64,000 bases of DNA from an uncultured Pseudomonadota bacterium (GCA_963770835.1 CAVYRH010000004.1:544001-608000); one strand, 5' to 3'. Counted from the stretch's first letter, positions 1 through 64,000 are shown. Made by a program: numbers and translations. Notes: generated by a model not told the origin, from the letters alone.

Positions 1-342
1 GCGCGCCAATGGTGTGTGGATGTCGCAGAAGTAAACCCCGGTGAAATAAGGACTTCCGTCGTCCAAAACACCCGAATGGGAGAAAAGGTTCTATCGCCCA
101 AGTCCCCCTATACTCCCTTTATGCGCCAATTCGAGAAATTCGCCAAGGAAAGGTTTGAGCACGCGGCGCCAGTGGAAAAACTGGTCCAAGTGGTTTTAAA
201 AGCCTTAAACCAAAGCCCCATGAAACGGCGGTATTTGGTGAAGCCGGACGATTACGCGGCTTATTACCTGCGCTGGCTCTTGCCCGATTGGGTTTGGGAG
301 TGGGGCTTGGGATCGATGTTTCCCTGGAGCCGGTGGCCTTAA
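1..342 (+). CDS. Short-chain dehydrogenase/reductase, C-terminal part (5' end outside window)
   Basis: Open frame from window edge; 'VDVAEVNPGEIRT' and 'PMKRRYLV' resemble SDR C-termini. Confidence 0.6.
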   Translation, partial: ARQWCVDVAEVNPGEIRTSVVQNTRMGEKVLSPKSPYTPFMRQFEKFAKERFEHAAPVEKLVQVVLKALNQSPMKRRYLVKPDDYAAYYLRWLLPDWVWEWGLGSMFPWSRWP

Positions 343-391
343 ACTTTCCGCAGAAACCAACTATTTGATTATCGAAAGATGTCCTAAAAAG

Positions 392-429
392 AAAAAGCCC
401 CATCCCCCGAAGGGGACAGGGCTTTTTTC
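392..429. terminator. Bidirectional rho-independent terminator
   Basis: A-tract, GC stem-loop, T-tract between convergent genes. Confidence 0.75.
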
Positions 430-446
430 TTAGAAAAAGTACGGCG

Positions 447-1832
447 CTATTGGATTGTTACGTTGTCGACATAAAAGTTGGGACTGGTGAAGGGTGCTGT
501 GCCGGTGGCTCCTGTTCCAATTTGGGCACCCACCTTCCAAATGTTGGTAGGATCGACTCCTCCTTGGTTTGCCGGGATTGAAACCTGGGTCCAAGTTAAG
601 GTTTGTACAGTGCCAAATGCTAAAGATTGGTAATTATAGGGCGATGCTCCGTTCGCACCATCCTGGACATACATCTGGCCGAACCAGCCAGTCGAAGGGG
701 CGGTGTCGAGATAATACCAAAAGGTTATCGTTCGGCCCGTCAGATCGGTTCCTGCCGTCGAATTCGGGAAATCAAACTCAATATCGGCCGCTTGGTTCAC
801 CGCAGTAAACGGTATCGGCCCCGCCAAAAGGGATTCGCAGCCGACTGTACAAGTATTCTCGTTTTGGACGGCTGAAAGAACCAAACCTGGAACCACAATA
901 CTGCCTCCGTTGTTGTTGGAAGCCCATCCGCTCGGCTGGGAACAATAGTTGTCAAAGGTCCAGTTAAAGGGATAGGAGGGTGTGAAAGTGGGTGGCGGCA
1001 CGCAACCCGTAGGAGAGGAGGTAGGCGTGCTGGTCGGCACTGTTGGTTGGGCTATATTCACATCGGCGATGTAAATGTTCCCCTTGGCGTGGGGGGCGAT
1101 GTTGGAAACCTGAACCCCGAATTGAATCGCCGCTGTGTTTGTAAAAGCGGAAGGGTTGTAAATGGTCGTCCAAGCGCCCGCGGTGGTGGAAAGGTTTTTA
1201 AAGGAGCTGCCGGTATCAAAATTGTAGCTGGCATTTTGACTAAATAGCTGAGCGCTCAGGATGCCCGAAGTTTCTGAAGGAACGACTAAACTCGGATCCG
1301 CGCTCACGTAAGCCGTGACCGCCGCCGAACTGAAGTTCACGGCGTTAGTGGAACCCCAAACGACCTCCACCTGGGCCTGTACCGTAGCGGCCGATGAATT
1401 GTTGATGGTAAGACAAAGAACGCTATTCCCGTTATGTTGAATAACCGAGGTGGTACCGATGCCGGTAACGCAGGACACACCCGCGTTGGCTTGAGTATAG
1501 GCATCCACAATCCAGCATTGAACGCCACTGGTGAAATTGTAGACCGGTATGAAGGTCGGCGCCGCGGAACAGGGTGTGACATTGGCGTTGGGCGTCATCG
1601 TGATCTGGGTCGTCGATATAAAAGTAGCTGTGGGTGTGGAAGTGGCTGTGCCAGTAGGTGTGCTGGTAGGTCCTGTGGCGGTCGGCGTGGCTGTGGCCGT
1701 GCCTGTGCTCGCGGGAGCAGGCGTGTTCGTCGGATTAGCGGGACTGGATGGACTGTTGCTTTTGGCTGGACACCCTATGGCACCTAGAATGACGCATCCC
1801 ATGAGAATCATGAAACCTGCAAGTTTCCGCAT
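447..1832 (-). CDS. Lipoprotein with Thr/Pro linkers and two repeated carbohydrate-binding-like beta domains
   Basis: AAGGAG RBS before ATG 1832; lipobox GAIGC; two modules with 'AQLFSQN/GQMYVQD' ending 'IYIADVNI/FYVDNVTI'. Confidence 0.7.
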   Translation of the reverse strand: MRKLAGFMILMGCVILGAIGCPAKSNSPSSPANPTNTPAPASTGTATATPTATGPTSTPTGTATSTPTATFISTTQITMTPNANVTPCSAAPTFIPVYNFTSGVQCWIVDAYTQANAGVSCVTGIGTTSVIQHNGNSVLCLTINNSSAATVQAQVEVVWGSTNAVNFSSAAVTAYVSADPSLVVPSETSGILSAQLFSQNASYNFDTGSSFKNLSTTAGAWTTIYNPSAFTNTAAIQFGVQVSNIAPHAKGNIYIADVNIAQPTVPTSTPTSSPTGCVPPPTFTPSYPFNWTFDNYCSQPSGWASNNNGGSIVVPGLVLSAVQNENTCTVGCESLLAGPIPFTAVNQAADIEFDFPNSTAGTDLTGRTITFWYYLDTAPSTGWFGQMYVQDGANGASPYNYQSLAFGTVQTLTWTQVSIPANQGGVDPTNIWKVGAQIGTGATGTAPFTSPNFYVDNVTIQ

Positions 1833-2208
1833 GATACGCTCCTTGAATTTTTTCGTTCCGTTTTTGCCGTTCAGGCTCAAAAGCGCTTGAAGCAAAAACA
1901 GGGTTTACCCCTAAGGGAAGGATATCATAACTGATGATTCTGGCAACTTTATGAGGAGGGTCATAGTTTTGGCATTTAAACGACTGTCCATGCAACGAGT
2001 TAAAACAAGTCCAAAAAAATCACACGGATTAAATCGTAAGTTAAACATTAAAACTGTCAGTTTGGAAAACGCTTCCAAGTTTAAAGCCGTTTAACCTACT
2101 TTTAGATCTTTTTACTTGTAAGGATTTTAGAATTTCCTGGATTTGGCCAATTTTTCGGCTAAAGGCCCCGGTTTGAACCTCAGACGAAGTTTTTTGCCCC
2201 GTGGAAGG

Positions 2209-3789
2209 CTACTTCGAAAGGCAGACAAAGAGCGTAGCGGTTAAGGGTGGAAGGGAATAGTCAAAATGGTCCCCGTCCACCTTGTCCTTCTTTACCAGGG
2301 TGATTTCAGGCGAGTTTTTATCGAAAGCGTAAGCCTCGTAGGAAGAAAAGGTCTCTTTGCCCTTGAACTTAAACTTTCCATTAATGGAATCCTTCTGGTT
2401 CTTATTTAAAACCACGACCCAAAGGGTGCCGGGATTTTTGCTATCGGTGGCCGCGTAGCAGGAGGTTTGGGTGATATCCTCGGTGGCGGCGGAAACCGCC
2501 GTATCCCCAATACTATCGTTTTTGCCGTCGTAATTCCGGTACAGCTTAAAAGCCGCTTTGTTGTAAGTCTTCAGATCCCCCCAGTAGCAGGCCAAATAAA
2601 CGCCGTACTTTCCGAAAATACCCAGCACGTCCGCTTGCGCCAAGCCTCCGGAAATATGGTCGCCCGCGCCGTAATCGTACTCGGAAAAAGCCAGCTTGGT
2701 TCCGGGACAGCGGTTGTCGATCTTCTCCTTCACCCAGGGGATCAATTGGATCGGTTGGCCCTTGGTGGACCATTGGGTGATCCAGCTTTTCTCCACGTAG
2801 CCAGGGTCCCAAAGGCTCCGGGGTGCCTGCAGGCGGGCATCGATTGAATCGGGCGAGGTGTCGCCGTCCGTGATGCGCTTCCCGCCGCCCTGGGCTTCCG
2901 GGTACCAGTGCAGGTCTAGAACCTGGACCAATTTCTTTTGGTAGGTCTTTTCCAGTTGGTGGATGTAATCCAAGTAGAAATCCAGATAGGTAGGGAACTG
3001 GGCGGTCATGGTGGCGTCCTTGCTCTCGGGAGCGTCCTGGAGGGTCAGGAATTCCTGCCAGCCGTAGCAGACCCCCCCCAGGATGACGGCGGTGGGGTCC
3101 ACCCGCAGGATGTTGTCGGCGGCCACCTCGGTTTTTTTGGCCATTTCCCAATAGGAGGTTTTGACGGGATGGATGCGGGGATGGGTGGAAGGCCAAATTC
3201 CCGGTTCGTTGTCCAGGTCGTAAAACCTCACTCCGCCGTCCTTGGCCTCCTTGTAATTGGATACCAGATAGTTAATGAACTCGTCCTCATAAACCACGGG
3301 CCCATTAGGGTCGGGGGACAGGGTGTAGGGCCTTTTCTTGTGGAACTCGATCTTTTTCCACCGCTTGCTCGGTGCTGTTTCGGTTTCCGCAACCACGCCC
3401 GATTTGTCGGCCGCCACAAAGCCCGCCATCGGCACCGTCATGAGGGTGTCCATCCCGTATTTTTGGGTTTGCTGGACGAACTGGGCGGCCATGGAGCCGG
3501 GTTTGTCGCAGTCGGTGTAATGGAAATTCTGGGCGCACATCCAATCGTCGCTGGTGTGGTGCCAGTCGTTGCCGGCGTTGGAGGCGTTATTCTCCCAGTT
3601 GTAACCCGTCATGCGGTTGCCGCCCAGGCGTCGGACGGTGGTATGGGTGTCGCCGGGGTCTTTGTCGTTGATACCGTAAATATAGGGACTGATCGGACCG
3701 ATTACCTCGTCGGGCATGACCAGGAAGTTAACATCCGCCGCAAGAACCGATCCTGCCAACCAGAAGAAAACAAGTAAGCGGTAAACCAT
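2209..3789 (-). CDS. Secreted glycoside hydrolase family 44 (endoglucanase/xyloglucanase)
   Basis: RLGGNRMTGYNWENNASNAG, LDNEP (acid/base), FSEY (nucleophile); AAGGAG RBS; signal peptide. Confidence 0.9.
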   Translation of the reverse strand: MVYRLLVFFWLAGSVLAADVNFLVMPDEVIGPISPYIYGINDKDPGDTHTTVRRLGGNRMTGYNWENNASNAGNDWHHTSDDWMCAQNFHYTDCDKPGSMAAQFVQQTQKYGMDTLMTVPMAGFVAADKSGVVAETETAPSKRWKKIEFHKKRPYTLSPDPNGPVVYEDEFINYLVSNYKEAKDGGVRFYDLDNEPGIWPSTHPRIHPVKTSYWEMAKKTEVAADNILRVDPTAVILGGVCYGWQEFLTLQDAPESKDATMTAQFPTYLDFYLDYIHQLEKTYQKKLVQVLDLHWYPEAQGGGKRITDGDTSPDSIDARLQAPRSLWDPGYVEKSWITQWSTKGQPIQLIPWVKEKIDNRCPGTKLAFSEYDYGAGDHISGGLAQADVLGIFGKYGVYLACYWGDLKTYNKAAFKLYRNYDGKNDSIGDTAVSAATEDITQTSCYAATDSKNPGTLWVVVLNKNQKDSINGKFKFKGKETFSSYEAYAFDKNSPEITLVKKDKVDGDHFDYSLPPLTATLFVCLSK

Positions 3790-3823
3790 TTTTCGACTCC
3801 TTGCTGGTAGCTGCCAACTGGTG

Positions 3824-5134
3824 TTAGTTAACGCTTCCGGTGCGCCTTTCGCCCAGGATGCGGTCGTCCTTTTGGCCGATGGCTTTTGCCACTTTCGCAC
3901 GGTCGGTGTAGAGGGACTGGGTTTTCAGCATGCGGGCCAGATAACCCGCCTCAAACCAAAGATTCGCTATGATACAAACCACCGCAAAGATGCGCCATGC
4001 CCGGTGGGAAGCCCATCGGCTCCAAGCGTAGATGGAATAAACCGTTAGCAGGGGCATGAGGATGTAATAAATGTGGGCCAGGGGCTCCTTGGACGTGAAC
4101 CAAAAGCTCAACCAAACCAAAAGAAAGGCAAAAAGCGCGATTTTTGTGATAGTCCAAGAATCCGGGTGTTTTTTATCCCGGAACCAACCAAGGGCGAAAA
4201 GGGACAGGGGCTGGAGCCAACCCATGAGAACCATGAATAATCCGGGCAGGATAATCCAAAACGAGTGGACCAGGAAATCCCTTCTCTCAGCCGTGCCGGT
4301 GCCGATGAAACGAAGGGTTTCGAAGCACGGCAATGATAGGAAGCGGCCCAGGATGACGGGAAAGGCCTTGAAGTTATCCGGGTTGAAAAGGCGTGACAAT
4401 TGGAAGCCCGATGTGCCTTGAGCGAAGCCGTATTTGAGGTAGGTCGGCGCCAGGAGGGCGGCCAGGGGAGCGGCCCCCACCAGGAACGCGACGAAGTCGT
4501 GTACAAAGTGGAACCGCTTATCCCTCAGGCGCAAGGCGAGGGCGAGGATCACAAAGGGGGGAAGTAGGACCCAGGATTGATGGAACTGCATGTCCCAAAA
4601 AAGTCCGAATCCCATGAGCGCGAAGGCCACGGCCGGAGGCAAATAATCCTTTGAAAGGGAGGGGACGGCCTCCAGGAAGCCCAGGAAGAAGAGGGTGCTT
4701 CCGATCAGAAGAAAGGAAGGGTTGATGATATTGGTGGACTCGTGCAGGTTCCAGGGCAGGAGCGCGATCCAGGCAAAAAGAAAGGGGAAGGGGATTTCGG
4801 GAAGGCGCTTGGAAAGGTACAAGGCGAGAAGGCCGATGACGCCAGTGGTCAACAGGTTCAGGAAAAGGAAAGGCGCCTCGGGAATGGGACAGATCACCAA
4901 GGGATAACCCACCACCCAGGCCTCCAAGGGCCCGGGAATCTGGGTGTGAAAACCCGTTTCGGTCACCAAAAGGTCGGGCCCGAAATAGGGCCAGCCGCCA
5001 TGGCAATACCATTTCAAGCCGATGAGGTAGGTTTGAATTTCATCGGGGGAAAAAAAGGGCTGGGACAATCCAAAGGCCGTCCGGAAAAGGAAAAGGGCCA
5101 GGAAAAGGAGGATGTATTTGCGCTTGTTGGACAA
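3824..5134 (-). CDS. Polytopic membrane protein, GT-C-like glycosyltransferase (paralog 1)
   Basis: Many hydrophobic segments; loop 'PDEIQTYLIGLK..GWPYFGPD'; TTG start with GAGGTG RBS. Confidence 0.6.
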   Translation of the reverse strand: MSNKRKYILLFLALFLFRTAFGLSQPFFSPDEIQTYLIGLKWYCHGGWPYFGPDLLVTETGFHTQIPGPLEAWVVGYPLVICPIPEAPFLFLNLLTTGVIGLLALYLSKRLPEIPFPFLFAWIALLPWNLHESTNIINPSFLLIGSTLFFLGFLEAVPSLSKDYLPPAVAFALMGFGLFWDMQFHQSWVLLPPFVILALALRLRDKRFHFVHDFVAFLVGAAPLAALLAPTYLKYGFAQGTSGFQLSRLFNPDNFKAFPVILGRFLSLPCFETLRFIGTGTAERRDFLVHSFWIILPGLFMVLMGWLQPLSLFALGWFRDKKHPDSWTITKIALFAFLLVWLSFWFTSKEPLAHIYYILMPLLTVYSIYAWSRWASHRAWRIFAVVCIIANLWFEAGYLARMLKTQSLYTDRAKVAKAIGQKDDRILGERRTGSVN

Positions 5135-5318
5135 CTCACACCTCAGGAAACCTAATTTTAAATTCTCAATTATGAATTATGGTTGTTTCCATTTCGTGGA
5201 AACTTAAACCCTTTTTACCGGCCCGCCGAAAGCATTTATTTTTAAAAAGCCAGTCCTTTCCGCGAAGCGGAAAACTCAAAAGTTTAAAATTCATAATTAA
5301 GAATTCAAAACTTGCTTT

Positions 5319-6788
5319 TTAGTAGAGGCTTTCCGGCCGGCGCTCGCCCATAAGGTGATAATTTTTTTGGTCGATGGCCTGCTTGATGACCGTCCACTTG
5401 GTGTAGATGGAATCCCTTGGCTCCACCGCCACCGCGTAACCCAGTTGAAAGATAACCCCGATGACCAGGAAAGCCTTAGCCAGCAAGGGAGCATATTTAA
5501 GGTCTTTCAAAGCCGCCCAGCCATAACACGAATAGGTCATGATCAAGGGGAAGAAAACAAAATAAATATGGGAGAGGGGCATTTTTACGGTGAACCAGAA
5601 ACTGGCGTAAACCATCGCGAATACCCCAGTCAGCAAAAGGTTCAATCCTTTCCACTGGGGCCCCGTCTTTTCCGGGTGGAATCTTTCCAGCCAAAGACCC
5701 AACAAGTAGGTGACAGCCAAAACCCCGATGGAGACCTCCAGGATGTCCTTCCGTTGGGGGTTGGTGATTTTAATCACAGCGATCAAAACCAAGAAGCCTC
5801 CCCAAAAAAACCAGGGGGAAAGGCGACGCAACCAGCTAAACCAAAAGGAAGCCGGAATAAAGGGCTGGATCAACCCCACCCCCCAGAGGATCATCCCTGG
5901 AACCAGGAGGAGGGGATACTGGTGCACCAGGAAATCTATCCTCGATTGCACGCTGACCCCGATGAAGCGGGGAATCTCAAAGGAAACCAGGGAGAAAAAA
6001 CGGGCCAAGATGGTCCAGAATTCCCCGACGTTTTCCCAATCAAAGGGAACGGTAAAGCCCGATGCCACGTTCCCCCGGGAGAGGCCGAATTTCAGGTAGG
6101 TGGGCAGGAGGAAGACCAGGGGAGGGAGGGACCCTAGGGCCATGTAAAGGATGGAGCTCCAGCGGTTGTTTTTGAGGATTTGAGCCACGAGAGAAAACAG
6201 CATCAAAGGAGGGAGATAAACATAGGAGAAGTGAAATTGCATAATCCAAAAAAGGGAAAAACCCATGGCCGCATTGGCCCAGGCGGGTGAAACAAGGTTC
6301 AAGGTGAAGAAAGGAAGGGATTCCATGAACCCGATGAAAAAGAGGATTGCGGGCAGGAAGATATAAGCTGGGTTGATGAGGGTGGTGGATTCATGGATGC
6401 TCCAGGGGCAGATGGCAATCCAAATAAAAACCCAGGTGAAGGATAGGTCCGGAAGCCTCTTTTTAATGTACGAAGCCAAGAGGGCTACTCCGGCGATGGA
6501 CATCAGGTTCAAAAGGATGAAAGGTGCTTCTGGGAAGGGAAAAACGTAGAAAGGCCAGCCGATGACCAGGCCTTCCAAGGCCCCGGGGATCTGGCTGGTA
6601 AAGGAGTTTTCTGCGCCGTTCACGTCGGGGCCGAACCAGGGCCAGGTGCCCGTGGTGTAGCACTTGAGGCCGATCAAGTAGGTTTGAAACTGGTCGATAT
6701 CGAAAACCCGCGCCCGAAAGAGGCCGAACATCAGCCGGAAAGCGAAAAAGGCCAGCAGGAGGATGAATAGTTTTTTCCGGTCGGACAT
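5319..6788 (-). CDS. Polytopic membrane protein, GT-C-like glycosyltransferase (paralog 2)
   Basis: 'DQFQTYLIGLKCY..WPWFGPD', 'QIPGALEG', C-terminal 'GERRPESLY' shared with paralogs. Confidence 0.6.
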   Translation of the reverse strand: MSDRKKLFILLLAFFAFRLMFGLFRARVFDIDQFQTYLIGLKCYTTGTWPWFGPDVNGAENSFTSQIPGALEGLVIGWPFYVFPFPEAPFILLNLMSIAGVALLASYIKKRLPDLSFTWVFIWIAICPWSIHESTTLINPAYIFLPAILFFIGFMESLPFFTLNLVSPAWANAAMGFSLFWIMQFHFSYVYLPPLMLFSLVAQILKNNRWSSILYMALGSLPPLVFLLPTYLKFGLSRGNVASGFTVPFDWENVGEFWTILARFFSLVSFEIPRFIGVSVQSRIDFLVHQYPLLLVPGMILWGVGLIQPFIPASFWFSWLRRLSPWFFWGGFLVLIAVIKITNPQRKDILEVSIGVLAVTYLLGLWLERFHPEKTGPQWKGLNLLLTGVFAMVYASFWFTVKMPLSHIYFVFFPLIMTYSCYGWAALKDLKYAPLLAKAFLVIGVIFQLGYAVAVEPRDSIYTKWTVIKQAIDQKNYHLMGERRPESLY

Positions 6789-6845
6789 ATTCCCTTCGGG
6801 AGTTCTAAGTTTCCCCCATGGTTCCAATTTAATTTTAATGGACTA

Positions 6846-6896
6846 CATGGGGACGTCCCCATTTTCATTTTTTACACCAAAAAGATGAAATGGGGG
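6846..6896. repeat. REP-like palindromic element
   Basis: GGGGACGTCCCC palindrome plus CCCCATTT...AAATGGGG stem; related element at 56175-56220. Confidence 0.4.
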
Positions 6897-7032
6897 TGAG
6901 TTCGGAATTCGTAGTTTATGGTAAATTTCCCTAAAGCGGAAATTTTCATTAACTTCGGACTTAAACCTTGGTGCTTAAAACTGTTTTTCAGGGGGATATT
7001 AACAGAAGCCTCCGCCGGGTAAAAGTCTTCTA

Positions 7033-7176
7033 AAACAGGGTCCTGAAAAAGTATTTTTCAGTACTTTGTCGACAGCCTCGGGATAGAACGAACCTCTAAA
7101 ATTTGATTTTTATCTTTCGTGGCTCGTTGGTTAAGTAGGAAAAAGTCCGTTTTCGGACTTTTTCAGCATCCTGTTA
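7033..7176. mobile_element. MITE-like element, ~145 bp (copy 1)
   Basis: Terminal inverted repeats AACAGGGTCCTGAAAAAG / CTTTTTCAGCATCCTGTT; homologous inverted copy at 49291-49435. Confidence 0.65.
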
Positions 7177-7268
7177 AGGCGTTCGGGTGCGGCCCCCGTT
7201 ATAATGAGCTAGTAAACCCGCATCGTGAGCCGTGCCTACCCCGCTGATTTAAGAAAGGATTCCGGGCG

Positions 7269-10200
7269 ATGATTTTTCTTTTCACGGAAATCGATCATCC
7301 GGAGGTTTTTCAAAAGAAGGGTACCCCTGAGGGCGACCATATCCTTGCCAGCCAATATTTCCTGATCGAAGAAATACTACTCAACCACGGCGTCCATTGG
7401 ATGCAACGCTCCCCTACCGGCGTCCTGGCGGCGTTTGAGGGCGGGGCAAGCTCGGAAAAAGCACGGGCCTCCGGTGAAACCACCCCCACCGGACAACCAG
7501 GTAGGCCAGCGGAAGCCGCCCTCTCCCTTCAAAAGGACTTCCAAAGCCATCAGTGGGGGCAGTTCGGCAAGGCCAAGCTCCGGGTGGCGCTCCACTCGGG
7601 GGAAGCCGAACCGGCGGGCCAGACTTACGTAGGGCCCGAGGTCACCCATGCCTTGAAACTCCTGGAAGCCGCCCAGTGGTCCCAAACGCTCCTGACGGTG
7701 CCGGCGGTTCATTTCATCCCCCTTCCCCCAGGCTCCCGCTTGAAGGACATGGGAAAACATTTCCTCAAGGATTTAACCGAACCCCAAAACCTTTATGCCC
7801 TGCTCCATCCGGACATTGACGGCGGCGAGGTCCTGCCGCCCCAATCCCTGGAGGATTATCCCCAGAATTTTTTCCCCCAATCCTCACCCTTTTTCGGGCG
7901 TGAGGAGGAATTGGGGGAAATCACCGGACTCCTAGCTTCACCCCCAACCCGGCTGGTGACCCTGACCGGCCCGGGCGGTTTCGGCAAGACCCGTCTGGCT
8001 TTCCAAGCCGCCGCGGAGGTGGTTGAAAAATTCAAGGACGGCGTCTTTATCGTGTCGCTGGCCCCACTCCTGTCGGACCACCTCCTGATCGCCAGCGTCG
8101 CCACCGCCATCCAGTTTTTCTTTTACGGCGCGGAAGACCCCAAGACCCAGCTTTTGGGCCACCTCAAGGAAAAGGAAATGCTGTTGCTGATGGACAATTT
8201 CGAACACATCATCGAAGGAGCCGAATTTGTCCAAGAGATCCTTTCCGCCGCTCCCCGAGTCAAGGTCCTGGCCACCTCCCGGGAAAAGCTGGGGGTGGAA
8301 GCGGAAAAGGTTTTCGAGGTCAAGGGGCTCCGTTATCCGTTGGCCGAGAACGCCGGCCAGATGGAAGCGTCCAGTGCCGTTCAGCTTTTCATGAAGAGCG
8401 CCCACCGCATCCAGCCTCATTTCGAGCTGGCGACGGAGGACCGGGGGTCCCTCCTGGATATCTGCCGCTTTTTGGAAGGCATGCCCCTGGGGCTGGAACT
8501 TTCCGCCACCTGGGTGGGAACGCTTACGCTCCCCCAAATCGCCGAAAAAATTGAAACCAGCCGGGACTTCCTGGCCACCTCCATGCCCCACCTACCGGCC
8601 CGCCACCGGTCCCTCAGGGCGGTATTTGAATATTCCTGGATTCTCCTGACCGAGGCCCAAAAGAAAGCCTTGAAGTCCATTTCCGTTTTCCGTGGCGGTT
8701 TTACCGTTGATGCGGTCAAGAAGGTGGCGGGGGCGGCCGAGGAACTGCTGGAACGGCTGGCCCAAAAATCCCTGGTGCGCAAAAAGGAAGGCCGTTGGGA
8801 AATCCATGAATTACTGAAGTACTACGCCAAGGAGAAACTGTTCGACGATTCCGGTGAAAAGGAAAGATCCTTCGACGCCCATAGCGGTTATTTCAGCCAA
8901 TGGCTTCGGAAAAGGGAAAGGGACCTGACCGGGCCCCGGCAACAAAAAGCGCTGGAAGAGATGGTGGAGGAAATCGGAAATATCCGGGAGGGCTGGAGAA
9001 GGGCCGTGGAGAAAGGGATGGTGGAGGAACTGGGGGATTACTTAGAGGCTTATTTCATTGTCCTGGAGACCAAGGGATGGTTCCAGGAAGGCCAGGAAGC
9101 CTTCCGACAGGCCGCCCAATCCATCCGGGAGGCTTCCTCCGCCGGAAGTTCCAAGCCCACCCCCGTTTTTCTCCTTTTGGCCCGGCTCTTGTGCCGCTGG
9201 GCCGATTTTGAACGGAACCTGGGCAATACCCCCAAGGCTGAGGAATTGCTCAAGGAGAGCTTGGGGGATTTCCAATCCGCCTCGGCCCCCCAACTGTCGG
9301 GATACGCGTTGGGAGGCCTGGGAAAGGTGGTGGAAACGAAGGGCGATTACAAAGCCGCGAAGGTCCTTTTCAATAAGAGTTTAAAAACCTTTCAAAAGGC
9401 CAGGGACCGGCATGGGTCGGCCTGGGCCTTGAATGAACTGGGCCATATGGAGTCCCTGGCGGGAAATTTCAAGGCCGCCCAGGCCCTCATCCGCCGCAGC
9501 CTTTCCCACTCCGAGGCCGGGGGGGACCGAAGGTCCGTGGGCCATTCCTATATCCTTTTAGGGGACGCCCTCTATGGATTGGGGCAGATGGAGGAGTCCA
9601 AACTTTTTTACCAAAAGGGCCTGGATGCCTACCTGGAGTCGGGGGACCGAAGGGGCATGAGTTGGGCTTTCCTTAACCTGGGCCGGGTGGCCGAGATGCT
9701 GGGCAATTATGGCGGGGCCCGCCAGATGTACAGGGAAGGCATGGTCATCGCCAAGGACTTGGGTGACCTCCGGGGCCTGGCCTGGGCCGACAACCTACTT
9801 GGTTTCACAAGCTGGGCCACGGGGAATTACCAGGAAGCCCAGCGGTTTTACCAGGAAGGGCTCTCCCTTTACCGGAAGATCGACGACCAGCGCGGGCAGG
9901 CTTGGACCCTGGACCTGCTGGGCAACATCAAGCTGGCCCAGGGCAATGATAAGGAAGCTGAGGAATACTACCAGCAAGCCCGCGCGCTAGTCCTCCAGGA
10001 GGGAATGAGCACCCAGAATAAGGCATGGGACGCCTTCCACCAGGGGGTCCTCGCGGCTTTCCGTGGCGAATCCCGGCAGGCTTTCCAACGGTTCAAGGAA
10101 GGCCTGGGGTGGTTCCGTTCGATCGGGGACAGCTTGGGCCAAATGACTTGTTACCTCCATCTGGGAGAGGCAAGCCTAACCCTAAAAGAAACAGCGGCCG

Positions 10201-10628
10201 CGGGGAATTATTTCCGCAAAGCCGCTTCCCTGGCCCTGGAACGCCGTTTGAAGCCTTTCCTGTCAGACCTTCTGGTGGGCGCTGCCAAGCTGGCGAAGGC
10301 CCAGGGCGACGAGGGGCAAGCCCTCGGGTTGTTGATGGCCGCCCTGTCCCAGCCCACCTGCCGCCAGCCAACCAAGGACCGGACCCTCACCCTTTTGAAA
10401 GAACTCCAGTCCCGCTTCACGGCTCAGGAAGTGGAAGGGTCCGCCCATTGGGCCAAGAGCACCCGCATTGAGGACATCGTGGCCGATTGGGTTGCCTCCA
10501 GTTCGGGGTTATTAAAGAAGAAAGGTTTCTCCCGGAAGCACCACTCCCGAAAGAAACAGCGCGGTTCCGGGAACAAATCCCGGAAGGCGGGGAAGGCTCT
10601 CAAATCGCGGGGGAAGAAAAGAAAATAG
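7269..10628 (+). CDS. Degenerate cyclase-like domain + STAND/NB-ARC-type NTPase + TPR array
   Basis: 'IFLFTEID' and 'LRVALHSGEA' cyclase-like N-terminus; Walker A GPGGFGKT; Walker B LLLMDNFEH; repeated 'D.RG.AWAL..LG' units. Confidence 0.85.
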   Translation: MIFLFTEIDHPEVFQKKGTPEGDHILASQYFLIEEILLNHGVHWMQRSPTGVLAAFEGGASSEKARASGETTPTGQPGRPAEAALSLQKDFQSHQWGQFGKAKLRVALHSGEAEPAGQTYVGPEVTHALKLLEAAQWSQTLLTVPAVHFIPLPPGSRLKDMGKHFLKDLTEPQNLYALLHPDIDGGEVLPPQSLEDYPQNFFPQSSPFFGREEELGEITGLLASPPTRLVTLTGPGGFGKTRLAFQAAAEVVEKFKDGVFIVSLAPLLSDHLLIASVATAIQFFFYGAEDPKTQLLGHLKEKEMLLLMDNFEHIIEGAEFVQEILSAAPRVKVLATSREKLGVEAEKVFEVKGLRYPLAENAGQMEASSAVQLFMKSAHRIQPHFELATEDRGSLLDICRFLEGMPLGLELSATWVGTLTLPQIAEKIETSRDFLATSMPHLPARHRSLRAVFEYSWILLTEAQKKALKSISVFRGGFTVDAVKKVAGAAEELLERLAQKSLVRKKEGRWEIHELLKYYAKEKLFDDSGEKERSFDAHSGYFSQWLRKRERDLTGPRQQKALEEMVEEIGNIREGWRRAVEKGMVEELGDYLEAYFIVLETKGWFQEGQEAFRQAAQSIREASSAGSSKPTPVFLLLARLLCRWADFERNLGNTPKAEELLKESLGDFQSASAPQLSGYALGGLGKVVETKGDYKAAKVLFNKSLKTFQKARDRHGSAWALNELGHMESLAGNFKAAQALIRRSLSHSEAGGDRRSVGHSYILLGDALYGLGQMEESKLFYQKGLDAYLESGDRRGMSWAFLNLGRVAEMLGNYGGARQMYREGMVIAKDLGDLRGLAWADNLLGFTSWATGNYQEAQRFYQEGLSLYRKIDDQRGQAWTLDLLGNIKLAQGNDKEAEEYYQQARALVLQEGMSTQNKAWDAFHQGVLAAFRGESRQAFQRFKEGLGWFRSIGDSLGQMTCYLHLGEASLTLKETAAAGNYFRKAASLALERRLKPFLSDLLVGAAKLAKAQGDEGQALGLLMAALSQPTCRQPTKDRTLTLLKELQSRFTAQEVEGSAHWAKSTRIEDIVADWVASSSGLLKKKGFSRKHHSRKKQRGSGNKSRKAGKALKSRGKKRK

Positions 10629-10712
10629 GCTCACCGGGCCCATGGAATCAGCTCTTTGGCCCGGCAAGCCTATTTCATATTTTAAAATCGGTTAAAAATC
10701 GCCCTGGGCGGC

Positions 10713-12308
10713 TTAAGGGCAAGTACTAGCCGTGAAATTCTGGATATGCAGGATGTTGCCCGCAACCACGTTGTAGGCCCGGATGCCCACGCTCCCCGTT
10801 GTGTAACCCGCCGTCAACCCGGTCAATCCAGTACAGGCCACCGTATCCGTCACATTGGTAAAGATCTGCACAGTGGCGCCACTCGCCACTCCCGGAGCGC
10901 TTTCCGGCGTCTCCCAGGCGTTGAAGGTCCCGCCCGAGGCCGTCACCTTCAAATGGACCCAGGTCCCCAGCGTATAGGCGTTCCCCGTCGCGCATCCCGG
11001 ATAGTAATAAAGCCCGTTCGTGCAGGCCTTTTCGATTTCCCATCGGTTATTCAAGCCATTCCATTGGAAACTGTAGGTTTCACTGACTGGGCCGTCACCC
11101 CGGAAGGCCGGTCCGAATACACCCTGGCTGACGGTATCGAGCTTGAAGTCCCCCTCCACCCCGTAATCCCCTAAGGACTGGTTAAAAGCGGTGTTCGTAG
11201 CGAAGGCCCAGGAATAAACCGTCCCGCTGGTGGGAGCTACCTGCAATTCTCCTGAAACAACCTGATAGGAAAGAGCCGCAGCCGAAGAAGTGCCCCAAGC
11301 GTAAAAATTATAATTGTTGAGGCTGGCCGAACTGCCGTAAGTATCCGTGAATTGAATGCAGGTTGACGCCGGAGTGGCGCTAGGTGTTGAAGAAGGCGTC
11401 GAAGTGGCCACGAACGTCGGAGTGCTCGTAGATATTGAAGTGTAGGTAGCGGTTGGGCTTGACGCGGAAGTGACGCAGGATTGGGCGTTGGCGAAGAAGT
11501 TCTTGATCCGCGCCACGTTCGGGCTATTGATGCCGTAGGTCCTCACGCCCACCCCGCCGCTGGTATAGGGGGAAGAGGTGTCGGTGGCGTTGAAAATCAA
11601 GTGGTCGCCGGTGCCGTCGTTGAAATTCACGTAGCATTTGAAATTGTTCCCCAAAGCCGCGACCTTCAAGTGCACCCAAGTCCCAAGAGTGTAGCCCGGG
11701 ACCGTCACGCAGCAGGCGGGATAGGTGAAGCTGACGGAAGGCGATCCCGTGTTCTTCTCCAGTTCCCAGTTGTGGGTGCCGCCGTCGGCATTCGAGAAGT
11801 TCCCATTCCATTGGAAGGAATAGAAGGAACCGTTGTTTCCGGTCCTGAAGGCGATTCCGAATACGCCCAGGCTGCCCTGGTAGGAATCCATCTCGAAGTC
11901 CGCTTCGACGGTGTAATTTGAAAGACTGTGGCTGAAGAGGGAGTCGTTCACGATGGCCAAGCCGCCGTTGGCCGTATCCTCAAGGATGCCCCCGGTGATC
12001 TGGTATCCGCCGCTGGCCGCCGTGCCGGCGGCCTGGGTGCCCGCGTCGAAGTAGCTATAGTTGGCCAGGTCCGCGGAACCGGAGAAATTATCCGAATAAG
12101 AAGCGCAGCCGGCTGTAGGAGTGGCCGTGGGAGTCCAGGAGACCGTCGCCGTGGTGGAGGCTGTCGGCCCACTCACCGTGGAGGTCGGGCTGGGAGAGGG
12201 CTCCCCGGGCCCGCTCAGGTTGTGGTGGGTGACGCAAGCGGTGGAAAACAATAAACAACTGAATAAAGCAGTCCCAATACCGGCTAAAGACAAATATCGG
12301 TTCATCAT
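10713..12308 (-). CDS. Lipoprotein with two ConA/LamG(DUF1080)-like beta-sandwich domains
   Basis: Lipobox STAC; two copies of 'Y.VE.DF.(M/L)D...YSFQWNG...YTLGTWVHLKV'; Thr/Pro linkers. Confidence 0.7.
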   Translation of the reverse strand: MMNRYLSLAGIGTALFSCLLFSTACVTHHNLSGPGEPSPSPTSTVSGPTASTTATVSWTPTATPTAGCASYSDNFSGSADLANYSYFDAGTQAAGTAASGGYQITGGILEDTANGGLAIVNDSLFSHSLSNYTVEADFEMDSYQGSLGVFGIAFRTGNNGSFYSFQWNGNFSNADGGTHNWELEKNTGSPSVSFTYPACCVTVPGYTLGTWVHLKVAALGNNFKCYVNFNDGTGDHLIFNATDTSSPYTSGGVGVRTYGINSPNVARIKNFFANAQSCVTSASSPTATYTSISTSTPTFVATSTPSSTPSATPASTCIQFTDTYGSSASLNNYNFYAWGTSSAAALSYQVVSGELQVAPTSGTVYSWAFATNTAFNQSLGDYGVEGDFKLDTVSQGVFGPAFRGDGPVSETYSFQWNGLNNRWEIEKACTNGLYYYPGCATGNAYTLGTWVHLKVTASGGTFNAWETPESAPGVASGATVQIFTNVTDTVACTGLTGLTAGYTTGSVGIRAYNVVAGNILHIQNFTASTCP

Positions 12309-12549
12309 TTTTCTCCATTCCTCTTTAAAATTCTTATCGATCAGGGAGAATTCCAATTTCCCCTCCGTCTGCTATCCAGTGTGTTGAGGGGGCGTTTTAT
12401 TCCATGGCGGGTTCTGTTTTCCGGTAAGGAAAAAAGTGTGGATTGTCCCGGAAATTGCTATATTTTGGCCTTGCTATCCTCAAGGACGTATTCTTTTGGG
12501 AATAAAAACCCCGCTCCACCCACTAGGTTAATGAGGGAAACCGCTAATC

Positions 12550-13161
12550 GTGGCGTGGAATCGGGGGAATCCGGCGGGGGCCCTTTTGGAAGACCGTGAA
12601 CTGGTGGAAAAGCTTTTAGCCAAGGAGGAACAGGCCTACGGGTATTTTTACGATACCTACCGGAACAAGATTTATAAGGCTTGTACCTACCTCTTAGGCT
12701 ACCAGGACCCCGACGCCGAGGACGTCGCGCAGGAAGTTTTTCTCGCAGCCTTGAAACAACTCCCTCAATTCGAGTTCCGGTCCAGCCTTTACCACTGGCT
12801 TTACCGCATCGCCATGTACCTTTGTTACGAGAGGATCCGCAAGCGCCGCCGGCTTGTCGTCAGCCTGCAGGAGGACCTAGAAACGGCGGCCACGGGCTTG
12901 TCCATCCGTCACGAGGACGAGGCGAATGAGGAAACAAAAAAGAAGAAAATGCTGGAAGTTGTGGCAGCACAAAAGGAATCCATGGGCGATCCTTGCCGAA
13001 GCCTCCTGGACATGAGGGAAAAGCAGGAAAAGAGCTATGCCCAAATCGCTGACGCCCTAAAGGTACCTATCGGAACAGTGATGTCCCGGCTGGCGCGGTG
13101 CAAGGAAGCGCTGAAAGCCCTGGTTTTGGGGGCTTTAAAGGAAACGTCTCATGGCGGATGA
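12550..13161 (+). CDS. ECF-family RNA polymerase sigma factor
   Basis: DAEDVAQEVF, 'SLYHWLYRIA', 'SYAQIADALKVPIGTVMSRLAR'. Confidence 0.9.
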   Translation: MAWNRGNPAGALLEDRELVEKLLAKEEQAYGYFYDTYRNKIYKACTYLLGYQDPDAEDVAQEVFLAALKQLPQFEFRSSLYHWLYRIAMYLCYERIRKRRRLVVSLQEDLETAATGLSIRHEDEANEETKKKKMLEVVAAQKESMGDPCRSLLDMREKQEKSYAQIADALKVPIGTVMSRLARCKEALKALVLGALKETSHGG

Positions 13162-13868
13162 CCTTATCATCAAATTTTTCAGGGAAGACCTGACCGAGGC
13201 CGAGGAAAAAGCCTTGAGCGACCGGCTTTTGTCCTCCACCGAGGACGCCTTGCGTTTCGGACATCACGCCGAAGCCTCTTACCGGCACTATGGCCTACCC
13301 GAGCCCAAATGGCGGGGCGGCGGGCCTCCGCCGGGGTTCCTACCCAAATCCGCCTTCAAGCTGGGACCCTGGCTTTTAACGGGACTCGTCGCCGGTTTGT
13401 CGGCCTGGGCGGTTTGGAATTATTGTTGGAAAGGAACCGAAAGGAAAATGACGGCCTCCGTTCCGCCCGCTTTTTCCAACCCCGTTCAATCCCCCGTGGC
13501 GGCGAAACCCAATCCTCCAGCCGTCCAACCAAAGGAAGCGGTCATTCCGGAAAAACTGGTTCTTCTGGGGGCCCCGCCGTCCCCGGCTTTAACGCCGATG
13601 AAAATGGGGGACCCAACCCATCATCCCCACACCAACTTGGAAGTTTTGGTGAACCAGAAAAAACTCGGGGCCATTACCGTCCGGGTAATGGGTCCGGATG
13701 GGGACCCAGGCTGTGATGCTTTACCAGGGAACGCTTCAACCCGGGGGATGGACTTTCGATTGGAACGGACGGCTGTCTAATGGGGGCGCGCCATCCGCAG
13801 GAACCTACCAAATCCAGGTGGTTTCCGGCCCGGTCACCTTGAATAAGAGCGTGGTTATCCGGAAATAG
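13151..13868 (+). CDS. Putative anti-sigma factor: one TM helix, Pro linker, C-terminal FlgD-Ig-like domain; +1 frameshift at 13700-13703
   Basis: Overlaps sigma stop; removing one G from GGGG gives ...GTQAVMLYQGTLQPGGWTFDWNGRLSNGGAPSAGTYQIQVVSGPVTLNKSVVIRK* (TAG 13866-13868). Confidence 0.7.
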
Positions 13869-14107
13869 CCGGTCGAAGACACCTTTTTGCACCCTTGTTT
13901 CCCGAACTACGAATTCGTTGTTCCTATCGTTTGCAGAATATGTTAAATAAAAAGTCCTTTGAGGGAATAAAAAAGCCCCTGCCGACACTAGATAAGTGGA
14001 AGGCTCAAATGGCTTTTTTTCACCTTAGGTGGATGAAAAGAGACCTATTGATTATGAAGCTTTTGAGCCTATTTATTTTCCGCAAGCGGTATAGGCGGGC
14101 GGCGGTC

Positions 14108-15646
14108 ATGCCCCGACCTGGTATTACCCATTCGGAGCCTTCCAAATTTATTCCAATTTGCCTTTCTTTCGGTGTTTTTACCATTGTTTTAGCGTCCTTC
14201 CTCCTGGCTTCTTTTTCCATTCCCGCCCTTTCCTACGCGAGTCAAACCGTCTATTCCGCCTCTTCGCAATCCGATTCCTTGGACAACACCAATGACGTTG
14301 CTCGTTCGGCCGCCATGGGCTCGGCCTTCACCGGGGTGGCGGACGACGCCTCAGCCCTCTTCAGTAACCCGGCGGGATTGGGATTTTTAAAACAAGGCCA
14401 GTTGTTCCTTAATAGTGATTTCTGGTTGGTGGGAACGTTCCAGGAAACGGCCCTTTTCGGGATGCCGACCACGGGCGCGGGGGGAATCGCCCTGGCCGTC
14501 CATTATCTGGATTACGGCCTCTTCGAAGGAAGGGATGAACTCGGTTCGATCACGGCCAATTACAGCGCGGACCGATTGGGCCTGGATGCGGGATGGGGAT
14601 ATGAGGTCCTGAAAAATTTGTCCTTGGGGATTGGGTTCAGCGGCTCCCAAGCGACCCTAGCCGGACAAGGTTATACCTACTTCACCACCAACATTGGGGT
14701 TTTGTGGAAGAGCCGGCAGGGTTTCGGGTTGGGGGCCTCCTACGTGAATACAGGATGGGTTTCCCCCGGAGGGGCGAGCGAAGACGCGGTGAACCTCGGG
14801 GCTTCTTTTAATACAGTTTTGGATTCCACTAGCCACCTTTTGATGGCGTTGGGAGGGTCCATCGAACCTGGCGCGGTCAACTACCTGCAAGCGGGCGCTG
14901 AGTATTCCATCCAGAACCAAGTCTTCCTGCGCGCAGGATGCCAAGTGCCCCTTTCGGACCAAACTATTGGAGGTTTGACGGATCTCACGGCGGGAGTGGG
15001 TTTTCACCTTTCCGATTTCAGCCTGGATTACGCATTCCTGCCTTATGGGGACCTGGGGGCCGCCCACCGGGTCAGCGTGGGATACTTTTTTGAAAGCGGC
15101 CCGCCGAAGGGATCGTCCCTTGGAAAAAACAATTCATCCCCCGGCTCCCAATCCGGCCTTTTGGGTCAAAAAGGGAATGGCCTCAAGGCCGTCACGGTTC
15201 CGGGCATGGCGGGTTCTCCTAATCCCTCCTTCACCGCCCAAGGGATTCCTCCCCTTCCCCCCAACCCGATAGCGCCCTCATTGCCCCAAGCACCCGCACC
15301 CGTCACTGTTTTCAGTCCGGCAGCGCCCATTTCCCAAACCCAAGCCGCCCCCCCAGCGGAGGCCAAGGATTCCCTGGTCGTTCAGTTCGACCTGCCGGAT
15401 AATTCCGTGCCCAGTGGCGCCGAACTTGAAAAAGAAGGGAAAACAAGGGAAGCTTTGGCGGCCTATATTGAAGCGGTTAAACAAAATCCCGGGGACGCCG
15501 CGTCCTGGTATGCCATGGGAAACCTGTACCGGCAGATGAGCCAAAAAGCTTATGCCATCCAATGTTTTGGGCAGGTTCTCAAGCTTGAGCCGAATAACCA
15601 GAAACTGGCCGATTGGCTGGAACAGTACAAGGATTCCAATCCGTAA
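14108..15646 (+). CDS. PorV/PorQ (UPF0164)-family outer-membrane barrel with Pro linker and C-terminal TPR (start uncertain)
   Basis: ARSAAMGSAFTGVADDASALFSNPAGL; 'LDYAFLPYGDLGAAHRVSVGY'; TPR 'SWYAMGNLY...AIQCFGQVLKLEP'. Confidence 0.8.
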   Translation: MPRPGITHSEPSKFIPICLSFGVFTIVLASFLLASFSIPALSYASQTVYSASSQSDSLDNTNDVARSAAMGSAFTGVADDASALFSNPAGLGFLKQGQLFLNSDFWLVGTFQETALFGMPTTGAGGIALAVHYLDYGLFEGRDELGSITANYSADRLGLDAGWGYEVLKNLSLGIGFSGSQATLAGQGYTYFTTNIGVLWKSRQGFGLGASYVNTGWVSPGGASEDAVNLGASFNTVLDSTSHLLMALGGSIEPGAVNYLQAGAEYSIQNQVFLRAGCQVPLSDQTIGGLTDLTAGVGFHLSDFSLDYAFLPYGDLGAAHRVSVGYFFESGPPKGSSLGKNNSSPGSQSGLLGQKGNGLKAVTVPGMAGSPNPSFTAQGIPPLPPNPIAPSLPQAPAPVTVFSPAAPISQTQAAPPAEAKDSLVVQFDLPDNSVPSGAELEKEGKTREALAAYIEAVKQNPGDAASWYAMGNLYRQMSQKAYAIQCFGQVLKLEPNNQKLADWLEQYKDSNP

Positions 15647-15677
15647 CCCGAGGAAAGGTTGAAAAGGAAATAACGGC

Positions 15678-17498
15678 ATGAAACATAGTTTCTGGCGGAC
15701 CATTCCCCTTCTTTTCATGGCGCTTTTCCCGGCGCAGGGACTGCTGGCCCAGACCCCCACCAGCACCCCGACCTGCACTCAGTTCACGGATACCTACGGC
15801 AGTTCCTCCAGCTTGAATAATTATAATTTTTACAATGGTTGGACCTTATCGACGGCCGCGGCCCTGTCCTACCAGGTTTCCTCGGGGGAATTACAAGTAG
15901 CGCCCACCAGCGGAACGGTTTATTCCGTGGCCGCCGCCACCAACAGCGTTTTCAACCAAACCTTGGGGGACTATAGCGTGGAAGGGGACTTCAAGCTGGA
16001 CACGGTCAGCCAGGGCGTTTTTGGACCGATGTTCTGCTGCGATGCGGCGGCAAGTCAATGCTATTTTTTCCAATGGAACGGATTAAACGGCCGTTGGGAA
16101 ATAGAAAAACAAACGGGAACGGGGTATTACTATCCGGGATGTGTGACTGGGAACGCGTATACTTTGGGAACCTGGGTGCACTTAAAGGTGACGGCTACAG
16201 GCGGAACATTCAACTGCTGGGAGACCCCGGAAAGCGCCCCGGGGGTGGCTAGCGGGGCGACGGTGCAGATATTCACCAGCGTTACCGATACGGTTGCCTG
16301 CGCAGGAACGAGCGGCCTGACGGCGGCCCTGACGACGGGGAACGCCGGCTTGAGGGCCTACAATATCGTCTCGGGCAATATTCTGCACGTCCAAAACTTT
16401 ACGGCTTATAACTGCACGTCAGGCACATTAACCCCCACCCTGACCAATTCGCCAACGCAGAGTCCGACGGCAACGGTTTCCCCGACTCCAACCTCAACCG
16501 GCACCTTGGCGCCAACCGCCACAGCCACGCCGCTATCAGCCGGTTGCCAACAATTCATGGACACCTATAACAATTCGTCCAGTTTATCGAATTATAGCTA
16601 TAACGACGGGTCCTGGAATGCCGCCACAGCAGTTAACTTGGATTACTCGGTAGCGTCTGGGGAATTGCAGGAAACCCCGCCAACCGGGGCCAACGTTGGT
16701 TCCTACCTCACCGTTCTTAATTCCCTCTTCAACCCCTCCCTCAGCAACTATACAGTGGAGGCAGATTTCAAATTGGACAATTGGACGAGCGGCCACGGGC
16801 TTTTTGGATTGGTATTCCGGGAGGCGGCCACCGGAGAGGCCTATGTTTTCCAGCTCAACGGAAATCCGGAAAATTCCCAGCCCCATTGGCAATTGGAAAA
16901 GCAATTGGCGCCGGGAGGAACCAGCTACACCTACCTTCCAGGATCGGGATTCGGCATGGGAGCGGCTTCGCCGGCTTACACCCTTGGGACTTGGGTACAT
17001 TTGAAAGTCGTGGCCCAAGGAAACCTTTTTAATTGTTACGCGAATACCGGGGGTGGGGACCAATTGGTTTTCAGCGTTTCCGACCCCGGAACGACGGTTT
17101 ACGCCTCGGGCTCGGTGGGAATTCGAACGTCATTCATTTATAACCCCAATACCCTTCATGTTCAGAACTTCACCGCCACTTGGTGCGGAGGGCCCGTTTA
17201 TACGGGTTCCAATCCTCCGGTTTCAGGGGACTTCTTTATTTATCCGTCCCCTGCCCGGGGCAGCCAAGCCACGGTCTCCTACAACATGGCCCAATCGGGG
17301 CAAGTGGACTTGAGGGTTTGGAACGAGAAAGCCGAGCTGGTGACCCATATGACCGACTCCAAGACGGCGGGCGTCCAGGTGACGCCCTTCTCGATCGCCG
17401 GTTTCGGCACCGGAGTTTATTTTTACTCCCTTACTCTCACCTACGATTCGGGCACCGTTGAAAAACTTGGACCCAAGAAGTTCGTCATCCTTCACTAA
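15678..17498 (+). CDS. Secreted protein with two LamG-like domains and a T9SS type-A-like C-terminal sorting domain
   Basis: Signal peptide; 'IYPSPA...V.YN...LRVWNEKAELV...GTGVYFYSL...KKFVILH'. Confidence 0.75.
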   Translation: MKHSFWRTIPLLFMALFPAQGLLAQTPTSTPTCTQFTDTYGSSSSLNNYNFYNGWTLSTAAALSYQVSSGELQVAPTSGTVYSVAAATNSVFNQTLGDYSVEGDFKLDTVSQGVFGPMFCCDAAASQCYFFQWNGLNGRWEIEKQTGTGYYYPGCVTGNAYTLGTWVHLKVTATGGTFNCWETPESAPGVASGATVQIFTSVTDTVACAGTSGLTAALTTGNAGLRAYNIVSGNILHVQNFTAYNCTSGTLTPTLTNSPTQSPTATVSPTPTSTGTLAPTATATPLSAGCQQFMDTYNNSSSLSNYSYNDGSWNAATAVNLDYSVASGELQETPPTGANVGSYLTVLNSLFNPSLSNYTVEADFKLDNWTSGHGLFGLVFREAATGEAYVFQLNGNPENSQPHWQLEKQLAPGGTSYTYLPGSGFGMGAASPAYTLGTWVHLKVVAQGNLFNCYANTGGGDQLVFSVSDPGTTVYASGSVGIRTSFIYNPNTLHVQNFTATWCGGPVYTGSNPPVSGDFFIYPSPARGSQATVSYNMAQSGQVDLRVWNEKAELVTHMTDSKTAGVQVTPFSIAGFGTGVYFYSLTLTYDSGTVEKLGPKKFVILH

Positions 17499-17608
17499 AC
17501 CAAGGATAAGCTCTGGCTCTGCGTTCTTCCTGGCTTGTTCTTTTCGCTTGAAAACCGGAATCCATTCTTTTTTACTGGCCTTTCAGCACAACTGAAAGGC
17601 CTTTTCTT

Positions 17609-18238
17609 TTGAAACCCACCCGTATCATCCTGTTCGACCTGGACGGAACACTCACCTACGGTGTTTCCAGCACCCGTTTCCTCTTCCGGCGGGCGGGGGA
17701 CGAGGCCTTTTTCGAGTTCTTGGAAAGGGAGTGGCTGAAGGACCGAATGGGCCACCTTCCCTTGGCGAAAAAGGTGACCAAACGCATGGCGGGATGGCGG
17801 GTCCGGGATGTGGAGAAAGCCCTCCACCTCATTCCCAAAATGAGGGGCATCGCCGAAACGGTCAGAACACTCAAGAAGCGTGGCTTTTACGTGGCCCTGG
17901 CCACCTTGGGATATGAATTATGCGCCCGGTATTTCCAGAAAAAGTTCGGCTTTGACGATGTGCGGGGAACGACTTTGGAGATAAAGCGGGGAATGATTAC
18001 CGGAAGGAAGATGAAAATCTTCGAGGAACACGAAAAGGCCCTGTTCTTACGCGAACTATCGAAAACCCACTGCGTTCCACTGGCTGAAACGGTGACGGTT
18101 GGCGACAGCCGGTCGGACCGGGAAGTCTTCAAGATCGCGGGGTTCCGCATTGCGGTCAACCAGGACGGGTTCCTCAAAAAGCTCGCGGACGTCGATTTGA
18201 AAACCAAAGACCTGAGGATTATCCTCAAGCACTTATGA
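17609..18238 (+). CDS. HAD-family phosphatase (SerB-like)
   Basis: FDLDGTL motif I, VGDSRSD motif IV. Confidence 0.8.
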   Translation: MKPTRIILFDLDGTLTYGVSSTRFLFRRAGDEAFFEFLEREWLKDRMGHLPLAKKVTKRMAGWRVRDVEKALHLIPKMRGIAETVRTLKKRGFYVALATLGYELCARYFQKKFGFDDVRGTTLEIKRGMITGRKMKIFEEHEKALFLRELSKTHCVPLAETVTVGDSRSDREVFKIAGFRIAVNQDGFLKKLADVDLKTKDLRIILKHL

Positions 18239-18445
18239 ACCCCCGGAAAATGGAATTTGATTCCTCTTCTTATGGCAGACGGCCCTTGTCCGCGCGAACG
18301 GTATTCTTTTGGGGCTCCAGGAGCCGAAAGGCGGGTGAATTTTAAACGCCTAAAAGGTGACTGGTTTTAACTAAGGGCGCAAGGGGAAATCCTCCTGGAC
18401 TTTCTATCCCGGCTGTAAAATAAGAAAAAGATTGGGGAAGGGACT

Positions 18446-18850
18446 ATGAGCCTCCAAACCGGATGGATAGAAAAAAGGGAAAGCGAGCGCAAGAAGGCCC
18501 CTTGGGAATTGACCTACCAGGTCATTGGCGCGGAGGAAGCGGCCCAGTTATGCCGGGAACACCTCCGTCAGGAAGCCCGGGCCGCGGAAAAGGACGCAAT
18601 CGCACTATCCAGCGCCAGGACCCATGATGTTTCGGCCAAGGGCTTGGCCGTCGTGGGACCCCGGTTCCTTGAGCCGGGGACCAAACTGCTACTTTATATC
18701 CATTCCCCCCTCCAAACGAATTCCCTGGTCGTGGTGGCCGAAGTCGTCCATTGCGTGTTGGATGGGTCGGCATCTTCCCATTACCGGTCCGGCATGAGAA
18801 TTTTGGCCGTAGACCAAACCGACCTGGACCAAATCTTAAAGGAACTTTAA
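18446..18850 (+). CDS. PilZ-domain protein
   Basis: EKRESER (RxxxR) and DVSAKG (DxSxxG). Confidence 0.8.
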   Translation: MSLQTGWIEKRESERKKAPWELTYQVIGAEEAAQLCREHLRQEARAAEKDAIALSSARTHDVSAKGLAVVGPRFLEPGTKLLLYIHSPLQTNSLVVVAEVVHCVLDGSASSHYRSGMRILAVDQTDLDQILKEL

Positions 18851-18892
18851 AAGGGCCCCAAGATGCCGCGATTGCCGCAGTCCTATTGAAAT

Positions 18893-18924
18893 AAAAAAGC
18901 CCCCGGAAAACTTCCGGAGGCTTT
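18893..18924. terminator. Rho-independent terminator between convergent genes
   Basis: AAAAAAGCCCCCGGAA-AAC-TTCCGGAGGCTTT. Confidence 0.65.
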
Positions 18925-18951
18925 GAAGGAACGGCGGTCACGGCAAGAAAT

Positions 18952-19383
18952 TTAAGACCAAGCCCCTAAGATCAGACCCATCAAGAGCAAGCCCACCAAA
19001 TAATGGCTGGCATTGATGGCGTAAAATTTCCAGGATTTCCTCTCCCAAAATACGGTATTCATGAGGGTGGTGGCGAAGAAGCCCAGCCACACATAAAACC
19101 CGGATTTCAATCCAAGAACGGCTCCGGATTCGTGTTGGGCGATCCCCGCGAATTGGACAATGTAGGCCAGGACCCAAGCGGTTAAGAGGAGGGAGGCGAA
19201 ATTACCCAGCATGGGTTTCCACATCCCCTTCATCATCTTCTCCCTTTCCTTCTTGCTGGGCACTTTCATCCCCATTTCTTTCATCCAGGGCTTCACAAAA
19301 AGAACCGAGAACCAGGCCCACCCAACGAAAAACTGGGCCAAAGCCGCCACAAAAACGGCCATGTAATTGATGTGGATGTCCAT
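18952..19383 (-). CDS. DUF1761-family membrane protein
   Basis: 'INYMAVFVAALAQFFVGWAWFS.LF.KPWMK', 'FWERKSWKFYAINASHY'; GGAGG RBS. Confidence 0.8.
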   Translation of the reverse strand: MDIHINYMAVFVAALAQFFVGWAWFSVLFVKPWMKEMGMKVPSKKEREKMMKGMWKPMLGNFASLLLTAWVLAYIVQFAGIAQHESGAVLGLKSGFYVWLGFFATTLMNTVFWERKSWKFYAINASHYLVGLLLMGLILGAWS

Positions 19384-19491
19384 CGCCACCTCCTCAAGTT
19401 TTGATCAACAGTCCCATTCTAGCTGGGGAAGCCTAAATCGAAGGTTAACTTTCGGGGGCTTAATCGCGAAGGGTAAATGGGAACCCATTTT

Positions 19492-20823
19492 TTAATATAG
19501 AGAACCTTCGCGTCTTTCAGCGAAAAGGCGGTAATCCCTGGCTTCAATGGCTTTAGCCATTTGGCCGTGGTTGCGCGCGTAAAGGGAGTCCCCGGATTCA
19601 ATGTTTTTCAAAGTGTATCCCGCCTGAAACCAAACCACGCAGAGGATGAAGACCCAGCCCAAAATCCGGCACCACTTCCATTGAGTTAAATAATCCCAGC
19701 AGTAGAAGGAGTAAAGAAACAGGACGGGAAAAAACAGAAGGATCCGGAAAGACGCCGCCATGTCAGGGGTGAAAAGAAAGCAGCCGTAAATAATCAAAAA
19801 AGTTAGTCCGGCCATGGTTTTAACCGCCTTCCAGTCCTGCCGGGGATGATTGGGGGCAAAGAAGAGGGCCAACAGGGCCAGGACCTGAAAGAACCATGCC
19901 CCCCAAAGAAAAAAGCCGGGCAGTGCTAACCAGGGTGAATGAAACAGGTAAGCCATTCGTTGGCGTGTGTGTTCACCGATGAAGCGGGCCATCTCGAAAC
20001 TGGCGATGGAAAGGAAGCGGGCCAAGGTGCCCAAAAGGTCTTTTGCGTTGTTCCATTCGACGCCGGACATGAATCCGTGGATATCCTTGCCGGTGTTAAA
20101 TCCGTACAGCGCATAAGTGGGAAGGACCAAGGCAAGCATGGGCAGGGATCCCAGGAAAGCGAAAAGAACGCAGGAAAGGTTCTTCGCCACGCGTATTTGA
20201 AAATAAAAAGAGACTAGGAGAAAAGGTACCATCGCCACCCAGGACATGTGCAACTGCATCACCCAGCCGAGGCCGAAACCCATCCAGGCGTTGGCCCAAG
20301 CGGGGCGGAGAAAACCGATGGAAAGGGCTGGGATGGTCTCGAAAAACCCTAGAAAAAACAAAACGCTTCCCAAGAAAGCAAAGGAGGGATTGATGACCTG
20401 GGTGGAGTAGTGGGTGAGCCAAGGCGCCAGATAAACCCAGGTAAAAAGGAAACCGGGTGAAAAGCCGGGCAGGCGTCGGACGCAGTACCAGGCCAAAAGG
20501 GTCAAAGCGAAAAAGGATAAAAAGTTCAAGAAGAAGTAAGGAGATTCCGGCGCCGGCCATATTTTGAGGGGAAGGGCGATCAGAAGGCCTTCCAGCGCGC
20601 CCGGCATTTGGGTCTTAAAGGAGGTTTCCGGTCCTTGGACATCGGGGCCATAGTAAGGCCAGGCCTGGGTGGTATAGGCCTTCAGGCCGATGGCATAGGT
20701 TTGGGTGTAATCCTCAGTGGCGGTGACTTCCGGGCAATAGAGCCCGAAGAGGAAACGGAAGAGGAACGCAAACAAAAGGAAGGCCGAGATTTTCAACCAT
20801 TGGGAAAGGGCTCCAGCCTTCAA
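19492..20823 (-). CDS. Polytopic membrane protein, GT-C-like glycosyltransferase (paralog 3)
   Basis: 'EDYTQTYAIGLKAY..WPYYGPD', 'QMPGALEG', 'AERREGSLY'. Confidence 0.6.
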   Translation of the reverse strand: MKAGALSQWLKISAFLLFAFLFRFLFGLYCPEVTATEDYTQTYAIGLKAYTTQAWPYYGPDVQGPETSFKTQMPGALEGLLIALPLKIWPAPESPYFFLNFLSFFALTLLAWYCVRRLPGFSPGFLFTWVYLAPWLTHYSTQVINPSFAFLGSVLFFLGFFETIPALSIGFLRPAWANAWMGFGLGWVMQLHMSWVAMVPFLLVSFYFQIRVAKNLSCVLFAFLGSLPMLALVLPTYALYGFNTGKDIHGFMSGVEWNNAKDLLGTLARFLSIASFEMARFIGEHTRQRMAYLFHSPWLALPGFFLWGAWFFQVLALLALFFAPNHPRQDWKAVKTMAGLTFLIIYGCFLFTPDMAASFRILLFFPVLFLYSFYCWDYLTQWKWCRILGWVFILCVVWFQAGYTLKNIESGDSLYARNHGQMAKAIEARDYRLFAERREGSLY

Positions 20824-20833
20824 GAAGATGGCC

Positions 20834-21766
20834 TTATTTAAGCGCCTTCATGGTTTCCCGGATAAGGTCCGCGGATTTCTCGACCATCTTGCGCTCTCCC
20901 GGCTCCAGGGGAATTTCAATGATCATTTCCAAACCCTTACGGCTCAGCTTTCCGAGAACGCCGAAGTACATTTCCTTCAGCCCGTATTCGCCGTCCAAAT
21001 AGGCAGAACAGGGAACCACCATCTTTTTGTCCTTGAGGATGGCTTCCACCATGGAGCCGGCCGCGGCACCGGGAGCGTACCAGGCGGAAACGCCGAGGAG
21101 ATTCACCAGTTCCCCCCCCCCCTTACGGGTGCGCTCCACAATGGCGTCCACTTGCTCGGGCTTTAGGATATTGGAAATGGGCACTCCCGCGATGGTGGAA
21201 TAACGCACGAGGGGGACCATCTCATCGCCATGGCCGCCGATGACGGAGGCATGCACGTTTTCCACGGCCACGTCGGTGGCGGCCGCCAAAAAGGCGCGCA
21301 TGCGGGCCGAATCCAGGACACCGGCCTGACCGATGACGCGGTGCTTGGGAAGGCCGGAAGCCTTGTAGGCCACGTAGCACATGGTGTCCAGCGGGTTGGT
21401 GACGACGATCAGGATGACGTTGGGGGAGGAAGCCACGATTTTCTTGGTCACATCGGCCACGATGCCCTGGTTGATGGCCACCAGGTCCTCCCGGCTCATG
21501 CCAGGCTTGCGGGGTACACCCGCCGTGATGACACAGATGTCCGAGTTGGCCGTGTCGGCGTAATCGGTGGTGCCGGTCAATCGGGTGTTGTAACCGGAGA
21601 TGGGCCCCACTTGCTGCATGTCCAGGGCTTTGCCCTTGGGCATGTCCTTGGTGGCGGGAATGTCGAGAAGGACGATATCCCCCAAATCCCTTTCGGCCAT
21701 CCAGGCGGCGCAGGAAGCGCCGACGTTGCCGGCTCCGACCACGGTGATTTTGGGACGATTGGACAT
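20834..21766 (-). CDS. mdh: Malate dehydrogenase (LDH-like)
   Basis: GAGNVG, TAGVPRKPGMSREDL, VTNPLD, GVLDSAR, GGHGD. Confidence 0.95.
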   Translation of the reverse strand: MSNRPKITVVGAGNVGASCAAWMAERDLGDIVLLDIPATKDMPKGKALDMQQVGPISGYNTRLTGTTDYADTANSDICVITAGVPRKPGMSREDLVAINQGIVADVTKKIVASSPNVILIVVTNPLDTMCYVAYKASGLPKHRVIGQAGVLDSARMRAFLAAATDVAVENVHASVIGGHGDEMVPLVRYSTIAGVPISNILKPEQVDAIVERTRKGGGELVNLLGVSAWYAPGAAAGSMVEAILKDKKMVVPCSAYLDGEYGLKEMYFGVLGKLSRKGLEMIIEIPLEPGERKMVEKSADLIRETMKALK

Positions 21767-21947
21767 AAGGTCCTCCTTCATGGAATGGGAAATAGGATTA
21801 AAACGGGCGGCGAGGGATTAGTCTAGCGAAAGCCTTCCAGGCTGTCTAGGAAGGCCCTTTGATTCAATGTTTCCGGTTCCTATCCTAAACTTGACATATG
21901 CTGGGGGCCTCGGTAGTTTGGGGCCACTCCGCGTTCCAGGTGAAAAA

Positions 21948-22493
21948 ATGAGCGATCCAATCCAACCAAAAGGTTTCACCCTCTGGTTCACGGGCCTGTC
22001 AGGGTCCGGGAAATCCACCATCGCCGAGCGGGTCGCCCTGAAGCTGGAACGAAAGGGCATTCCCGTTGAAATCCTGGACGGGGACGTGGTGCGCACCCAT
22101 CTTTCCAAGGGCCTCAGTTTTTCCCGCGAGGACAGGGATGAGAACATCAAACGCGTGGGCTTCGTATGCCAACTTCTGACCCGGAACGGGGTAGTGGCCG
22201 TCGCTTCCGTCATCTCCCCTTACCGCGAAGCCCGGGAATACAACCGCCAGAAGATCAAGAATTTCGTGGAGGTTTACACCCGGTGCCCCGTGGAGGTTTG
22301 CGAGGAGAGGGACCTGAAGGGGCTCTATCAAAGGGCCCGGGCCGGTGAGATCAAGGGTTTCACGGGCGTGGACGACCCCTATGAGCCGCCCCTCAACCCC
22401 GAGGTTACCTGTAAAACCGATGTCGAATCCGTCGAGGAAAGCGTCGAGAAGGTTCTCAAGAAGCTCGAAGAATTGGGATATATCACCGCATGA
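21948..22493 (+). CDS. cysC: Adenylyl-sulfate kinase
   Basis: [30 protein letters not shown]. Confidence 0.95.
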
Positions 22494-24736
22494 GGGAGGA
22501 TGGGGCGGCGCCTTCCCCCTTTTCCCGCCATCCTGATTTCACCGCCGTGGTTTTCCTGCTGGTGGCCGTTCTCCTTCTTTTCAACCGGTTCCTGGACCCC
22601 TCGGGCCATTGGGTGCTTTCCCACGCGGGGGACCTCACGAAACAATTCGTTTGGTGGCGCCAATTCGGTTTCGGGGAACTGAGGAAAGGACACCTTGTCC
22701 TATGGAACCCCCATCTCTTCAGTGGCGCTCCTTTCTTCGGCGGTTTCCAGTCCGCATTGCTTTACCCACCCAACTGGCTCTTCATGGTCCTGCCCCTGGG
22801 TTTTGCCCTCAATTTCAGCATCGCCTTTCACGTCTTCCTGGCCGGCTGGTTTACCTACCTTTGGCTGAAAGGGAGAAACACCCATCCGGCCTCAGCCCTC
22901 CTGGGAGCTTTCATGTTCATGTTCAGCGGAGCCTATTTCACCCGCCTGGCGGTGGGTCAGATCCCCAATCTTTGCACCATGGTTTGGATTCCCCTGGTCT
23001 TCCTGGCCCTCGACCAGTACCGGGATACTGGGGGCCTCAAGTGGATCGGCACCGGGATATTCGCCCTGGCCCTCCAGTTTTTTTCCGGCCATGTCCAGTA
23101 CTGCTATTACACGGGCATGGCGGCTTTCTTTTACGCGCTTTTGACCATGCGATTTACCGACAAAAAGGCCCGTTACCTGATGGGGTTCCTCCTGCTCTAC
23201 ACGGGCGCCTCCCTCTTGGCGGCGGTCCAGCTTTTAGCCGGATGGGACGCGGCCTTTCAAAGCGTGCGGACCCAACATATGTCCCTCGGCTCCCTCGATG
23301 TGGCGGATATGACCGTTGAAAGGGCCTGGTGTTTTTTCATGCCGAACTTTTTCGGAAGCTGGGACAATTATTGGGGTGGGGGCATGTACTGGGAAGGCCA
23401 TCCCTACGTCAGCGTCACGGGTTTTGTCCTGGCCCTCTTTGCCTTGAGAAGCTCGCCCCGGCCGGAAAAAGGGATTTTCGCCGGGCTGGCGTTGTTTTTC
23501 CTCCTGCTTTCCTTCGGCAACCGGACACCCTTGTTTCCTCTTTTCGCAAAATATTTTCCACTCTTTGGAAGCTTCCGGGGCGTGAGCAAATTGAACATTT
23601 TGACCACCATTTGCCTGACAGCGCTGGCGGCCATGGGGTTGGATGAGGTTTTTAAGCGGCCGGAGACCCTTAAAGGCCTTCGGCGGGGAACGACGGCGGG
23701 AGCCGCGGTTTTCGGTTTGGTAGCCCTCCTTTTTTACGCCGCCCCACGCCTGGGTTGGGGCCGGCTCTTCAAACAATTCCTCAGCCATTCCGATGAAATG
23801 GCCTGGAATCTTTTGGCGGCGGGACTGCTCTTGGGGGTGATCGCCTTAACGGCCTTGATGGCCATCCGAAAACCCACTTGGCGTTGGGGGTTTTTGGGCC
23901 TGGTGTTTTTGGAACTTTTTTCTTTCGCTTGGGAAAACCGGCCCAGTTTCGATCTCCAGGCCTTGCGGCAAAAGATCGCCCCGATCCAGCAAACCTACGA
24001 CAGGGACCCGGGCGATTACCGGGTTTGCGTGCAAGGGGGGAATTACACCCTGGGAACCTCGGGCCTGGACATTTGGGGGGAGGATCCCATACTGCCGCTG
24101 CGATATGCCTTGTTCGTCGCCAGGACCGAGAAGCACGATTACGACCACATCATCGATTCGGTTTTTTCCAGCGTGTCCCCCCCGCTGGGGCTATTGCGGC
24201 TCAGGTACGTCTTTTTGCAAGAAGGGGATGAATTCGTCCCTCATCGGACCGGTTTTAAGGAAACGCCCCGGGTTTTTCTCGCCGACCGGTGGGAAGTGCA
24301 GAAATGGGAGGACATCCTGGACAAAATCACAGCGAATGGGTTTGACCCCATGCGGGAGGTGCTGCTCGAGTCGGACCCAGGCCTGGGGCCGCCATCCGGA
24401 AAAATCCAGGGGGATATCGCCGTGAAGGATCTATCCACCGAACAAATCGAAATTACAGCACAAGTTCCCAAGCCGGCAGTGCTGGTGATGACCGACAACG
24501 ACAGTCATGGATGGCGGGCTTTACCTTTGGAAAACTCAGACCAAAAGATTTTTTCGATCCTTCCAGCCTATGGCTTTTTCAGGGCGGTGCCCCTTCAAGC
24601 GGGGCACCAGCATTTTCTTATGGAATACCGGCCTACCGCCTACGTGGTGGGGAAGTGGATTTCCATCATTTCCTGGCTCGTTTTCTTGGGGTTTCTTTTG
24701 TCCCAAGGATCGCCTTACCTTCGGAAAAAGGGGTGA
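22490..24736 (+). CDS. YfhO-family membrane glycosyltransferase-like protein
   Basis: [21 protein letters not shown], '[19 protein letters not shown]'; ATGA overlap with cysC. Confidence 0.75.
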
Positions 24737-24772
24737 ACTACCACGGCGGTAGTCTACTTATAATGAGAAACC

Positions 24773-25630
24773 ATGAAGACCGTTGCTGACCTGCACATGC
24801 ATACCAACCATTCGGATGGGACACTCAACCCCACTGAGCTGGCCCGCTTGGCCCACGCCCAAGGCGTGGACGCCGTCGCATTAACCGACCACGACACCGT
24901 GACCGGCATCGCGGAACTGGTGGAAGAAACGAACCGGCTGGGTTTGGAGGCCATCCCCGGGGTGGAGCTTTCCGCCAGTTTTAATCCCGGGACTCTTCAT
25001 ATTCTTGGCTACGGTTTTGATCCTAATGGACCCATTCGTGAAAGGCTGGCCGAATTCCAGAAAGCCAGGGCCGAACGCAATCCCCGAATACTGGAAAAGC
25101 TCAAGTCCGTGGGCATCTCTTTGACCTTGGAAGAGGTCAAGGAAATCTCCCGAGCCCAGGGACAAGTGGGCCGGCCCCATATCGCCCGGGCGATGGAAGC
25201 CAAGGGTTACGTTGAAAGTTATAAGGAAGCCTTTGACAAATACTTGACCAAAGGCGCCCCGGCTTACGTTTCCAAGGCGGCATGGACCGCCCAGGAATGT
25301 ATTGAGATGCTGCACGAATCGGGCGGAGCGGCGGTCATCGCCCACCCCATTCAAATGAAACTCCAGGGAATGGAACTTCGGGCTAAAATAAAAGAGCTAG
25401 CTGAACTAGGTTTGGACGGATTGGAATCGGTGCATCCCGACCACAAACCCGGGGATCGGGAGCTTTTCACGAAATTGGCGGAGGAGTTTGGGCTCTTGAC
25501 CACGGGCGGCAGCGATTTCCACGGCGAGCATAAGCCGGGGGTCCAGTTAGGGCAGGGACGGCCTCCCTATGTTTTCCTGGAACGCTTGAGGAAAGTCATT
25601 CAAAAAAGGCGAAGGGAAGCCGGAAACTAA
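24773..25630 (+). CDS. PHP-domain phosphoesterase (TrpH/YciV-like)
   Basis: DLHMHTNHSDG, ALTDHDT, GRPHIA, GGSDFHG. Confidence 0.9.
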   Translation: MKTVADLHMHTNHSDGTLNPTELARLAHAQGVDAVALTDHDTVTGIAELVEETNRLGLEAIPGVELSASFNPGTLHILGYGFDPNGPIRERLAEFQKARAERNPRILEKLKSVGISLTLEEVKEISRAQGQVGRPHIARAMEAKGYVESYKEAFDKYLTKGAPAYVSKAAWTAQECIEMLHESGGAAVIAHPIQMKLQGMELRAKIKELAELGLDGLESVHPDHKPGDRELFTKLAEEFGLLTTGGSDFHGEHKPGVQLGQGRPPYVFLERLRKVIQKRRREAGN

Positions 25631-25643
25631 GGGCAGGTTTTAA

Positions 25644-26324
25644 ATGGACGAAATCACAGCGGAACAATTATTAGAAAATACCAAAACCTGGAAACCCGAG
25701 GGGGATTTTGAGGCCCGGGTGGATAAACAATTGCGCGCGGCCCAGGCGCCGGAAGGGCTGGTCGGAGATTTGAGCCGGGCCTTTCACCGGTGTTCCGAAA
25801 GCACCTATGGTTACATCCAGTACATCCACGAACTGGCCACCACCAAGGAAATCGACCGGAAAAATTTCCTGCCCCAAGTGGCCCGGCTGGTAGGCTTGGT
25901 GCAGGAGCTCCAAGCCAGCGGGGAGGATTACCGAAAAACATTTCAAAAATACGACGACGTTATGCGGGCCGGCCTTACCCAGGACCATTTCGACACCATT
26001 TATTACGACGCCATCCAGAATATCGACATCCGGGTATTGTTGAAAAAGATCATTGAGGAGGTGGAGGTTGTTCTCCAGTCCTTCTCCATGGTCAGCGGGG
26101 ACCTATCGGGCATCCGGTGCGTCGATCTCTACGAAAGCAGCATCCGGTTCCAACTTTTCCTCCAGTATTTTTTGAACAAAGGGAAGTTTACCCCGGAAGA
26201 ACTGTGGTCCATCCTCTTTGACGTCTTCGACCAGATGGGAGAAATGGAAAACTTCTCCGTGGAGCCGACCGAGGAAGAACTGCGGGAGCTTCACGAAAAA
26301 ATACAGAAATACAAATCCAACTGA
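25644..26324 (+). CDS. Hypothetical acidic alpha-helical protein
   Basis: 226-aa ORF directly after PHP gene; no recognised motif. Confidence 0.6.
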   Translation: MDEITAEQLLENTKTWKPEGDFEARVDKQLRAAQAPEGLVGDLSRAFHRCSESTYGYIQYIHELATTKEIDRKNFLPQVARLVGLVQELQASGEDYRKTFQKYDDVMRAGLTQDHFDTIYYDAIQNIDIRVLLKKIIEEVEVVLQSFSMVSGDLSGIRCVDLYESSIRFQLFLQYFLNKGKFTPEELWSILFDVFDQMGEMENFSVEPTEEELRELHEKIQKYKSN

Positions 26325-26589
26325 AACCCGCGAAAATTTGCCATTCCCTTGAGGTGCACCCTTACGATCCGTTAACCTGCAATAACCAAACTTTCATTAG
26401 GATTTCTTCCAAAAAAGACAGCTAACAATTTATGGAACCGCTTTTTCCTAACGAGGTTTTAGGAGTTACCCGTTTAACTTCGCCAACTCAAATTGATATT
26501 CTCAATTTATTGCGAATATAATAAGCCCCTCACTACGAGTAGTTGTTTTTGACTTTTAAAATAATTTATTTAAGGAAGATCTTCCGGCA

Positions 26590-27630
26590 ATGGCCACACT
26601 CGAATCGGTCTATAAAAGGGCACATACCTCCAAAGTCTCCGTTTTCTTTTTCCTGATCCTCCTCATGCTCTCGGTGACGGCGGGAGAATTGGTTTGGACC
26701 CTTCGCCACAACCTTAGGGAGTCCCTCGTGGTCGGCGGCGTAGCCCTCTTCTTCTTCTGTATTTGGTGGTTTTTCTTCCAATGGCAAAGCAAAGTGACCT
26801 GGCTCTGCCGCCTTCAAATGATTTTCCTGGGTGCGGGCACCCTTCCGAACGATTACCGGCTTTCGGATGACGCCATGCCCTGGGACGTCGCGGAACGCAC
26901 CGATGCGGTGGTCCAAATGGCATCCCAAATGGTTCAAAAAACCCAAAGGGACCTCCAGGCCAACCGGAAAGCCTTGGACAAATATGTCGGGTCCCAGGCC
27001 TCCACACAGATATTGAAGCGGCCGACCACCGGGCTATTGGGCGGGGATATCGAAATGTTGTTCGTCCTTTTCTCAAAAATTCTGGGGTTCAACCAAATGA
27101 CCTCGAAACTGGCCCCGTCGGAAACGGTGGACACCCTAAACAGCCTTTATTCCGCCATGGCCGCCGCCGTGGAAACTCAAGGTGGCGAAATCAACAAATT
27201 CATCGGTGATTCGGTCATGGCCTATTTCAAGCGGCCGGATGGGGACCCATCCCAGGCAGCGGAAAGGGCCGTCGAGGCCGCGATGGACATGCAGAAAAAT
27301 TTCAACTTCCTGACCTCCGAAAACGAGGTCCTGAAGGCCCGGGGCCTGGAACTCGGGTTGGGAGTCGGCATTGTGTCAGGGCATGCCATCCTGGGCAACT
27401 TGGGCTGGCGCCAGCGCATGGAGTTCACCCTGATCGGCGACTCGGTCAACCTTTCCGCCCGCATTTGCGCCATTGCCCCCGCGGGGGAAATCCTGGTGAA
27501 CGAGGAGCTGGCCCAGATGGTCGGCGGTGGGTTCCGGACCGAAACCCGCCCTCCGGTCCAACTCAAGGGAAAAAGTGAAAAGGTCACCACTTATTGCATT
27601 TTGGGTCGAATGGAAACAACCCATGTTTAA
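26590..27630 (+). CDS. Membrane-anchored class III adenylate cyclase subunit lacking the first metal-binding Asp (C2-like)
   Basis: 2 TM; LFSKILGF, KFIGDSVM, EFTLIGDSVNLSAR, LKGK. Confidence 0.85.
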   Translation: MATLESVYKRAHTSKVSVFFFLILLMLSVTAGELVWTLRHNLRESLVVGGVALFFFCIWWFFFQWQSKVTWLCRLQMIFLGAGTLPNDYRLSDDAMPWDVAERTDAVVQMASQMVQKTQRDLQANRKALDKYVGSQASTQILKRPTTGLLGGDIEMLFVLFSKILGFNQMTSKLAPSETVDTLNSLYSAMAAAVETQGGEINKFIGDSVMAYFKRPDGDPSQAAERAVEAAMDMQKNFNFLTSENEVLKARGLELGLGVGIVSGHAILGNLGWRQRMEFTLIGDSVNLSARICAIAPAGEILVNEELAQMVGGGFRTETRPPVQLKGKSEKVTTYCILGRMETTHV

Positions 27631-27660
27631 ATCGATTCCGGGTTTTTAAAGGAGTAATTT

Positions 27661-28758
27661 ATGGCAACCCTTTCCTCGGTGAAGCACAGGGCCGAAACAG
27701 TGATGGTCCCCCTCTTTTTCTTTTTTTTGCTTCTCCTGCTATCCATCGTTGTTGGCCAACTCACATGGCTTTTCACCCAAAACTTACAGCTTTCCATCCT
27801 GTCGGGATCGGCGGCGGCGGTGATTTTTTACGTGTGGTGGTTCCTTTATCAATGGCAAACCAACGTGACCTGGTTATGCCGCATCCAGATGATATTTTTC
27901 GGGGCCGGGGCGTTGTCCGCGAATCACGCTTTTATCGACGATGCCCTGCCTTGGACTGTGAAAAAGCGCACGGAGGAAGCCATCAAAACGGCGGAGGAAA
28001 TCATAAAAGGAGCCAGCAAGAACTTGGTCGAAAACCGCCACGTGCTGGATAAATACCTGGGATCCCATGCCTCACAGCAGACGCGCCGGAATCCTTTCGA
28101 AGTCGGGGGGGAAAACCAGGAACAAGAGGTTATTATCCTGTTTTCGGACATCCGGGGGTTTACCGCCATGACCGAAAAACTGACCTCCAAGGAAACGATG
28201 CGGGTGCTCAACCAAATTTATTCCCTCTTGGGTTCCACCCTGGCCAGCTATGGGGGCGAGATCAATAAATTCATCGGGGACGCCATCCTCGCCCACTTTA
28301 AACGGTCGGGAACCAACCCGCGCGCGGAGGCTGAAAAAGTGGTCCAAGCCGCGTTGGAAATGCAGGAAAAGTTCGCCGCCTCGGTCCGCAAGAACAACGA
28401 TTTGAATATCCGCATGGTCAAAATTGGATTAGGAATTGGGATCGCCTCGGGGAAGGCCATCATGGCCAACCTGGGCTCGGAGAACCGGATGGAATTCTCC
28501 GTGATCGGGGACACGGTCAACACCGCGTCCCTTCTTTGCGGCCTGGCGCACGAGGGTGAGGTGCTGATCAATGAGGATCTGGCGCTCCTGGTCACGGACA
28601 AATACCACATGGAATCCCGCATGCCGGTGCAATTAAAAGACAACAAGGAAAGCACCACGCCCTATTGCGTTTTCGGCTCGATGGAAAACCGCGCGAGCAT
28701 CAAACAACCGCCCGCCAATCAAGATAATTTCTTTTCCCTTGAACAGGATAAAAATTAG
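27661..28758 (+). CDS. Membrane-anchored class III adenylate cyclase subunit lacking the transition-state Arg (C1-like)
   Basis: 2 TM; LFSDIRGF, KFIGDAIL, EFSVIGDTVNTASL. Confidence 0.85.
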   Translation: MATLSSVKHRAETVMVPLFFFFLLLLLSIVVGQLTWLFTQNLQLSILSGSAAAVIFYVWWFLYQWQTNVTWLCRIQMIFFGAGALSANHAFIDDALPWTVKKRTEEAIKTAEEIIKGASKNLVENRHVLDKYLGSHASQQTRRNPFEVGGENQEQEVIILFSDIRGFTAMTEKLTSKETMRVLNQIYSLLGSTLASYGGEINKFIGDAILAHFKRSGTNPRAEAEKVVQAALEMQEKFAASVRKNNDLNIRMVKIGLGIGIASGKAIMANLGSENRMEFSVIGDTVNTASLLCGLAHEGEVLINEDLALLVTDKYHMESRMPVQLKDNKESTTPYCVFGSMENRASIKQPPANQDNFFSLEQDKN

Positions 28759-28859
28759 ATGGGTTTTGGCGGGGAAACTGTGTTATTTGTTGCTTTGAGG
28801 CCGGGGTTTTTCTTTGAAATCGGGAGAATTTGAAACTGGAAAAATCAGGACGAATTTTT

Positions 28860-29792
28860 TCAAACCGGTATCGTTAGACCCTCGTAAGCGCAAATGGAGT
28901 TCGTGAAAAGTTTCTTGGCGGCTTCTTCCTTCTTGGCGACGGCCGCGTCGTCATGGTTAGGGTCATGGTGGTAAAGCACCAACTGCTTGACCCCGGCTTC
29001 CTTGGCCACAAAACAAGCCATCTCAGGTGTTGAGTGCCCGAAACCCTGGGTGGGGACGGGCCCCGTATACTGTTCCACGGTGTATTGGGCGTCGTGGATT
29101 AAGACATCCGCGCCCCGCGCAAATTGAATCAGCCTTTTGTCCCCCTCTTGGTAACCCTCGATATCCGTCGCGTAAACAATGGATTTTCCGGCATATTGAA
29201 GCTTGTAAACCAGGGTCCCGTTTTTGGGGTGGTTGTAGGCCCGGTACTGGCTCACGATGACCTTGTCCTTGAATGTGGCCTTGAAATCCGTCTGCAAGTT
29301 GACCAGTTCAGCCTCACCCCCCTCGGCCAGGAGAACTTGGTCGAATTGCTTAAGGGTCGAGATCTTTTTCAGGGAGTGGGTTTCCTTCAGGTCGATGGGA
29401 AAGAACATTTGGTCCATCATCATATCCAGCACGTAATCCAGGCCCGTCTTCGACCCGACGGGGCCGTAAACCGAGGGCCCGAAGATCGAAAGGGAGGTGT
29501 CGCCGATATAAAGGGGCGGGAAAAAGGGAAGGCCCATGACATGGTCGTGATGGGTGTGGGAAATAAGGATTGTCACGGCCAAGCGCTTCATCTTGTCGCG
29601 GTTGGCGAAGAAATTGCGCACCAATTGCTGGCCCGCGCCGATGATGCCGGTTCCGGCGTCCAGGAAGATGGTGTGGTCCAGGACGTTGACCTGGACGCAG
29701 GAGGAATTGCCCCCGATTTTGAGCGTGGAAGGTCCGGGAACCGGGATGCTTCCGCGCACCCCCCGGAACGTAATCGTGAAATCGTGAGCCAT
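28860..29792 (-). CDS. MBL-fold metallo-hydrolase (possible cyclic-nucleotide phosphodiesterase)
   Basis: GVRGSIPVPG, LDAGTG, HTHHDH, DAQYT, GHST, HHDP. Confidence 0.85.
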   Translation of the reverse strand: MAHDFTITFRGVRGSIPVPGPSTLKIGGNSSCVQVNVLDHTIFLDAGTGIIGAGQQLVRNFFANRDKMKRLAVTILISHTHHDHVMGLPFFPPLYIGDTSLSIFGPSVYGPVGSKTGLDYVLDMMMDQMFFPIDLKETHSLKKISTLKQFDQVLLAEGGEAELVNLQTDFKATFKDKVIVSQYRAYNHPKNGTLVYKLQYAGKSIVYATDIEGYQEGDKRLIQFARGADVLIHDAQYTVEQYTGPVPTQGFGHSTPEMACFVAKEAGVKQLVLYHHDPNHDDAAVAKKEEAAKKLFTNSICAYEGLTIPV

Positions 29793-29932
29793 TCAGCTCC
29801 TTTAAAAATGCAGGTTCAGGCCGACAATATTGACCATTATTTCTAAAAAAAGAAGGTTTTGCAACGATTTAGCCCTTTGAAACCACAGGGAAGTCTTAAA
29901 CACTTCACACCTCAAGCTATTCATGGGAGCTT

Positions 29933-30154
29933 TTAAGGTTCCCAGAGCGCCCGGGCCCCGCAGTTTTCGCAAAGAGGGGCGTTTTCACCCGCCTTGAGAT
30001 AAACACTGACCGTCCGGTTTTCCTCGGCGCAGGTCACGCAGAGATGGGGGCCGGTGTAGAGTATCTTCTCTCCCGGCTTTCGAGGGGAAATGTCGATGTT
30101 CATTTTATTTTTATTGTCCGGGTCCAAGGGGGTTCCGGAAGGCAAGGTTTCCAT
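29933..30154 (-). CDS. Small zinc-ribbon protein
   Basis: CVTC and CENC pairs; GGAG RBS. Confidence 0.6.
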   Translation of the reverse strand: METLPSGTPLDPDNKNKMNIDISPRKPGEKILYTGPHLCVTCAEENRTVSVYLKAGENAPLCENCGARALWEP

Positions 30155-30178
30155 TTCGGTTCTTGTTCTCCAAAAAAT

Positions 30179-30210
30179 AAAAAAGCCCCGTCGCTGAGAG
30201 GCGGGGCTTT
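30179..30210 (-). terminator. Terminator after aconitase
   Basis: AAAAAAGCCCCGTC...GGCGGGGCTTT. Confidence 0.7.
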
Positions 30211-30233
30211 AGCCGAATCATTTTCCCGGCGCG

Positions 30234-32243
30234 TTACTTCACTTTTTCCTTTTTCGAGGCCTTTCCCTTAACCGGAGTTTCGGGTTTTGCCGCCGAAGTT
30301 TCCGCGGTTTTCTGTTTGGTCCAGTTCAGCAATCCCCCCGCCAGGATGATCTCCTGCTGGCGGGCGGTCAGGCCATGCACCACCTGGACGGATTTCCCGT
30401 TGGTCAGGTTCTTGACCGGGAAGGGATGGTCCACCTTGATGACCTGTTTCAAATCCGGGATCTCCAACTTGTCCCCTTGGGAGAGGGTGTCGCAATCGGA
30501 AGGCTGCACCAAGGTTAATGGCAGGATACCAAAATTAATGAGGTTGGCGCGGTGGATGCGGGCGAAACTTTTCACGATCACCGCCTTGAGCCCCAAGTAC
30601 ATGGGGGCCAGGGCCGCGTGCTCACGGCTGGAACCCTGCCCATAGTTCTCTCCGCCCACCACAAACCCGCCACCCGCCTCCTTGGCGCGCTTGGGAAAGG
30701 TGGAATCGATGATATTGAACACGAACTCCGAAATGGCGGGGATGTTGGACCGCAGGGGCAGCACCTTGGACCCTGCCGGCATGATGTGGTCGGTGGTGAT
30801 GTTATCCGCTACTTTCAGGAGGACTTCGCCCTCAAGGGTTTCCCCCAGGGGCTCCTTGACGGGAAGGGGCTTGATGTTCGGCCCGCGCAGGACTTCCACC
30901 TTTTTGGGGTCCTTGGCCGGGGGAATGATGCCGTCGTCGTCCCAGACGAACTTGTCGGGAACCTCGATTTTATGGGGCTTGCCCAGGGTGCGGGGGTCGG
31001 TGATCTTGCCGGTGAGGGCGCAGGCCACGCAAACCTCGGGGGAGGTCAGGTAAACCTTGGCGTCGCGGGTGCCGGAACGGCCCTCGAAATTGCGGTTGAA
31101 GCTGCGGATGGAAACGCCGCCCGAGGGGGGCGCCTGGCCCATTCCGATGCAGGGGCCGCAGGCCGATTCGATGATTCGGGCGCCGGAGGCGATGATGTCG
31201 GCCAGTGCCCCGTTTTTCGCGATCATCTCAAAAACCTGCTTGGAGCCGGGGGTGACCGTCATGGAGACGGCGGGGTGGATATGCTTGCCCTTGAGCATCT
31301 TGGCCACGGCCATCAAGTCACGATAGGAGCTGTTAGTGCAGCTTCCCACGCAGACCTGCTGAACGTCCACGTTCTTCAGCTTGGAGACCTCAGTCACGTT
31401 GTCCGGGCTGTGGGGCTGGGCGATCAAGGGTTCCAGCTTGTTGAGGTCGATGATGAGTTCCTCGTCATAAGTGGCGCCGGGGTCGGCCGCCAGGGGGGTC
31501 CAGTCTTTGCCCCGTCCCTGGGCCTTCATGTACGCGCGGGTATTCTCGTCCGAGGGGAAAATTGAAGTCGTGGCGCCTAATTCCGCTCCCATATTGGTGA
31601 TAGTGGCGCGCTCGGTGGCCGAGAGACTTTTTACGCCCTGGCCGGTATATTCCAGGATCTTGCCCACCCCGCCTTTCACGGTCAAACGGCGCAGGACTTC
31701 CAAAATGATGTCCTTGGCCGTGACCCAGGGCTGAAGCTTGCCCTTCAGTTCCACCCTCAGGACCTTGGGCATGGTCATATAGAAGGGGCCGCCGCCCATC
31801 GCCACCGCCACATCCAGGCCGCCCGCGCCGATGGAAAGCTCCCCCAACCCCCCGCAAGTGGGGGTATGGGAGTCGGACCCCAAGAGGGTCATACCGGGGG
31901 CCGCAAAACGTTCCAGGTGCACTTGATGGCAGATACCGTTACCAGGGCGGGAAAAATAGATGCCGTACTTAGCCGCCACCGTCTGCAGGTAACGGTGGTC
32001 ATCGGCGTTCTCAAAACCGGTTTGAAGCATGTTGTGGTCCACGTAGGACACGGAAAGCTTGGTCTGTACCTTAGGGATGCCCATGGCCTCAAATTGGAGG
32101 TAGGCCATAGTGCCGGTGGCGTCCTGGGTGAGGGTCTGGTCGATCCGGATTCCCACTTCTTCGCCTGAAACAGGGTTGCCTGAAACCAAGTGGGCATTGA
32201 TGATCTTTTGAACCAAATTAAAACGTTTGGCGCTTTCCGACAT
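30234..32243 (-). CDS. Aconitate hydratase
   Basis: TQDATGTMA, GICHQV, DSHT, GSCTNSS, CGPCIG, TTDHI, YGQGSSREHAA. Confidence 0.95.
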   Translation of the reverse strand: MSESAKRFNLVQKIINAHLVSGNPVSGEEVGIRIDQTLTQDATGTMAYLQFEAMGIPKVQTKLSVSYVDHNMLQTGFENADDHRYLQTVAAKYGIYFSRPGNGICHQVHLERFAAPGMTLLGSDSHTPTCGGLGELSIGAGGLDVAVAMGGGPFYMTMPKVLRVELKGKLQPWVTAKDIILEVLRRLTVKGGVGKILEYTGQGVKSLSATERATITNMGAELGATTSIFPSDENTRAYMKAQGRGKDWTPLAADPGATYDEELIIDLNKLEPLIAQPHSPDNVTEVSKLKNVDVQQVCVGSCTNSSYRDLMAVAKMLKGKHIHPAVSMTVTPGSKQVFEMIAKNGALADIIASGARIIESACGPCIGMGQAPPSGGVSIRSFNRNFEGRSGTRDAKVYLTSPEVCVACALTGKITDPRTLGKPHKIEVPDKFVWDDDGIIPPAKDPKKVEVLRGPNIKPLPVKEPLGETLEGEVLLKVADNITTDHIMPAGSKVLPLRSNIPAISEFVFNIIDSTFPKRAKEAGGGFVVGGENYGQGSSREHAALAPMYLGLKAVIVKSFARIHRANLINFGILPLTLVQPSDCDTLSQGDKLEIPDLKQVIKVDHPFPVKNLTNGKSVQVVHGLTARQQEIILAGGLLNWTKQKTAETSAAKPETPVKGKASKKEKVK

Positions 32244-32646
32244 GAATTCCTCCAAAAAGGTTAAGAGAATATATAAAGATAGGCACGAACCGTTTGTTTT
32301 GTGAGGGCCCATTATGGGTCGGCTCCGACTCCCAATTCAACCCTAATAAGGTTTTCAGCCCCTTACTCGTAAAATTTTGTAAATAACAGCAAAAATTTTC
32401 GAGCTAAGGGACCGGGCGTTATTGCAGTGGTTTTGCTCATAAAACTTGAGGATATATCCCTGCTTGGTTCCGGTTTGTCCGGGTTAGGGATTCCCGTGAA
32501 ACGACATTTTGGTTTGAATCGAAAAAAGGTTATCCACAGGCTAAAAATCCTTTAACGCCAAGGAAAAATCCCTGAATTGTCCTAAAATAAAAAAGATCGT
32601 ATCTATATAAACACTCATTTGATGCCCATGAAAAGGAGTTGAGGAT

Positions 32647-32856
32647 ATGCCTGCCATAACCCTCAAAATAGAAGGAATGACTTGTAACCATTGCGTTCAT
32701 ACCGTTCAACAAGCCCTTTCCGCGGTTCCGGGCGTAAAAAGCGCCGAGGTTAGTCTGGACCAGAAACAGGCGGTCGTTCAATCCGAAGGCCCCTTGGACT
32801 TCAACGCGGTCGAAAAAGCCGTCGAAGAAGAAGGGTATAAAGCCAGCCTCGCTTAA
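32647..32856 (+). CDS. copZ: Copper chaperone (HMA domain)
   Basis: GMTCNHC; upstream of P1B-ATPase. Confidence 0.9.
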   Translation: MPAITLKIEGMTCNHCVHTVQQALSAVPGVKSAEVSLDQKQAVVQSEGPLDFNAVEKAVEEEGYKASLA

Positions 32857-32877
32857 GCTTGAATTTTAAAGGGTTAA

Positions 32878-35094
32878 ATGCAACAAAACACAGTTGATGC
32901 ACCTCCTCAAGTGTCTTTTCTGCAAGCAAAGGAATCCCGGTCGGTCATCCTGGCCGTGGAAGGCATGACCTGCGCCTCCTGTGCCGCCCGCATCGAGCAC
33001 AAGCTCAAGGGCGTCCCAGGGGTCCAAAACGCCGCCGTCAACTTCGCCTCCCAAAAGGCTTATGTCCAAACCGAGGCGGCCCCTGACCTGGCCGCCCTGG
33101 AAGCGGCGGTGGAAAAGGCGGGATATTCGGCCAAGCCCTATGTTCCCGAGCCCAAAGCCTCCCGGTTGTACGAGGCGGAACAGCACCGGATGGGATGGCG
33201 GCTATTATTGGGCGGCCTCCTCATCCTTCCTTTCCTATTCGAGCACTTGCTGATGGCCGCCAAGCCCTTCCCGTTTCCCCTGGCGGTCCAAGCGGCCCTA
33301 GCCTCGGTGGTTTTCTTCGTGGTGGGCTGGCCTTTTCATAAATCCGCCCTCCGGGGCTTGAGGCATGGCGAAGTCACCATGGACACGCTGATTTCGCTGG
33401 GGTCCTCGGCGGCTTATTTTTTCTCCCTCCCCGCTCTTCTTGGTTGGAATGTGGAGACCTATTTTGACGCCGCCGGACTCATCCTCTTTTTCGTCACCCT
33501 TGGGCGGTACTTGGAAATCCTCTCCAAGCGGCGCGCCAACCGGGCCCTGGAACTGTTGATGAACCTCAAACCCCGCATCGCCCATGTCATCAAGGAAACC
33601 CACCAGGTGGACCTGCCGGTGGAAATGGTGGCGGCCGGGGACAACCTGAGCGTCCGGCCCGGGGAGGCCATCCCAGTGGACGGCTATATCCTGGAAGGAA
33701 AGGGCCGGGTGGACGAATCCCTCTTAACCGGCGAGTCCCTGCCGGCGGAAAAAAGGCCGGGTGACAAGGTTTTTGCCGGCACCTTGAACGGCACCAGCAC
33801 ACTCCATCTCAAGGCAAGGCAAGTGGGTGAGGAAACCGCCTTGGCCCATATTATCCGCCTGGTGGAGGAAGCCCAGGGGTCCAAGGCCTCGGTGCAAAAA
33901 ACCGCCGACCGGGCGGCGGCCGTTTTCGTACCGGTCGTTTTGGCCCTGGCCTTGCTGACAATCCTGGGATGGATACTCCTAGCGGGCCGTCCCCTTGGCG
34001 TGGGGCTTAGCCACGCCATCGCGGTGCTGGTCATCGCCTGCCCCTGCGCGTTGGGGCTGGCCACGCCCATCGCCCTCATGGTGGGCATCGGGGTGGCGGC
34101 ACGGCGCAGTATCTTGATCCGCCGGGCGGAAGCGCTGGAAAAGTCCAGCCGCGTGGACGTGATCGTTTTCGACAAAACCGGCACCCTGACCGAGGGAAAA
34201 CCCCGGCTGGTGGACATGATGATCCTGGACGGGTTGGAGGAGGAAAAGCTCTTGCGTTACGCCGCCGCCTTGGAAATGGGGACCAACCACCCCCTAGCTT
34301 CCGCCATATTGAAGGAAGTCATGGTGCTGGACCTGGTCGTTCCGGGCGCGGAACGGATCGTGGAAACGCCTGGCGCGGGGATCCAAGGAATGGTGGAAGG
34401 CCACCAAGTGGCTATCGGCACCAAGCCCTTTATCGAGTCCCTGGAAGGGATCATTCCCCCGCCCCAAGTGCGGGCTAATATCGAAGCCTACCGGCTGGGT
34501 GGCCAGACCGTTTCCCTGATGGCATTGGATGGCAAAATCATCGCTATCCTGGCCATGGAGGACCCGCCCCACTCCGACGCCAAGGAAGTTATCCAAAAAC
34601 TCAAGGGGCTGGGTTTAAAGGTGCATCTTTTAACCGGCGACGGGGAAGTGGTGGCCCAAAAAGTCGCTGAAAGGGTGGGGGTGGACGTGGTTAAGGCCAA
34701 TATGGACCCTGCCGGCAAGCTGGATTACATCCGAAGCCTCCAAAAGCAAGGTTTGAGGGTGGCGATGGTCGGGGACGGTTACAACGACGCGGCGGCCCTG
34801 ACCGCAGCGGACCTGGGGATCGCCATGGGATCGGGTACGGACGTGGCCAAGGAAGCGGGTGACATGGTTCTCATCCAGGGGGGGCTCCCGAAGGTGATCG
34901 AAGCCATCCAGCTCTCCCGGGCGACTTTCGAGGTCATCCGGCAAAACCTGTTCTGGGCCTTCGCCTACAACCTGGTGGCCCTGCCCTTGGCCATCTTCAC
35001 CCAGGTGCCCCCGGCCCTGGCGGCTTTGGCCATGTCCCTTTCCTCGGTGACGGTGGTGTTGAACGCGCTGAGGCTTTACGGGAAGAAGTTTTAA
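32878..35094 (+). CDS. copA: Cu(I)-translocating P1B-type ATPase
   Basis: [34 protein letters not shown] and MxxSS Cu-site motifs. Confidence 0.93.
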
Positions 35095-35095
35095 A
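35032..35095 (+). repeat. Direct repeat 1 (copA 3' end)
   Basis: ATGTCC...GTGACG..GGTG.TGAACGCGCTG.GGCTTTA.G.GAAGAAGTTTTAAA repeated at 35759-35822. Confidence 0.8.
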
Positions 35096-35139
35096 GGTAT
35101 ATTAAACAGGTCTGTTCAACAAGTCGGTTGGAGAAAACC

Positions 35140-35367
35140 ATGAAAACCATCGGGGCCTTCGAGGCCAAAACCCATCTCGCTGATCTCCTGCAAAAAGTAG
35201 CCCGGGGCGAAGTTTATGTCATTACCCGCCGGGGGAAGCCGCTAGCCGAATTACGCGCGGTGGAAAGCCGCCGGGAATCACCCCGTTTTGGCCGTTGGAA
35301 AGGCCAAATCAAGATTGCCAAGGATTTTGACGCGCCCCTGGATGATTTTAAGGGCTATACCGATTGA
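35140..35367 (+). CDS. Phd/YefM-family antitoxin
   Basis: 'EAKTHLADLL..V..GE...ITRRGKPLA'; small inverted repeat AACAG-GT-CTGTT at 35105-35116 may be its operator. Confidence 0.88.
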   Translation: MKTIGAFEAKTHLADLLQKVARGEVYVITRRGKPLAELRAVESRRESPRFGRWKGQIKIAKDFDAPLDDFKGYTD

Positions 35368-35747
35368 AACTTCTCCTCGACACCCAAATCGTCCTCTGGT
35401 TTTCGGCTGGGGACAGCCGCCTTACCGCCAAAGTCCGGACCACCCTCGAACAGCCCCGGGCGGAACTCCATATCAGCTCGGCGAGTGTTTGGGAAATGGC
35501 CGTCAAATCCTCCTTGGGGAAATTGGATTTGCCTAAAAGCCTGGGGCCTTTTATGGAAGACTGTTGGGAGGATGGATTCCTTCCCCTGCCGGTGGACTGG
35601 AGGCACGCGGCGGCGGTCCAAGCTTTGCCGTTCCATCATCGCGACCCCTTCGACCGGATATTGGCCGCCCAAGCCCAGGTCGAGGGGATGACCCTTGTCA
35701 GTTCGGACAAGGCTTTCAAGGCTTATAAAATCCACTTGCTTTGGTGA
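35364..35747 (+). CDS. vapC: PIN-domain toxin
   Basis: LLLDTQ, SVWEMAVK, HRDPFDR; overlaps antitoxin stop. Confidence 0.9.
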   Translation: MKLLLDTQIVLWFSAGDSRLTAKVRTTLEQPRAELHISSASVWEMAVKSSLGKLDLPKSLGPFMEDCWEDGFLPLPVDWRHAAAVQALPFHHRDPFDRILAAQAQVEGMTLVSSDKAFKAYKIHLLW

Positions 35748-35758
35748 AGACGCGGGAT

Positions 35759-35822
35759 ATGTCCTTTCCCCCTGTGACGCCGGTGCTGAACGCGCTGGGG
35801 CTTTATGAGAAGAAGTTTTAAA
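35759..35822 (+). repeat. Direct repeat 2 (degenerate copy of copA 3' end)
   Basis: Aligns by eye to 35032-35095. Confidence 0.8.
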
Positions 35823-35843
35823 TATTAGAAGTTGTCCACGACG

Positions 35844-37784
35844 GTGCGTCCAGAAAAGGCAGGTGTGTTCAGCAAGAGATAGTCTTGCATGGGTAATAGC
35901 CAAAGCCCATTAGCTAGGATGGCAGGCAAGCGGGAAACCAAATGCCTGAAGCCCATCAACAAAGCCATCGAAAGGATGGTGAGCGAGTCGTCGGGCCGTA
36001 ACGAAAGTAAATGCACAGGTGGCCCCGAAAACACTTGCCTCGGAGGCTGAGTCCGCCGTCGTGGGACGAAAGCATCATGGGACAGCGCGGAGAAATGGCT
36101 GAAGCGCTGGAACACTCCGACGGGGTGATAGCAACGGCACGAAGACAAGGACACGCCAAGCAACTGGAGAAACCCTCCTTGCCCCAGGCAGAAATGCTTG
36201 GAGAAAGGTAGGCCGTATAACCGTGACGCGGGAAAACGGTCGAAGGTGAGAGGGTTTAGGATGGGTTCATGGTAGCGATGAAGCGGGGTAATGCCCGTGG
36301 AGCGAAGGAACCCTGCTGTTGTTAAGTCCCTCGACAAAACGGAAGGCAGTGACGGTATGAAAAAGACGTCAATTAACCTGCAAGACCTGAGACGAGAGAT
36401 ATACGTCAAAGCGAAGGCTGAAAAGAACTGGAGTTTCTGGGGACTGTACACCCATGTTTGCAAGATGGAAACGCTTCAACAGGCTTACCGAATGGCTAAG
36501 GTAAATAACGGAGCCCCTGGAATAGATGGGGTGACGTTTGATGCCATTGAGGAGGCCGGAGTGGAGTCGTTTCTGGAAAGCATCCGGGGTGAATTAGTTC
36601 AAGGCACGTATAAGCCCGTTCGAAACCGGAAGAAGGAAATACCCAAGGGAAATGGGAAGGTAAGAGTCCTTGGGATACCCAACATTCGGGATAGAGTAGT
36701 CCAGGGAGCACTGAAGTTTATTCTGGAACCGATTTTTGAGGCCGATTTTCAAGAAGGGTCCTATGGGTATCGACCCAAGCGGACCGCTCATGCGGCTGTG
36801 AACAGGGTAGCATCGGCAATCGTCTGTAGAAAAACCCGAGTCATTGATGTAGACCTCAAGGCATATTTCGACACGGTAAGGCACGACCTTCTGATGAAGA
36901 AAGTTGCCCGAAGGGTTGAGGATGAAACGGTGTTGAGATTGTTGAGGATGATCCTGAAGGCCAGCGGCAAAAGAGGAGTCCCGCAGGGAGGGGTTATTTC
37001 CCCTCTTCTGGCTAATCTCTACCTCAACGAGGTGGATAAGATGCTGGAAAAGGCAAAAGAAGTGACTCGGCAAGGGAAGAACAACTATATCGAATATGCG
37101 AGGTTCGCTGACGATATGGTGATCCTTGTTAATGGATATCCGCAATGGGAATGGTTGGCAAAGGCTGCCTACCGAAGGTTACTTGAAGAATTGACCAAGC
37201 TCGACTTGCAAATCAACACGGACAAGACGCGGATAGCAGACTTAACGAAAGGTGAAAGTTTCGGGTTTCTGGGGTTTGACTTTCGACAGGTGAAAACCCG
37301 TCGAGGGAAATGGGGGGTGAAGTTCACGCCGAAAATGAAGGCGCGAGCAACACTTCTGGGTAAGCTCAAGGAAACATTTGGAAGCTTCCAATCTCAGCCG
37401 GTGCAGAGGGTGATTGAGATTATCAATCCCAAACTGCGTGGGTGGGTGAATTACTTTCGGATAGGGAATTCTAGGCGCTGTTTTAACTACGTGGAAAGAT
37501 GGGTCGAGAATAAAATCAGACGGCATATGATGCGTGCGAAGAAGCTCGACGGTTTTGGGCGGGATAGGTGGAGTAGGGAGTGGATATATAAGTATCTGGG
37601 GTTGTACAGAAGCTACCAAATACGATATTACCAAGAACCGAAAGCGCTACCCGTCTGATAGGTCACATAAACTTTGACAGGAAAGCAACAGGTGAGCGTA
37701 GTGCGGGAAATCCGCACGCTACGTTCGAGGAGGCGGGGACTGGAAACGGAGCCAGAAGGCCACCGCACCAGTCCTCGACCCTAC
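35844..37784 (+). mobile_element. Group II intron
   Basis: 5' GTGCG at 35844; domain V GAGCGTAGTGCGGGAAATCCGCACGCTACGTTC; domain VI ending CGACCCTAC at 37784; candidate EBS1 CGTCGT (36057-36062) complements exon ACGACG (35838-35843). Confidence 0.92.
36357..37658 (+). CDS. ltrA: Group II intron reverse transcriptase/maturase (no endonuclease domain)
   Basis: GAPGIDG, RVLGIP..RDRVVQ, GVPQGGVISPLLAN, RFADD, maturase 'LRGWVNYF'. Confidence 0.93.
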   Translation: MKKTSINLQDLRREIYVKAKAEKNWSFWGLYTHVCKMETLQQAYRMAKVNNGAPGIDGVTFDAIEEAGVESFLESIRGELVQGTYKPVRNRKKEIPKGNGKVRVLGIPNIRDRVVQGALKFILEPIFEADFQEGSYGYRPKRTAHAAVNRVASAIVCRKTRVIDVDLKAYFDTVRHDLLMKKVARRVEDETVLRLLRMILKASGKRGVPQGGVISPLLANLYLNEVDKMLEKAKEVTRQGKNNYIEYARFADDMVILVNGYPQWEWLAKAAYRRLLEELTKLDLQINTDKTRIADLTKGESFGFLGFDFRQVKTRRGKWGVKFTPKMKARATLLGKLKETFGSFQSQPVQRVIEIINPKLRGWVNYFRIGNSRRCFNYVERWVENKIRRHMMRAKKLDGFGRDRWSREWIYKYLGLYRSYQIRYYQEPKALPV

Positions 37785-37848
37785 GGGAGCCTGATTGGAC
37801 AGACACAATGGGCCGACCGGACATCTTTTGAAATATGAGGTGTGCCTC

Positions 37849-38256
37849 ATGACGCAGATCGTCCCCATTCAACGAAAATACATAAAAGGCTTTAGGGATG
37901 CGCTTGACTATGTGGCCAGGGAAGAGAAGTACCTTTTCATACTGAAAGCCCCCTCTTTCTATGAAGTCGAACGCGTCGTTCTTTTGAACATTTAAAATAA
38001 GGTCACTCAGTTCGTGGTATTGGACGGGGATCAAGTGGTCGGCTGGTGTGACATCTGACCCCAAAATCATCCAACGACCAAACATATTGGGGTCCTCGCG
38101 ATGGGTTTATTGCCCCATTACCGGCGAAAAGGGATCGGGGCCGAACTGATGCGGGAGTGTTTGAGGCATGCCAAAAAGCGGGGGATCTCCCTGATAAGCG
38201 CGGACAAGGACATTCTTTCGCTGCGTTCCCGCTTTTCATGGATCAAGGCGGTCTAG
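37849..38256 (+). pseudogene. GNAT acetyltransferase pseudogene (3' end approximate)
   Basis: MTQIVPI...LLNI*NKVTQFVVLDGDQVVGWCDI*PQ...LAMGLLPHYRRKGIGAELM; in-frame TAA 37993-37995 and TGA 38056-38058. Confidence 0.75.
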
Positions 38257-38349
38257 TCAAAGCCAGCCTATCAATTTGAGGGGTTTCCTGCGAAGAAAGT
38301 AACAAAATATTAAACACAACCCGCTGTTTGCCGAGCAAAAAAGCGTACA

Positions 38350-38479
38350 ATCAAATTGATCGGGCGGCTTCTTAGCCCTGGTCCCCGGCCCCGGCGAATG
38401 TCCTAAGGGAATCCGAACCAAGCTTCCAACCCCCATTTGGTTCAACCAACTCGGCCCTTCAAATCACTATCATTTTGAT
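38350..38479. promoter_or_regulatory. Two single ATCA-N3-TGAT boxes upstream of the regulator (possible autoregulation)
   Basis: ATCAAATTGAT 38350-38360 and ATCATTTTGAT 38469-38479. Confidence 0.55.
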
Positions 38480-38512
38480 TACTTGAAGATTGACGTCTTC
38501 AATGAGGTGTTT

Positions 38513-40142
38513 ATGCGCGTGGAAGACCTTGATTTAAAAGAACTTTTGGAATTAAACCCCGGCGGTGGAATGGTCCATTTCGCCGGCGAGCGAGCCTTGA
38601 TCATGGACGCGGTGGCCCAGGGGCTGCTCCGCAAAGAACTCATCGAAACCTACGGTGAAAGGACGGCCCGGGGCATCCTCAGCCGTTACGGCTATATCCA
38701 CGGCAGGCGCCTGGCGTTGGCCCTGAAATCCAAATTCAAATGGGACAGTAATGAGGACTGGCAAAAGGCCGGAACCCGGATCATGGCCCTCCAGGGCCTT
38801 TTCATGCTGGACCCGGACAGCCCCGACGCCTTTGGGCCCGAGGGCGGTACCTGGCGCGTTTCCTACGAGGCCGAACAGCACCTGCTGCTGAAGGGCCGGT
38901 CGGACAAGCCCGTCTGCTGGAACCTTTGCGGGCTTATCAGCGGTTACCTGAGTTTCGCCACGGGGAAGGAAATGTACGCCTTGGAGGATAAGTGCGTGGG
39001 AAAGGGCGACACCGCCTGCCATGTGATGATCAAGTCCGAGGCCGAATGGGGTGAGGAAGCCGGCGGTGAATTGGCCGTCTTCAAGCGGGTGGGAATCGAC
39101 AACGCCCTGCGGGAAGTCACCTCCACGCTCAAACGCACGGAAAGCGAATTGCGGGAGAAGACCCGCAAACTGGCGGTCATCGCCCAAATCGAGGAAGACC
39201 CGGCCGAACTCATGGCGCGGAGCCCCGAAATGCGCAAACTCATGGAATTGGCCAAGACCATCGCCGCCATCGATTCCACGGTGCTGATCACGGGCGAAAG
39301 TGGCACGGGCAAGGAAAGGGTGGCGCGGTTTGTCCACGACCATTCGGCCCACGCGGCGGGCCCCTTTATCGCTGTCAATTGCGGGGCCATCACCGAGACC
39401 CTGCTGGAAAGCGAGCTTTTCGGCCATGCCCGCGGGGCCTTTACCGGCGCCACGGCGGACCGGCCGGGACTCTTTCGAGGCGGCCAACGGCGGCACGCTT
39501 TTCCTGGACGAAGTCGGCGAGATCACCCTTCCCATGCAGGTGAAGCTCCTTCGGGCGCTCCAGGAGAGGGAAGTGAGGCGCGTGGGGGAAAACAAGAACC
39601 GTCCCATCCATGTGCGCATCCTCAGCGCCACCAACAAGGACCTGAAGGCTGAGGTGGCCGATAAGAAATTCCGAGAGGATCTCTATTACCGCCTGAATGT
39701 GGTCGAACTGGCCGTCCCGCCCCTGCGCAAGCGCCGGGAGGATATCCTCCCCCTGGCCCGGCTCCTTCTCGCGGAATCCGCCATTCAAATGAAGCGGCCC
39801 GTGGATGGCTTGACCTCCAAGGCGGCCGACCAGCTATTGGGCTACGCCTGGCCCGGCAACGTGCGCGAGCTGGCCAACGCCATGGAACGCGCGGTGGCCG
39901 TGGCCAAGACGAACCGCGTGGATGTGGAGGACCTTCCCACCCAGGCGAACCCGGTGATGCCGCTGGTTTCCGACAAGGGAGCGCCCCGGTTTTTAAAGGA
40001 CGTGGAGAAGGATTGTATTATGTCCGCGCTGGAGAAAACCGAAGGCAACCGGAGAAAAGCCGCCGATTTGATGGGCTTGGGCGTGGCCACGCTCTACCGG
40101 AAGCTCAAGGCTTACAAGCTATTGGACCTGGTTAAAGACTAA
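38513..40142 (+). CDS. XylR/DmpR-type sigma54 enhancer-binding protein (XylR_N, V4R, AAA+, HTH); +1 frameshift at 39473-39475
   Basis: GESGTGKE and [13 protein letters not shown] in one frame; [24 protein letters not shown] and HTH 'ATLYRKLK' in the +1 frame. Confidence 0.88.
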
Positions 40143-40213
40143 ACGGCAGCTGACAGTCGACAGTCCGCGGCTTGAACCACTGCCAACTGTGAGCTGATAC
40201 CTGCCACCTGCCG

Positions 40214-40912
40214 TTACGTCAGGTCGAAAAGAAGTATTTCCGTGGGCCCCAGGGCCGTGAAAGAAACGGCATTTTCGCCCGAAAAACCCGCCCCATCCCC
40301 CGCTTGAAGTTGAAGGCCGTTCAAGCCGATCCCGCCTTTGACCACGTGAAGCCAAGCCTTCCGACCGGGTTTCAGCTCATGGATCATGTGGTTCCCTTTG
40401 TGGATGAGCGTTGAGTACATTTGGACGTCCTGCTGGATCTTCAGCGAGGCTTCTTTACCGTCGGGGGAGGCGATGAGCCTCAGGATTCCCTTGCGCTCGG
40501 CGAGGGTGAAGAGTCTTTTACTCCCCCCCGGCTCCAACACACCTACGCCCGGGGTGAATCCGCTTTGGAAGACATGCGCGGCGTCGGAAGGCGAGGCGTT
40601 GAAGGTGTATTGTTTGGCGCCCAGGGCGGCATTAACGTGGAAGAAATCCCCCGGTTCCATCAAGCCGTTTTGCCCCAAAGGGCCGTTGCAGATCACCACG
40701 CCCTCGTGGACATAGGTCACCACCACCATGTCCTTGTGAGTATGGAGAATGAACGCCCTGCCGGGGAAAATCTCCTCTTCGTTGAATATCTTGAGCGCGC
40801 CGAATCCCTTTTGCAGGGGATCGTCCTTATTTTCCCAGTCGAAGGTCATCCAAGTGGTTTGGTCCTCATTGGCGATGTGGCGGCGTTCCGCGGACTTTCT
40901 CACCGAGATCAT
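40214..40912 (-). CDS. Pirin-family bicupin (YhhW/YhaK-like), metal site partly degenerate
   Basis: FGALKIFNEE, HTHKDM, LIASPDG, WLHVVKG, EILLFDL. Confidence 0.85.
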   Translation of the reverse strand: MISVRKSAERRHIANEDQTTWMTFDWENKDDPLQKGFGALKIFNEEEIFPGRAFILHTHKDMVVVTYVHEGVVICNGPLGQNGLMEPGDFFHVNAALGAKQYTFNASPSDAAHVFQSGFTPGVGVLEPGGSKRLFTLAERKGILRLIASPDGKEASLKIQQDVQMYSTLIHKGNHMIHELKPGRKAWLHVVKGGIGLNGLQLQAGDGAGFSGENAVSFTALGPTEILLFDLT

Positions 40913-40980
40913 AACCACCCTCACATGAAGCAAAATTATTTTGAATTAAGAGAAGCCCCAAAAAGCTAAACAGTTATATA

Positions 40981-40996
40981 AGCAAGAAATAAGCCG
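40981..40996 (-). promoter_or_regulatory. Sigma54 -24/-12 promoter for pirin gene
   Basis: Minus strand CGGCTTATTTCTTGCT (GG-N10-GC). Confidence 0.7.
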
Positions 40997-41057
40997 CGCG
41001 TTCGGCCGCTTTTTGCCCGTGTTTTGGGACTTCATGGGAATGGTCTTTTCGAAAGAA

Positions 41058-41090
41058 ATCAAAATGAGGGTCAGGGACGATCATTTTGAT
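41058..41090. promoter_or_regulatory. Paired enhancer site (UAS 1)
   Basis: ATCAAAATGAG-N11-ATCATTTTGAT. Confidence 0.8.
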
Positions 41091-41198
41091 CGGTTGGAAC
41101 CAAGCAAAGAGCCGATCAAAAAATTCTCCAACCGACTGGAATCAATTTTCTTCCTTTGTTCGGGGAGGGTTCGGGGGTTTCGTGTTCCGGAAACTTCG

Positions 41199-41214
41199 AG
41201 GCACGTTCCTTGCT
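41199..41214 (+). promoter_or_regulatory. Sigma54 promoter
   Basis: AGGCACGTTCCTTGCT, close to TGGCACG-N4-TTGC consensus. Confidence 0.8.
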
Positions 41215-41252
41215 CTAACCCTGTCTTGATAATGCATTCAAAGGAGAAATTC

Positions 41253-41528
41253 ATGCACGGTTCGATGGAGCTTCACCATTTCGTTTGGTTTTTGATCGTC
41301 GGCGGGTTGGCGGGATGGATCGCCAGTGTTTTGGTCAAGGGAGAGGGGTCGGGAATTATCGGGGATATCGTCCTCGGCGTTATCGGGGGGTTCATGGGCG
41401 GGTATTTCGCCTACCAATTCAACCTCAACGTTTATGGTTTTTGGGGCGCCCTCGGGATGGCGGTTTTGGGAGCGGTCGTTCTCCTGGCCGCCCTCCGGGT
41501 CTTTTGGCGTCCAAGGGGATTCGCTTAA
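41253..41528 (+). CDS. GlsB/YeaQ/YmgE stress-response membrane protein
   Basis: 'LIVGGLAGWIASVLV.G.GSGIIGDIVLGVIG'; AAGGAG RBS. Confidence 0.88.
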   Translation: MHGSMELHHFVWFLIVGGLAGWIASVLVKGEGSGIIGDIVLGVIGGFMGGYFAYQFNLNVYGFWGALGMAVLGAVVLLAALRVFWRPRGFA

Positions 41529-41617
41529 GAGCCGCCAACATCGGATTAACCATACCGAATGCCTTTGGCATCCGGTGCAACTCACCCAAGCCGTTCCAAG
41601 CTGGAAAAGGAGTAGGT

Positions 41618-41824
41618 ATGAAAAATTCACTGAAGTACTTGTTGGGGGTTGTGTTTCTAATGAGCTGTGGGATCGCGATGGCCGATGACGACCATCGTGA
41701 CGATCATGACCGGGCCCGTGTCATTATCGTGCCGGCAAGGCCCCATCACCACCGCCATCATTACTATCCGGTCGCCCATAACAATGTCGAGCTAAAGGTA
41801 GGGATCGGAACCGATCACCATTGA
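41618..41824 (+). CDS. Small secreted His/Asp-rich protein
   Basis: AAGGAG RBS; signal peptide; DDDHRDDHD and HHHRHH. Confidence 0.6.
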   Translation: MKNSLKYLLGVVFLMSCGIAMADDDHRDDHDRARVIIVPARPHHHRHHYYPVAHNNVELKVGIGTDHH

Positions 41825-41902
41825 TGGGTTGATTTCATGAGGGCATCAAGGATAGGTTTAATTAAGCCGGTTGGGGCATCACTTTAAGTGGGGGAGGTTT
41901 TT

Positions 41903-42157
41903 ATGCATTACCATGATCTCGTTTATATTTTACTGGTGGGTTTGGCCGCGGGGTTTTTGGCCGGAAAAATCATGAAGGGAAAGGGCTTCGGCCTGGTGGG
42001 CGACCTGGTGGTTGGCGTGTTGGGGGCCATTGTGGGTTCCTGGATATTTGGGGCATTGGGAATAGAGACCTATGGCCTCCTAGGATCCATTGTGGTCGCG
42101 TTGATCGGCGCGCTGCTTTTGCTTTACATCCTGCGGCTGGTTAAAAAGCGTAAATAG
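41903..42157 (+). CDS. GlsB/YeaQ/YmgE stress-response membrane protein
   Basis: 'LVGLAAGFLAGKIMKGKGFGLVGDLVVGVLGA'; GGAGG RBS. Confidence 0.9.
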   Translation: MHYHDLVYILLVGLAAGFLAGKIMKGKGFGLVGDLVVGVLGAIVGSWIFGALGIETYGLLGSIVVALIGALLLLYILRLVKKRK

Positions 42158-42329
42158 CCGGATTGTTTCCAGGAGAACCTTGGACTCCGGTCCTGACGGA
42201 AGCAAAAAAAAATTCACCGACGTGACCAAGTTGACCATCTCCCAAGCCTATTAATGGCGGCCAAGAATTGGTAGCGTGTTTTGGTTACGCAATGTCATCA
42301 GGACCGGCGGCGGTCCATTTGACCAAATT

Positions 42330-42527
42330 TTAGGATGAGGTACTTCCCAAATGGCGGGGAAGGGCAACCAAGGTTGATTCATCCCAAATCTCGAAAGTTT
42401 TATTTTTAAGGCGGATGAGGAAACCCGAAAACGACCCGTCAGCCCCTTTAAGGAGCCCGGAAGCGATGGTTCCCACCTTGTTGGTTTTGTAATTCCCGAC
42501 ATTTTGTTTCATTTTTAATTGACTCAT
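42330..42527 (-). CDS. Small hypothetical protein (possibly truncated)
   Basis: AGGGGA RBS; preceded by candidate sigma54 promoter. Confidence 0.35.
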   Translation of the reverse strand: MSQLKMKQNVGNYKTNKVGTIASGLLKGADGSFSGFLIRLKNKTFEIWDESTLVALPRHLGSTSS

Positions 42528-42552
42528 AAAATCCCCTTTTTCACCAAGTTAC

Positions 42553-42568
42553 CGCAATTAGCAAGCCG
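42553..42568 (-). promoter_or_regulatory. Candidate sigma54 promoter
   Basis: Minus strand CGGCTTGCTAATTGCG (GG-N10-GC). Confidence 0.5.
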
Positions 42569-42606
42569 TTGTTATGTTGATAACGGTTGGTATACGCCAA
42601 TCTCTC

Positions 42607-42786
42607 TTAATGTACTTCAATCCTGGGCAAGTGAACATGGTAGTCACGGCTCCTGTCCTGAAAATACCCGACGGCGATGAGGGCGACAACCGCGATCACC
42701 ATTCCCACCAGGATGTAATAACCGTTCGTTCCGCCCCTTTGGCTGTTGCTTCCGCCTTGGCGGGTCCGTATGCCGATGATTTTCAT
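42607..42786 (-). CDS. Small single-TM protein
   Basis: GAGG RBS; hydrophobic 'YILVGMVIAVVALIAVGYF'. Confidence 0.55.
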   Translation of the reverse strand: MKIIGIRTRQGGSNSQRGGTNGYYILVGMVIAVVALIAVGYFQDRSRDYHVHLPRIEVH

Positions 42787-42837
42787 TGTTTCCTCTTCCG
42801 TTGAAAATTTTTCCTGCAATCGTCTTTGATCATAGAA

Positions 42838-42853
42838 AGCAAGAAACAAGCCG
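42838..42853 (-). promoter_or_regulatory. Sigma54 promoter
   Basis: Minus strand CGGCTTGTTTCTTGCT; one mismatch to pirin promoter. Confidence 0.7.
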
Positions 42854-42918
42854 TGTCCTTTTGGGCTATTAATCACGCTTTATCACTCTCCTTTGAGTAC
42901 GCGGGTCCGCGAAAAGGA

Positions 42919-42950
42919 ATCAAAATGAGGGAAAAGACCATCGTTTTGAT
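42919..42950. promoter_or_regulatory. Paired enhancer site (UAS 2)
   Basis: ATCAAAATGAG-N10-ATCGTTTTGAT. Confidence 0.8.
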
Positions 42951-43058
42951 CGGCTATTCGTTCATTGGAACCCGAAGATAATTTTCCCGGACAACATGAA
43001 AGCGGTTCATTCCGGGACTGGTGGAGGATTCGGCAAAGGATCTCGCCTTTACTCCGCG

Positions 43059-43074
43059 CGGAACGGAACTTGCT
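43059..43074 (+). promoter_or_regulatory. Sigma54 promoter
   Basis: CGGAACGGAACTTGCT. Confidence 0.75.
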
Positions 43075-43138
43075 CTAACCCCTCTCCTGGATTTCATCGC
43101 AGCTGTGGGATTCAAAAAAATTCTGAGGAGACGCAAAA

Positions 43139-43942
43139 GTGAAAAAGTTTTTTAGTTTAAGCATCATGGCTTTTCTTCCGGCCGCTTTTATCGCAACGGC
43201 TATTATTGGATGTAACGCCAAAAGTTCGGATCCATCGAGTCCAAGCGGCCCCGGGCCGACCGCAACCGTAACTTCAACCCCGGCGTCCTATACGACGCCC
43301 CAAGCGACCCCCATGGCGATGGTCGTCCTTAATTCAGCCGCGAATTACGTGGTCTTATCCGCCACGGGGATCACCAACAGCGGGCCCAGCACGACCTGCG
43401 GCGGTTATGGGGTCTATCCGGATGGATTGACCTCCGTGACGGGGTCGCCCGCCATCGTGGAGAGTTGCGGGGGAGCCATCGATGTAGGGGATGCCGCCGC
43501 GGACACCGCCCAAGGAGACTTGGGTACGGCCTACACCGATGCCATGGGACGCACCGGAGGGGCCCTATTGCCGCCCGGCGCCGATATCGGGGGCCAAACC
43601 CTTTATCCCGGCCTCTATGTTGAAACAGGCAACCTCAATATAGCCTCGGCTGACCTTACCCTGAACGCCCAGGGAAACTCGAGCGCCGTCTTTATTTTCC
43701 AGGTTAACGGCAACCTGGTCGTAGGACCCGGCCGGCAAGTTATCCTGTCCGGCGGCGCGAAGGCCTCCAACCTATTTTGGGCGGTGACCGGTTACGCAGC
43801 CCTTAATACGACGGTGGCTTTCCAGGGAAGCATCATGGCTCATACGGCGGTTACCTTTAACACGGGCGCCAGGTTGACGGGAAGGGCTTTGGCGGAGACG
43901 GCGGATGTGACGTTGCTGACCAATACCATCACCCACCCCTAA
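43139..43942 (+). CDS. Ice-binding-like (DUF3494) lipoprotein
   Basis: Lipobox IIGC; 'GGQTLYPGLY', 'LNAQGNSSAVFIFQ', 'GGAKASNLFWAV', 'GRALA'. Confidence 0.88.
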   Translation: MKKFFSLSIMAFLPAAFIATAIIGCNAKSSDPSSPSGPGPTATVTSTPASYTTPQATPMAMVVLNSAANYVVLSATGITNSGPSTTCGGYGVYPDGLTSVTGSPAIVESCGGAIDVGDAAADTAQGDLGTAYTDAMGRTGGALLPPGADIGGQTLYPGLYVETGNLNIASADLTLNAQGNSSAVFIFQVNGNLVVGPGRQVILSGGAKASNLFWAVTGYAALNTTVAFQGSIMAHTAVTFNTGARLTGRALAETADVTLLTNTITHP

Positions 43943-43966
43943 GGGATGGGATTTAAGGATCGAAGG

Positions 43967-44007
43967 AAACACAGGCCGGGACAAGTTCCCGGCCTGTGTT
44001 TTTATTT
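43967..44007 (+). terminator. Rho-independent terminator
   Basis: AAACACAGGCCGGGA-CAAGT-TCCCGGCCTGTGTTTTT. Confidence 0.8.
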
Positions 44008-44072
44008 CGGCTTAAATTTAAACCGAACTGTAGCTTTGACAAAGCAATCCCAAAAAAACCAAAGGCTATTTA

Positions 44073-44201
44073 GCCACAGATGAATGGGATTAACTCAGAT
44101 GGCAAAAACCAATCATCAATTGGTTTAAATTTAAATGAATTCCCGGGTTTTTAAGATTTGATTTTCCCAAATCCATCCCCTTTATCCCATTTATCTGTGG
44201 C
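44073..44201. repeat. Intergenic element with 18-bp inverted ends
   Basis: GCCACAGATGAATGGGAT ... ATCCCATTTATCTGTGGC (1 mismatch). Confidence 0.55.
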
Positions 44202-44252
44202 AAAAATGATTTGCTTTGGGAAGTGCATAGTTCCACGTCCGTTCAGAAAAGA

Positions 44253-44284
44253 ATCAAAACGTTAGTTGGAAAGATCATTTTGAT
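44253..44284. promoter_or_regulatory. Paired enhancer site (UAS 3)
   Basis: ATCAAAACGTT-N10-ATCATTTTGAT. Confidence 0.75.
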
Positions 44285-44389
44285 CGGCCGCCCGCGATCG
44301 AAGCCCATCGAAAATCCCACCCAAGGCCTAATACCGCTGTTTCTTGGGCTCGCAGGGGATTCTGAATAAGGCCCCATCAAAACCCAATA

Positions 44390-44405
44390 GGGTACGGAAC
44401 TTGCC
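44390..44405 (+). promoter_or_regulatory. Sigma54 promoter
   Basis: GGGTACGGAACTTGCC. Confidence 0.75.
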
Positions 44406-44460
44406 CTAACACCTCTCCTGGCGTTTTCGCCTTCCAAAAGATTTGAAGGAAAGAGTGATT

Positions 44461-45297
44461 GTGAAAAAGGTTATGGGTTGTTTATTCGGGTTAACTTTGT
44501 TTACGGCCGCTTTTTTGGCCGGATGCGGCGGCGATAACGCACCTTTGAGTTCAGGAAATACCGGGAAATATGGGGTAGGGACGTCCCCGGATACCGTGAC
44601 CCCCAATACAACCCCCACCACAACCGTAACAGTAACCTTCACCTCAACCCCGGCTTCCTATACGACTCCCCAAACGACCCCTGTGGCCATGGTCAACCTG
44701 GGATCGGCCGCGAATTACGTGGTGTTGTCTAACACCGGAATCACGAACACCGGCGCCACCACGGTTTGCGGAAACCTTGGGACCTTTCCGAGCTCTTCGG
44801 TGGGTGTTGGGATTGTGGTGATCTGCGACGGAACCACGCAAATTGCCACCGGGGCCGCGGGTACGGCGGAAACGGATTTGGGTACGGCCTACACCGACGC
44901 CATGGGACGGACCGGCGGAGCCGTTGTGACCAACGCCGATATCGGGGGCCAAACCCTTTACCCGGGCCTCTACGACGAAACAGGCAATCTCACCGTGTCC
45001 TCGGGGGATGTCCACTTGAACGCCAACGGAAACCCGAACGCCGTCTTTGTTTTCCAGGTTAATGGCGATCTTATGGTAGGAGCCGGCCGGCGGGTTTTCT
45101 TGGATAACGGTGCGCAAGCCGCCAACGTTTTTTGGGCGGTGCAGGGTTATGGCGTCCTGGGGCCGAATGTCCAATTCGCGGGTAATATCCTGGCCTATAC
45201 CTCCGTCTCCATGAATACCGGCGCCCAGTTGGTAGGCCGCGCTTTAGCCATGACCCAAAATGTCACTTTCCTAGCCAATCAAATCACGTTCCCATAA
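44461..45297 (+). CDS. Ice-binding-like (DUF3494) lipoprotein, paralog
   Basis: Lipobox LAGC; 'GGQTLYPGLY', 'GNPNAVFVFQ', 'AANVFWAV', 'GRALA'. Confidence 0.88.
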   Translation: MKKVMGCLFGLTLFTAAFLAGCGGDNAPLSSGNTGKYGVGTSPDTVTPNTTPTTTVTVTFTSTPASYTTPQTTPVAMVNLGSAANYVVLSNTGITNTGATTVCGNLGTFPSSSVGVGIVVICDGTTQIATGAAGTAETDLGTAYTDAMGRTGGAVVTNADIGGQTLYPGLYDETGNLTVSSGDVHLNANGNPNAVFVFQVNGDLMVGAGRRVFLDNGAQAANVFWAVQGYGVLGPNVQFAGNILAYTSVSMNTGAQLVGRALAMTQNVTFLANQITFP

Positions 45298-45388
45298 GTG
45301 ATGAGTCCCAAAGATTGGCAGAGGGCATTTCGCCATCGATAGATCCATGACTGAAAGCGGGGATTGCATGAAGGGTTGGGGAAAGTAC

Positions 45389-46048
45389 ATGAAATTTGGA
45401 ATTTTAGTCTTGTCAGCGGCAGTGGGATTTATGGGCCCGGTTTGTACTTACGGGTCCCCCACCGAACCCAAGAAACAGGCCCTGGATTTCATGGCCGGCA
45501 CACAGGTTTGGATCGAGGGAAATTCCTCGTTGCGTCGCCACTACCTTACCGCCGAGGGGATTTCAGCCAAGAGCGATTTAAGCACCTCGGATTCGGAGAT
45601 GAGAACCCTGTTGTCCTTGATCCTCAACCGCAAGGGCCACCAGCTCGTGGTGGCCCTGCCGGTGAAAAGCTTGAAATCGGGCGACCCCAACATGGACCAA
45701 AACGCCTATGAGAAGCTCAAGGCCAAGGATTTCCCCGACATTGTTTTCACCATGGGCGATTACACCGTGAAGGCCTATCCGGGCAGCCTCACCACCTACG
45801 CCCTGCTGGTATCCGGCAAACTGAGGATCGCGGGCGTGGAAAAGGACGTGGTCTTGGAGCCGACGATGGTCCTGGGAAAGGACGGCATCCGAATTTACGG
45901 CACCCAGGACATCTATCAAAAAGAATACGGAATTTCGCCCTATAGCGTGGCGGTGGTGATGACCACGGATGACAAGGTGGTGGTCCATTACATGATCGCG
46001 CTAGGATTGAAACAAAAGAGAAAAGCCAAAGTTTTCACCGAAAAGTAA
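45389..46048 (+). CDS. YceI-family protein (start uncertain)
   Basis: 'IEGNSSL', 'PVKSLKSG...MDQNAYEKLKA..FPDIVF', 'GKLRIAGVEK'. Confidence 0.75.
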   Translation: MKFGILVLSAAVGFMGPVCTYGSPTEPKKQALDFMAGTQVWIEGNSSLRRHYLTAEGISAKSDLSTSDSEMRTLLSLILNRKGHQLVVALPVKSLKSGDPNMDQNAYEKLKAKDFPDIVFTMGDYTVKAYPGSLTTYALLVSGKLRIAGVEKDVVLEPTMVLGKDGIRIYGTQDIYQKEYGISPYSVAVVMTTDDKVVVHYMIALGLKQKRKAKVFTEK

Positions 46049-46052
46049 GGGA

Positions 46053-46085
46053 ATCAAAATGAGGGTTAAAAAGGATCATTTTGAT
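46053..46085. promoter_or_regulatory. Paired enhancer site (UAS 4)
   Basis: ATCAAAATGAG-N11-ATCATTTTGAT. Confidence 0.8.
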
Positions 46086-46191
46086 CGACTCTTTGTTAAC
46101 AGGGTTCCCTGAAAAATTTCGAGGATGATAAGAAATCGATATTTATCGGGGCCGGTGGACCAACCAGGACAACTATTCCTTAAAAGCAGCA

Positions 46192-46207
46192 GGGTATGGA
46201 ACTTGCC
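46192..46207 (+). promoter_or_regulatory. Sigma54 promoter
   Basis: GGGTATGGAACTTGCC. Confidence 0.75.
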
Positions 46208-46260
46208 TTAACAAGTGGCAAGTAGGCAGAAAAATTAGAATCAAGGTGAAAGAGGTAAAC

Positions 46261-46773
46261 ATGTTTTCGGAATTCAGAAAAGGGATTTTGATGGGTTTGA
46301 TATTAGCTGGAATGTTTCTTTTGCCCGTCCTCGCGAAAGCGGACTCGGATTATCATCCGACCAATGACGGCGGAAATTTTGGCTTGGGGCTGGAATTCGG
46401 CGAGCCGGGATCATGGGGCGTGGCCGGAAAAATATGGGTGGACCGGGAAAACGCCTTTGCGCCCGCGTTGAAGTTCGATGACGGGGGAACGGCGATCCTG
46501 CAGCTGGATTATTTGTGGCATAACTTCGACATCATCCATATGAGGGACACCGACGGCGAAATGCCGCTTTACATCGGTTTGGGCGGCAACTTAGTGCTTC
46601 AAAACACGGTGGAATTCGCTGGCCGGATACCTGTTGGTATCTCCTATATCTTCGACAAGAGGAATGTCCCGGTGGACATCTATTTGCAGGCGGTCCCGAC
46701 CCTTTGGTTCCCGACCGGCGGCGAAACCACCTTCGACGTATATGGCGAAGTGGGCGCGCACTACTACTTTTAA
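46261..46773 (+). CDS. Small outer-membrane beta-barrel protein (DUF3996-like)
   Basis: Signal peptide; 'FGLGLEFGEP', 'LDYLWH', 'RIPVGISY', terminal 'HYYF'. Confidence 0.7.
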   Translation: MFSEFRKGILMGLILAGMFLLPVLAKADSDYHPTNDGGNFGLGLEFGEPGSWGVAGKIWVDRENAFAPALKFDDGGTAILQLDYLWHNFDIIHMRDTDGEMPLYIGLGGNLVLQNTVEFAGRIPVGISYIFDKRNVPVDIYLQAVPTLWFPTGGETTFDVYGEVGAHYYF

Positions 46774-46798
46774 TTGAGTAAAAGAAAGGATTTTCAAA

Positions 46799-46945
46799 AT
46801 GTTATACACGATCGCGGCGGTTCTGCTGATTCTCTGGCTTTTGGGTTTGGTGGGTTCCTACACGATGGGCGGCTTCATTCACGCTTTTTTGGTGGTGGCC
46901 CTCATCGTTTTAGCCGTCGGTTTCCTACAGGGCCGAAGGGCTTGA
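46799..46945 (+). CDS. lmo0937-family small membrane protein (48 aa, below ORF-track cutoff)
   Basis: MLYTIAAVLLILWLLGLVGSYTMGGFIHAFLVVALIVLAVGFLQGRRA; AAAGGA RBS. Confidence 0.85.
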   Translation: MLYTIAAVLLILWLLGLVGSYTMGGFIHAFLVVALIVLAVGFLQGRRA

Positions 46946-46973
46946 TTTCCTTGCGCGTAAGGAAGGCCATGGC

Positions 46974-47327
46974 ATGCAAAGACTTTTGGTTTTTAGCCTG
47001 ACCCTGGCCCTCGCGGGTTGCGGCACTTTAGGCATCAAGGATTCAAACCTGAAATTAAGGGTCGAACCCGATCCGGCGGTGAGGGGCAAAAAGGCTTTGT
47101 TCGTCCTCAACGCGCCCATGGATGCCGATAAAGTCATGGGAGTCCTCGAGATTTTCACCAGCCCGTCGTTTCAATTCGAAAAAGACCTAAAAAAGAAATA
47201 TTGGTTCATTTCCAACAAAATCCCCGAAACGGCCCTCGTGCCGCCGGGGATTTATTCGGTCCGGTTGTTTTATTCCTACAAAAATCACCCACCTCACTAC
47301 ATGAGGATGAAACTGCAACTGAAGTAA
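46974..47327 (+). CDS. Lipoprotein of unknown function
   Basis: Lipobox LAGC. Confidence 0.7.
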   Translation: MQRLLVFSLTLALAGCGTLGIKDSNLKLRVEPDPAVRGKKALFVLNAPMDADKVMGVLEIFTSPSFQFEKDLKKKYWFISNKIPETALVPPGIYSVRLFYSYKNHPPHYMRMKLQLK

Positions 47328-47347
47328 AGGTCTAGGGGGAAGGGTTC

Positions 47348-47821
47348 ATGAACCTCAAAAAGCCGGTTGGGCCGCGAACCGGCGCCAATTTTCACTTTAA
47401 TGCCGGCGCCCCTCCCCGCAAACCCGCGGCAAATGGCTTTCCGGGGATGAACCGGGAACCATTCGGGCCGAGGGCCCCGGCGGGGCGGGAAAGGGTGCCG
47501 CGATCGGTCCGGGAATTTTTAAGGGCCAGCCAAAACCGCCGCTGTAACGCCGCCTTGCGGCATCTTTTGCGCGCCTGGCCGGTTTATTCCAGCTTGAGCC
47601 TCGAATATGAGGAGTTGTTGGATTCGCTGAGGATGGCGCGGACCAGGCTGCGGTTGAAACCGGGGCGCCGGAAGCAGGACCCGGGCGATTTGAAAACCTT
47701 ATGTTCCATGATCGCGTGGACGGAAGAAAGGCTGGATTTGGCCCGGCTGATTTGTCCCCCCGGCGTCCGGCCGGGAAACGGCAATCTACAAAAAGCTAAA
47801 GGCTATTTAGCCGCAGACTGA
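47348..47821 (+). CDS. Hypothetical basic protein
   Basis: 157-aa ORF with GGGGA RBS. Confidence 0.5.
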   Translation: MNLKKPVGPRTGANFHFNAGAPPRKPAANGFPGMNREPFGPRAPAGRERVPRSVREFLRASQNRRCNAALRHLLRAWPVYSSLSLEYEELLDSLRMARTRLRLKPGRRKQDPGDLKTLCSMIAWTEERLDLARLICPPGVRPGNGNLQKAKGYLAAD

Positions 47822-48043
47822 CGCCGATCGACGCAGAAAAGTTGGACACTATGGGCGTATTTCGGCGACCACGGCGGTTTCAATGATTTGCTTTGCGAAA
47901 CGCTTAGTTCCGAAAAGGTTTGAAAGATTGGAATGCCCACCGGCCAAAACAGAAAAAGCGGCAAATCATAAAGATCCCTTTTAAACCCTGCTATCTTGCG
48001 CGAGAATTCATGCTTTAAAACACCTCCCGGCAGGAACAGCCCG

Positions 48044-49282
48044 ATGCCCAACCATCCTTCGAACCTCCATCCCCATTCACCCGCAACTTTTGACCTCAAA
48101 ACCTTTGCCGTGGGCCTGACCGGGTTTTGCGCCTTTCTTTCCCTTTACGCCACTCAACCCCTTTTGCCCCTGTTGGAAGCGACCTTCCAGGCCTCCAAGT
48201 TGGCCGTGAGCCTTACGGTTTCCGCCGCCACCCTAGCCGTGGCCCTTGCCGCGCCCTGGGTAGGGATCATCGCCGACCAGCGGGGCCGTAAAAGAGTCAT
48301 CATCCCTTCCCTTTGTTTATTGGGTTTGGCGAACCTTCTGACCGCCACGGCAACAACCCTTCCAGCCTTGGTGGCCTGGCGGTTCGTGCAGGGGCTTCTT
48401 ACCCCGGCTGTCTTCGCGGTGACGGTGGCCTATGTGAACGAGGAATGGCCGAAGCACCAAGTGGGGTTCGCCACCTCGGTTTACGTTTCCGGAACAGTGG
48501 TGGGAGGTTTCACGGGGAGGTACCTTTCCGGTTTGGTGGCCGCTCAATGGGGCTGGCGTTGGGTTTTCGTGGCGCTGGGGGCGCTGGTTCTTTTCCTCGC
48601 CTGGGGGATTTCCGCGTGGCTGCCCCTGGCCAAGCAATTCAAGAAAGTCGAGAGTTATCGTACTGGCCTCCGCCACTTGCTGGAACACTGGGGAAACCCC
48701 GCTCTCCAAGCCGTCAATGCCGTGGGGTTCGTCGTGCTTTTTTCGCTGGTAGGGACCTTCACTTACATCACCTTTTACCTCGCGGCGCCTCCCTTCGGCC
48801 TGGGAACCTCCGCGCTGGGTTCCATCTTTTTCGTCTACCTCATCGGGGCGGTCATCACGCCCTGGGCAGGAAGGCACGTGGACCGGCGCGACGGCAAATC
48901 GGTAATGGCCATCGCCCTTTTGGCTTCCGCCGCGGGAGTGGGGCTGACCCTGATCCCCCACTTGGTTTGGGTGATCCTGGGCATCAGCCTTTGCTGCTCC
49001 GGTGTCTTCGTCTGCCAGACGGTCGCCAACAAGATGGTGGGGGCGACGGCGGGAAAATCGCGGGCCTCGGCGGTGGGGCTCTATGTGACCTTTTATTACT
49101 TGGGAGGGTTCGTGGGGTCGGTGGCTCCGGGCCTGCTTTGGAACTGGGGCGGGTGGCCGGCCTGCGTGGCGTTGATCACGGGCGTGCAGCTTTTGACGGT
49201 GGGGCTCATCCTCGGGATTTGGCGGAAAAAACAAGAAATCACCCGGAAGGCCCCGGAACAAGACCTGGGTGTACCGGCTTAA
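48044..49282 (+). CDS. MFS transporter (YnfM-like)
   Basis: 'LYATQPLLP', motif A 'GIIADQRGRKRV', 'WRFVQG', about 12 TM. Confidence 0.88.
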   Translation: MPNHPSNLHPHSPATFDLKTFAVGLTGFCAFLSLYATQPLLPLLEATFQASKLAVSLTVSAATLAVALAAPWVGIIADQRGRKRVIIPSLCLLGLANLLTATATTLPALVAWRFVQGLLTPAVFAVTVAYVNEEWPKHQVGFATSVYVSGTVVGGFTGRYLSGLVAAQWGWRWVFVALGALVLFLAWGISAWLPLAKQFKKVESYRTGLRHLLEHWGNPALQAVNAVGFVVLFSLVGTFTYITFYLAAPPFGLGTSALGSIFFVYLIGAVITPWAGRHVDRRDGKSVMAIALLASAAGVGLTLIPHLVWVILGISLCCSGVFVCQTVANKMVGATAGKSRASAVGLYVTFYYLGGFVGSVAPGLLWNWGGWPACVALITGVQLLTVGLILGIWRKKQEITRKAPEQDLGVPA

Positions 49283-49290
49283 GAACCCCT

Positions 49291-49435
49291 TAGCAGGATG
49301 ATGAAAAAGTCCAAATGGCGGACTTTTTCGTATCTATGTCGCGAATCACCCTTGAAAAACAAAGGGTCAAAAGCGATTCGCTCCTAGCCCGTGGCTGTAG
49401 ACAGGGTGGAGAGGCATTTTTTCAGCACCCTGTTA
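49291..49435. mobile_element. MITE-like element, ~145 bp (copy 2, inverted)
   Basis: TAGCAGGATGATGAAAAAG ... TTTTTTCAGCACCCTGTTA; internal similarity to 7033-7176. Confidence 0.65.
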
Positions 49436-49438
49436 GGA

Positions 49439-50626
49439 CTACACCGCTTGTCCCGCGACAAAACCTGAAGCCCAAGCCCATTGAAAATTGAACCCGCCCA
49501 GTTGTCCCGTTACATCCAACACTTCGCCGATGAAGAAAAGTCCCGGCACCTTCCGGACTTCCATGGTCTCGCGGGAAATCTCCCGGGTGTCAACCCCTCC
49601 CCTCATCACCTCCGCCATCCGGTAGCCGAAAGTATCGGCGGGGACGAAACGGTAGGCATGAATGTCGCGGGCCAGGGCCATCAGCCGCTCATCGGTAAGG
49701 GCCGCCCAGGGGCCCCGGGCTTCGGCGTTCCAGGCGATTCGTTCCGCCAGGCGGCGGGGGATCCGCTCGGAAAGCCAGACGCGGAATTTGCCTCGGCCAC
49801 CCTCGGTCTTGTCCTTCTTCAGTTGTTTGTAAGTGGACTCCACCGTCAGTTCGGGCACCCAATTGACGGTGATTTCCCGACCCGGTTTCCAGTAAAGGGA
49901 AGCGTTGAGCATGACGGGGCCGCTTAACCCCTTATGGGTGATCATCAGGTCTTCCACCAGGTTCCAGTCGCCGCAGGAAACGCCCACCCGAAGATGAACG
50001 CCCGCCAAATCCTTGAAGCGGGCCATTTCCTTTTCCGGGAAGGCCAGCCCGACCAGGGCGGGCGCGGGCTCGATCACTTTCAGGCCGAACTGGCGGGCGA
50101 TCTTAAAGCCCAAATCGGAAGCGCCCAGTTGGGGCCAAGACAATCCCCCGGTGGCGACCACCAGCCGCGGGGCCGCAAAGGTTTCACCGTTGGAATGGAC
50201 GGAAAAGCCGCCCTCGGAATGGGCCACTTCCCCCACCTTTTGCCCCAGCAGGATTTCCACACCCCGATCCTCAGCCCGGGAAACCAATAGTTCGATGATG
50301 TCCTTGGCGCTCTTGTCGCAGAACAACTGGCCATCCTTCTTTTCGTGGAAAGGAATGGACCGCGCTTGGACGAGGGCGATGAAATCCTTCGGGGTGAAGC
50401 GGGAAAGCGCGGCCTGGACAAAAGCGGGATTCGTTGAAACGTAGTTGGAGGGAGCGGCGTGGAGGTTGGTGAAGTTACAGCGGCCGCCCCCGGAAACGAG
50501 GATCTTGGGGGCGGGTTTCGGGTTTTGTTCCAACACCAGGACCTTCCGGCCCCGCAAGGCGGCTTCGTGGGCGCACATCAAGCCCGCCGCCCCACCCCCG
50601 AGAATGATCACGTCATAGGGTTTCAT
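49439..50626 (-). CDS. HI0933/BaiN/YhiN-family flavoprotein
   Basis: GGGAAG, KILVSGGGRCNFTN, ATGGLSWP, GGFNFQWAWASG. Confidence 0.92.
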   Translation of the reverse strand: MKPYDVIILGGGAAGLMCAHEAALRGRKVLVLEQNPKPAPKILVSGGGRCNFTNLHAAPSNYVSTNPAFVQAALSRFTPKDFIALVQARSIPFHEKKDGQLFCDKSAKDIIELLVSRAEDRGVEILLGQKVGEVAHSEGGFSVHSNGETFAAPRLVVATGGLSWPQLGASDLGFKIARQFGLKVIEPAPALVGLAFPEKEMARFKDLAGVHLRVGVSCGDWNLVEDLMITHKGLSGPVMLNASLYWKPGREITVNWVPELTVESTYKQLKKDKTEGGRGKFRVWLSERIPRRLAERIAWNAEARGPWAALTDERLMALARDIHAYRFVPADTFGYRMAEVMRGGVDTREISRETMEVRKVPGLFFIGEVLDVTGQLGGFNFQWAWASGFVAGQAV

Positions 50627-50733
50627 GCGCTTAAGATAACGGAACAAAGCCTTCCGGCATACCTTTTACGATTCTTGACGGTCTCCCGAATCTTGCTATC
50701 CTAAACCACCAATTCTTCCCAATGAGGTGCCTC

Positions 50734-51867
50734 ATGCAACGACGGTTGATCGCTTTCACGGCCCTGGCGGCCCTGGTCTTGTGCCTGTCCTGCGGGCCCA
50801 AACTGAATCCAAACGAATTCCGCATCGGGGAATTCGGCTCCCTCACGGGCGCCCAAGCCACCTTCGGGATTTCCACCGAGGATGGGATCCAATTGGCCGT
50901 AGACGAGGTGAACGCGGCGGGCGGCGTGAACGGCAAGACCTTGAAGGTCGTGGCCGTGGACGACCAGGGGAAACCCGAGGAAGCGGCTGTGGCGGTGACC
51001 AAGCTTATCACCGAGGACAAGGTTCAAGTTGTTTTGGGCGAGGTGGCCAGCTCCCTTTCCCTGGCGGCGGCGCCCATCTGCCAGGAACACAAAATCCCCA
51101 TGATTACACCCTCCTCCACCAACCCCAAGGTGACCCAAGTGGGGAACTACGTCTTCCGCGTCTGCTTCATCGATCCCTTCCAGGGCCAAGTCATGGCGGA
51201 TTTCGCCATGAATAACCTCAAAGCCAAGACGGCCGCCGTCCTCAGGGATCAAAAGAGCGATTACAGCATGGGCCTGGCGGATTTCTTCATCAAGCGGTTC
51301 AAGGAAAAGGGCGGGACCATCGTGATCGACCAAAGCTACGTGGCGGGAGACGTGGATTTCAAATCCCAGCTCACTACTATCAGGGAGCAAAAGCCCGACG
51401 TTATTTTCGTGCCCGGCTATTACACCGAAGTGGGGCTTATCGCCCAACAAACCCGGGAATTGAGCATCAAGGCGCCTTTGCTGGGCGGCGACGGCTGGGA
51501 TTCGTCGAAACTTTATGAAATCGGCGGCAAGGCATTGGATGGCTGCTATTTTTCATCCCATTATTCCCCGGAATCCACCGACCCCAAGGTCCAGGATTTC
51601 GTGAAGAAGTACCAGGCCAAATACGGCCAAGTGCCGGACGCCTTGGCGACCCTGGGTTACGACGCCACCGGTGTCCTGGTGGCGGCCTTGAAAAGCGGTA
51701 AGAGCATGGACCCAGCCGATATCCGCGATTCTATCGCGGCCACGAAGAATTACGCAGGAATAACGGGTTTCATCAGCCTGGACCCGGACCGTGACGCAGT
51801 CAAACCGGCGGTGGTGCTGAAGATCGCCGGGGGAAAATCCTCTTACGTTACAACCGTCAGCCCCTAA
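50734..51867 (+). CDS. Branched-chain amino-acid ABC substrate-binding lipoprotein (LivJ/K-like)
   Basis: 'SLTGAQATFG', 'VNAAGGVNGK', 'YVFRVCFIDPFQG', 'GGDGWDS'. Confidence 0.9.
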   Translation: MQRRLIAFTALAALVLCLSCGPKLNPNEFRIGEFGSLTGAQATFGISTEDGIQLAVDEVNAAGGVNGKTLKVVAVDDQGKPEEAAVAVTKLITEDKVQVVLGEVASSLSLAAAPICQEHKIPMITPSSTNPKVTQVGNYVFRVCFIDPFQGQVMADFAMNNLKAKTAAVLRDQKSDYSMGLADFFIKRFKEKGGTIVIDQSYVAGDVDFKSQLTTIREQKPDVIFVPGYYTEVGLIAQQTRELSIKAPLLGGDGWDSSKLYEIGGKALDGCYFSSHYSPESTDPKVQDFVKKYQAKYGQVPDALATLGYDATGVLVAALKSGKSMDPADIRDSIAATKNYAGITGFISLDPDRDAVKPAVVLKIAGGKSSYVTTVSP

Positions 51868-51888
51868 ACCCATTCTTTTCCCATCTTT

Positions 51889-51924
51889 AAAGGCCTGGAG
51901 AAATTTCCAGGCCTTTTTTATTTT
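51889..51924 (+). terminator. Rho-independent terminator
   Basis: AAAGGCCTGGA-GAAATT-TCCAGGCCTTTTTT. Confidence 0.8.
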
Positions 51925-52083
51925 GGGAGCATCCAAGAGCTTTGGGACCGAAAGCCTGCACTCTTTTGTGCAATTTGCTGAATTATTGCTTGTCCACCCC
52001 CTTAAGTCCTTGAAAATGTTCTCCCAGGGTGGTTTATTTTAATTCCCCCGCAATGAAAGGGGCTTTTCGACAAGGATCTTTTT

Positions 52084-53355
52084 ATGGATCAAGGAACACA
52101 TTCCCAAAACTCCCAAACCGCCGCCTTTAACCTGCGCGAAATCATCGACGGGGGATGGGTGGAACCCCACTTTCAACCCATTGTTTCCCTCAACCGCCGC
52201 TCCATCGTGGGGCTGGAAGGCTTGAGCCGGGGACTCCATCCGGGGACCCAAAATCTCATTCCCCCCACCGAACTTTTTCACCAAGCCATGATCCAAGGCC
52301 TCGAATTGGAATTAGACCAGCTATGCCGGAAGAAGGTCATGGAGGATTTCCGCCTGGTCCGGGCCGAAAACCCGGAATTCCTTTTGAGCCTCAACTTGGA
52401 CACTTCCATTTTCAGCCAAGGCGTGGCTGGCTCCGATTATTTGCGCCAGCAAGTGACTGAAGCGGGCCTCCAACCCGAACATATCGCTCTGGAGGTCATC
52501 GAATCGGACGTGAAAGACCTGAAGGAACTCCAACGGTTCGTGGAGCTGTACCGGGGTTACGGCTTCCTTATCGCCCTGGACGACGTGGGGGCCGGCCATT
52601 CCAACCTGAACCGCATTCCCCTCATCAAGCCCGACATCCTGAAGATCGACCGCTTCCTGGTGCAGGAAATTCAGGGCGATTTCTACAAGCAGGAGGTCCT
52701 AAGGTCCCTCGTGAACATGGCCCGCCGCCTGGGCACCCTCATCATCGCCGAAGGGGTAGAGACCCAGGAGGAAGCGGTCTACCTGCTGGACATGGACGTG
52801 GACATGATCCAGGGTTATTTCTTCGCCCGCCCTCAACGCCGGGGGCTCCTGGAGAAACAAGCGGTGTTGGACCGCATCGGGGGCTTAGGCGAGGCTTTCA
52901 AGCGGACCTTTCTCAAACGGCTGGGCGTCCAGAAGTTTAATATGAGCCGTTATTACGCCATGATCATGGAGATCCAGATGGAATTGCGCCTGAAGAGCCC
53001 GGGCCAATTCGATGAGGCCCTGAAAGGGCTGGTGGGGCGGTTCCCCCTGGTGGAAGGCATTTATATCCTGGACGAGGGGGGGATCCAGGCCTCGGAATAT
53101 TTCCTCAACCACAAGAGCCGTGCCAAACGGCAATCGGTGGTCTTCCAACCTCCCCCGAAAGGGTCCGACCACACGATGAAAGACTATTACTTTTCCTTGG
53201 TGGAGGAAGGTTTAAACAAGACCAGTTATGTCACCGAGCCCTATCTTTCCATGGCCTCGGGTAATAGCTGCGTGACCATCGCCTCGTTTTTCCAAGACGC
53301 GGATAAAAAAAAGTACATCCTTTGCTTGGATATCAATACTGAAGCCTTGGGCTAG
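52084..53355 (+). CDS. EAL c-di-GMP phosphodiesterase with C-terminal PDC/Cache-like domain
   Basis: FQPIV, EGLSR, DDVGAGHSNL, KIDR, EGVET, QGYFF; 'TEPYLSMASGNSCVT'. Confidence 0.88.
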   Translation: MDQGTHSQNSQTAAFNLREIIDGGWVEPHFQPIVSLNRRSIVGLEGLSRGLHPGTQNLIPPTELFHQAMIQGLELELDQLCRKKVMEDFRLVRAENPEFLLSLNLDTSIFSQGVAGSDYLRQQVTEAGLQPEHIALEVIESDVKDLKELQRFVELYRGYGFLIALDDVGAGHSNLNRIPLIKPDILKIDRFLVQEIQGDFYKQEVLRSLVNMARRLGTLIIAEGVETQEEAVYLLDMDVDMIQGYFFARPQRRGLLEKQAVLDRIGGLGEAFKRTFLKRLGVQKFNMSRYYAMIMEIQMELRLKSPGQFDEALKGLVGRFPLVEGIYILDEGGIQASEYFLNHKSRAKRQSVVFQPPPKGSDHTMKDYYFSLVEEGLNKTSYVTEPYLSMASGNSCVTIASFFQDADKKKYILCLDINTEALG

Positions 53356-53572
53356 GAATCACCGCCTGAAATGACAAAAAGACAGTTGCCTGACTTTCTT
53401 CTTTCGCAAGGGTGAAACCAGCCAGACTTTGTGCGAATAAACCGGAAGGTTTTTGTGCACCTACGGTTTTCTAACGGCTTTCCCTGGATTTAACTTGTAA
53501 AGATTCCTTACCAGTGGTTTATTTGATTTCCCGATAAACCCGGGCGCGGTTCGCTTTGAAGGAGACCTCCCC

Positions 53573-54856
53573 ATGGATAAAGGTACACTGACGCAGGGCG
53601 TTCAACCCGCTTTTTTCAACCTCCGTGAAATCATTGAAGGGCAGTGGATCGAAGCCCATTTCCAGCCCATCGTTTCGCTGAAACGGCGCTCTATTGTAGG
53701 CGTGGAAGGATTAAGCCGGGGCGTCCACCCCACCAGCCGCAGCCTCATCCCCCCCACGGATCTTTTCCACCAAGCCGCCCTCCAGGGCCTGGAGGTGGAT
53801 TTGGACCGTTTATGCCGCATCAAGGCATTGGACGATTTCAGGCTCATCCACTCCTTGAAACCCGAATTGATCCTTTCCCTCAACATGAACGCGGCCATCC
53901 TGGACCAGGGCGTGGCGGGGTCGGGACACCTGCGCACGCAGGTCTACCAGATGGGGTTGAACCCCCATAACATCGCCATCGAAATCATTGAATCGGAAGT
54001 GGAGGACCTGAAGCAACTCCAGAGTTTCGTGAAGCTTTACCGCAGCTACGGGTTTTTGATCGCCCTGGACGACGTGGGGGCGGGCCACTCCAACCTGAAC
54101 CGCATCTCCCTCATCAAACCCGACATCCTCAAGATCGACCGGTTTTTGGTGGAGGGCATCCACAAGGACTTCTACAAGCAGGAGGTCCTGAAGTCCCTCG
54201 TCAGCATGGCGCGCCGGTTGGGAACGCTCATCATCGCCGAAGGGGTCGAAACCGAGGAGGAAGCCGTCCGCCTCCTGGACATCGACGTGGATTTGGTGCA
54301 GGGCTACTACTTCGCCCGGCCGCAGCGCCATGACCGGCTTGAATGGGAACCCATCCTCGCGAAGATCGGCGGCTTGGGGGAGGCCTTCAAACGCCATTTT
54401 ATGGGGCGCCTAGGGACCCGGAAACTCAACATGAACCGTTACTATGCCACTCTCTTTGAGATCCAAATGGAGTTAAGCCAGATGCACCCGGTGCATTTCG
54501 ATTTGATCCTGCGGCGGATGGCGGCGGAGTTATCCCACGTGGAAAACATCTACGTCCTGGACGAGGCGGGACTCCAGGTGACAGACAGCGTTTTCAGCAA
54601 AGGCTGCCGGACCCATCGCAACCCGGTGGTTTTCAAGCCCGCGGCCAAGGGCGCGGACCACACCCTGAAGGATTATTATTATTTCCTCATGGAGTCGGGG
54701 CTCAACAAGACCAGCTTCCTCACCGAACCCTATCTTTCCATGTCGTCGGGAAACAGCTGCGTGACGCTTTCCTCCGTTTTCAAGAACGTCGACCGGAACA
54801 AATACATCCTTTGCCTGGATATCAACACCGACTCGTTGAGCGAAGAAACCGCCTAA
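53573..54856 (+). CDS. EAL c-di-GMP phosphodiesterase, tandem paralog
   Basis: Same motifs and architecture as preceding gene. Confidence 0.88.
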   Translation: MDKGTLTQGVQPAFFNLREIIEGQWIEAHFQPIVSLKRRSIVGVEGLSRGVHPTSRSLIPPTDLFHQAALQGLEVDLDRLCRIKALDDFRLIHSLKPELILSLNMNAAILDQGVAGSGHLRTQVYQMGLNPHNIAIEIIESEVEDLKQLQSFVKLYRSYGFLIALDDVGAGHSNLNRISLIKPDILKIDRFLVEGIHKDFYKQEVLKSLVSMARRLGTLIIAEGVETEEEAVRLLDIDVDLVQGYYFARPQRHDRLEWEPILAKIGGLGEAFKRHFMGRLGTRKLNMNRYYATLFEIQMELSQMHPVHFDLILRRMAAELSHVENIYVLDEAGLQVTDSVFSKGCRTHRNPVVFKPAAKGADHTLKDYYYFLMESGLNKTSFLTEPYLSMSSGNSCVTLSSVFKNVDRNKYILCLDINTDSLSEETA

Positions 54857-54863
54857 TAAAATT

Positions 54864-56027
54864 TCACCCCGGTTGCAGTTCAATCAGGCTCACTTCGGGT
54901 GTCAGGCCGAACCGCACCGGCAGGACCCAATAACCCGTCCCCGGCGTCACGTAAAGCTGGCAGTTCCCCTCCTTGAAATGTCCCATGTGGTATTTCATGA
55001 ACAGCTTGGCCAGGGACCAATCCAAGGCTTTAAAGCCAAACTGCCCCCCATGGGTGTGGCCGCTCAAGGTCAGCTCCACGTTCCGTTCCATGGCGTCCTT
55101 GAAACCCTGGGGCTGGTGGGCCAGCAAAACGGTGGGAGCCCCTGCCGGTTTTCCCTCCAGGGCCTTGTCGAAATCCGGCGCCACCGATCCCCATTGGCCG
55201 AAACGGCGGGCGCCCTGGTCTCCCACGCCGGCGATCCAAAGCGAAGCGTCGCCCCTTTTGATTTCCATGCCCTCGTTTACCAGCATCTGCAACCGGCTGT
55301 CCTCCAAAACATTGAGGGTTTTTTCGGGGTTGGCGTAAACGTCGTGGTTGCCCAGCACACCAATGGCGGGCAAGTAAGGGTCTAATACTTCCAGGCTTCT
55401 CAGGAACTTGGGGAGGTATTGGGGGTCGTCGTCGGTGATGTCGCCGCAGACCACGAAAAGGTCGGGGTTGGCCTCCTGGGCCACCCGGGCGAACTGCCGC
55501 AGGCGGGCCAGGCGGGTAAAGAGGCCCACGTGCAGGTCCGACACCATGGCGATCTTGAACCCCGCAAATTCCGGAGGAAGATTCTTGATGAGAACAACGA
55601 CCTTTTCCAGGCGAACGGTGAATATGGCCTGGAAAAATCCCACGACGCAGATGAATCCAATGACCGCCAGGAAGATGTTGGAGGGTATGTGGGCGAAGCG
55701 GGCAAAGGGAACCCATTTCCACGCGAAAACGGCCAGCCAGATGAGGCCTAATATGAGGATGAAGACGGAATAGAGGAATATCAGGAAGTTCCAGAGGACC
55801 CAGAAGGGGCCGAAGACTGCCCGGGAGAACCGGAAAAAGGGCGAGGAGTGGCGGCGCAGGATGAGGGGCAACAACAGCCAAAGCAGGTTGCCCATGACAC
55901 CCCCGGCCAGCACGAAGTGCCAGCCGCCGGGATAAATGGAAAAACCGGACCAAATGGAGACGGCGTTCATGAGGAAGAATAGGCTCAGGACGAGATTGAA
56001 AATGAGAACGGTTCGTTTGGTGGCCAA
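54864..56027 (-). CDS. Membrane-anchored calcineurin-like metallophosphoesterase
   Basis: SDLH, GD, GNHD, LLAHQP, SGHTHGGQ. Confidence 0.9.
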   Translation of the reverse strand: MATKRTVLIFNLVLSLFFLMNAVSIWSGFSIYPGGWHFVLAGGVMGNLLWLLLPLILRRHSSPFFRFSRAVFGPFWVLWNFLIFLYSVFILILGLIWLAVFAWKWVPFARFAHIPSNIFLAVIGFICVVGFFQAIFTVRLEKVVVLIKNLPPEFAGFKIAMVSDLHVGLFTRLARLRQFARVAQEANPDLFVVCGDITDDDPQYLPKFLRSLEVLDPYLPAIGVLGNHDVYANPEKTLNVLEDSRLQMLVNEGMEIKRGDASLWIAGVGDQGARRFGQWGSVAPDFDKALEGKPAGAPTVLLAHQPQGFKDAMERNVELTLSGHTHGGQFGFKALDWSLAKLFMKYHMGHFKEGNCQLYVTPGTGYWVLPVRFGLTPEVSLIELQPG

Positions 56028-56174
56028 GGCCCCTCCATGGGTTAAGGCAACGTACTATTTGGCCGAATCGGCCTTTTTGTCAAGGGAGTAGGTTAGGGAT
56101 GAATTTGTTTTTCTGTTTGGCCCTGTGGAAATTTTATCTAAACTGATGCTGCTTCGTCATCAACGCCCGGCTAG

Positions 56175-56220
56175 CCCCATTTCTCTATTTGAAAATAAAA
56201 GGAAAATGGGATACTCCCAC
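56175..56220. repeat. REP-like palindromic element
   Basis: CCCCATTT...AAATGGG overlapping GGGATACTCCC; related to 6846-6896. Confidence 0.35.
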
Positions 56221-56294
56221 ATTCCATTTATGATTGTCATTAAAGTGTGGGGATCGGCGGGCAATTCTCGCAATGATAGCGATTAAGGACTTTA

Positions 56295-57197
56295 ATGGAA
56301 GGCTTTCTCCAACTGTTGTTGAACGGCACGGCCCTGGGGTCCATTTACGCGCTCATCGCCCTGGGTTACACCATGGTTTACGGAATCCTACGCCTCATCA
56401 ATTTCGCCCATGGGGACATCGTGATGGTAGGCGCCTACGCGGGCCTTTTCACCGCCCTGGCCCTCCACGCCTCCGACCACCCCACGCTCGGCGGTTTCCT
56501 TGCGGTCATGGCGGTGGCCATGGGGGTGTCGGGCTTACTGGGATATCTCATTGAGCGCCTGGCCTATCGGCCCCTGCGAAACGTCCCTAGGCTCAATCTT
56601 CTCATTACGGCGGTGGGTGTTTCCTTGTTCCTGGAAAACCTGGGTCAAGTGGTGTTCGGGGCCACGCCCCGGGTGTTCCCGGAAATCATGCCCAATGTTT
56701 CCCTGTTCCAGTCCGGGGAAGTATCCATCACCAACCAGCAGGTCACGGTGTTCGGAACCTCCCTTTTCCTCATGTTCATTTTGGAATGGATCGTCCAGAA
56801 AACCAAGCTGGGGCGGGCCATGCGGGCGGTCTCCTATTCCCATGAGACGGCTTCCCTAGTGGGCATTCCCACCGACACCATCATCAGCATCACTTTCATC
56901 ATCGGTTCAGCCCTGGCCGCAGCGGCGGGCATTCTGGTGGGCATTTCCTACCCCCGCGTGGATCCTTTGATGGGAGTCATGATCGGCATCAAGGCTTTCG
57001 TGGCGGCAGTTTTGGGCGGTATCGGCAGTATCCGGGGGGCGGTGGTGGGCGGGTTCATCATGGGGATCTCCGAGGCCATGGTTGTGGGTTATGGTTCCTC
57101 TACCTACCGCGACGCCTTGGCCTTTGCCATTCTCATCCTGATCCTCATCTTCAAACCTGCCGGCCTGTTCGGCAAATACCAGCCGGAGAAAGTATGA
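56295..57197 (+). CDS. livH: Branched-chain amino-acid ABC permease
   Basis: GSIYALIALGYTMVYGILRLINFAHG; KAFVAAVLGGIG. Confidence 0.92.
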   Translation: MEGFLQLLLNGTALGSIYALIALGYTMVYGILRLINFAHGDIVMVGAYAGLFTALALHASDHPTLGGFLAVMAVAMGVSGLLGYLIERLAYRPLRNVPRLNLLITAVGVSLFLENLGQVVFGATPRVFPEIMPNVSLFQSGEVSITNQQVTVFGTSLFLMFILEWIVQKTKLGRAMRAVSYSHETASLVGIPTDTIISITFIIGSALAAAAGILVGISYPRVDPLMGVMIGIKAFVAAVLGGIGSIRGAVVGGFIMGISEAMVVGYGSSTYRDALAFAILILILIFKPAGLFGKYQPEKV

Positions 57198-58165
57198 GGT
57201 CCAACCTAAAGTTTCTTTTGATTCTTTTGGGAGTTTCTACGGCGGCACAGGGGCTGGCCGTCGTGACGCCACCCTATTTCAGCGAACTGTTCACCTTGGC
57301 CTGCATCAACGCCATCCTGGCGGTGTCCCTAAACCTGGTGAACGGTCTTTCGGGCCAGTTCTCGCTCGGCCACGCGGGGTTCATGGCCGTGGGGGCCTAC
57401 ACCTCCGCTTCGGTGAATGTCTTCCTGCTTTCCTCCCTACACGGTAATCCAGTGGGGGATCAAGCCGCCCTTATTCTTTCATTAGTGGCGGCGGCTTTGG
57501 TCAGCGCCCTAGCGGGCTATTTGGTGGGTCTCCCATCTCTGCGGCTCAAAGGGGACTATCTTGCAATCGCCACTCTGGGATTCGGGGAAATCATCCGGGT
57601 CATTATCCTGAACATCCAGGCCGTTGGCGGCGCTAGGGGATTTATTGGCATTCCCACCACCTCCACGCCCTTCCTAGTGGTCTTCGTGTTGGTGTTGGCG
57701 GTGCTTTTGACCCATCGTTTTGTGAAGTCTTCGCACGGACGGGCGCTTTTAGCGGTGCGGGAAAATGAGATAGCGGCGGAGGCCATGGGAGTCAACACCA
57801 CCTACTATAAGGTGCAAGCTTTCGTCGTTTCGGCTGGCACTGCGGGTGTGGCGGGGGGGCTTTTCGCCCACTATCTCTCTTATATCAACCCTAGCTCCTT
57901 CGATTTCATGAAGTCGGTGGAGATCGTCATCATGGTGGTGCTGGGCGGCATGGGGTCGGTATCGGGTTCCATTGTGGCTGCTTTTATTCTCACCTTACTG
58001 CCGGAAGCCTTGAGGCCCCTTCAAGACATCACCCACGTTGATTTACGGATGGTGATTTATTCGCTGGCCCTCATCCTCATGATGCTCCTGAGGCCCAAAG
58101 GCATGTTCGGTCGTAAAGAATTGTGGGAAATGTTTAAAAAATCACCAACAGTTGGAAACCAATGA
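57194..58165 (+). CDS. livM: Branched-chain amino-acid ABC permease
   Basis: GQFSLGHAGF, LRLKGDYLAIATLGFGEI, VVLGGMGS. Confidence 0.92.
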   Translation: MRSNLKFLLILLGVSTAAQGLAVVTPPYFSELFTLACINAILAVSLNLVNGLSGQFSLGHAGFMAVGAYTSASVNVFLLSSLHGNPVGDQAALILSLVAAALVSALAGYLVGLPSLRLKGDYLAIATLGFGEIIRVIILNIQAVGGARGFIGIPTTSTPFLVVFVLVLAVLLTHRFVKSSHGRALLAVRENEIAAEAMGVNTTYYKVQAFVVSAGTAGVAGGLFAHYLSYINPSSFDFMKSVEIVIMVVLGGMGSVSGSIVAAFILTLLPEALRPLQDITHVDLRMVIYSLALILMMLLRPKGMFGRKELWEMFKKSPTVGNQ

Positions 58166-58641
58166 AGCGTTTAGTGTTGGTAATGGTTTGGTGTTTTGTG
58201 GGAATGGCTTATGCGGCTAACCAAGATTCAACACAAAATAAGAAATGTCAATGCGACTTAACCATCCAAAAAGAATCCATGGCAATATGGGCTCAAGTAA
58301 ATTTTAAAAACATTTCCGATGAGCCGGTCGGACTTTACTTAAACAGCTATTTTGGAGAAGGCGAAGTTGAAGACACGGTGTTTGATGTTATGGATTTGCT
58401 AAAAGAAGGCTATCTGCGGCTTGGTCATAGGGGAAAACTGAAATCCAATCGGCCATGGGGGAGCCACTTAGTTTTTGTGCAGCCGGGTAAAAGCTTGTCG
58501 TTCAAGGTTGATTTGAGAAGATGTTATTCGTTCGATAAAAGTGCATATAAAATTTCTTATGTTTCATCCCTTTATCGATCCCAGGAAAAAGGATTTCTTT
58601 ATCAAGTGCGCTCAAACGCTGTGACAGTGAACTTAAAGTAG
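58162..58641 (+). CDS. Hypothetical secreted protein, AT-rich
   Basis: Signal peptide; ATGA overlap with livM; visibly lower GC. Confidence 0.6.
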   Translation: MKRLVLVMVWCFVGMAYAANQDSTQNKKCQCDLTIQKESMAIWAQVNFKNISDEPVGLYLNSYFGEGEVEDTVFDVMDLLKEGYLRLGHRGKLKSNRPWGSHLVFVQPGKSLSFKVDLRRCYSFDKSAYKISYVSSLYRSQEKGFLYQVRSNAVTVNLK

Positions 58642-58642
58642 T

Positions 58643-59092
58643 TCAAGAATTATTTTTTGATCCGACGTGGCTCACGTGATTAGCAAAGTGCAGGGGATGG
58701 AACTGCGCCCACTGCTTCTTGTTCAACGGCCCCAAGATGCGATGGTCACTCCAAGGTCCTTCGAATTTCTCGAAATTTTCCAATGCTTTCTTGAATTGAG
58801 CCAGGGCTTCAGCTTCATTCCCTTCGATGCGGTCGGAAGGTGGGCCCTTAATTCCTCGCGGAATGTAACCCCGCAAGACGAAAAACCGGTGCAGAATGGG
58901 CCCCACAATATTTCGTTTCCACCAAGGCATTTCCTGGCGGAGCCCCTTCATGCTACCCTCCACCGCTTTGGACAAATGGGTGAGGATCTGGAAATAAGAC
59001 CAGCTCCCGGTTGTTTCCGCAGGGCCTTGACTCAGCCGGTCGAGTTCGGCGCGGATGTCATCGAAGTTTTTACAGCGAAGTTCACGCGGCAT
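58643..59092 (-). CDS. DUF1569 (DinB-like) protein
   Basis: 'GSWSYFQILTHL', 'HRILGPLNKKQW..FH..H..NH'. Confidence 0.75.
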   Translation of the reverse strand: MPRELRCKNFDDIRAELDRLSQGPAETTGSWSYFQILTHLSKAVEGSMKGLRQEMPWWKRNIVGPILHRFFVLRGYIPRGIKGPPSDRIEGNEAEALAQFKKALENFEKFEGPWSDHRILGPLNKKQWAQFHPLHFANHVSHVGSKNNS

Positions 59093-59095
59093 TTT

Positions 59096-60097
59096 CTATT
59101 TCTCCTCCAGAGAATTAGGTACGAAAGGTTCGGGAGCCTCGACGCTTTTGGTTTTTCGAATCTTTGCGACGAAAAATCCTTCAACGTCGGCGGTGGGCAG
59201 AACGCGGATGGACTTTACCACCGCGGGGTTGAATTTCAAATCCCCCCACATTGAAAGGCCAAGTGTGTGGGAAGGCAAAGGGAGATTGATTTTTTCGACC
59301 TCAATAGCATCTCCATAGGTCTCAAGGGCCCAGTTCAGGATCATTTCATTCTCCTCAGGCGCGAAGGTGCAGGTGGAATAAACCATCGTGCCGCCCGGTT
59401 TTAGTGATAGGAAAGCGGACTTGAAAAGTCGACGCTGGTCTTTGGCCATCTTACGGTTGGTGTCTTCCTTCCAATAACCGAAGGTCGAGGGGGTTTCCAA
59501 CTGGAACCGACCTTCCGAACTGCAAGGCGCATCCAGTAAAACCCGATCCATCTTCCCGAAGTTTTCTTTCCACACCAGCCCACCGTCGCCCGCGGGAAGA
59601 ACCTCCACGATGGAAGCCCCCTGCAATGCGGCGTTAGCTTTCAGTTTCTCAACCCGAATGGGATTGTTGTCGTTGGCCAGGACCACGCCCTGGTTTTTCA
59701 TGAGGACTGCCAATTGAGTGGTTTTGCTTCCGGGCGCGGCGGTTAAATCCAAAACCGTTTCTCCCCCTTGAGGGGCTAAAACAAGGGGCGGGATCATGCT
59801 GGAGAGTCCCTGGACGTAGATTTCCCCCTTCGTATAAAGATCAGTTTTTTCCAGGTCCTTTTGTTTTCCCTTGCGCAGGAGGAAGGCATCTTTATACCAG
59901 GGAACGTTTTCGATCTTGAAGCCCTGGGGTTCCAGCTGTTCCTTGAGGGACGAAGCGGGTGTTTTTAGCGTATTCACGCGGAAAGTCGTGGGACGTTCGG
60001 CGGCGAAAGTCTTAAACACCTTGTCCCATTGGTTGGCGGGGATAAGGCGGCGGAGTTTTTCCAGAAAGGCTTCGGGGAATTGGCGGCCCTTTACCAT
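59096..60097 (-). CDS. RsmB/RsmF/NOP2-family RNA m5C methyltransferase
   Basis: VLDLTAAPGSKT, LLDAPCS, YSTCT..PEENE. Confidence 0.92.
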   Translation of the reverse strand: MVKGRQFPEAFLEKLRRLIPANQWDKVFKTFAAERPTTFRVNTLKTPASSLKEQLEPQGFKIENVPWYKDAFLLRKGKQKDLEKTDLYTKGEIYVQGLSSMIPPLVLAPQGGETVLDLTAAPGSKTTQLAVLMKNQGVVLANDNNPIRVEKLKANAALQGASIVEVLPAGDGGLVWKENFGKMDRVLLDAPCSSEGRFQLETPSTFGYWKEDTNRKMAKDQRRLFKSAFLSLKPGGTMVYSTCTFAPEENEMILNWALETYGDAIEVEKINLPLPSHTLGLSMWGDLKFNPAVVKSIRVLPTADVEGFFVAKIRKTKSVEAPEPFVPNSLEEK

Positions 60098-60777
60098 TCC
60101 ATCATCAGGGCTTTGGAAAGGAATTCCATGAAGGGGGCGGCTGCGGCGCAGGCCTCGACGTACTTTTCCATGAAATTGGGACTGTAGACCGTCTTCTCGT
60201 CGAACTGGGTGTAAAAGATGAAATCCTTGTATTTCAAATCCTCAATCAGTTCATGGTCGGGAGGGTAGCCCTTGGGCGGTCGTGAAAGTTTCTCGCCCTC
60301 GACGGTGCAGTGTTTCTTGAACTTCTTGTCCTTCAGCACCGCCTTCCAGACGGAGGGGTGGCCGGCCAGGTAGTCCCGAATCTGGCGCAAAACCGGCGCC
60401 TCGGGGCGCCAAATGCCGCCCCCGCCGAAAACCTCGCCCGGTTCCAAGTGGAGGTAATACCCGGGGGCATGCACATCCTTGGAGCGGGCCGTACGGAATT
60501 GGGCGGATGCCGCGGTTTTATAGGGCGTTTTGTCCTTGGCGAAGCGGGTATCCCGGTAAATACGGAACATGGAGCCGCCACTGGGGCTGTTGTCCACGAT
60601 GATCTGCCGGCTGATCTTCCGCATGTGCGGGCCCAGCTCACCGATGAAGTCCAAAAGGGGATTGCGTACGGTTTTTTCATACCGTTCCTTGTTGGCTTGG
60701 AACCAGGGGCGGTTGTTGTGGGCCTTGAGTTCCCTCAGGAACTTAAAAAAAGCCGGCGTGAAATAGCTTTTGGACAT
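60091..60777 (-). CDS. DUF2461 (TIGR02453) protein
   Basis: 'HNNRPWF', 'FRIYRDTRFAKDKTPYK', 'GYYLHLEP'. Confidence 0.9.
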   Translation of the reverse strand: MSKSYFTPAFFKFLRELKAHNNRPWFQANKERYEKTVRNPLLDFIGELGPHMRKISRQIIVDNSPSGGSMFRIYRDTRFAKDKTPYKTAASAQFRTARSKDVHAPGYYLHLEPGEVFGGGGIWRPEAPVLRQIRDYLAGHPSVWKAVLKDKKFKKHCTVEGEKLSRPPKGYPPDHELIEDLKYKDFIFYTQFDEKTVYSPNFMEKYVEACAAAAPFMEFLSKALMMEW

Positions 60778-60804
60778 GAGATTCCTCGGGAAGGACGGGG
60801 TGGA

Positions 60805-61026
60805 TTAAAGAGGTGGACGGTCCATCATCTTTTTGGGGCGGACCCAAAGGGCTATCTCGTCCACGGCCCAAATCTCATCAGGCATGTCGCTTTTGATAAA
60901 AACACGGACGAATTTTTTCTTCACCGCGATGGAAGAGGCCACTTCCTTCACGTTCAGGACCGTCCCCACCTTGCGGGTCAGGAGATTAAAAACCTCGTCG
61001 TTCGCTTCATAATCAAATTCCATCAT
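60805..61026 (-). CDS. Small hypothetical protein
   Basis: GAGGGGG RBS; fills the gap in the minus-strand run. Confidence 0.55.
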   Translation of the reverse strand: MMEFDYEANDEVFNLLTRKVGTVLNVKEVASSIAVKKKFVRVFIKSDMPDEIWAVDEIALWVRPKKMMDRPPL

Positions 61027-61119
61027 GGTTCCCCCTCGCACTCACCCGCTTGTATTTTAACGTCCCCCGGCTTTCAGGGAAGGGAAAAGCTTCAATTTTT
61101 GAAAATTTACGATCAAAAT

Positions 61120-61152
61120 AAAAAAGGCCGGGGCTTTGAGGCCCCGGCCCTT
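61120..61152 (-). terminator. Terminator after yceI-like gene
   Basis: AAAAAAGGCCGGGGC-TTTGAG-GCCCCGGCC. Confidence 0.7.
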
Positions 61153-61163
61153 AAAGGCCAAAG

Positions 61164-61844
61164 TTAGTTTTTAGGGGCGTCGGCGGGTTTTTCCGCGGGC
61201 TTCTTCATGCTGGCCATCATGGCCTTCATTTTCTCCAGGCTGGCCTTGTCCATCCCGGCCACGTCGAGGCTGATGGCCACGTCGTTGCTGACCATTAGGT
61301 TGCCGCTGGCCAGCGTCTTGTTCCAGACCAAGCCGAAATCCCTGCGGTCAATCGTGGTGGTGGCTGAAAAACCGACAATGTTGGCGGTCATGCTGCCGTC
61401 CTTGTTCATGGGCATGGTGTCCGCGCCAAGATATTCCACGTCCAAGGTCACGGGCTTGGTGGCGCCGTGGATGGTCAGGTTCCCCGTCACCTTGTATTGA
61501 TTGTCGCTATCGCCTTTGGCTACGCCAGTGCTCTTAAACTTGATCGTCGGGTATTTGGCCGCGTCGAAGAAATCCGGCGATTGAAGGTGGTGGTCCCGCA
61601 TTTCATTGTCGGTGCTGATGCTGGCCGTTTGAATCGTGACGTTGATCTTGCCGGCTTCGGGCTTGGCGGGGTCAAAAGAAAAGGTTCCGTCGTAATCCTT
61701 GAATTCGCCGGGCACCTTGCTGAGGATGTGCTTTACCGAAAATCCGATATGGCTATGGGCCTTGTCAAACCCGTACTCCGTGGCGTTGACAGAAGTTGCG
61801 GCTAAAAAACCGGAAACGGCCAACAACAAAAAAAGTTTCTTCAT
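61164..61844 (-). CDS. YceI-family periplasmic protein
   Basis: 'DKAHSHIGFSVKH', 'RDHHLQSPDFFDA.KYP', 'GNLTIHG.TK', 'IDRRDFG'. Confidence 0.9.
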   Translation of the reverse strand: MKKLFLLLAVSGFLAATSVNATEYGFDKAHSHIGFSVKHILSKVPGEFKDYDGTFSFDPAKPEAGKINVTIQTASISTDNEMRDHHLQSPDFFDAAKYPTIKFKSTGVAKGDSDNQYKVTGNLTIHGATKPVTLDVEYLGADTMPMNKDGSMTANIVGFSATTTIDRRDFGLVWNKTLASGNLMVSNDVAISLDVAGMDKASLEKMKAMMASMKKPAEKPADAPKN

Positions 61845-61990
61845 CTTTCCGACTCCTTGCTTGATTTAAAAACGACCTGGCATTATATATACGAATGTGC
61901 TTACTAAAAGAAAGTAGGTACCCCAAGGTAACTGCAAGAAAACTGGCCGCACCCCTTTCGATACCTTTGGACGTTTAAACCAGGAGGAAA

Positions 61991-62386
61991 GTGATGATCC
62001 GCCACCGCCCCAACAAATCTGGTCCCGCGCCCGTAGGCTGCCCGTTGGAAAAAAGCCTCAAATTATTGGCAGGCGCCTGGACGCCCCAAATCCTCTGGTA
62101 TTTGCAGACCGAACCGCGCCGGTTCGGCGATTTGAAGAGGGACCTGGGGCCCATCTCCGCTAAGGTTCTGACTACCCGGCTGAAAGAACTCGAAAAGAGG
62201 GGGGTCGTAACCCGGGAAGTCAAACATACATCTCCCCCCACAGTGGAGTACGCGCTAACTCCCTTGGGCCATAAGCTCAATCCTATCCTGGAATCCATCG
62301 CCGAAGTCGGGAAAGAAATCACCCGGATGGAAGGCGGCTCTATTCCAGCACGCAGGGAAAAGGTTGAAGCCCTCTCCATTGGTTAA
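61991..62386 (+). CDS. HxlR-family winged-helix regulator
   Basis: 'CPLEKSL', 'RRFGDLKR', 'ISAKVLTTRLKELE', 'PPTVEYALT'; divergent from yceI-like gene. Confidence 0.9.
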   Translation: MMIRHRPNKSGPAPVGCPLEKSLKLLAGAWTPQILWYLQTEPRRFGDLKRDLGPISAKVLTTRLKELEKRGVVTREVKHTSPPTVEYALTPLGHKLNPILESIAEVGKEITRMEGGSIPARREKVEALSIG

Positions 62387-62509
62387 AAAACTTTTCTAGA
62401 AGAGAACATTGAACTTCGGCGAGTTTGTCAAACTGAAGGACCAAAAGATCCGAGGAAGCCGGCGTTTAGATCGGTTCTGTCTTCAGGGTTGAGTCCACCA
62501 AAAAATCTT

Positions 62510-62839
62510 TTAAAAATCCAGGATGGAATTATCGGCGGGACTCCCGGGGGTGGAAGTTTTTTCGACCTGCAGGAATTCCAGTTGGGATTTCCAATAGGCG
62601 TATCTTTGCCCTGCTTGAGCGGATTCTTGGGGCGGGGAAGCCGACACCTCGACCTGGGCCTGTTCGACTTCACCCGAGATCTTCGCCAACTGTTGCTGGA
62701 AATTGGAAGTAATTTGGCGGGCGACGGATTTCGCCGGGTCCACTTTGTGGACGGCCAACTCATGGTTCACGATTTGGTCAATGGTTTGCTCCAGGGCTTT
62801 GATTGTGAGGTCATTTGAGTTAAAAGAAACCGGATTCAT
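62510..62839 (-). CDS. Hypothetical protein
   Basis: 109-aa ORF with plausible composition. Confidence 0.5.
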   Translation of the reverse strand: MNPVSFNSNDLTIKALEQTIDQIVNHELAVHKVDPAKSVARQITSNFQQQLAKISGEVEQAQVEVSASPPQESAQAGQRYAYWKSQLEFLQVEKTSTPGSPADNSILDF

Positions 62840-63073
62840 AGTCTTCGCCTTTTGGGTATTTGTTCCCCTGATTGTTAAATTTCCTAACGGCGAAATATAT
62901 GGAAACTTTATAGGGGAAACAACTGTTGTCCTTAAACTGAATAAGTCCCCCTCTTAATTCTAGGCCGGACTGTTGATTTTGCCCAACCCACCCCAATAAT
63001 TTCGGCGGTTGCAGCGCCAGCCTCATGCGCAACTTTTAAGAGTGGTGGGGCCGCCGGTTTTATCCAGGCAAAT

Positions 63074-63110
63074 AAAAAAAGCCGGGCGGTTTTTAGTTCG
63101 TCCGGCTTTT
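63074..63110 (-). terminator. Rho-independent terminator
   Basis: AAAAAAAGCCGGGCG...CGTCCGGCTTTT. Confidence 0.7.
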
Positions 63111-63134
63111 CGAAAAGAAATGATAAGTTTTGGA

Positions 63135-63593
63135 TTATTGGCCGGTAGTTGTTCCGGCGGCCGGGCTGGTTCCCGTGGTATTTCCAGTTCCCGTCGAGGG
63201 CGCAGTGCCAGTGGAGCCCGAGGGAGACGTCGAACCATCGTCGTGCTTTTCCCCGTAGATGGTCTTGGAATTTTCATCCAGCATCTGGTTCAACTGTTTC
63301 TTCTGGTCGTCGGTCAATTCCCTCTTGCCGTTGGTCTTGTAATCAGCCTCCATTTGGGCCTGCACTGATTTCAATACATCCCGAAGGGCCTTGGCTTGGG
63401 CCGGTGTCAGTTTGCCGCTCTTGAGGCCTTCTTTAATGCGGGCTTCCTGGTCCTTCATGCGGTCATGGACCTCGTGAATCCGCGGGTGATGGATGACGGG
63501 TTTTGGAGCCGGCGCGGTGGTTTCAGCGGCGAAGGCCAGACCCGTGGCCCCGATGAACAACAACGATGCGGCGAAAGAAACAATCTTCTTCAT
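63135..63593 (-). CDS. Secreted helical protein with repeated 'G.LT..Q...L' units
   Basis: Signal peptide; GGAGG RBS; 'RIKEGLKSGKLTPAQ', 'ELTDDQKKQLNQMLD'. Confidence 0.7.
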   Translation of the reverse strand: MKKIVSFAASLLFIGATGLAFAAETTAPAPKPVIHHPRIHEVHDRMKDQEARIKEGLKSGKLTPAQAKALRDVLKSVQAQMEADYKTNGKRELTDDQKKQLNQMLDENSKTIYGEKHDDGSTSPSGSTGTAPSTGTGNTTGTSPAAGTTTGQ

Positions 63594-63740
63594 GACTTCC
63601 TCCCAAGAAAAGTTTGAGCGGCTACCTTTGGTAAGTTTGACGATGCGGCACTTAAAAAGGTTACCGGACGGAAACCAGCAATTTAAGGCCTTTTTTAATT
63701 ATTAAAGAGAATTTCGCGGATTAAAGAGGGTTAAGAAAGG

Positions 63741-64000
63741 TCAGGAATAAAGGATCTGGTCCAGGTAGCTCTTCAAGAATTGACGGTCCTCATCCGGCAT
63801 CAACATCAAGTGGACCCCGGCGCCCAAGCGGTTGACCCAAACCACCTCCCCAAAAGCGAAAAGGTGTTTCGAGATCTCAGGCAGGGTGATATCCAGGCGG
63901 ACAACCTCCCCTGCGCGAATCGCTTTGTCCGGCGCGATCTTCAGGAAAATGCCGTCCAGGCTCAGGTCTTTCGCGAGGGCCACTTTCCCTTTAAATTTCT
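63741..64000 (-). CDS. PilZ-domain protein (5' end outside window)
   Basis: DLSLDG and 'GEVVWV...GVHL'. Confidence 0.75.
   Translation of the reverse strand, partial: KFKGKVALAKDLSLDGIFLKIAPDKAIRAGEVVRLDITLPEISKHLFAFGEVVWVNRLGAGVHLMLMPDEDRQFLKSYLDQILYS

Follow-up and report, generated by a model that had tools for sequence, protein, structure and literature searches.

The two tandem class III cyclase genes at positions 26590-28758 of the window (the whole stretch of 64,000 nucleotides of DNA from an uncultured Pseudomonadota bacterium that was analysed) probably encode the two halves of a membrane-anchored heterodimer, which would have one complete and one degenerate active site, in the manner of soluble guanylate cyclase (sGC) with its alpha and beta chains. 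We assign to this reading a probability of about 0.7. The evidence was drawn from sequence alone, for a pair of narrow distribution, and it indicates that the reciprocal loss of catalytic residues between the two genes is a real, selected feature.

Gene 1 (P0001; 26590..27630, + strand; 346 aa), for which we predict the role of the C2 or sGC beta subunit, and gene 2 (P0002; 27661..28758, + strand; 365 aa), the predicted equivalent of C1 or sGC alpha, are separated by a gap of 30 bp, and both encode two hydrophobic helices, a linker helix and a class III cyclase domain. The first-pass annotation, made without database searches, had described them as paralogous two-helix cyclases, and the coordinates of the reading frames, the matches to PF00211, the 46% identity of the two proteins from end to end (345 columns) and their hydrophobic segments all agree with that description. 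There are two such segments per protein, near residues 11-39 and 44-65, and in the single-chain models the loop between the helices is almost absent. The PF00211 domain spans residues 157-338 of gene 1 (27058..27603, + strand; E 9.6e-23) and residues 153-335 of gene 2 (28117..28665, + strand; E 5.7e-23), with scores of 81.2 and 81.9 bits, respectively, against the curated cut-off of 21.9; each protein contains one such domain and no other domain above the cut-off. The models (mean pLDDT 79.8 and 82.4) exhibit an identical order of secondary structures and confident predicted folds for both catalytic domains. That of gene 1 has the class III fold, matching CyaB, CyaC and Cya2 best (E ~1e-18), with a TM-score of 0.89, by target, to CyaB (3r5g).

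An AAGGAG sequence resembling a ribosome-binding site, read from the sequence, is located inside the intergenic gap ahead of gene 2 (27649..27654, + strand), and a terminator scan found no terminator-like site between the genes, which we infer to be co-transcribed. A candidate sigma-70-like promoter match precedes gene 1 (26493..26522, + strand; 11/12 bases, 18-nt spacer), with the number of such sites in the region (2 found versus 1.6 expected) not above chance. The 226-aa gene upstream of the pair (25644-26324, + strand) has no Pfam or NCBIfam match. Convergent with gene 2 is a gene with the metallo-beta-lactamase fold (28860-29792, - strand), which weakly matches a model of cyclic-nucleotide phosphodiesterases; its assignment as a cAMP phosphodiesterase was considered and found to be unsupported (a score of 43.5 bits where the cut-off is 400, and absence beside the relatives of the pair). 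A 455-aa reading frame at 36291-37658 (+ strand) resembles, as judged by eye, the reverse transcriptase/maturase of group II introns. A conserved gene neighbourhood was likewise rejected: the flanks of single-copy relatives differ, and aconitase and P-type ATPase neighbours are common to only two loci (L009 and L062).

Table 1 of PMC6005667 lists eight active-site positions, of which metal 1, metal 3 and phosphate 4 are provided by one chain, and base 2, base 5, ribose 6, phosphate 7 and phosphate 8 by the other. Phosphate 4 of Cya2 is given there as Arg450, two residues past Asp448, and in the alignment with 2W01 it falls on R165. At these eight positions gene 1 reads K163, D207 and L165 together with K203, T280, N287, R291 and K326, and gene 2 reads D163, D207 and R165 together with K203, S280, N287, L291 and K326, the last followed by Asp in place of Gly. 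By motif, we take K326 to be the equivalent of Lys1065. The metal and phosphate side of gene 1 (27076..27093, + strand) has Lys for Asp at 163, Leu for Arg at 165 and Asn for Thr at 168, three positions that are 100% conserved in 88 other proteins of the family, and E172 is also gone; the adenine-specifying K203 and the second Asp, D207 (27196..27210, + strand), T280, N287 and R291 (27427..27462, + strand), and the K326-G327-K328 loop (27565..27573, + strand) are kept. Gene 2 keeps D163, R165 and T168 (28147..28164, + strand), D207 (28279-81) and N287, and is altered on the side of the base and the transition state, by G269A, R274E, T280S, L281V and R291L (28465..28533, + strand), and after the retained K326 by G327D and K328N (28636..28644, + strand), with D327 found in 4/4 orthologues.

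The first-pass annotation had read most of these sites correctly: the codons AAA for K163 (27076-27078), CTT for L291 (28531-28533) and GAC-AAC for the Asp-Asn of LKDN in place of LKGK (28639-28644) are as it stated, as are both Asp residues of gene 2 and the retained K, T, N, R and KG of gene 1. However, the remainder of gene 1 is less intact than it supposed, given the additional losses of R165, T168 and E172; the Ser for Thr at 280 of gene 2 had escaped mention, and the LKDN motif still contains the loop lysine. An adenine-specifying pair of Lys with Thr, Asp or Ser is present in both proteins (K203/T280 in gene 1 and K203/S280 in gene 2), and neither chain carries all of the catalytic residues, D163 and R165 being absent from gene 1 and R291 from gene 2. 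T280S is a conservative change, which leaves R291 as the sole canonical residue, out of eight, that gene 2 has lost outright. The reciprocal spread of metal-side versus base and transition-state residues leads to exactly one complete site in a mixed dimer. Thus the split of roles that the annotation envisaged is supported by losses that go deeper than it had noted.

The change of Asp to Lys requires two base changes from GAY, the codon found in 16/16 relatives examined. The AAA codon is covered by contigs from sequencing runs X1 and X3, with no other letter listed, and the CTT codon by contigs from X1, X2, X3 and X6 with 0 differences; these are four soil runs from two studies, of which X1 is possibly close to the sample of origin. 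Because of the two-base change and the recurrence of the codons in other runs, assembly error is ruled out. X1 and X3 each provide one contig across the junction of the two genes. When 12 active-site positions are considered in both genes, 6/6 changes fall within the 12 cells that form a single heterodimer site (P = 0.014, or P = 0.037 without the conservative T280S); the positions were taken from the published mechanism but fixed after the alignment had been seen, and the P values are indicative. The same asymmetry is visible regionally, in comparison with 33 subfamily proteins: among 37 conserved positions of residues 151-214 there are 11 losses in gene 1 and 3 in gene 2, and among 20 conserved positions of residues 268-296 there are 2 and 6, respectively (Fisher p = 0.026, for regions picked after the data had been seen). 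Of 34 family invariants, gene 1 keeps 29 and gene 2 keeps 30, as against 53-57% identity elsewhere (P ~1e-4 each), and no lost invariant position is common to the two genes.

The family with which the pair was compared comprises two-helix cyclases retrieved in searches with both proteins, and has 88 members of at least 290 aa, the pair and its orthologues excluded. The full set of D, D, K, T, N, R, K and G is present in 87/88 of them, the remaining protein being C-terminally truncated, and the 12 active-site positions are unaltered in 85/88, the exceptions being the truncated protein and two with Gly-to-Ser changes. A check for the reciprocal substitutions in orthologous pairs had been suggested at the outset, and they are retained: every orthologue found carries those of its gene (3/3 for gene 1, at 92-100% identity, including P0211 at 92% and P0212 at 99%; 4/4 for gene 2, at 82-100%, including P0122 at 88%, P0123 at 82% and P0213 at 100% after rounding), and they are absent from 88/88 other family proteins, the intact relatives of the pair being 55-60% identical to it. 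This sample is small and close, with two non-identical sequences for gene 1 and three for gene 2. P0211 and P0122 each come from contigs of 2824 bp, and P0212 and P0213 each from contigs of 102,274 bp, which suggests that the members of each couple share a contig. For P0123, encoded on a contig of 2527 bp, protein family searches and a short-fragment search found no gene 1 partner. Carriage of the two genes side by side is demonstrated in the genome of the window (G000) only.

Among 32 genomes of the order, matches with E <= 1e-80 occur in 15: twice in G000 and once in each of 14 of the 30 genomes of the same family. All of these single copies are intact, so that the degenerate pair is confined to one genome of the 32. 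No intact copy of the subfamily was found elsewhere in G000 (96% complete); from the wider two-helix family it has two paralogues, both intact (~36% identity), and its PF00211 matches number 14. In another genome (L075 2723-6730, on G019:C1) a distant two-helix paralogue is present as three tandem genes, all of them intact; therefore, tandem position alone does not yield such losses. When metagenomes were scanned with the alignment of gene 2, 498 pattern matches were obtained, of which 0 were confirmed; a scan with gene 1, covering 41/64 parts, gave 14 loci, none with the pair of the window; and short fragments of gene 1 gave 2 matches, neither orthologous. No RNA holder of the pair was seen among the matches listed. 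The best 150 matches of a profile search against 1.84 billion representatives include no additional degenerate protein of the family; among them, 109/115 single-domain proteins are canonical, 5 are truncated, and 1, a protein of 840 aa outside the family, has Gly for Arg.

Some observations were made alongside. Orthologues from the same genus (G001-G003) are 45-50% like the pair, compared to 53-56% for those of other genera (G014, G018, G024), a difference that may point to transfer or to hidden paralogy. At G000:C7:156160-156819 a cyclase domain is found in two reading frames, with motifs that match an intact copy on C8; it may be a duplicate with a frameshift, or else the result of misassembly. 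A further cyclase of this genome (G000:C19:78340-80163) has His for Asn and an altered phosphate loop, and is the sister of the intact C8 cyclase in the tree, without being adjacent to it.

In the phylogenetic tree of 49 rows both genes fall within a clade of nine rows that includes the intact P0003-P0005 (support 96/90), on stems of 0.75 (gene 1) and 0.44 (gene 2) changes per column. Leaving out eight trait columns, in a tree of 28 rows, gives stems of 0.80 and 0.49 and a lower clade support of 81/90; the end branches in the crowns of both genes are 0.12 or less. Gene 1 groups weakly with P0003-P0005 rather than with gene 2 in the best trees (92/84 and 87/81), and in a tree of the catalytic domain it is placed at the base of the subfamily, as long branches may fall. 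Sisterhood of gene 1 and gene 2 is not rejected (p-AU 0.21 in the 49-row tree and 0.13 in the 28-row tree with the trait columns left out). We regard tandem duplication followed by reciprocal loss as the simplest reading, in which the single intact gene of the family would have been duplicated, both copies would have passed through fast reciprocal loss into renewed constraint, and the pair would have taken the place of the single gene.

In the proposed heterodimer site A would combine D163, D207 and R165 of gene 2 with K203, T280, N287, R291 and K326 of gene 1; it would be complete, and, having a Lys/Thr pair, would use ATP as the substrate and yield cAMP as the product. Site B, built of K163, D207 and L165 of gene 1 and K203, S280, N287, L291 and K326 of gene 2, would be catalytically dead; it may still bind a nucleotide, with the residues of the adenine and ribose side remaining, and K163 of gene 1 may occupy the place of a metal ion. 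A homodimer of gene 1 would be devoid of one metal ligand and the phosphate Arg, and a homodimer of gene 2 would be devoid of the transition-state Arg. All orthologues retain the residues of site B contributed by gene 2 (K203, S280, N287 and K326) or, for gene 1, D207, and according to PMC6005667 an Asp at the place of D207 influences regulation in sGC (beta Asp477). On account of these kept residues and the role of Asp477, it is plausible, by analogy, that the degenerate site acts as a regulatory pocket. The weakest step in the argument is the word "obligate", since gene 2 outright misses only R291, and its homodimer might remain active at a low level. That gene 1 retains one Asp (D207) also speaks against this reading. 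Moreover, the ~36% identical paralogues and the other cyclases of G000 could be alternative partners, and complementarity is no proof of partner preference, because the interfaces of sGC catalytic domains are described as promiscuous (PMC3591389).

The chief rival is a facultative heterodimer, in which gene 2 would form a homodimer of weak activity, and gene 1, where present, would be a dead activator that lends it the Arg and the loop. This variant agrees with the retention of D163, R165, D207, K203, N287 and K326 in 4/4 orthologues of gene 2, with its stem being shorter than that of gene 1, and with P0123 standing on record without a partner, although the contig of P0123 measures merely 2527 bp. 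We consider it rather improbable, given that 88 family proteins show 100% conservation of the Arg missing from gene 2, that the R376A variant of Rv1625c is described as inactive (PMC4821796), and that G327D and G269A deepen the loss in gene 2. Still less probable is the notion of two pseudo-enzymes, each of which would independently regulate other cyclases via half-active dimers or sense nucleotides. Partners for this are at hand, as G000 encodes other cyclases besides the two intact paralogues noted above, and the interfaces of sGC are promiscuous (PMC3591389), but those paralogues are just ~36% identical, and neither the exactly reciprocal losses (P = 0.014) nor the adjacency of the genes nor the lack of an intact subfamily copy in G000 is what it predicts.

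The long stems of both copies and the presence in 1/32 genomes of the order might also be explained by neutral decay of redundant duplicates with a coincidental complementarity. This we regard as very unlikely in view of the intact frames, the normal GC3 of both genes (0.70-0.71), the retention of family invariants well above background (P ~1e-4), the fixation of the substitutions across 82-92% identical orthologues with short crown branches, and the confident predicted folds of both catalytic domains. Equally hard to credit is a retuned chemistry, with another metal, substrate or product and each homodimer active in its own way, since both proteins retain the base-specifying Lys/Thr(Ser) pair, for all that the fixed replacements (D to K, G to D) are radical and not conservative, and every homodimeric enzyme in Table 1 of PMC6005667 has both Asp residues and the Arg.

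A close functional parallel of the proposed split-site heterodimer is sGC (PDB 3UVJ, 4NI2), in which two genes encode homologous subunits that form a joint site and, as described in PMC3591389, a pseudo-symmetric cavity. According to Table 1 of PMC6005667, the beta subunit has, like gene 1, lost metal 1 and phosphate 4 and kept the second Asp (Asp477). Gene 2 is a milder version of C1 than sGC alpha, as it retains the Asn and the loop Lys that the latter lacks. The sequences are distant (the chains of the catalytic domain match with E 1.8e-7 to 5e-5), and, unlike sGC, the pair is bacterial, has two membrane helices per protein and no H-NOX or PAS domain, and contains the Lys/Thr adenine pair instead of the Glu/Cys guanine pair; it is therefore outside the soluble guanylate cyclase family. 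In the mammalian membrane enzymes, the C1 domain (as in AC5) supplies the pair of metal Asp residues and the C2 domain (as in AC2) the base and transition-state residues, with one active site and one pseudo-site (PMC4174876). However, these enzymes are single chains with 2 x 6 helices under the control of G proteins, in contrast to the two genes with two helices each described here, and C2 has lost both Asp residues (Table 1 of PMC6005667), compared to only the first in gene 1. Without the fused six-helix architecture, the pair is outside the mammalian membrane adenylyl cyclase family as well.

The closest solved relatives by sequence and fold are CyaB (3R5G), CyaC (1WC0), Cya2 (2W01) and bPAC/OaPAC, which have the same Lys/Thr type of base pair, but which carry a complete catalytic set on each chain and pair with themselves, as described in PMC9552081 and PMC4821796. 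A direct precedent for complementation between an Asp-less and an Arg-less bacterial chain is provided by the D300A and R376A variants of Rv1625c, each inactive alone and active when co-expressed (section 7 of PMC4821796, citing Guo 2001); they are laboratory-made, and concern the second Asp rather than the first. The fungal rhodopsin cyclase NeoR forms with RGC1/2 a two-gene obligate class III heterodimer (PMC8815786). These proteins are eukaryotic, and RGC1/2 are described there as having all catalytic residues, so that the obligation of NeoR does not arise from reciprocal loss. Eukaryotic heterodimers and Rv1625c are also covered in PMC9433096 and PMC11006738, and PMC2447327 may treat heterodimers among mycobacterial cyclases. 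The subject of PMC11066126 and PMC10888846 is how heteromers emerge once a gene has been duplicated. In the open-access literature we found no natural two-gene heterodimeric cyclase from bacteria. A C1/C2 split inside bacteria is also seen in two-domain cyclases of the sAC-like type, reportedly described by Kobayashi in 2004; cyclase-AAA-TPR proteins of this kind, with complementary patterns, are among our matches. Unlike our pair, they are fused and soluble.

Complementary losses in two adjacent genes are also found in spirochaetes, in an operon where a CheA-receiver gene is followed by two cyclase genes, of which the upstream one keeps D, D and K and has lost the Asn and the Arg, and the downstream one carries His in place of the first Asp, with its other catalytic residues retained. 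This pair is present in five genome and five metagenome loci, some of them duplicates (L020 2767-5828, with an MCP-like gene after the pair; L022 2374-5804; see also L021, L023, L025, L068-L070, L072, L073, L080-L082). Out of 81 genomes around G063, 6 matched: five with the His form next to another cyclase, which is partly truncated at the locus edge, and a sixth with an intact single gene. A common origin of the Asp-less and the Arg-less subunits of the spirochaetes and of the window was rejected in one-clade tests run with three trait columns left out (p-AU 1.7e-9 and 1.9e-59), which indicates that the spirochaete pair evolved independently, a recurrence that favours our reading of the window's pair.

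Fused counterparts can be found in the profile search mentioned above, where 35 of the best 150 matches have at least two cyclase domains in one chain, and 20/35 combine one Arg-less with one Asp-less domain (in one case with a gap at the Arg column). Twelve of the complementary chains are large, with 1300-2400 aa and domains 900 or more residues apart (P0234, P0239, P0250, P0268, P0274, P0279, P0286, P0301, P0318, P0329, P0330 and P0349); HAMP domains were detected in four of four of the large chains scanned, and 4/8 of those looked up are Riflebacteria or Ozemobacteraceae by name. These proteins exhibit, within bacteria, the layout of duplication plus fusion known from the mammalian membrane cyclases. 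One could go further and imagine the window's pair as a young natural obligate heterodimer encoded by two genes, just past the switch from the homodimer, with the dead pocket as an allosteric nucleotide site, and bacteria as having repeatedly moved from an intact gene through a split pair to a fused C1/C2 chain; on the sequences at hand we hold this extended scenario to be conceivable, yet doubtful.

Bacterial class III cyclases are described as homodimers in PMC9552081 and PMC4821796, in line with the general statement of the first-pass annotation, and the C1/C2 split is placed there in an early eukaryote, by duplication and fusion. If our interpretation is true, a natural two-gene heterodimer breaks this rule in bacteria, and the output of cAMP would depend on two subunits together, in a pair that likely works like sGC alpha/beta and the mammalian C1/C2 domains, being a member of neither family. 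Annotation of single chains would label both genes as broken or both as active. The pair is also a tractable case: because the proteins are small (346 and 365 aa), intact relatives are available at 55-60% identity, and the reciprocal changes are few, the order of the losses and the origin of the pseudo-site would be directly testable.
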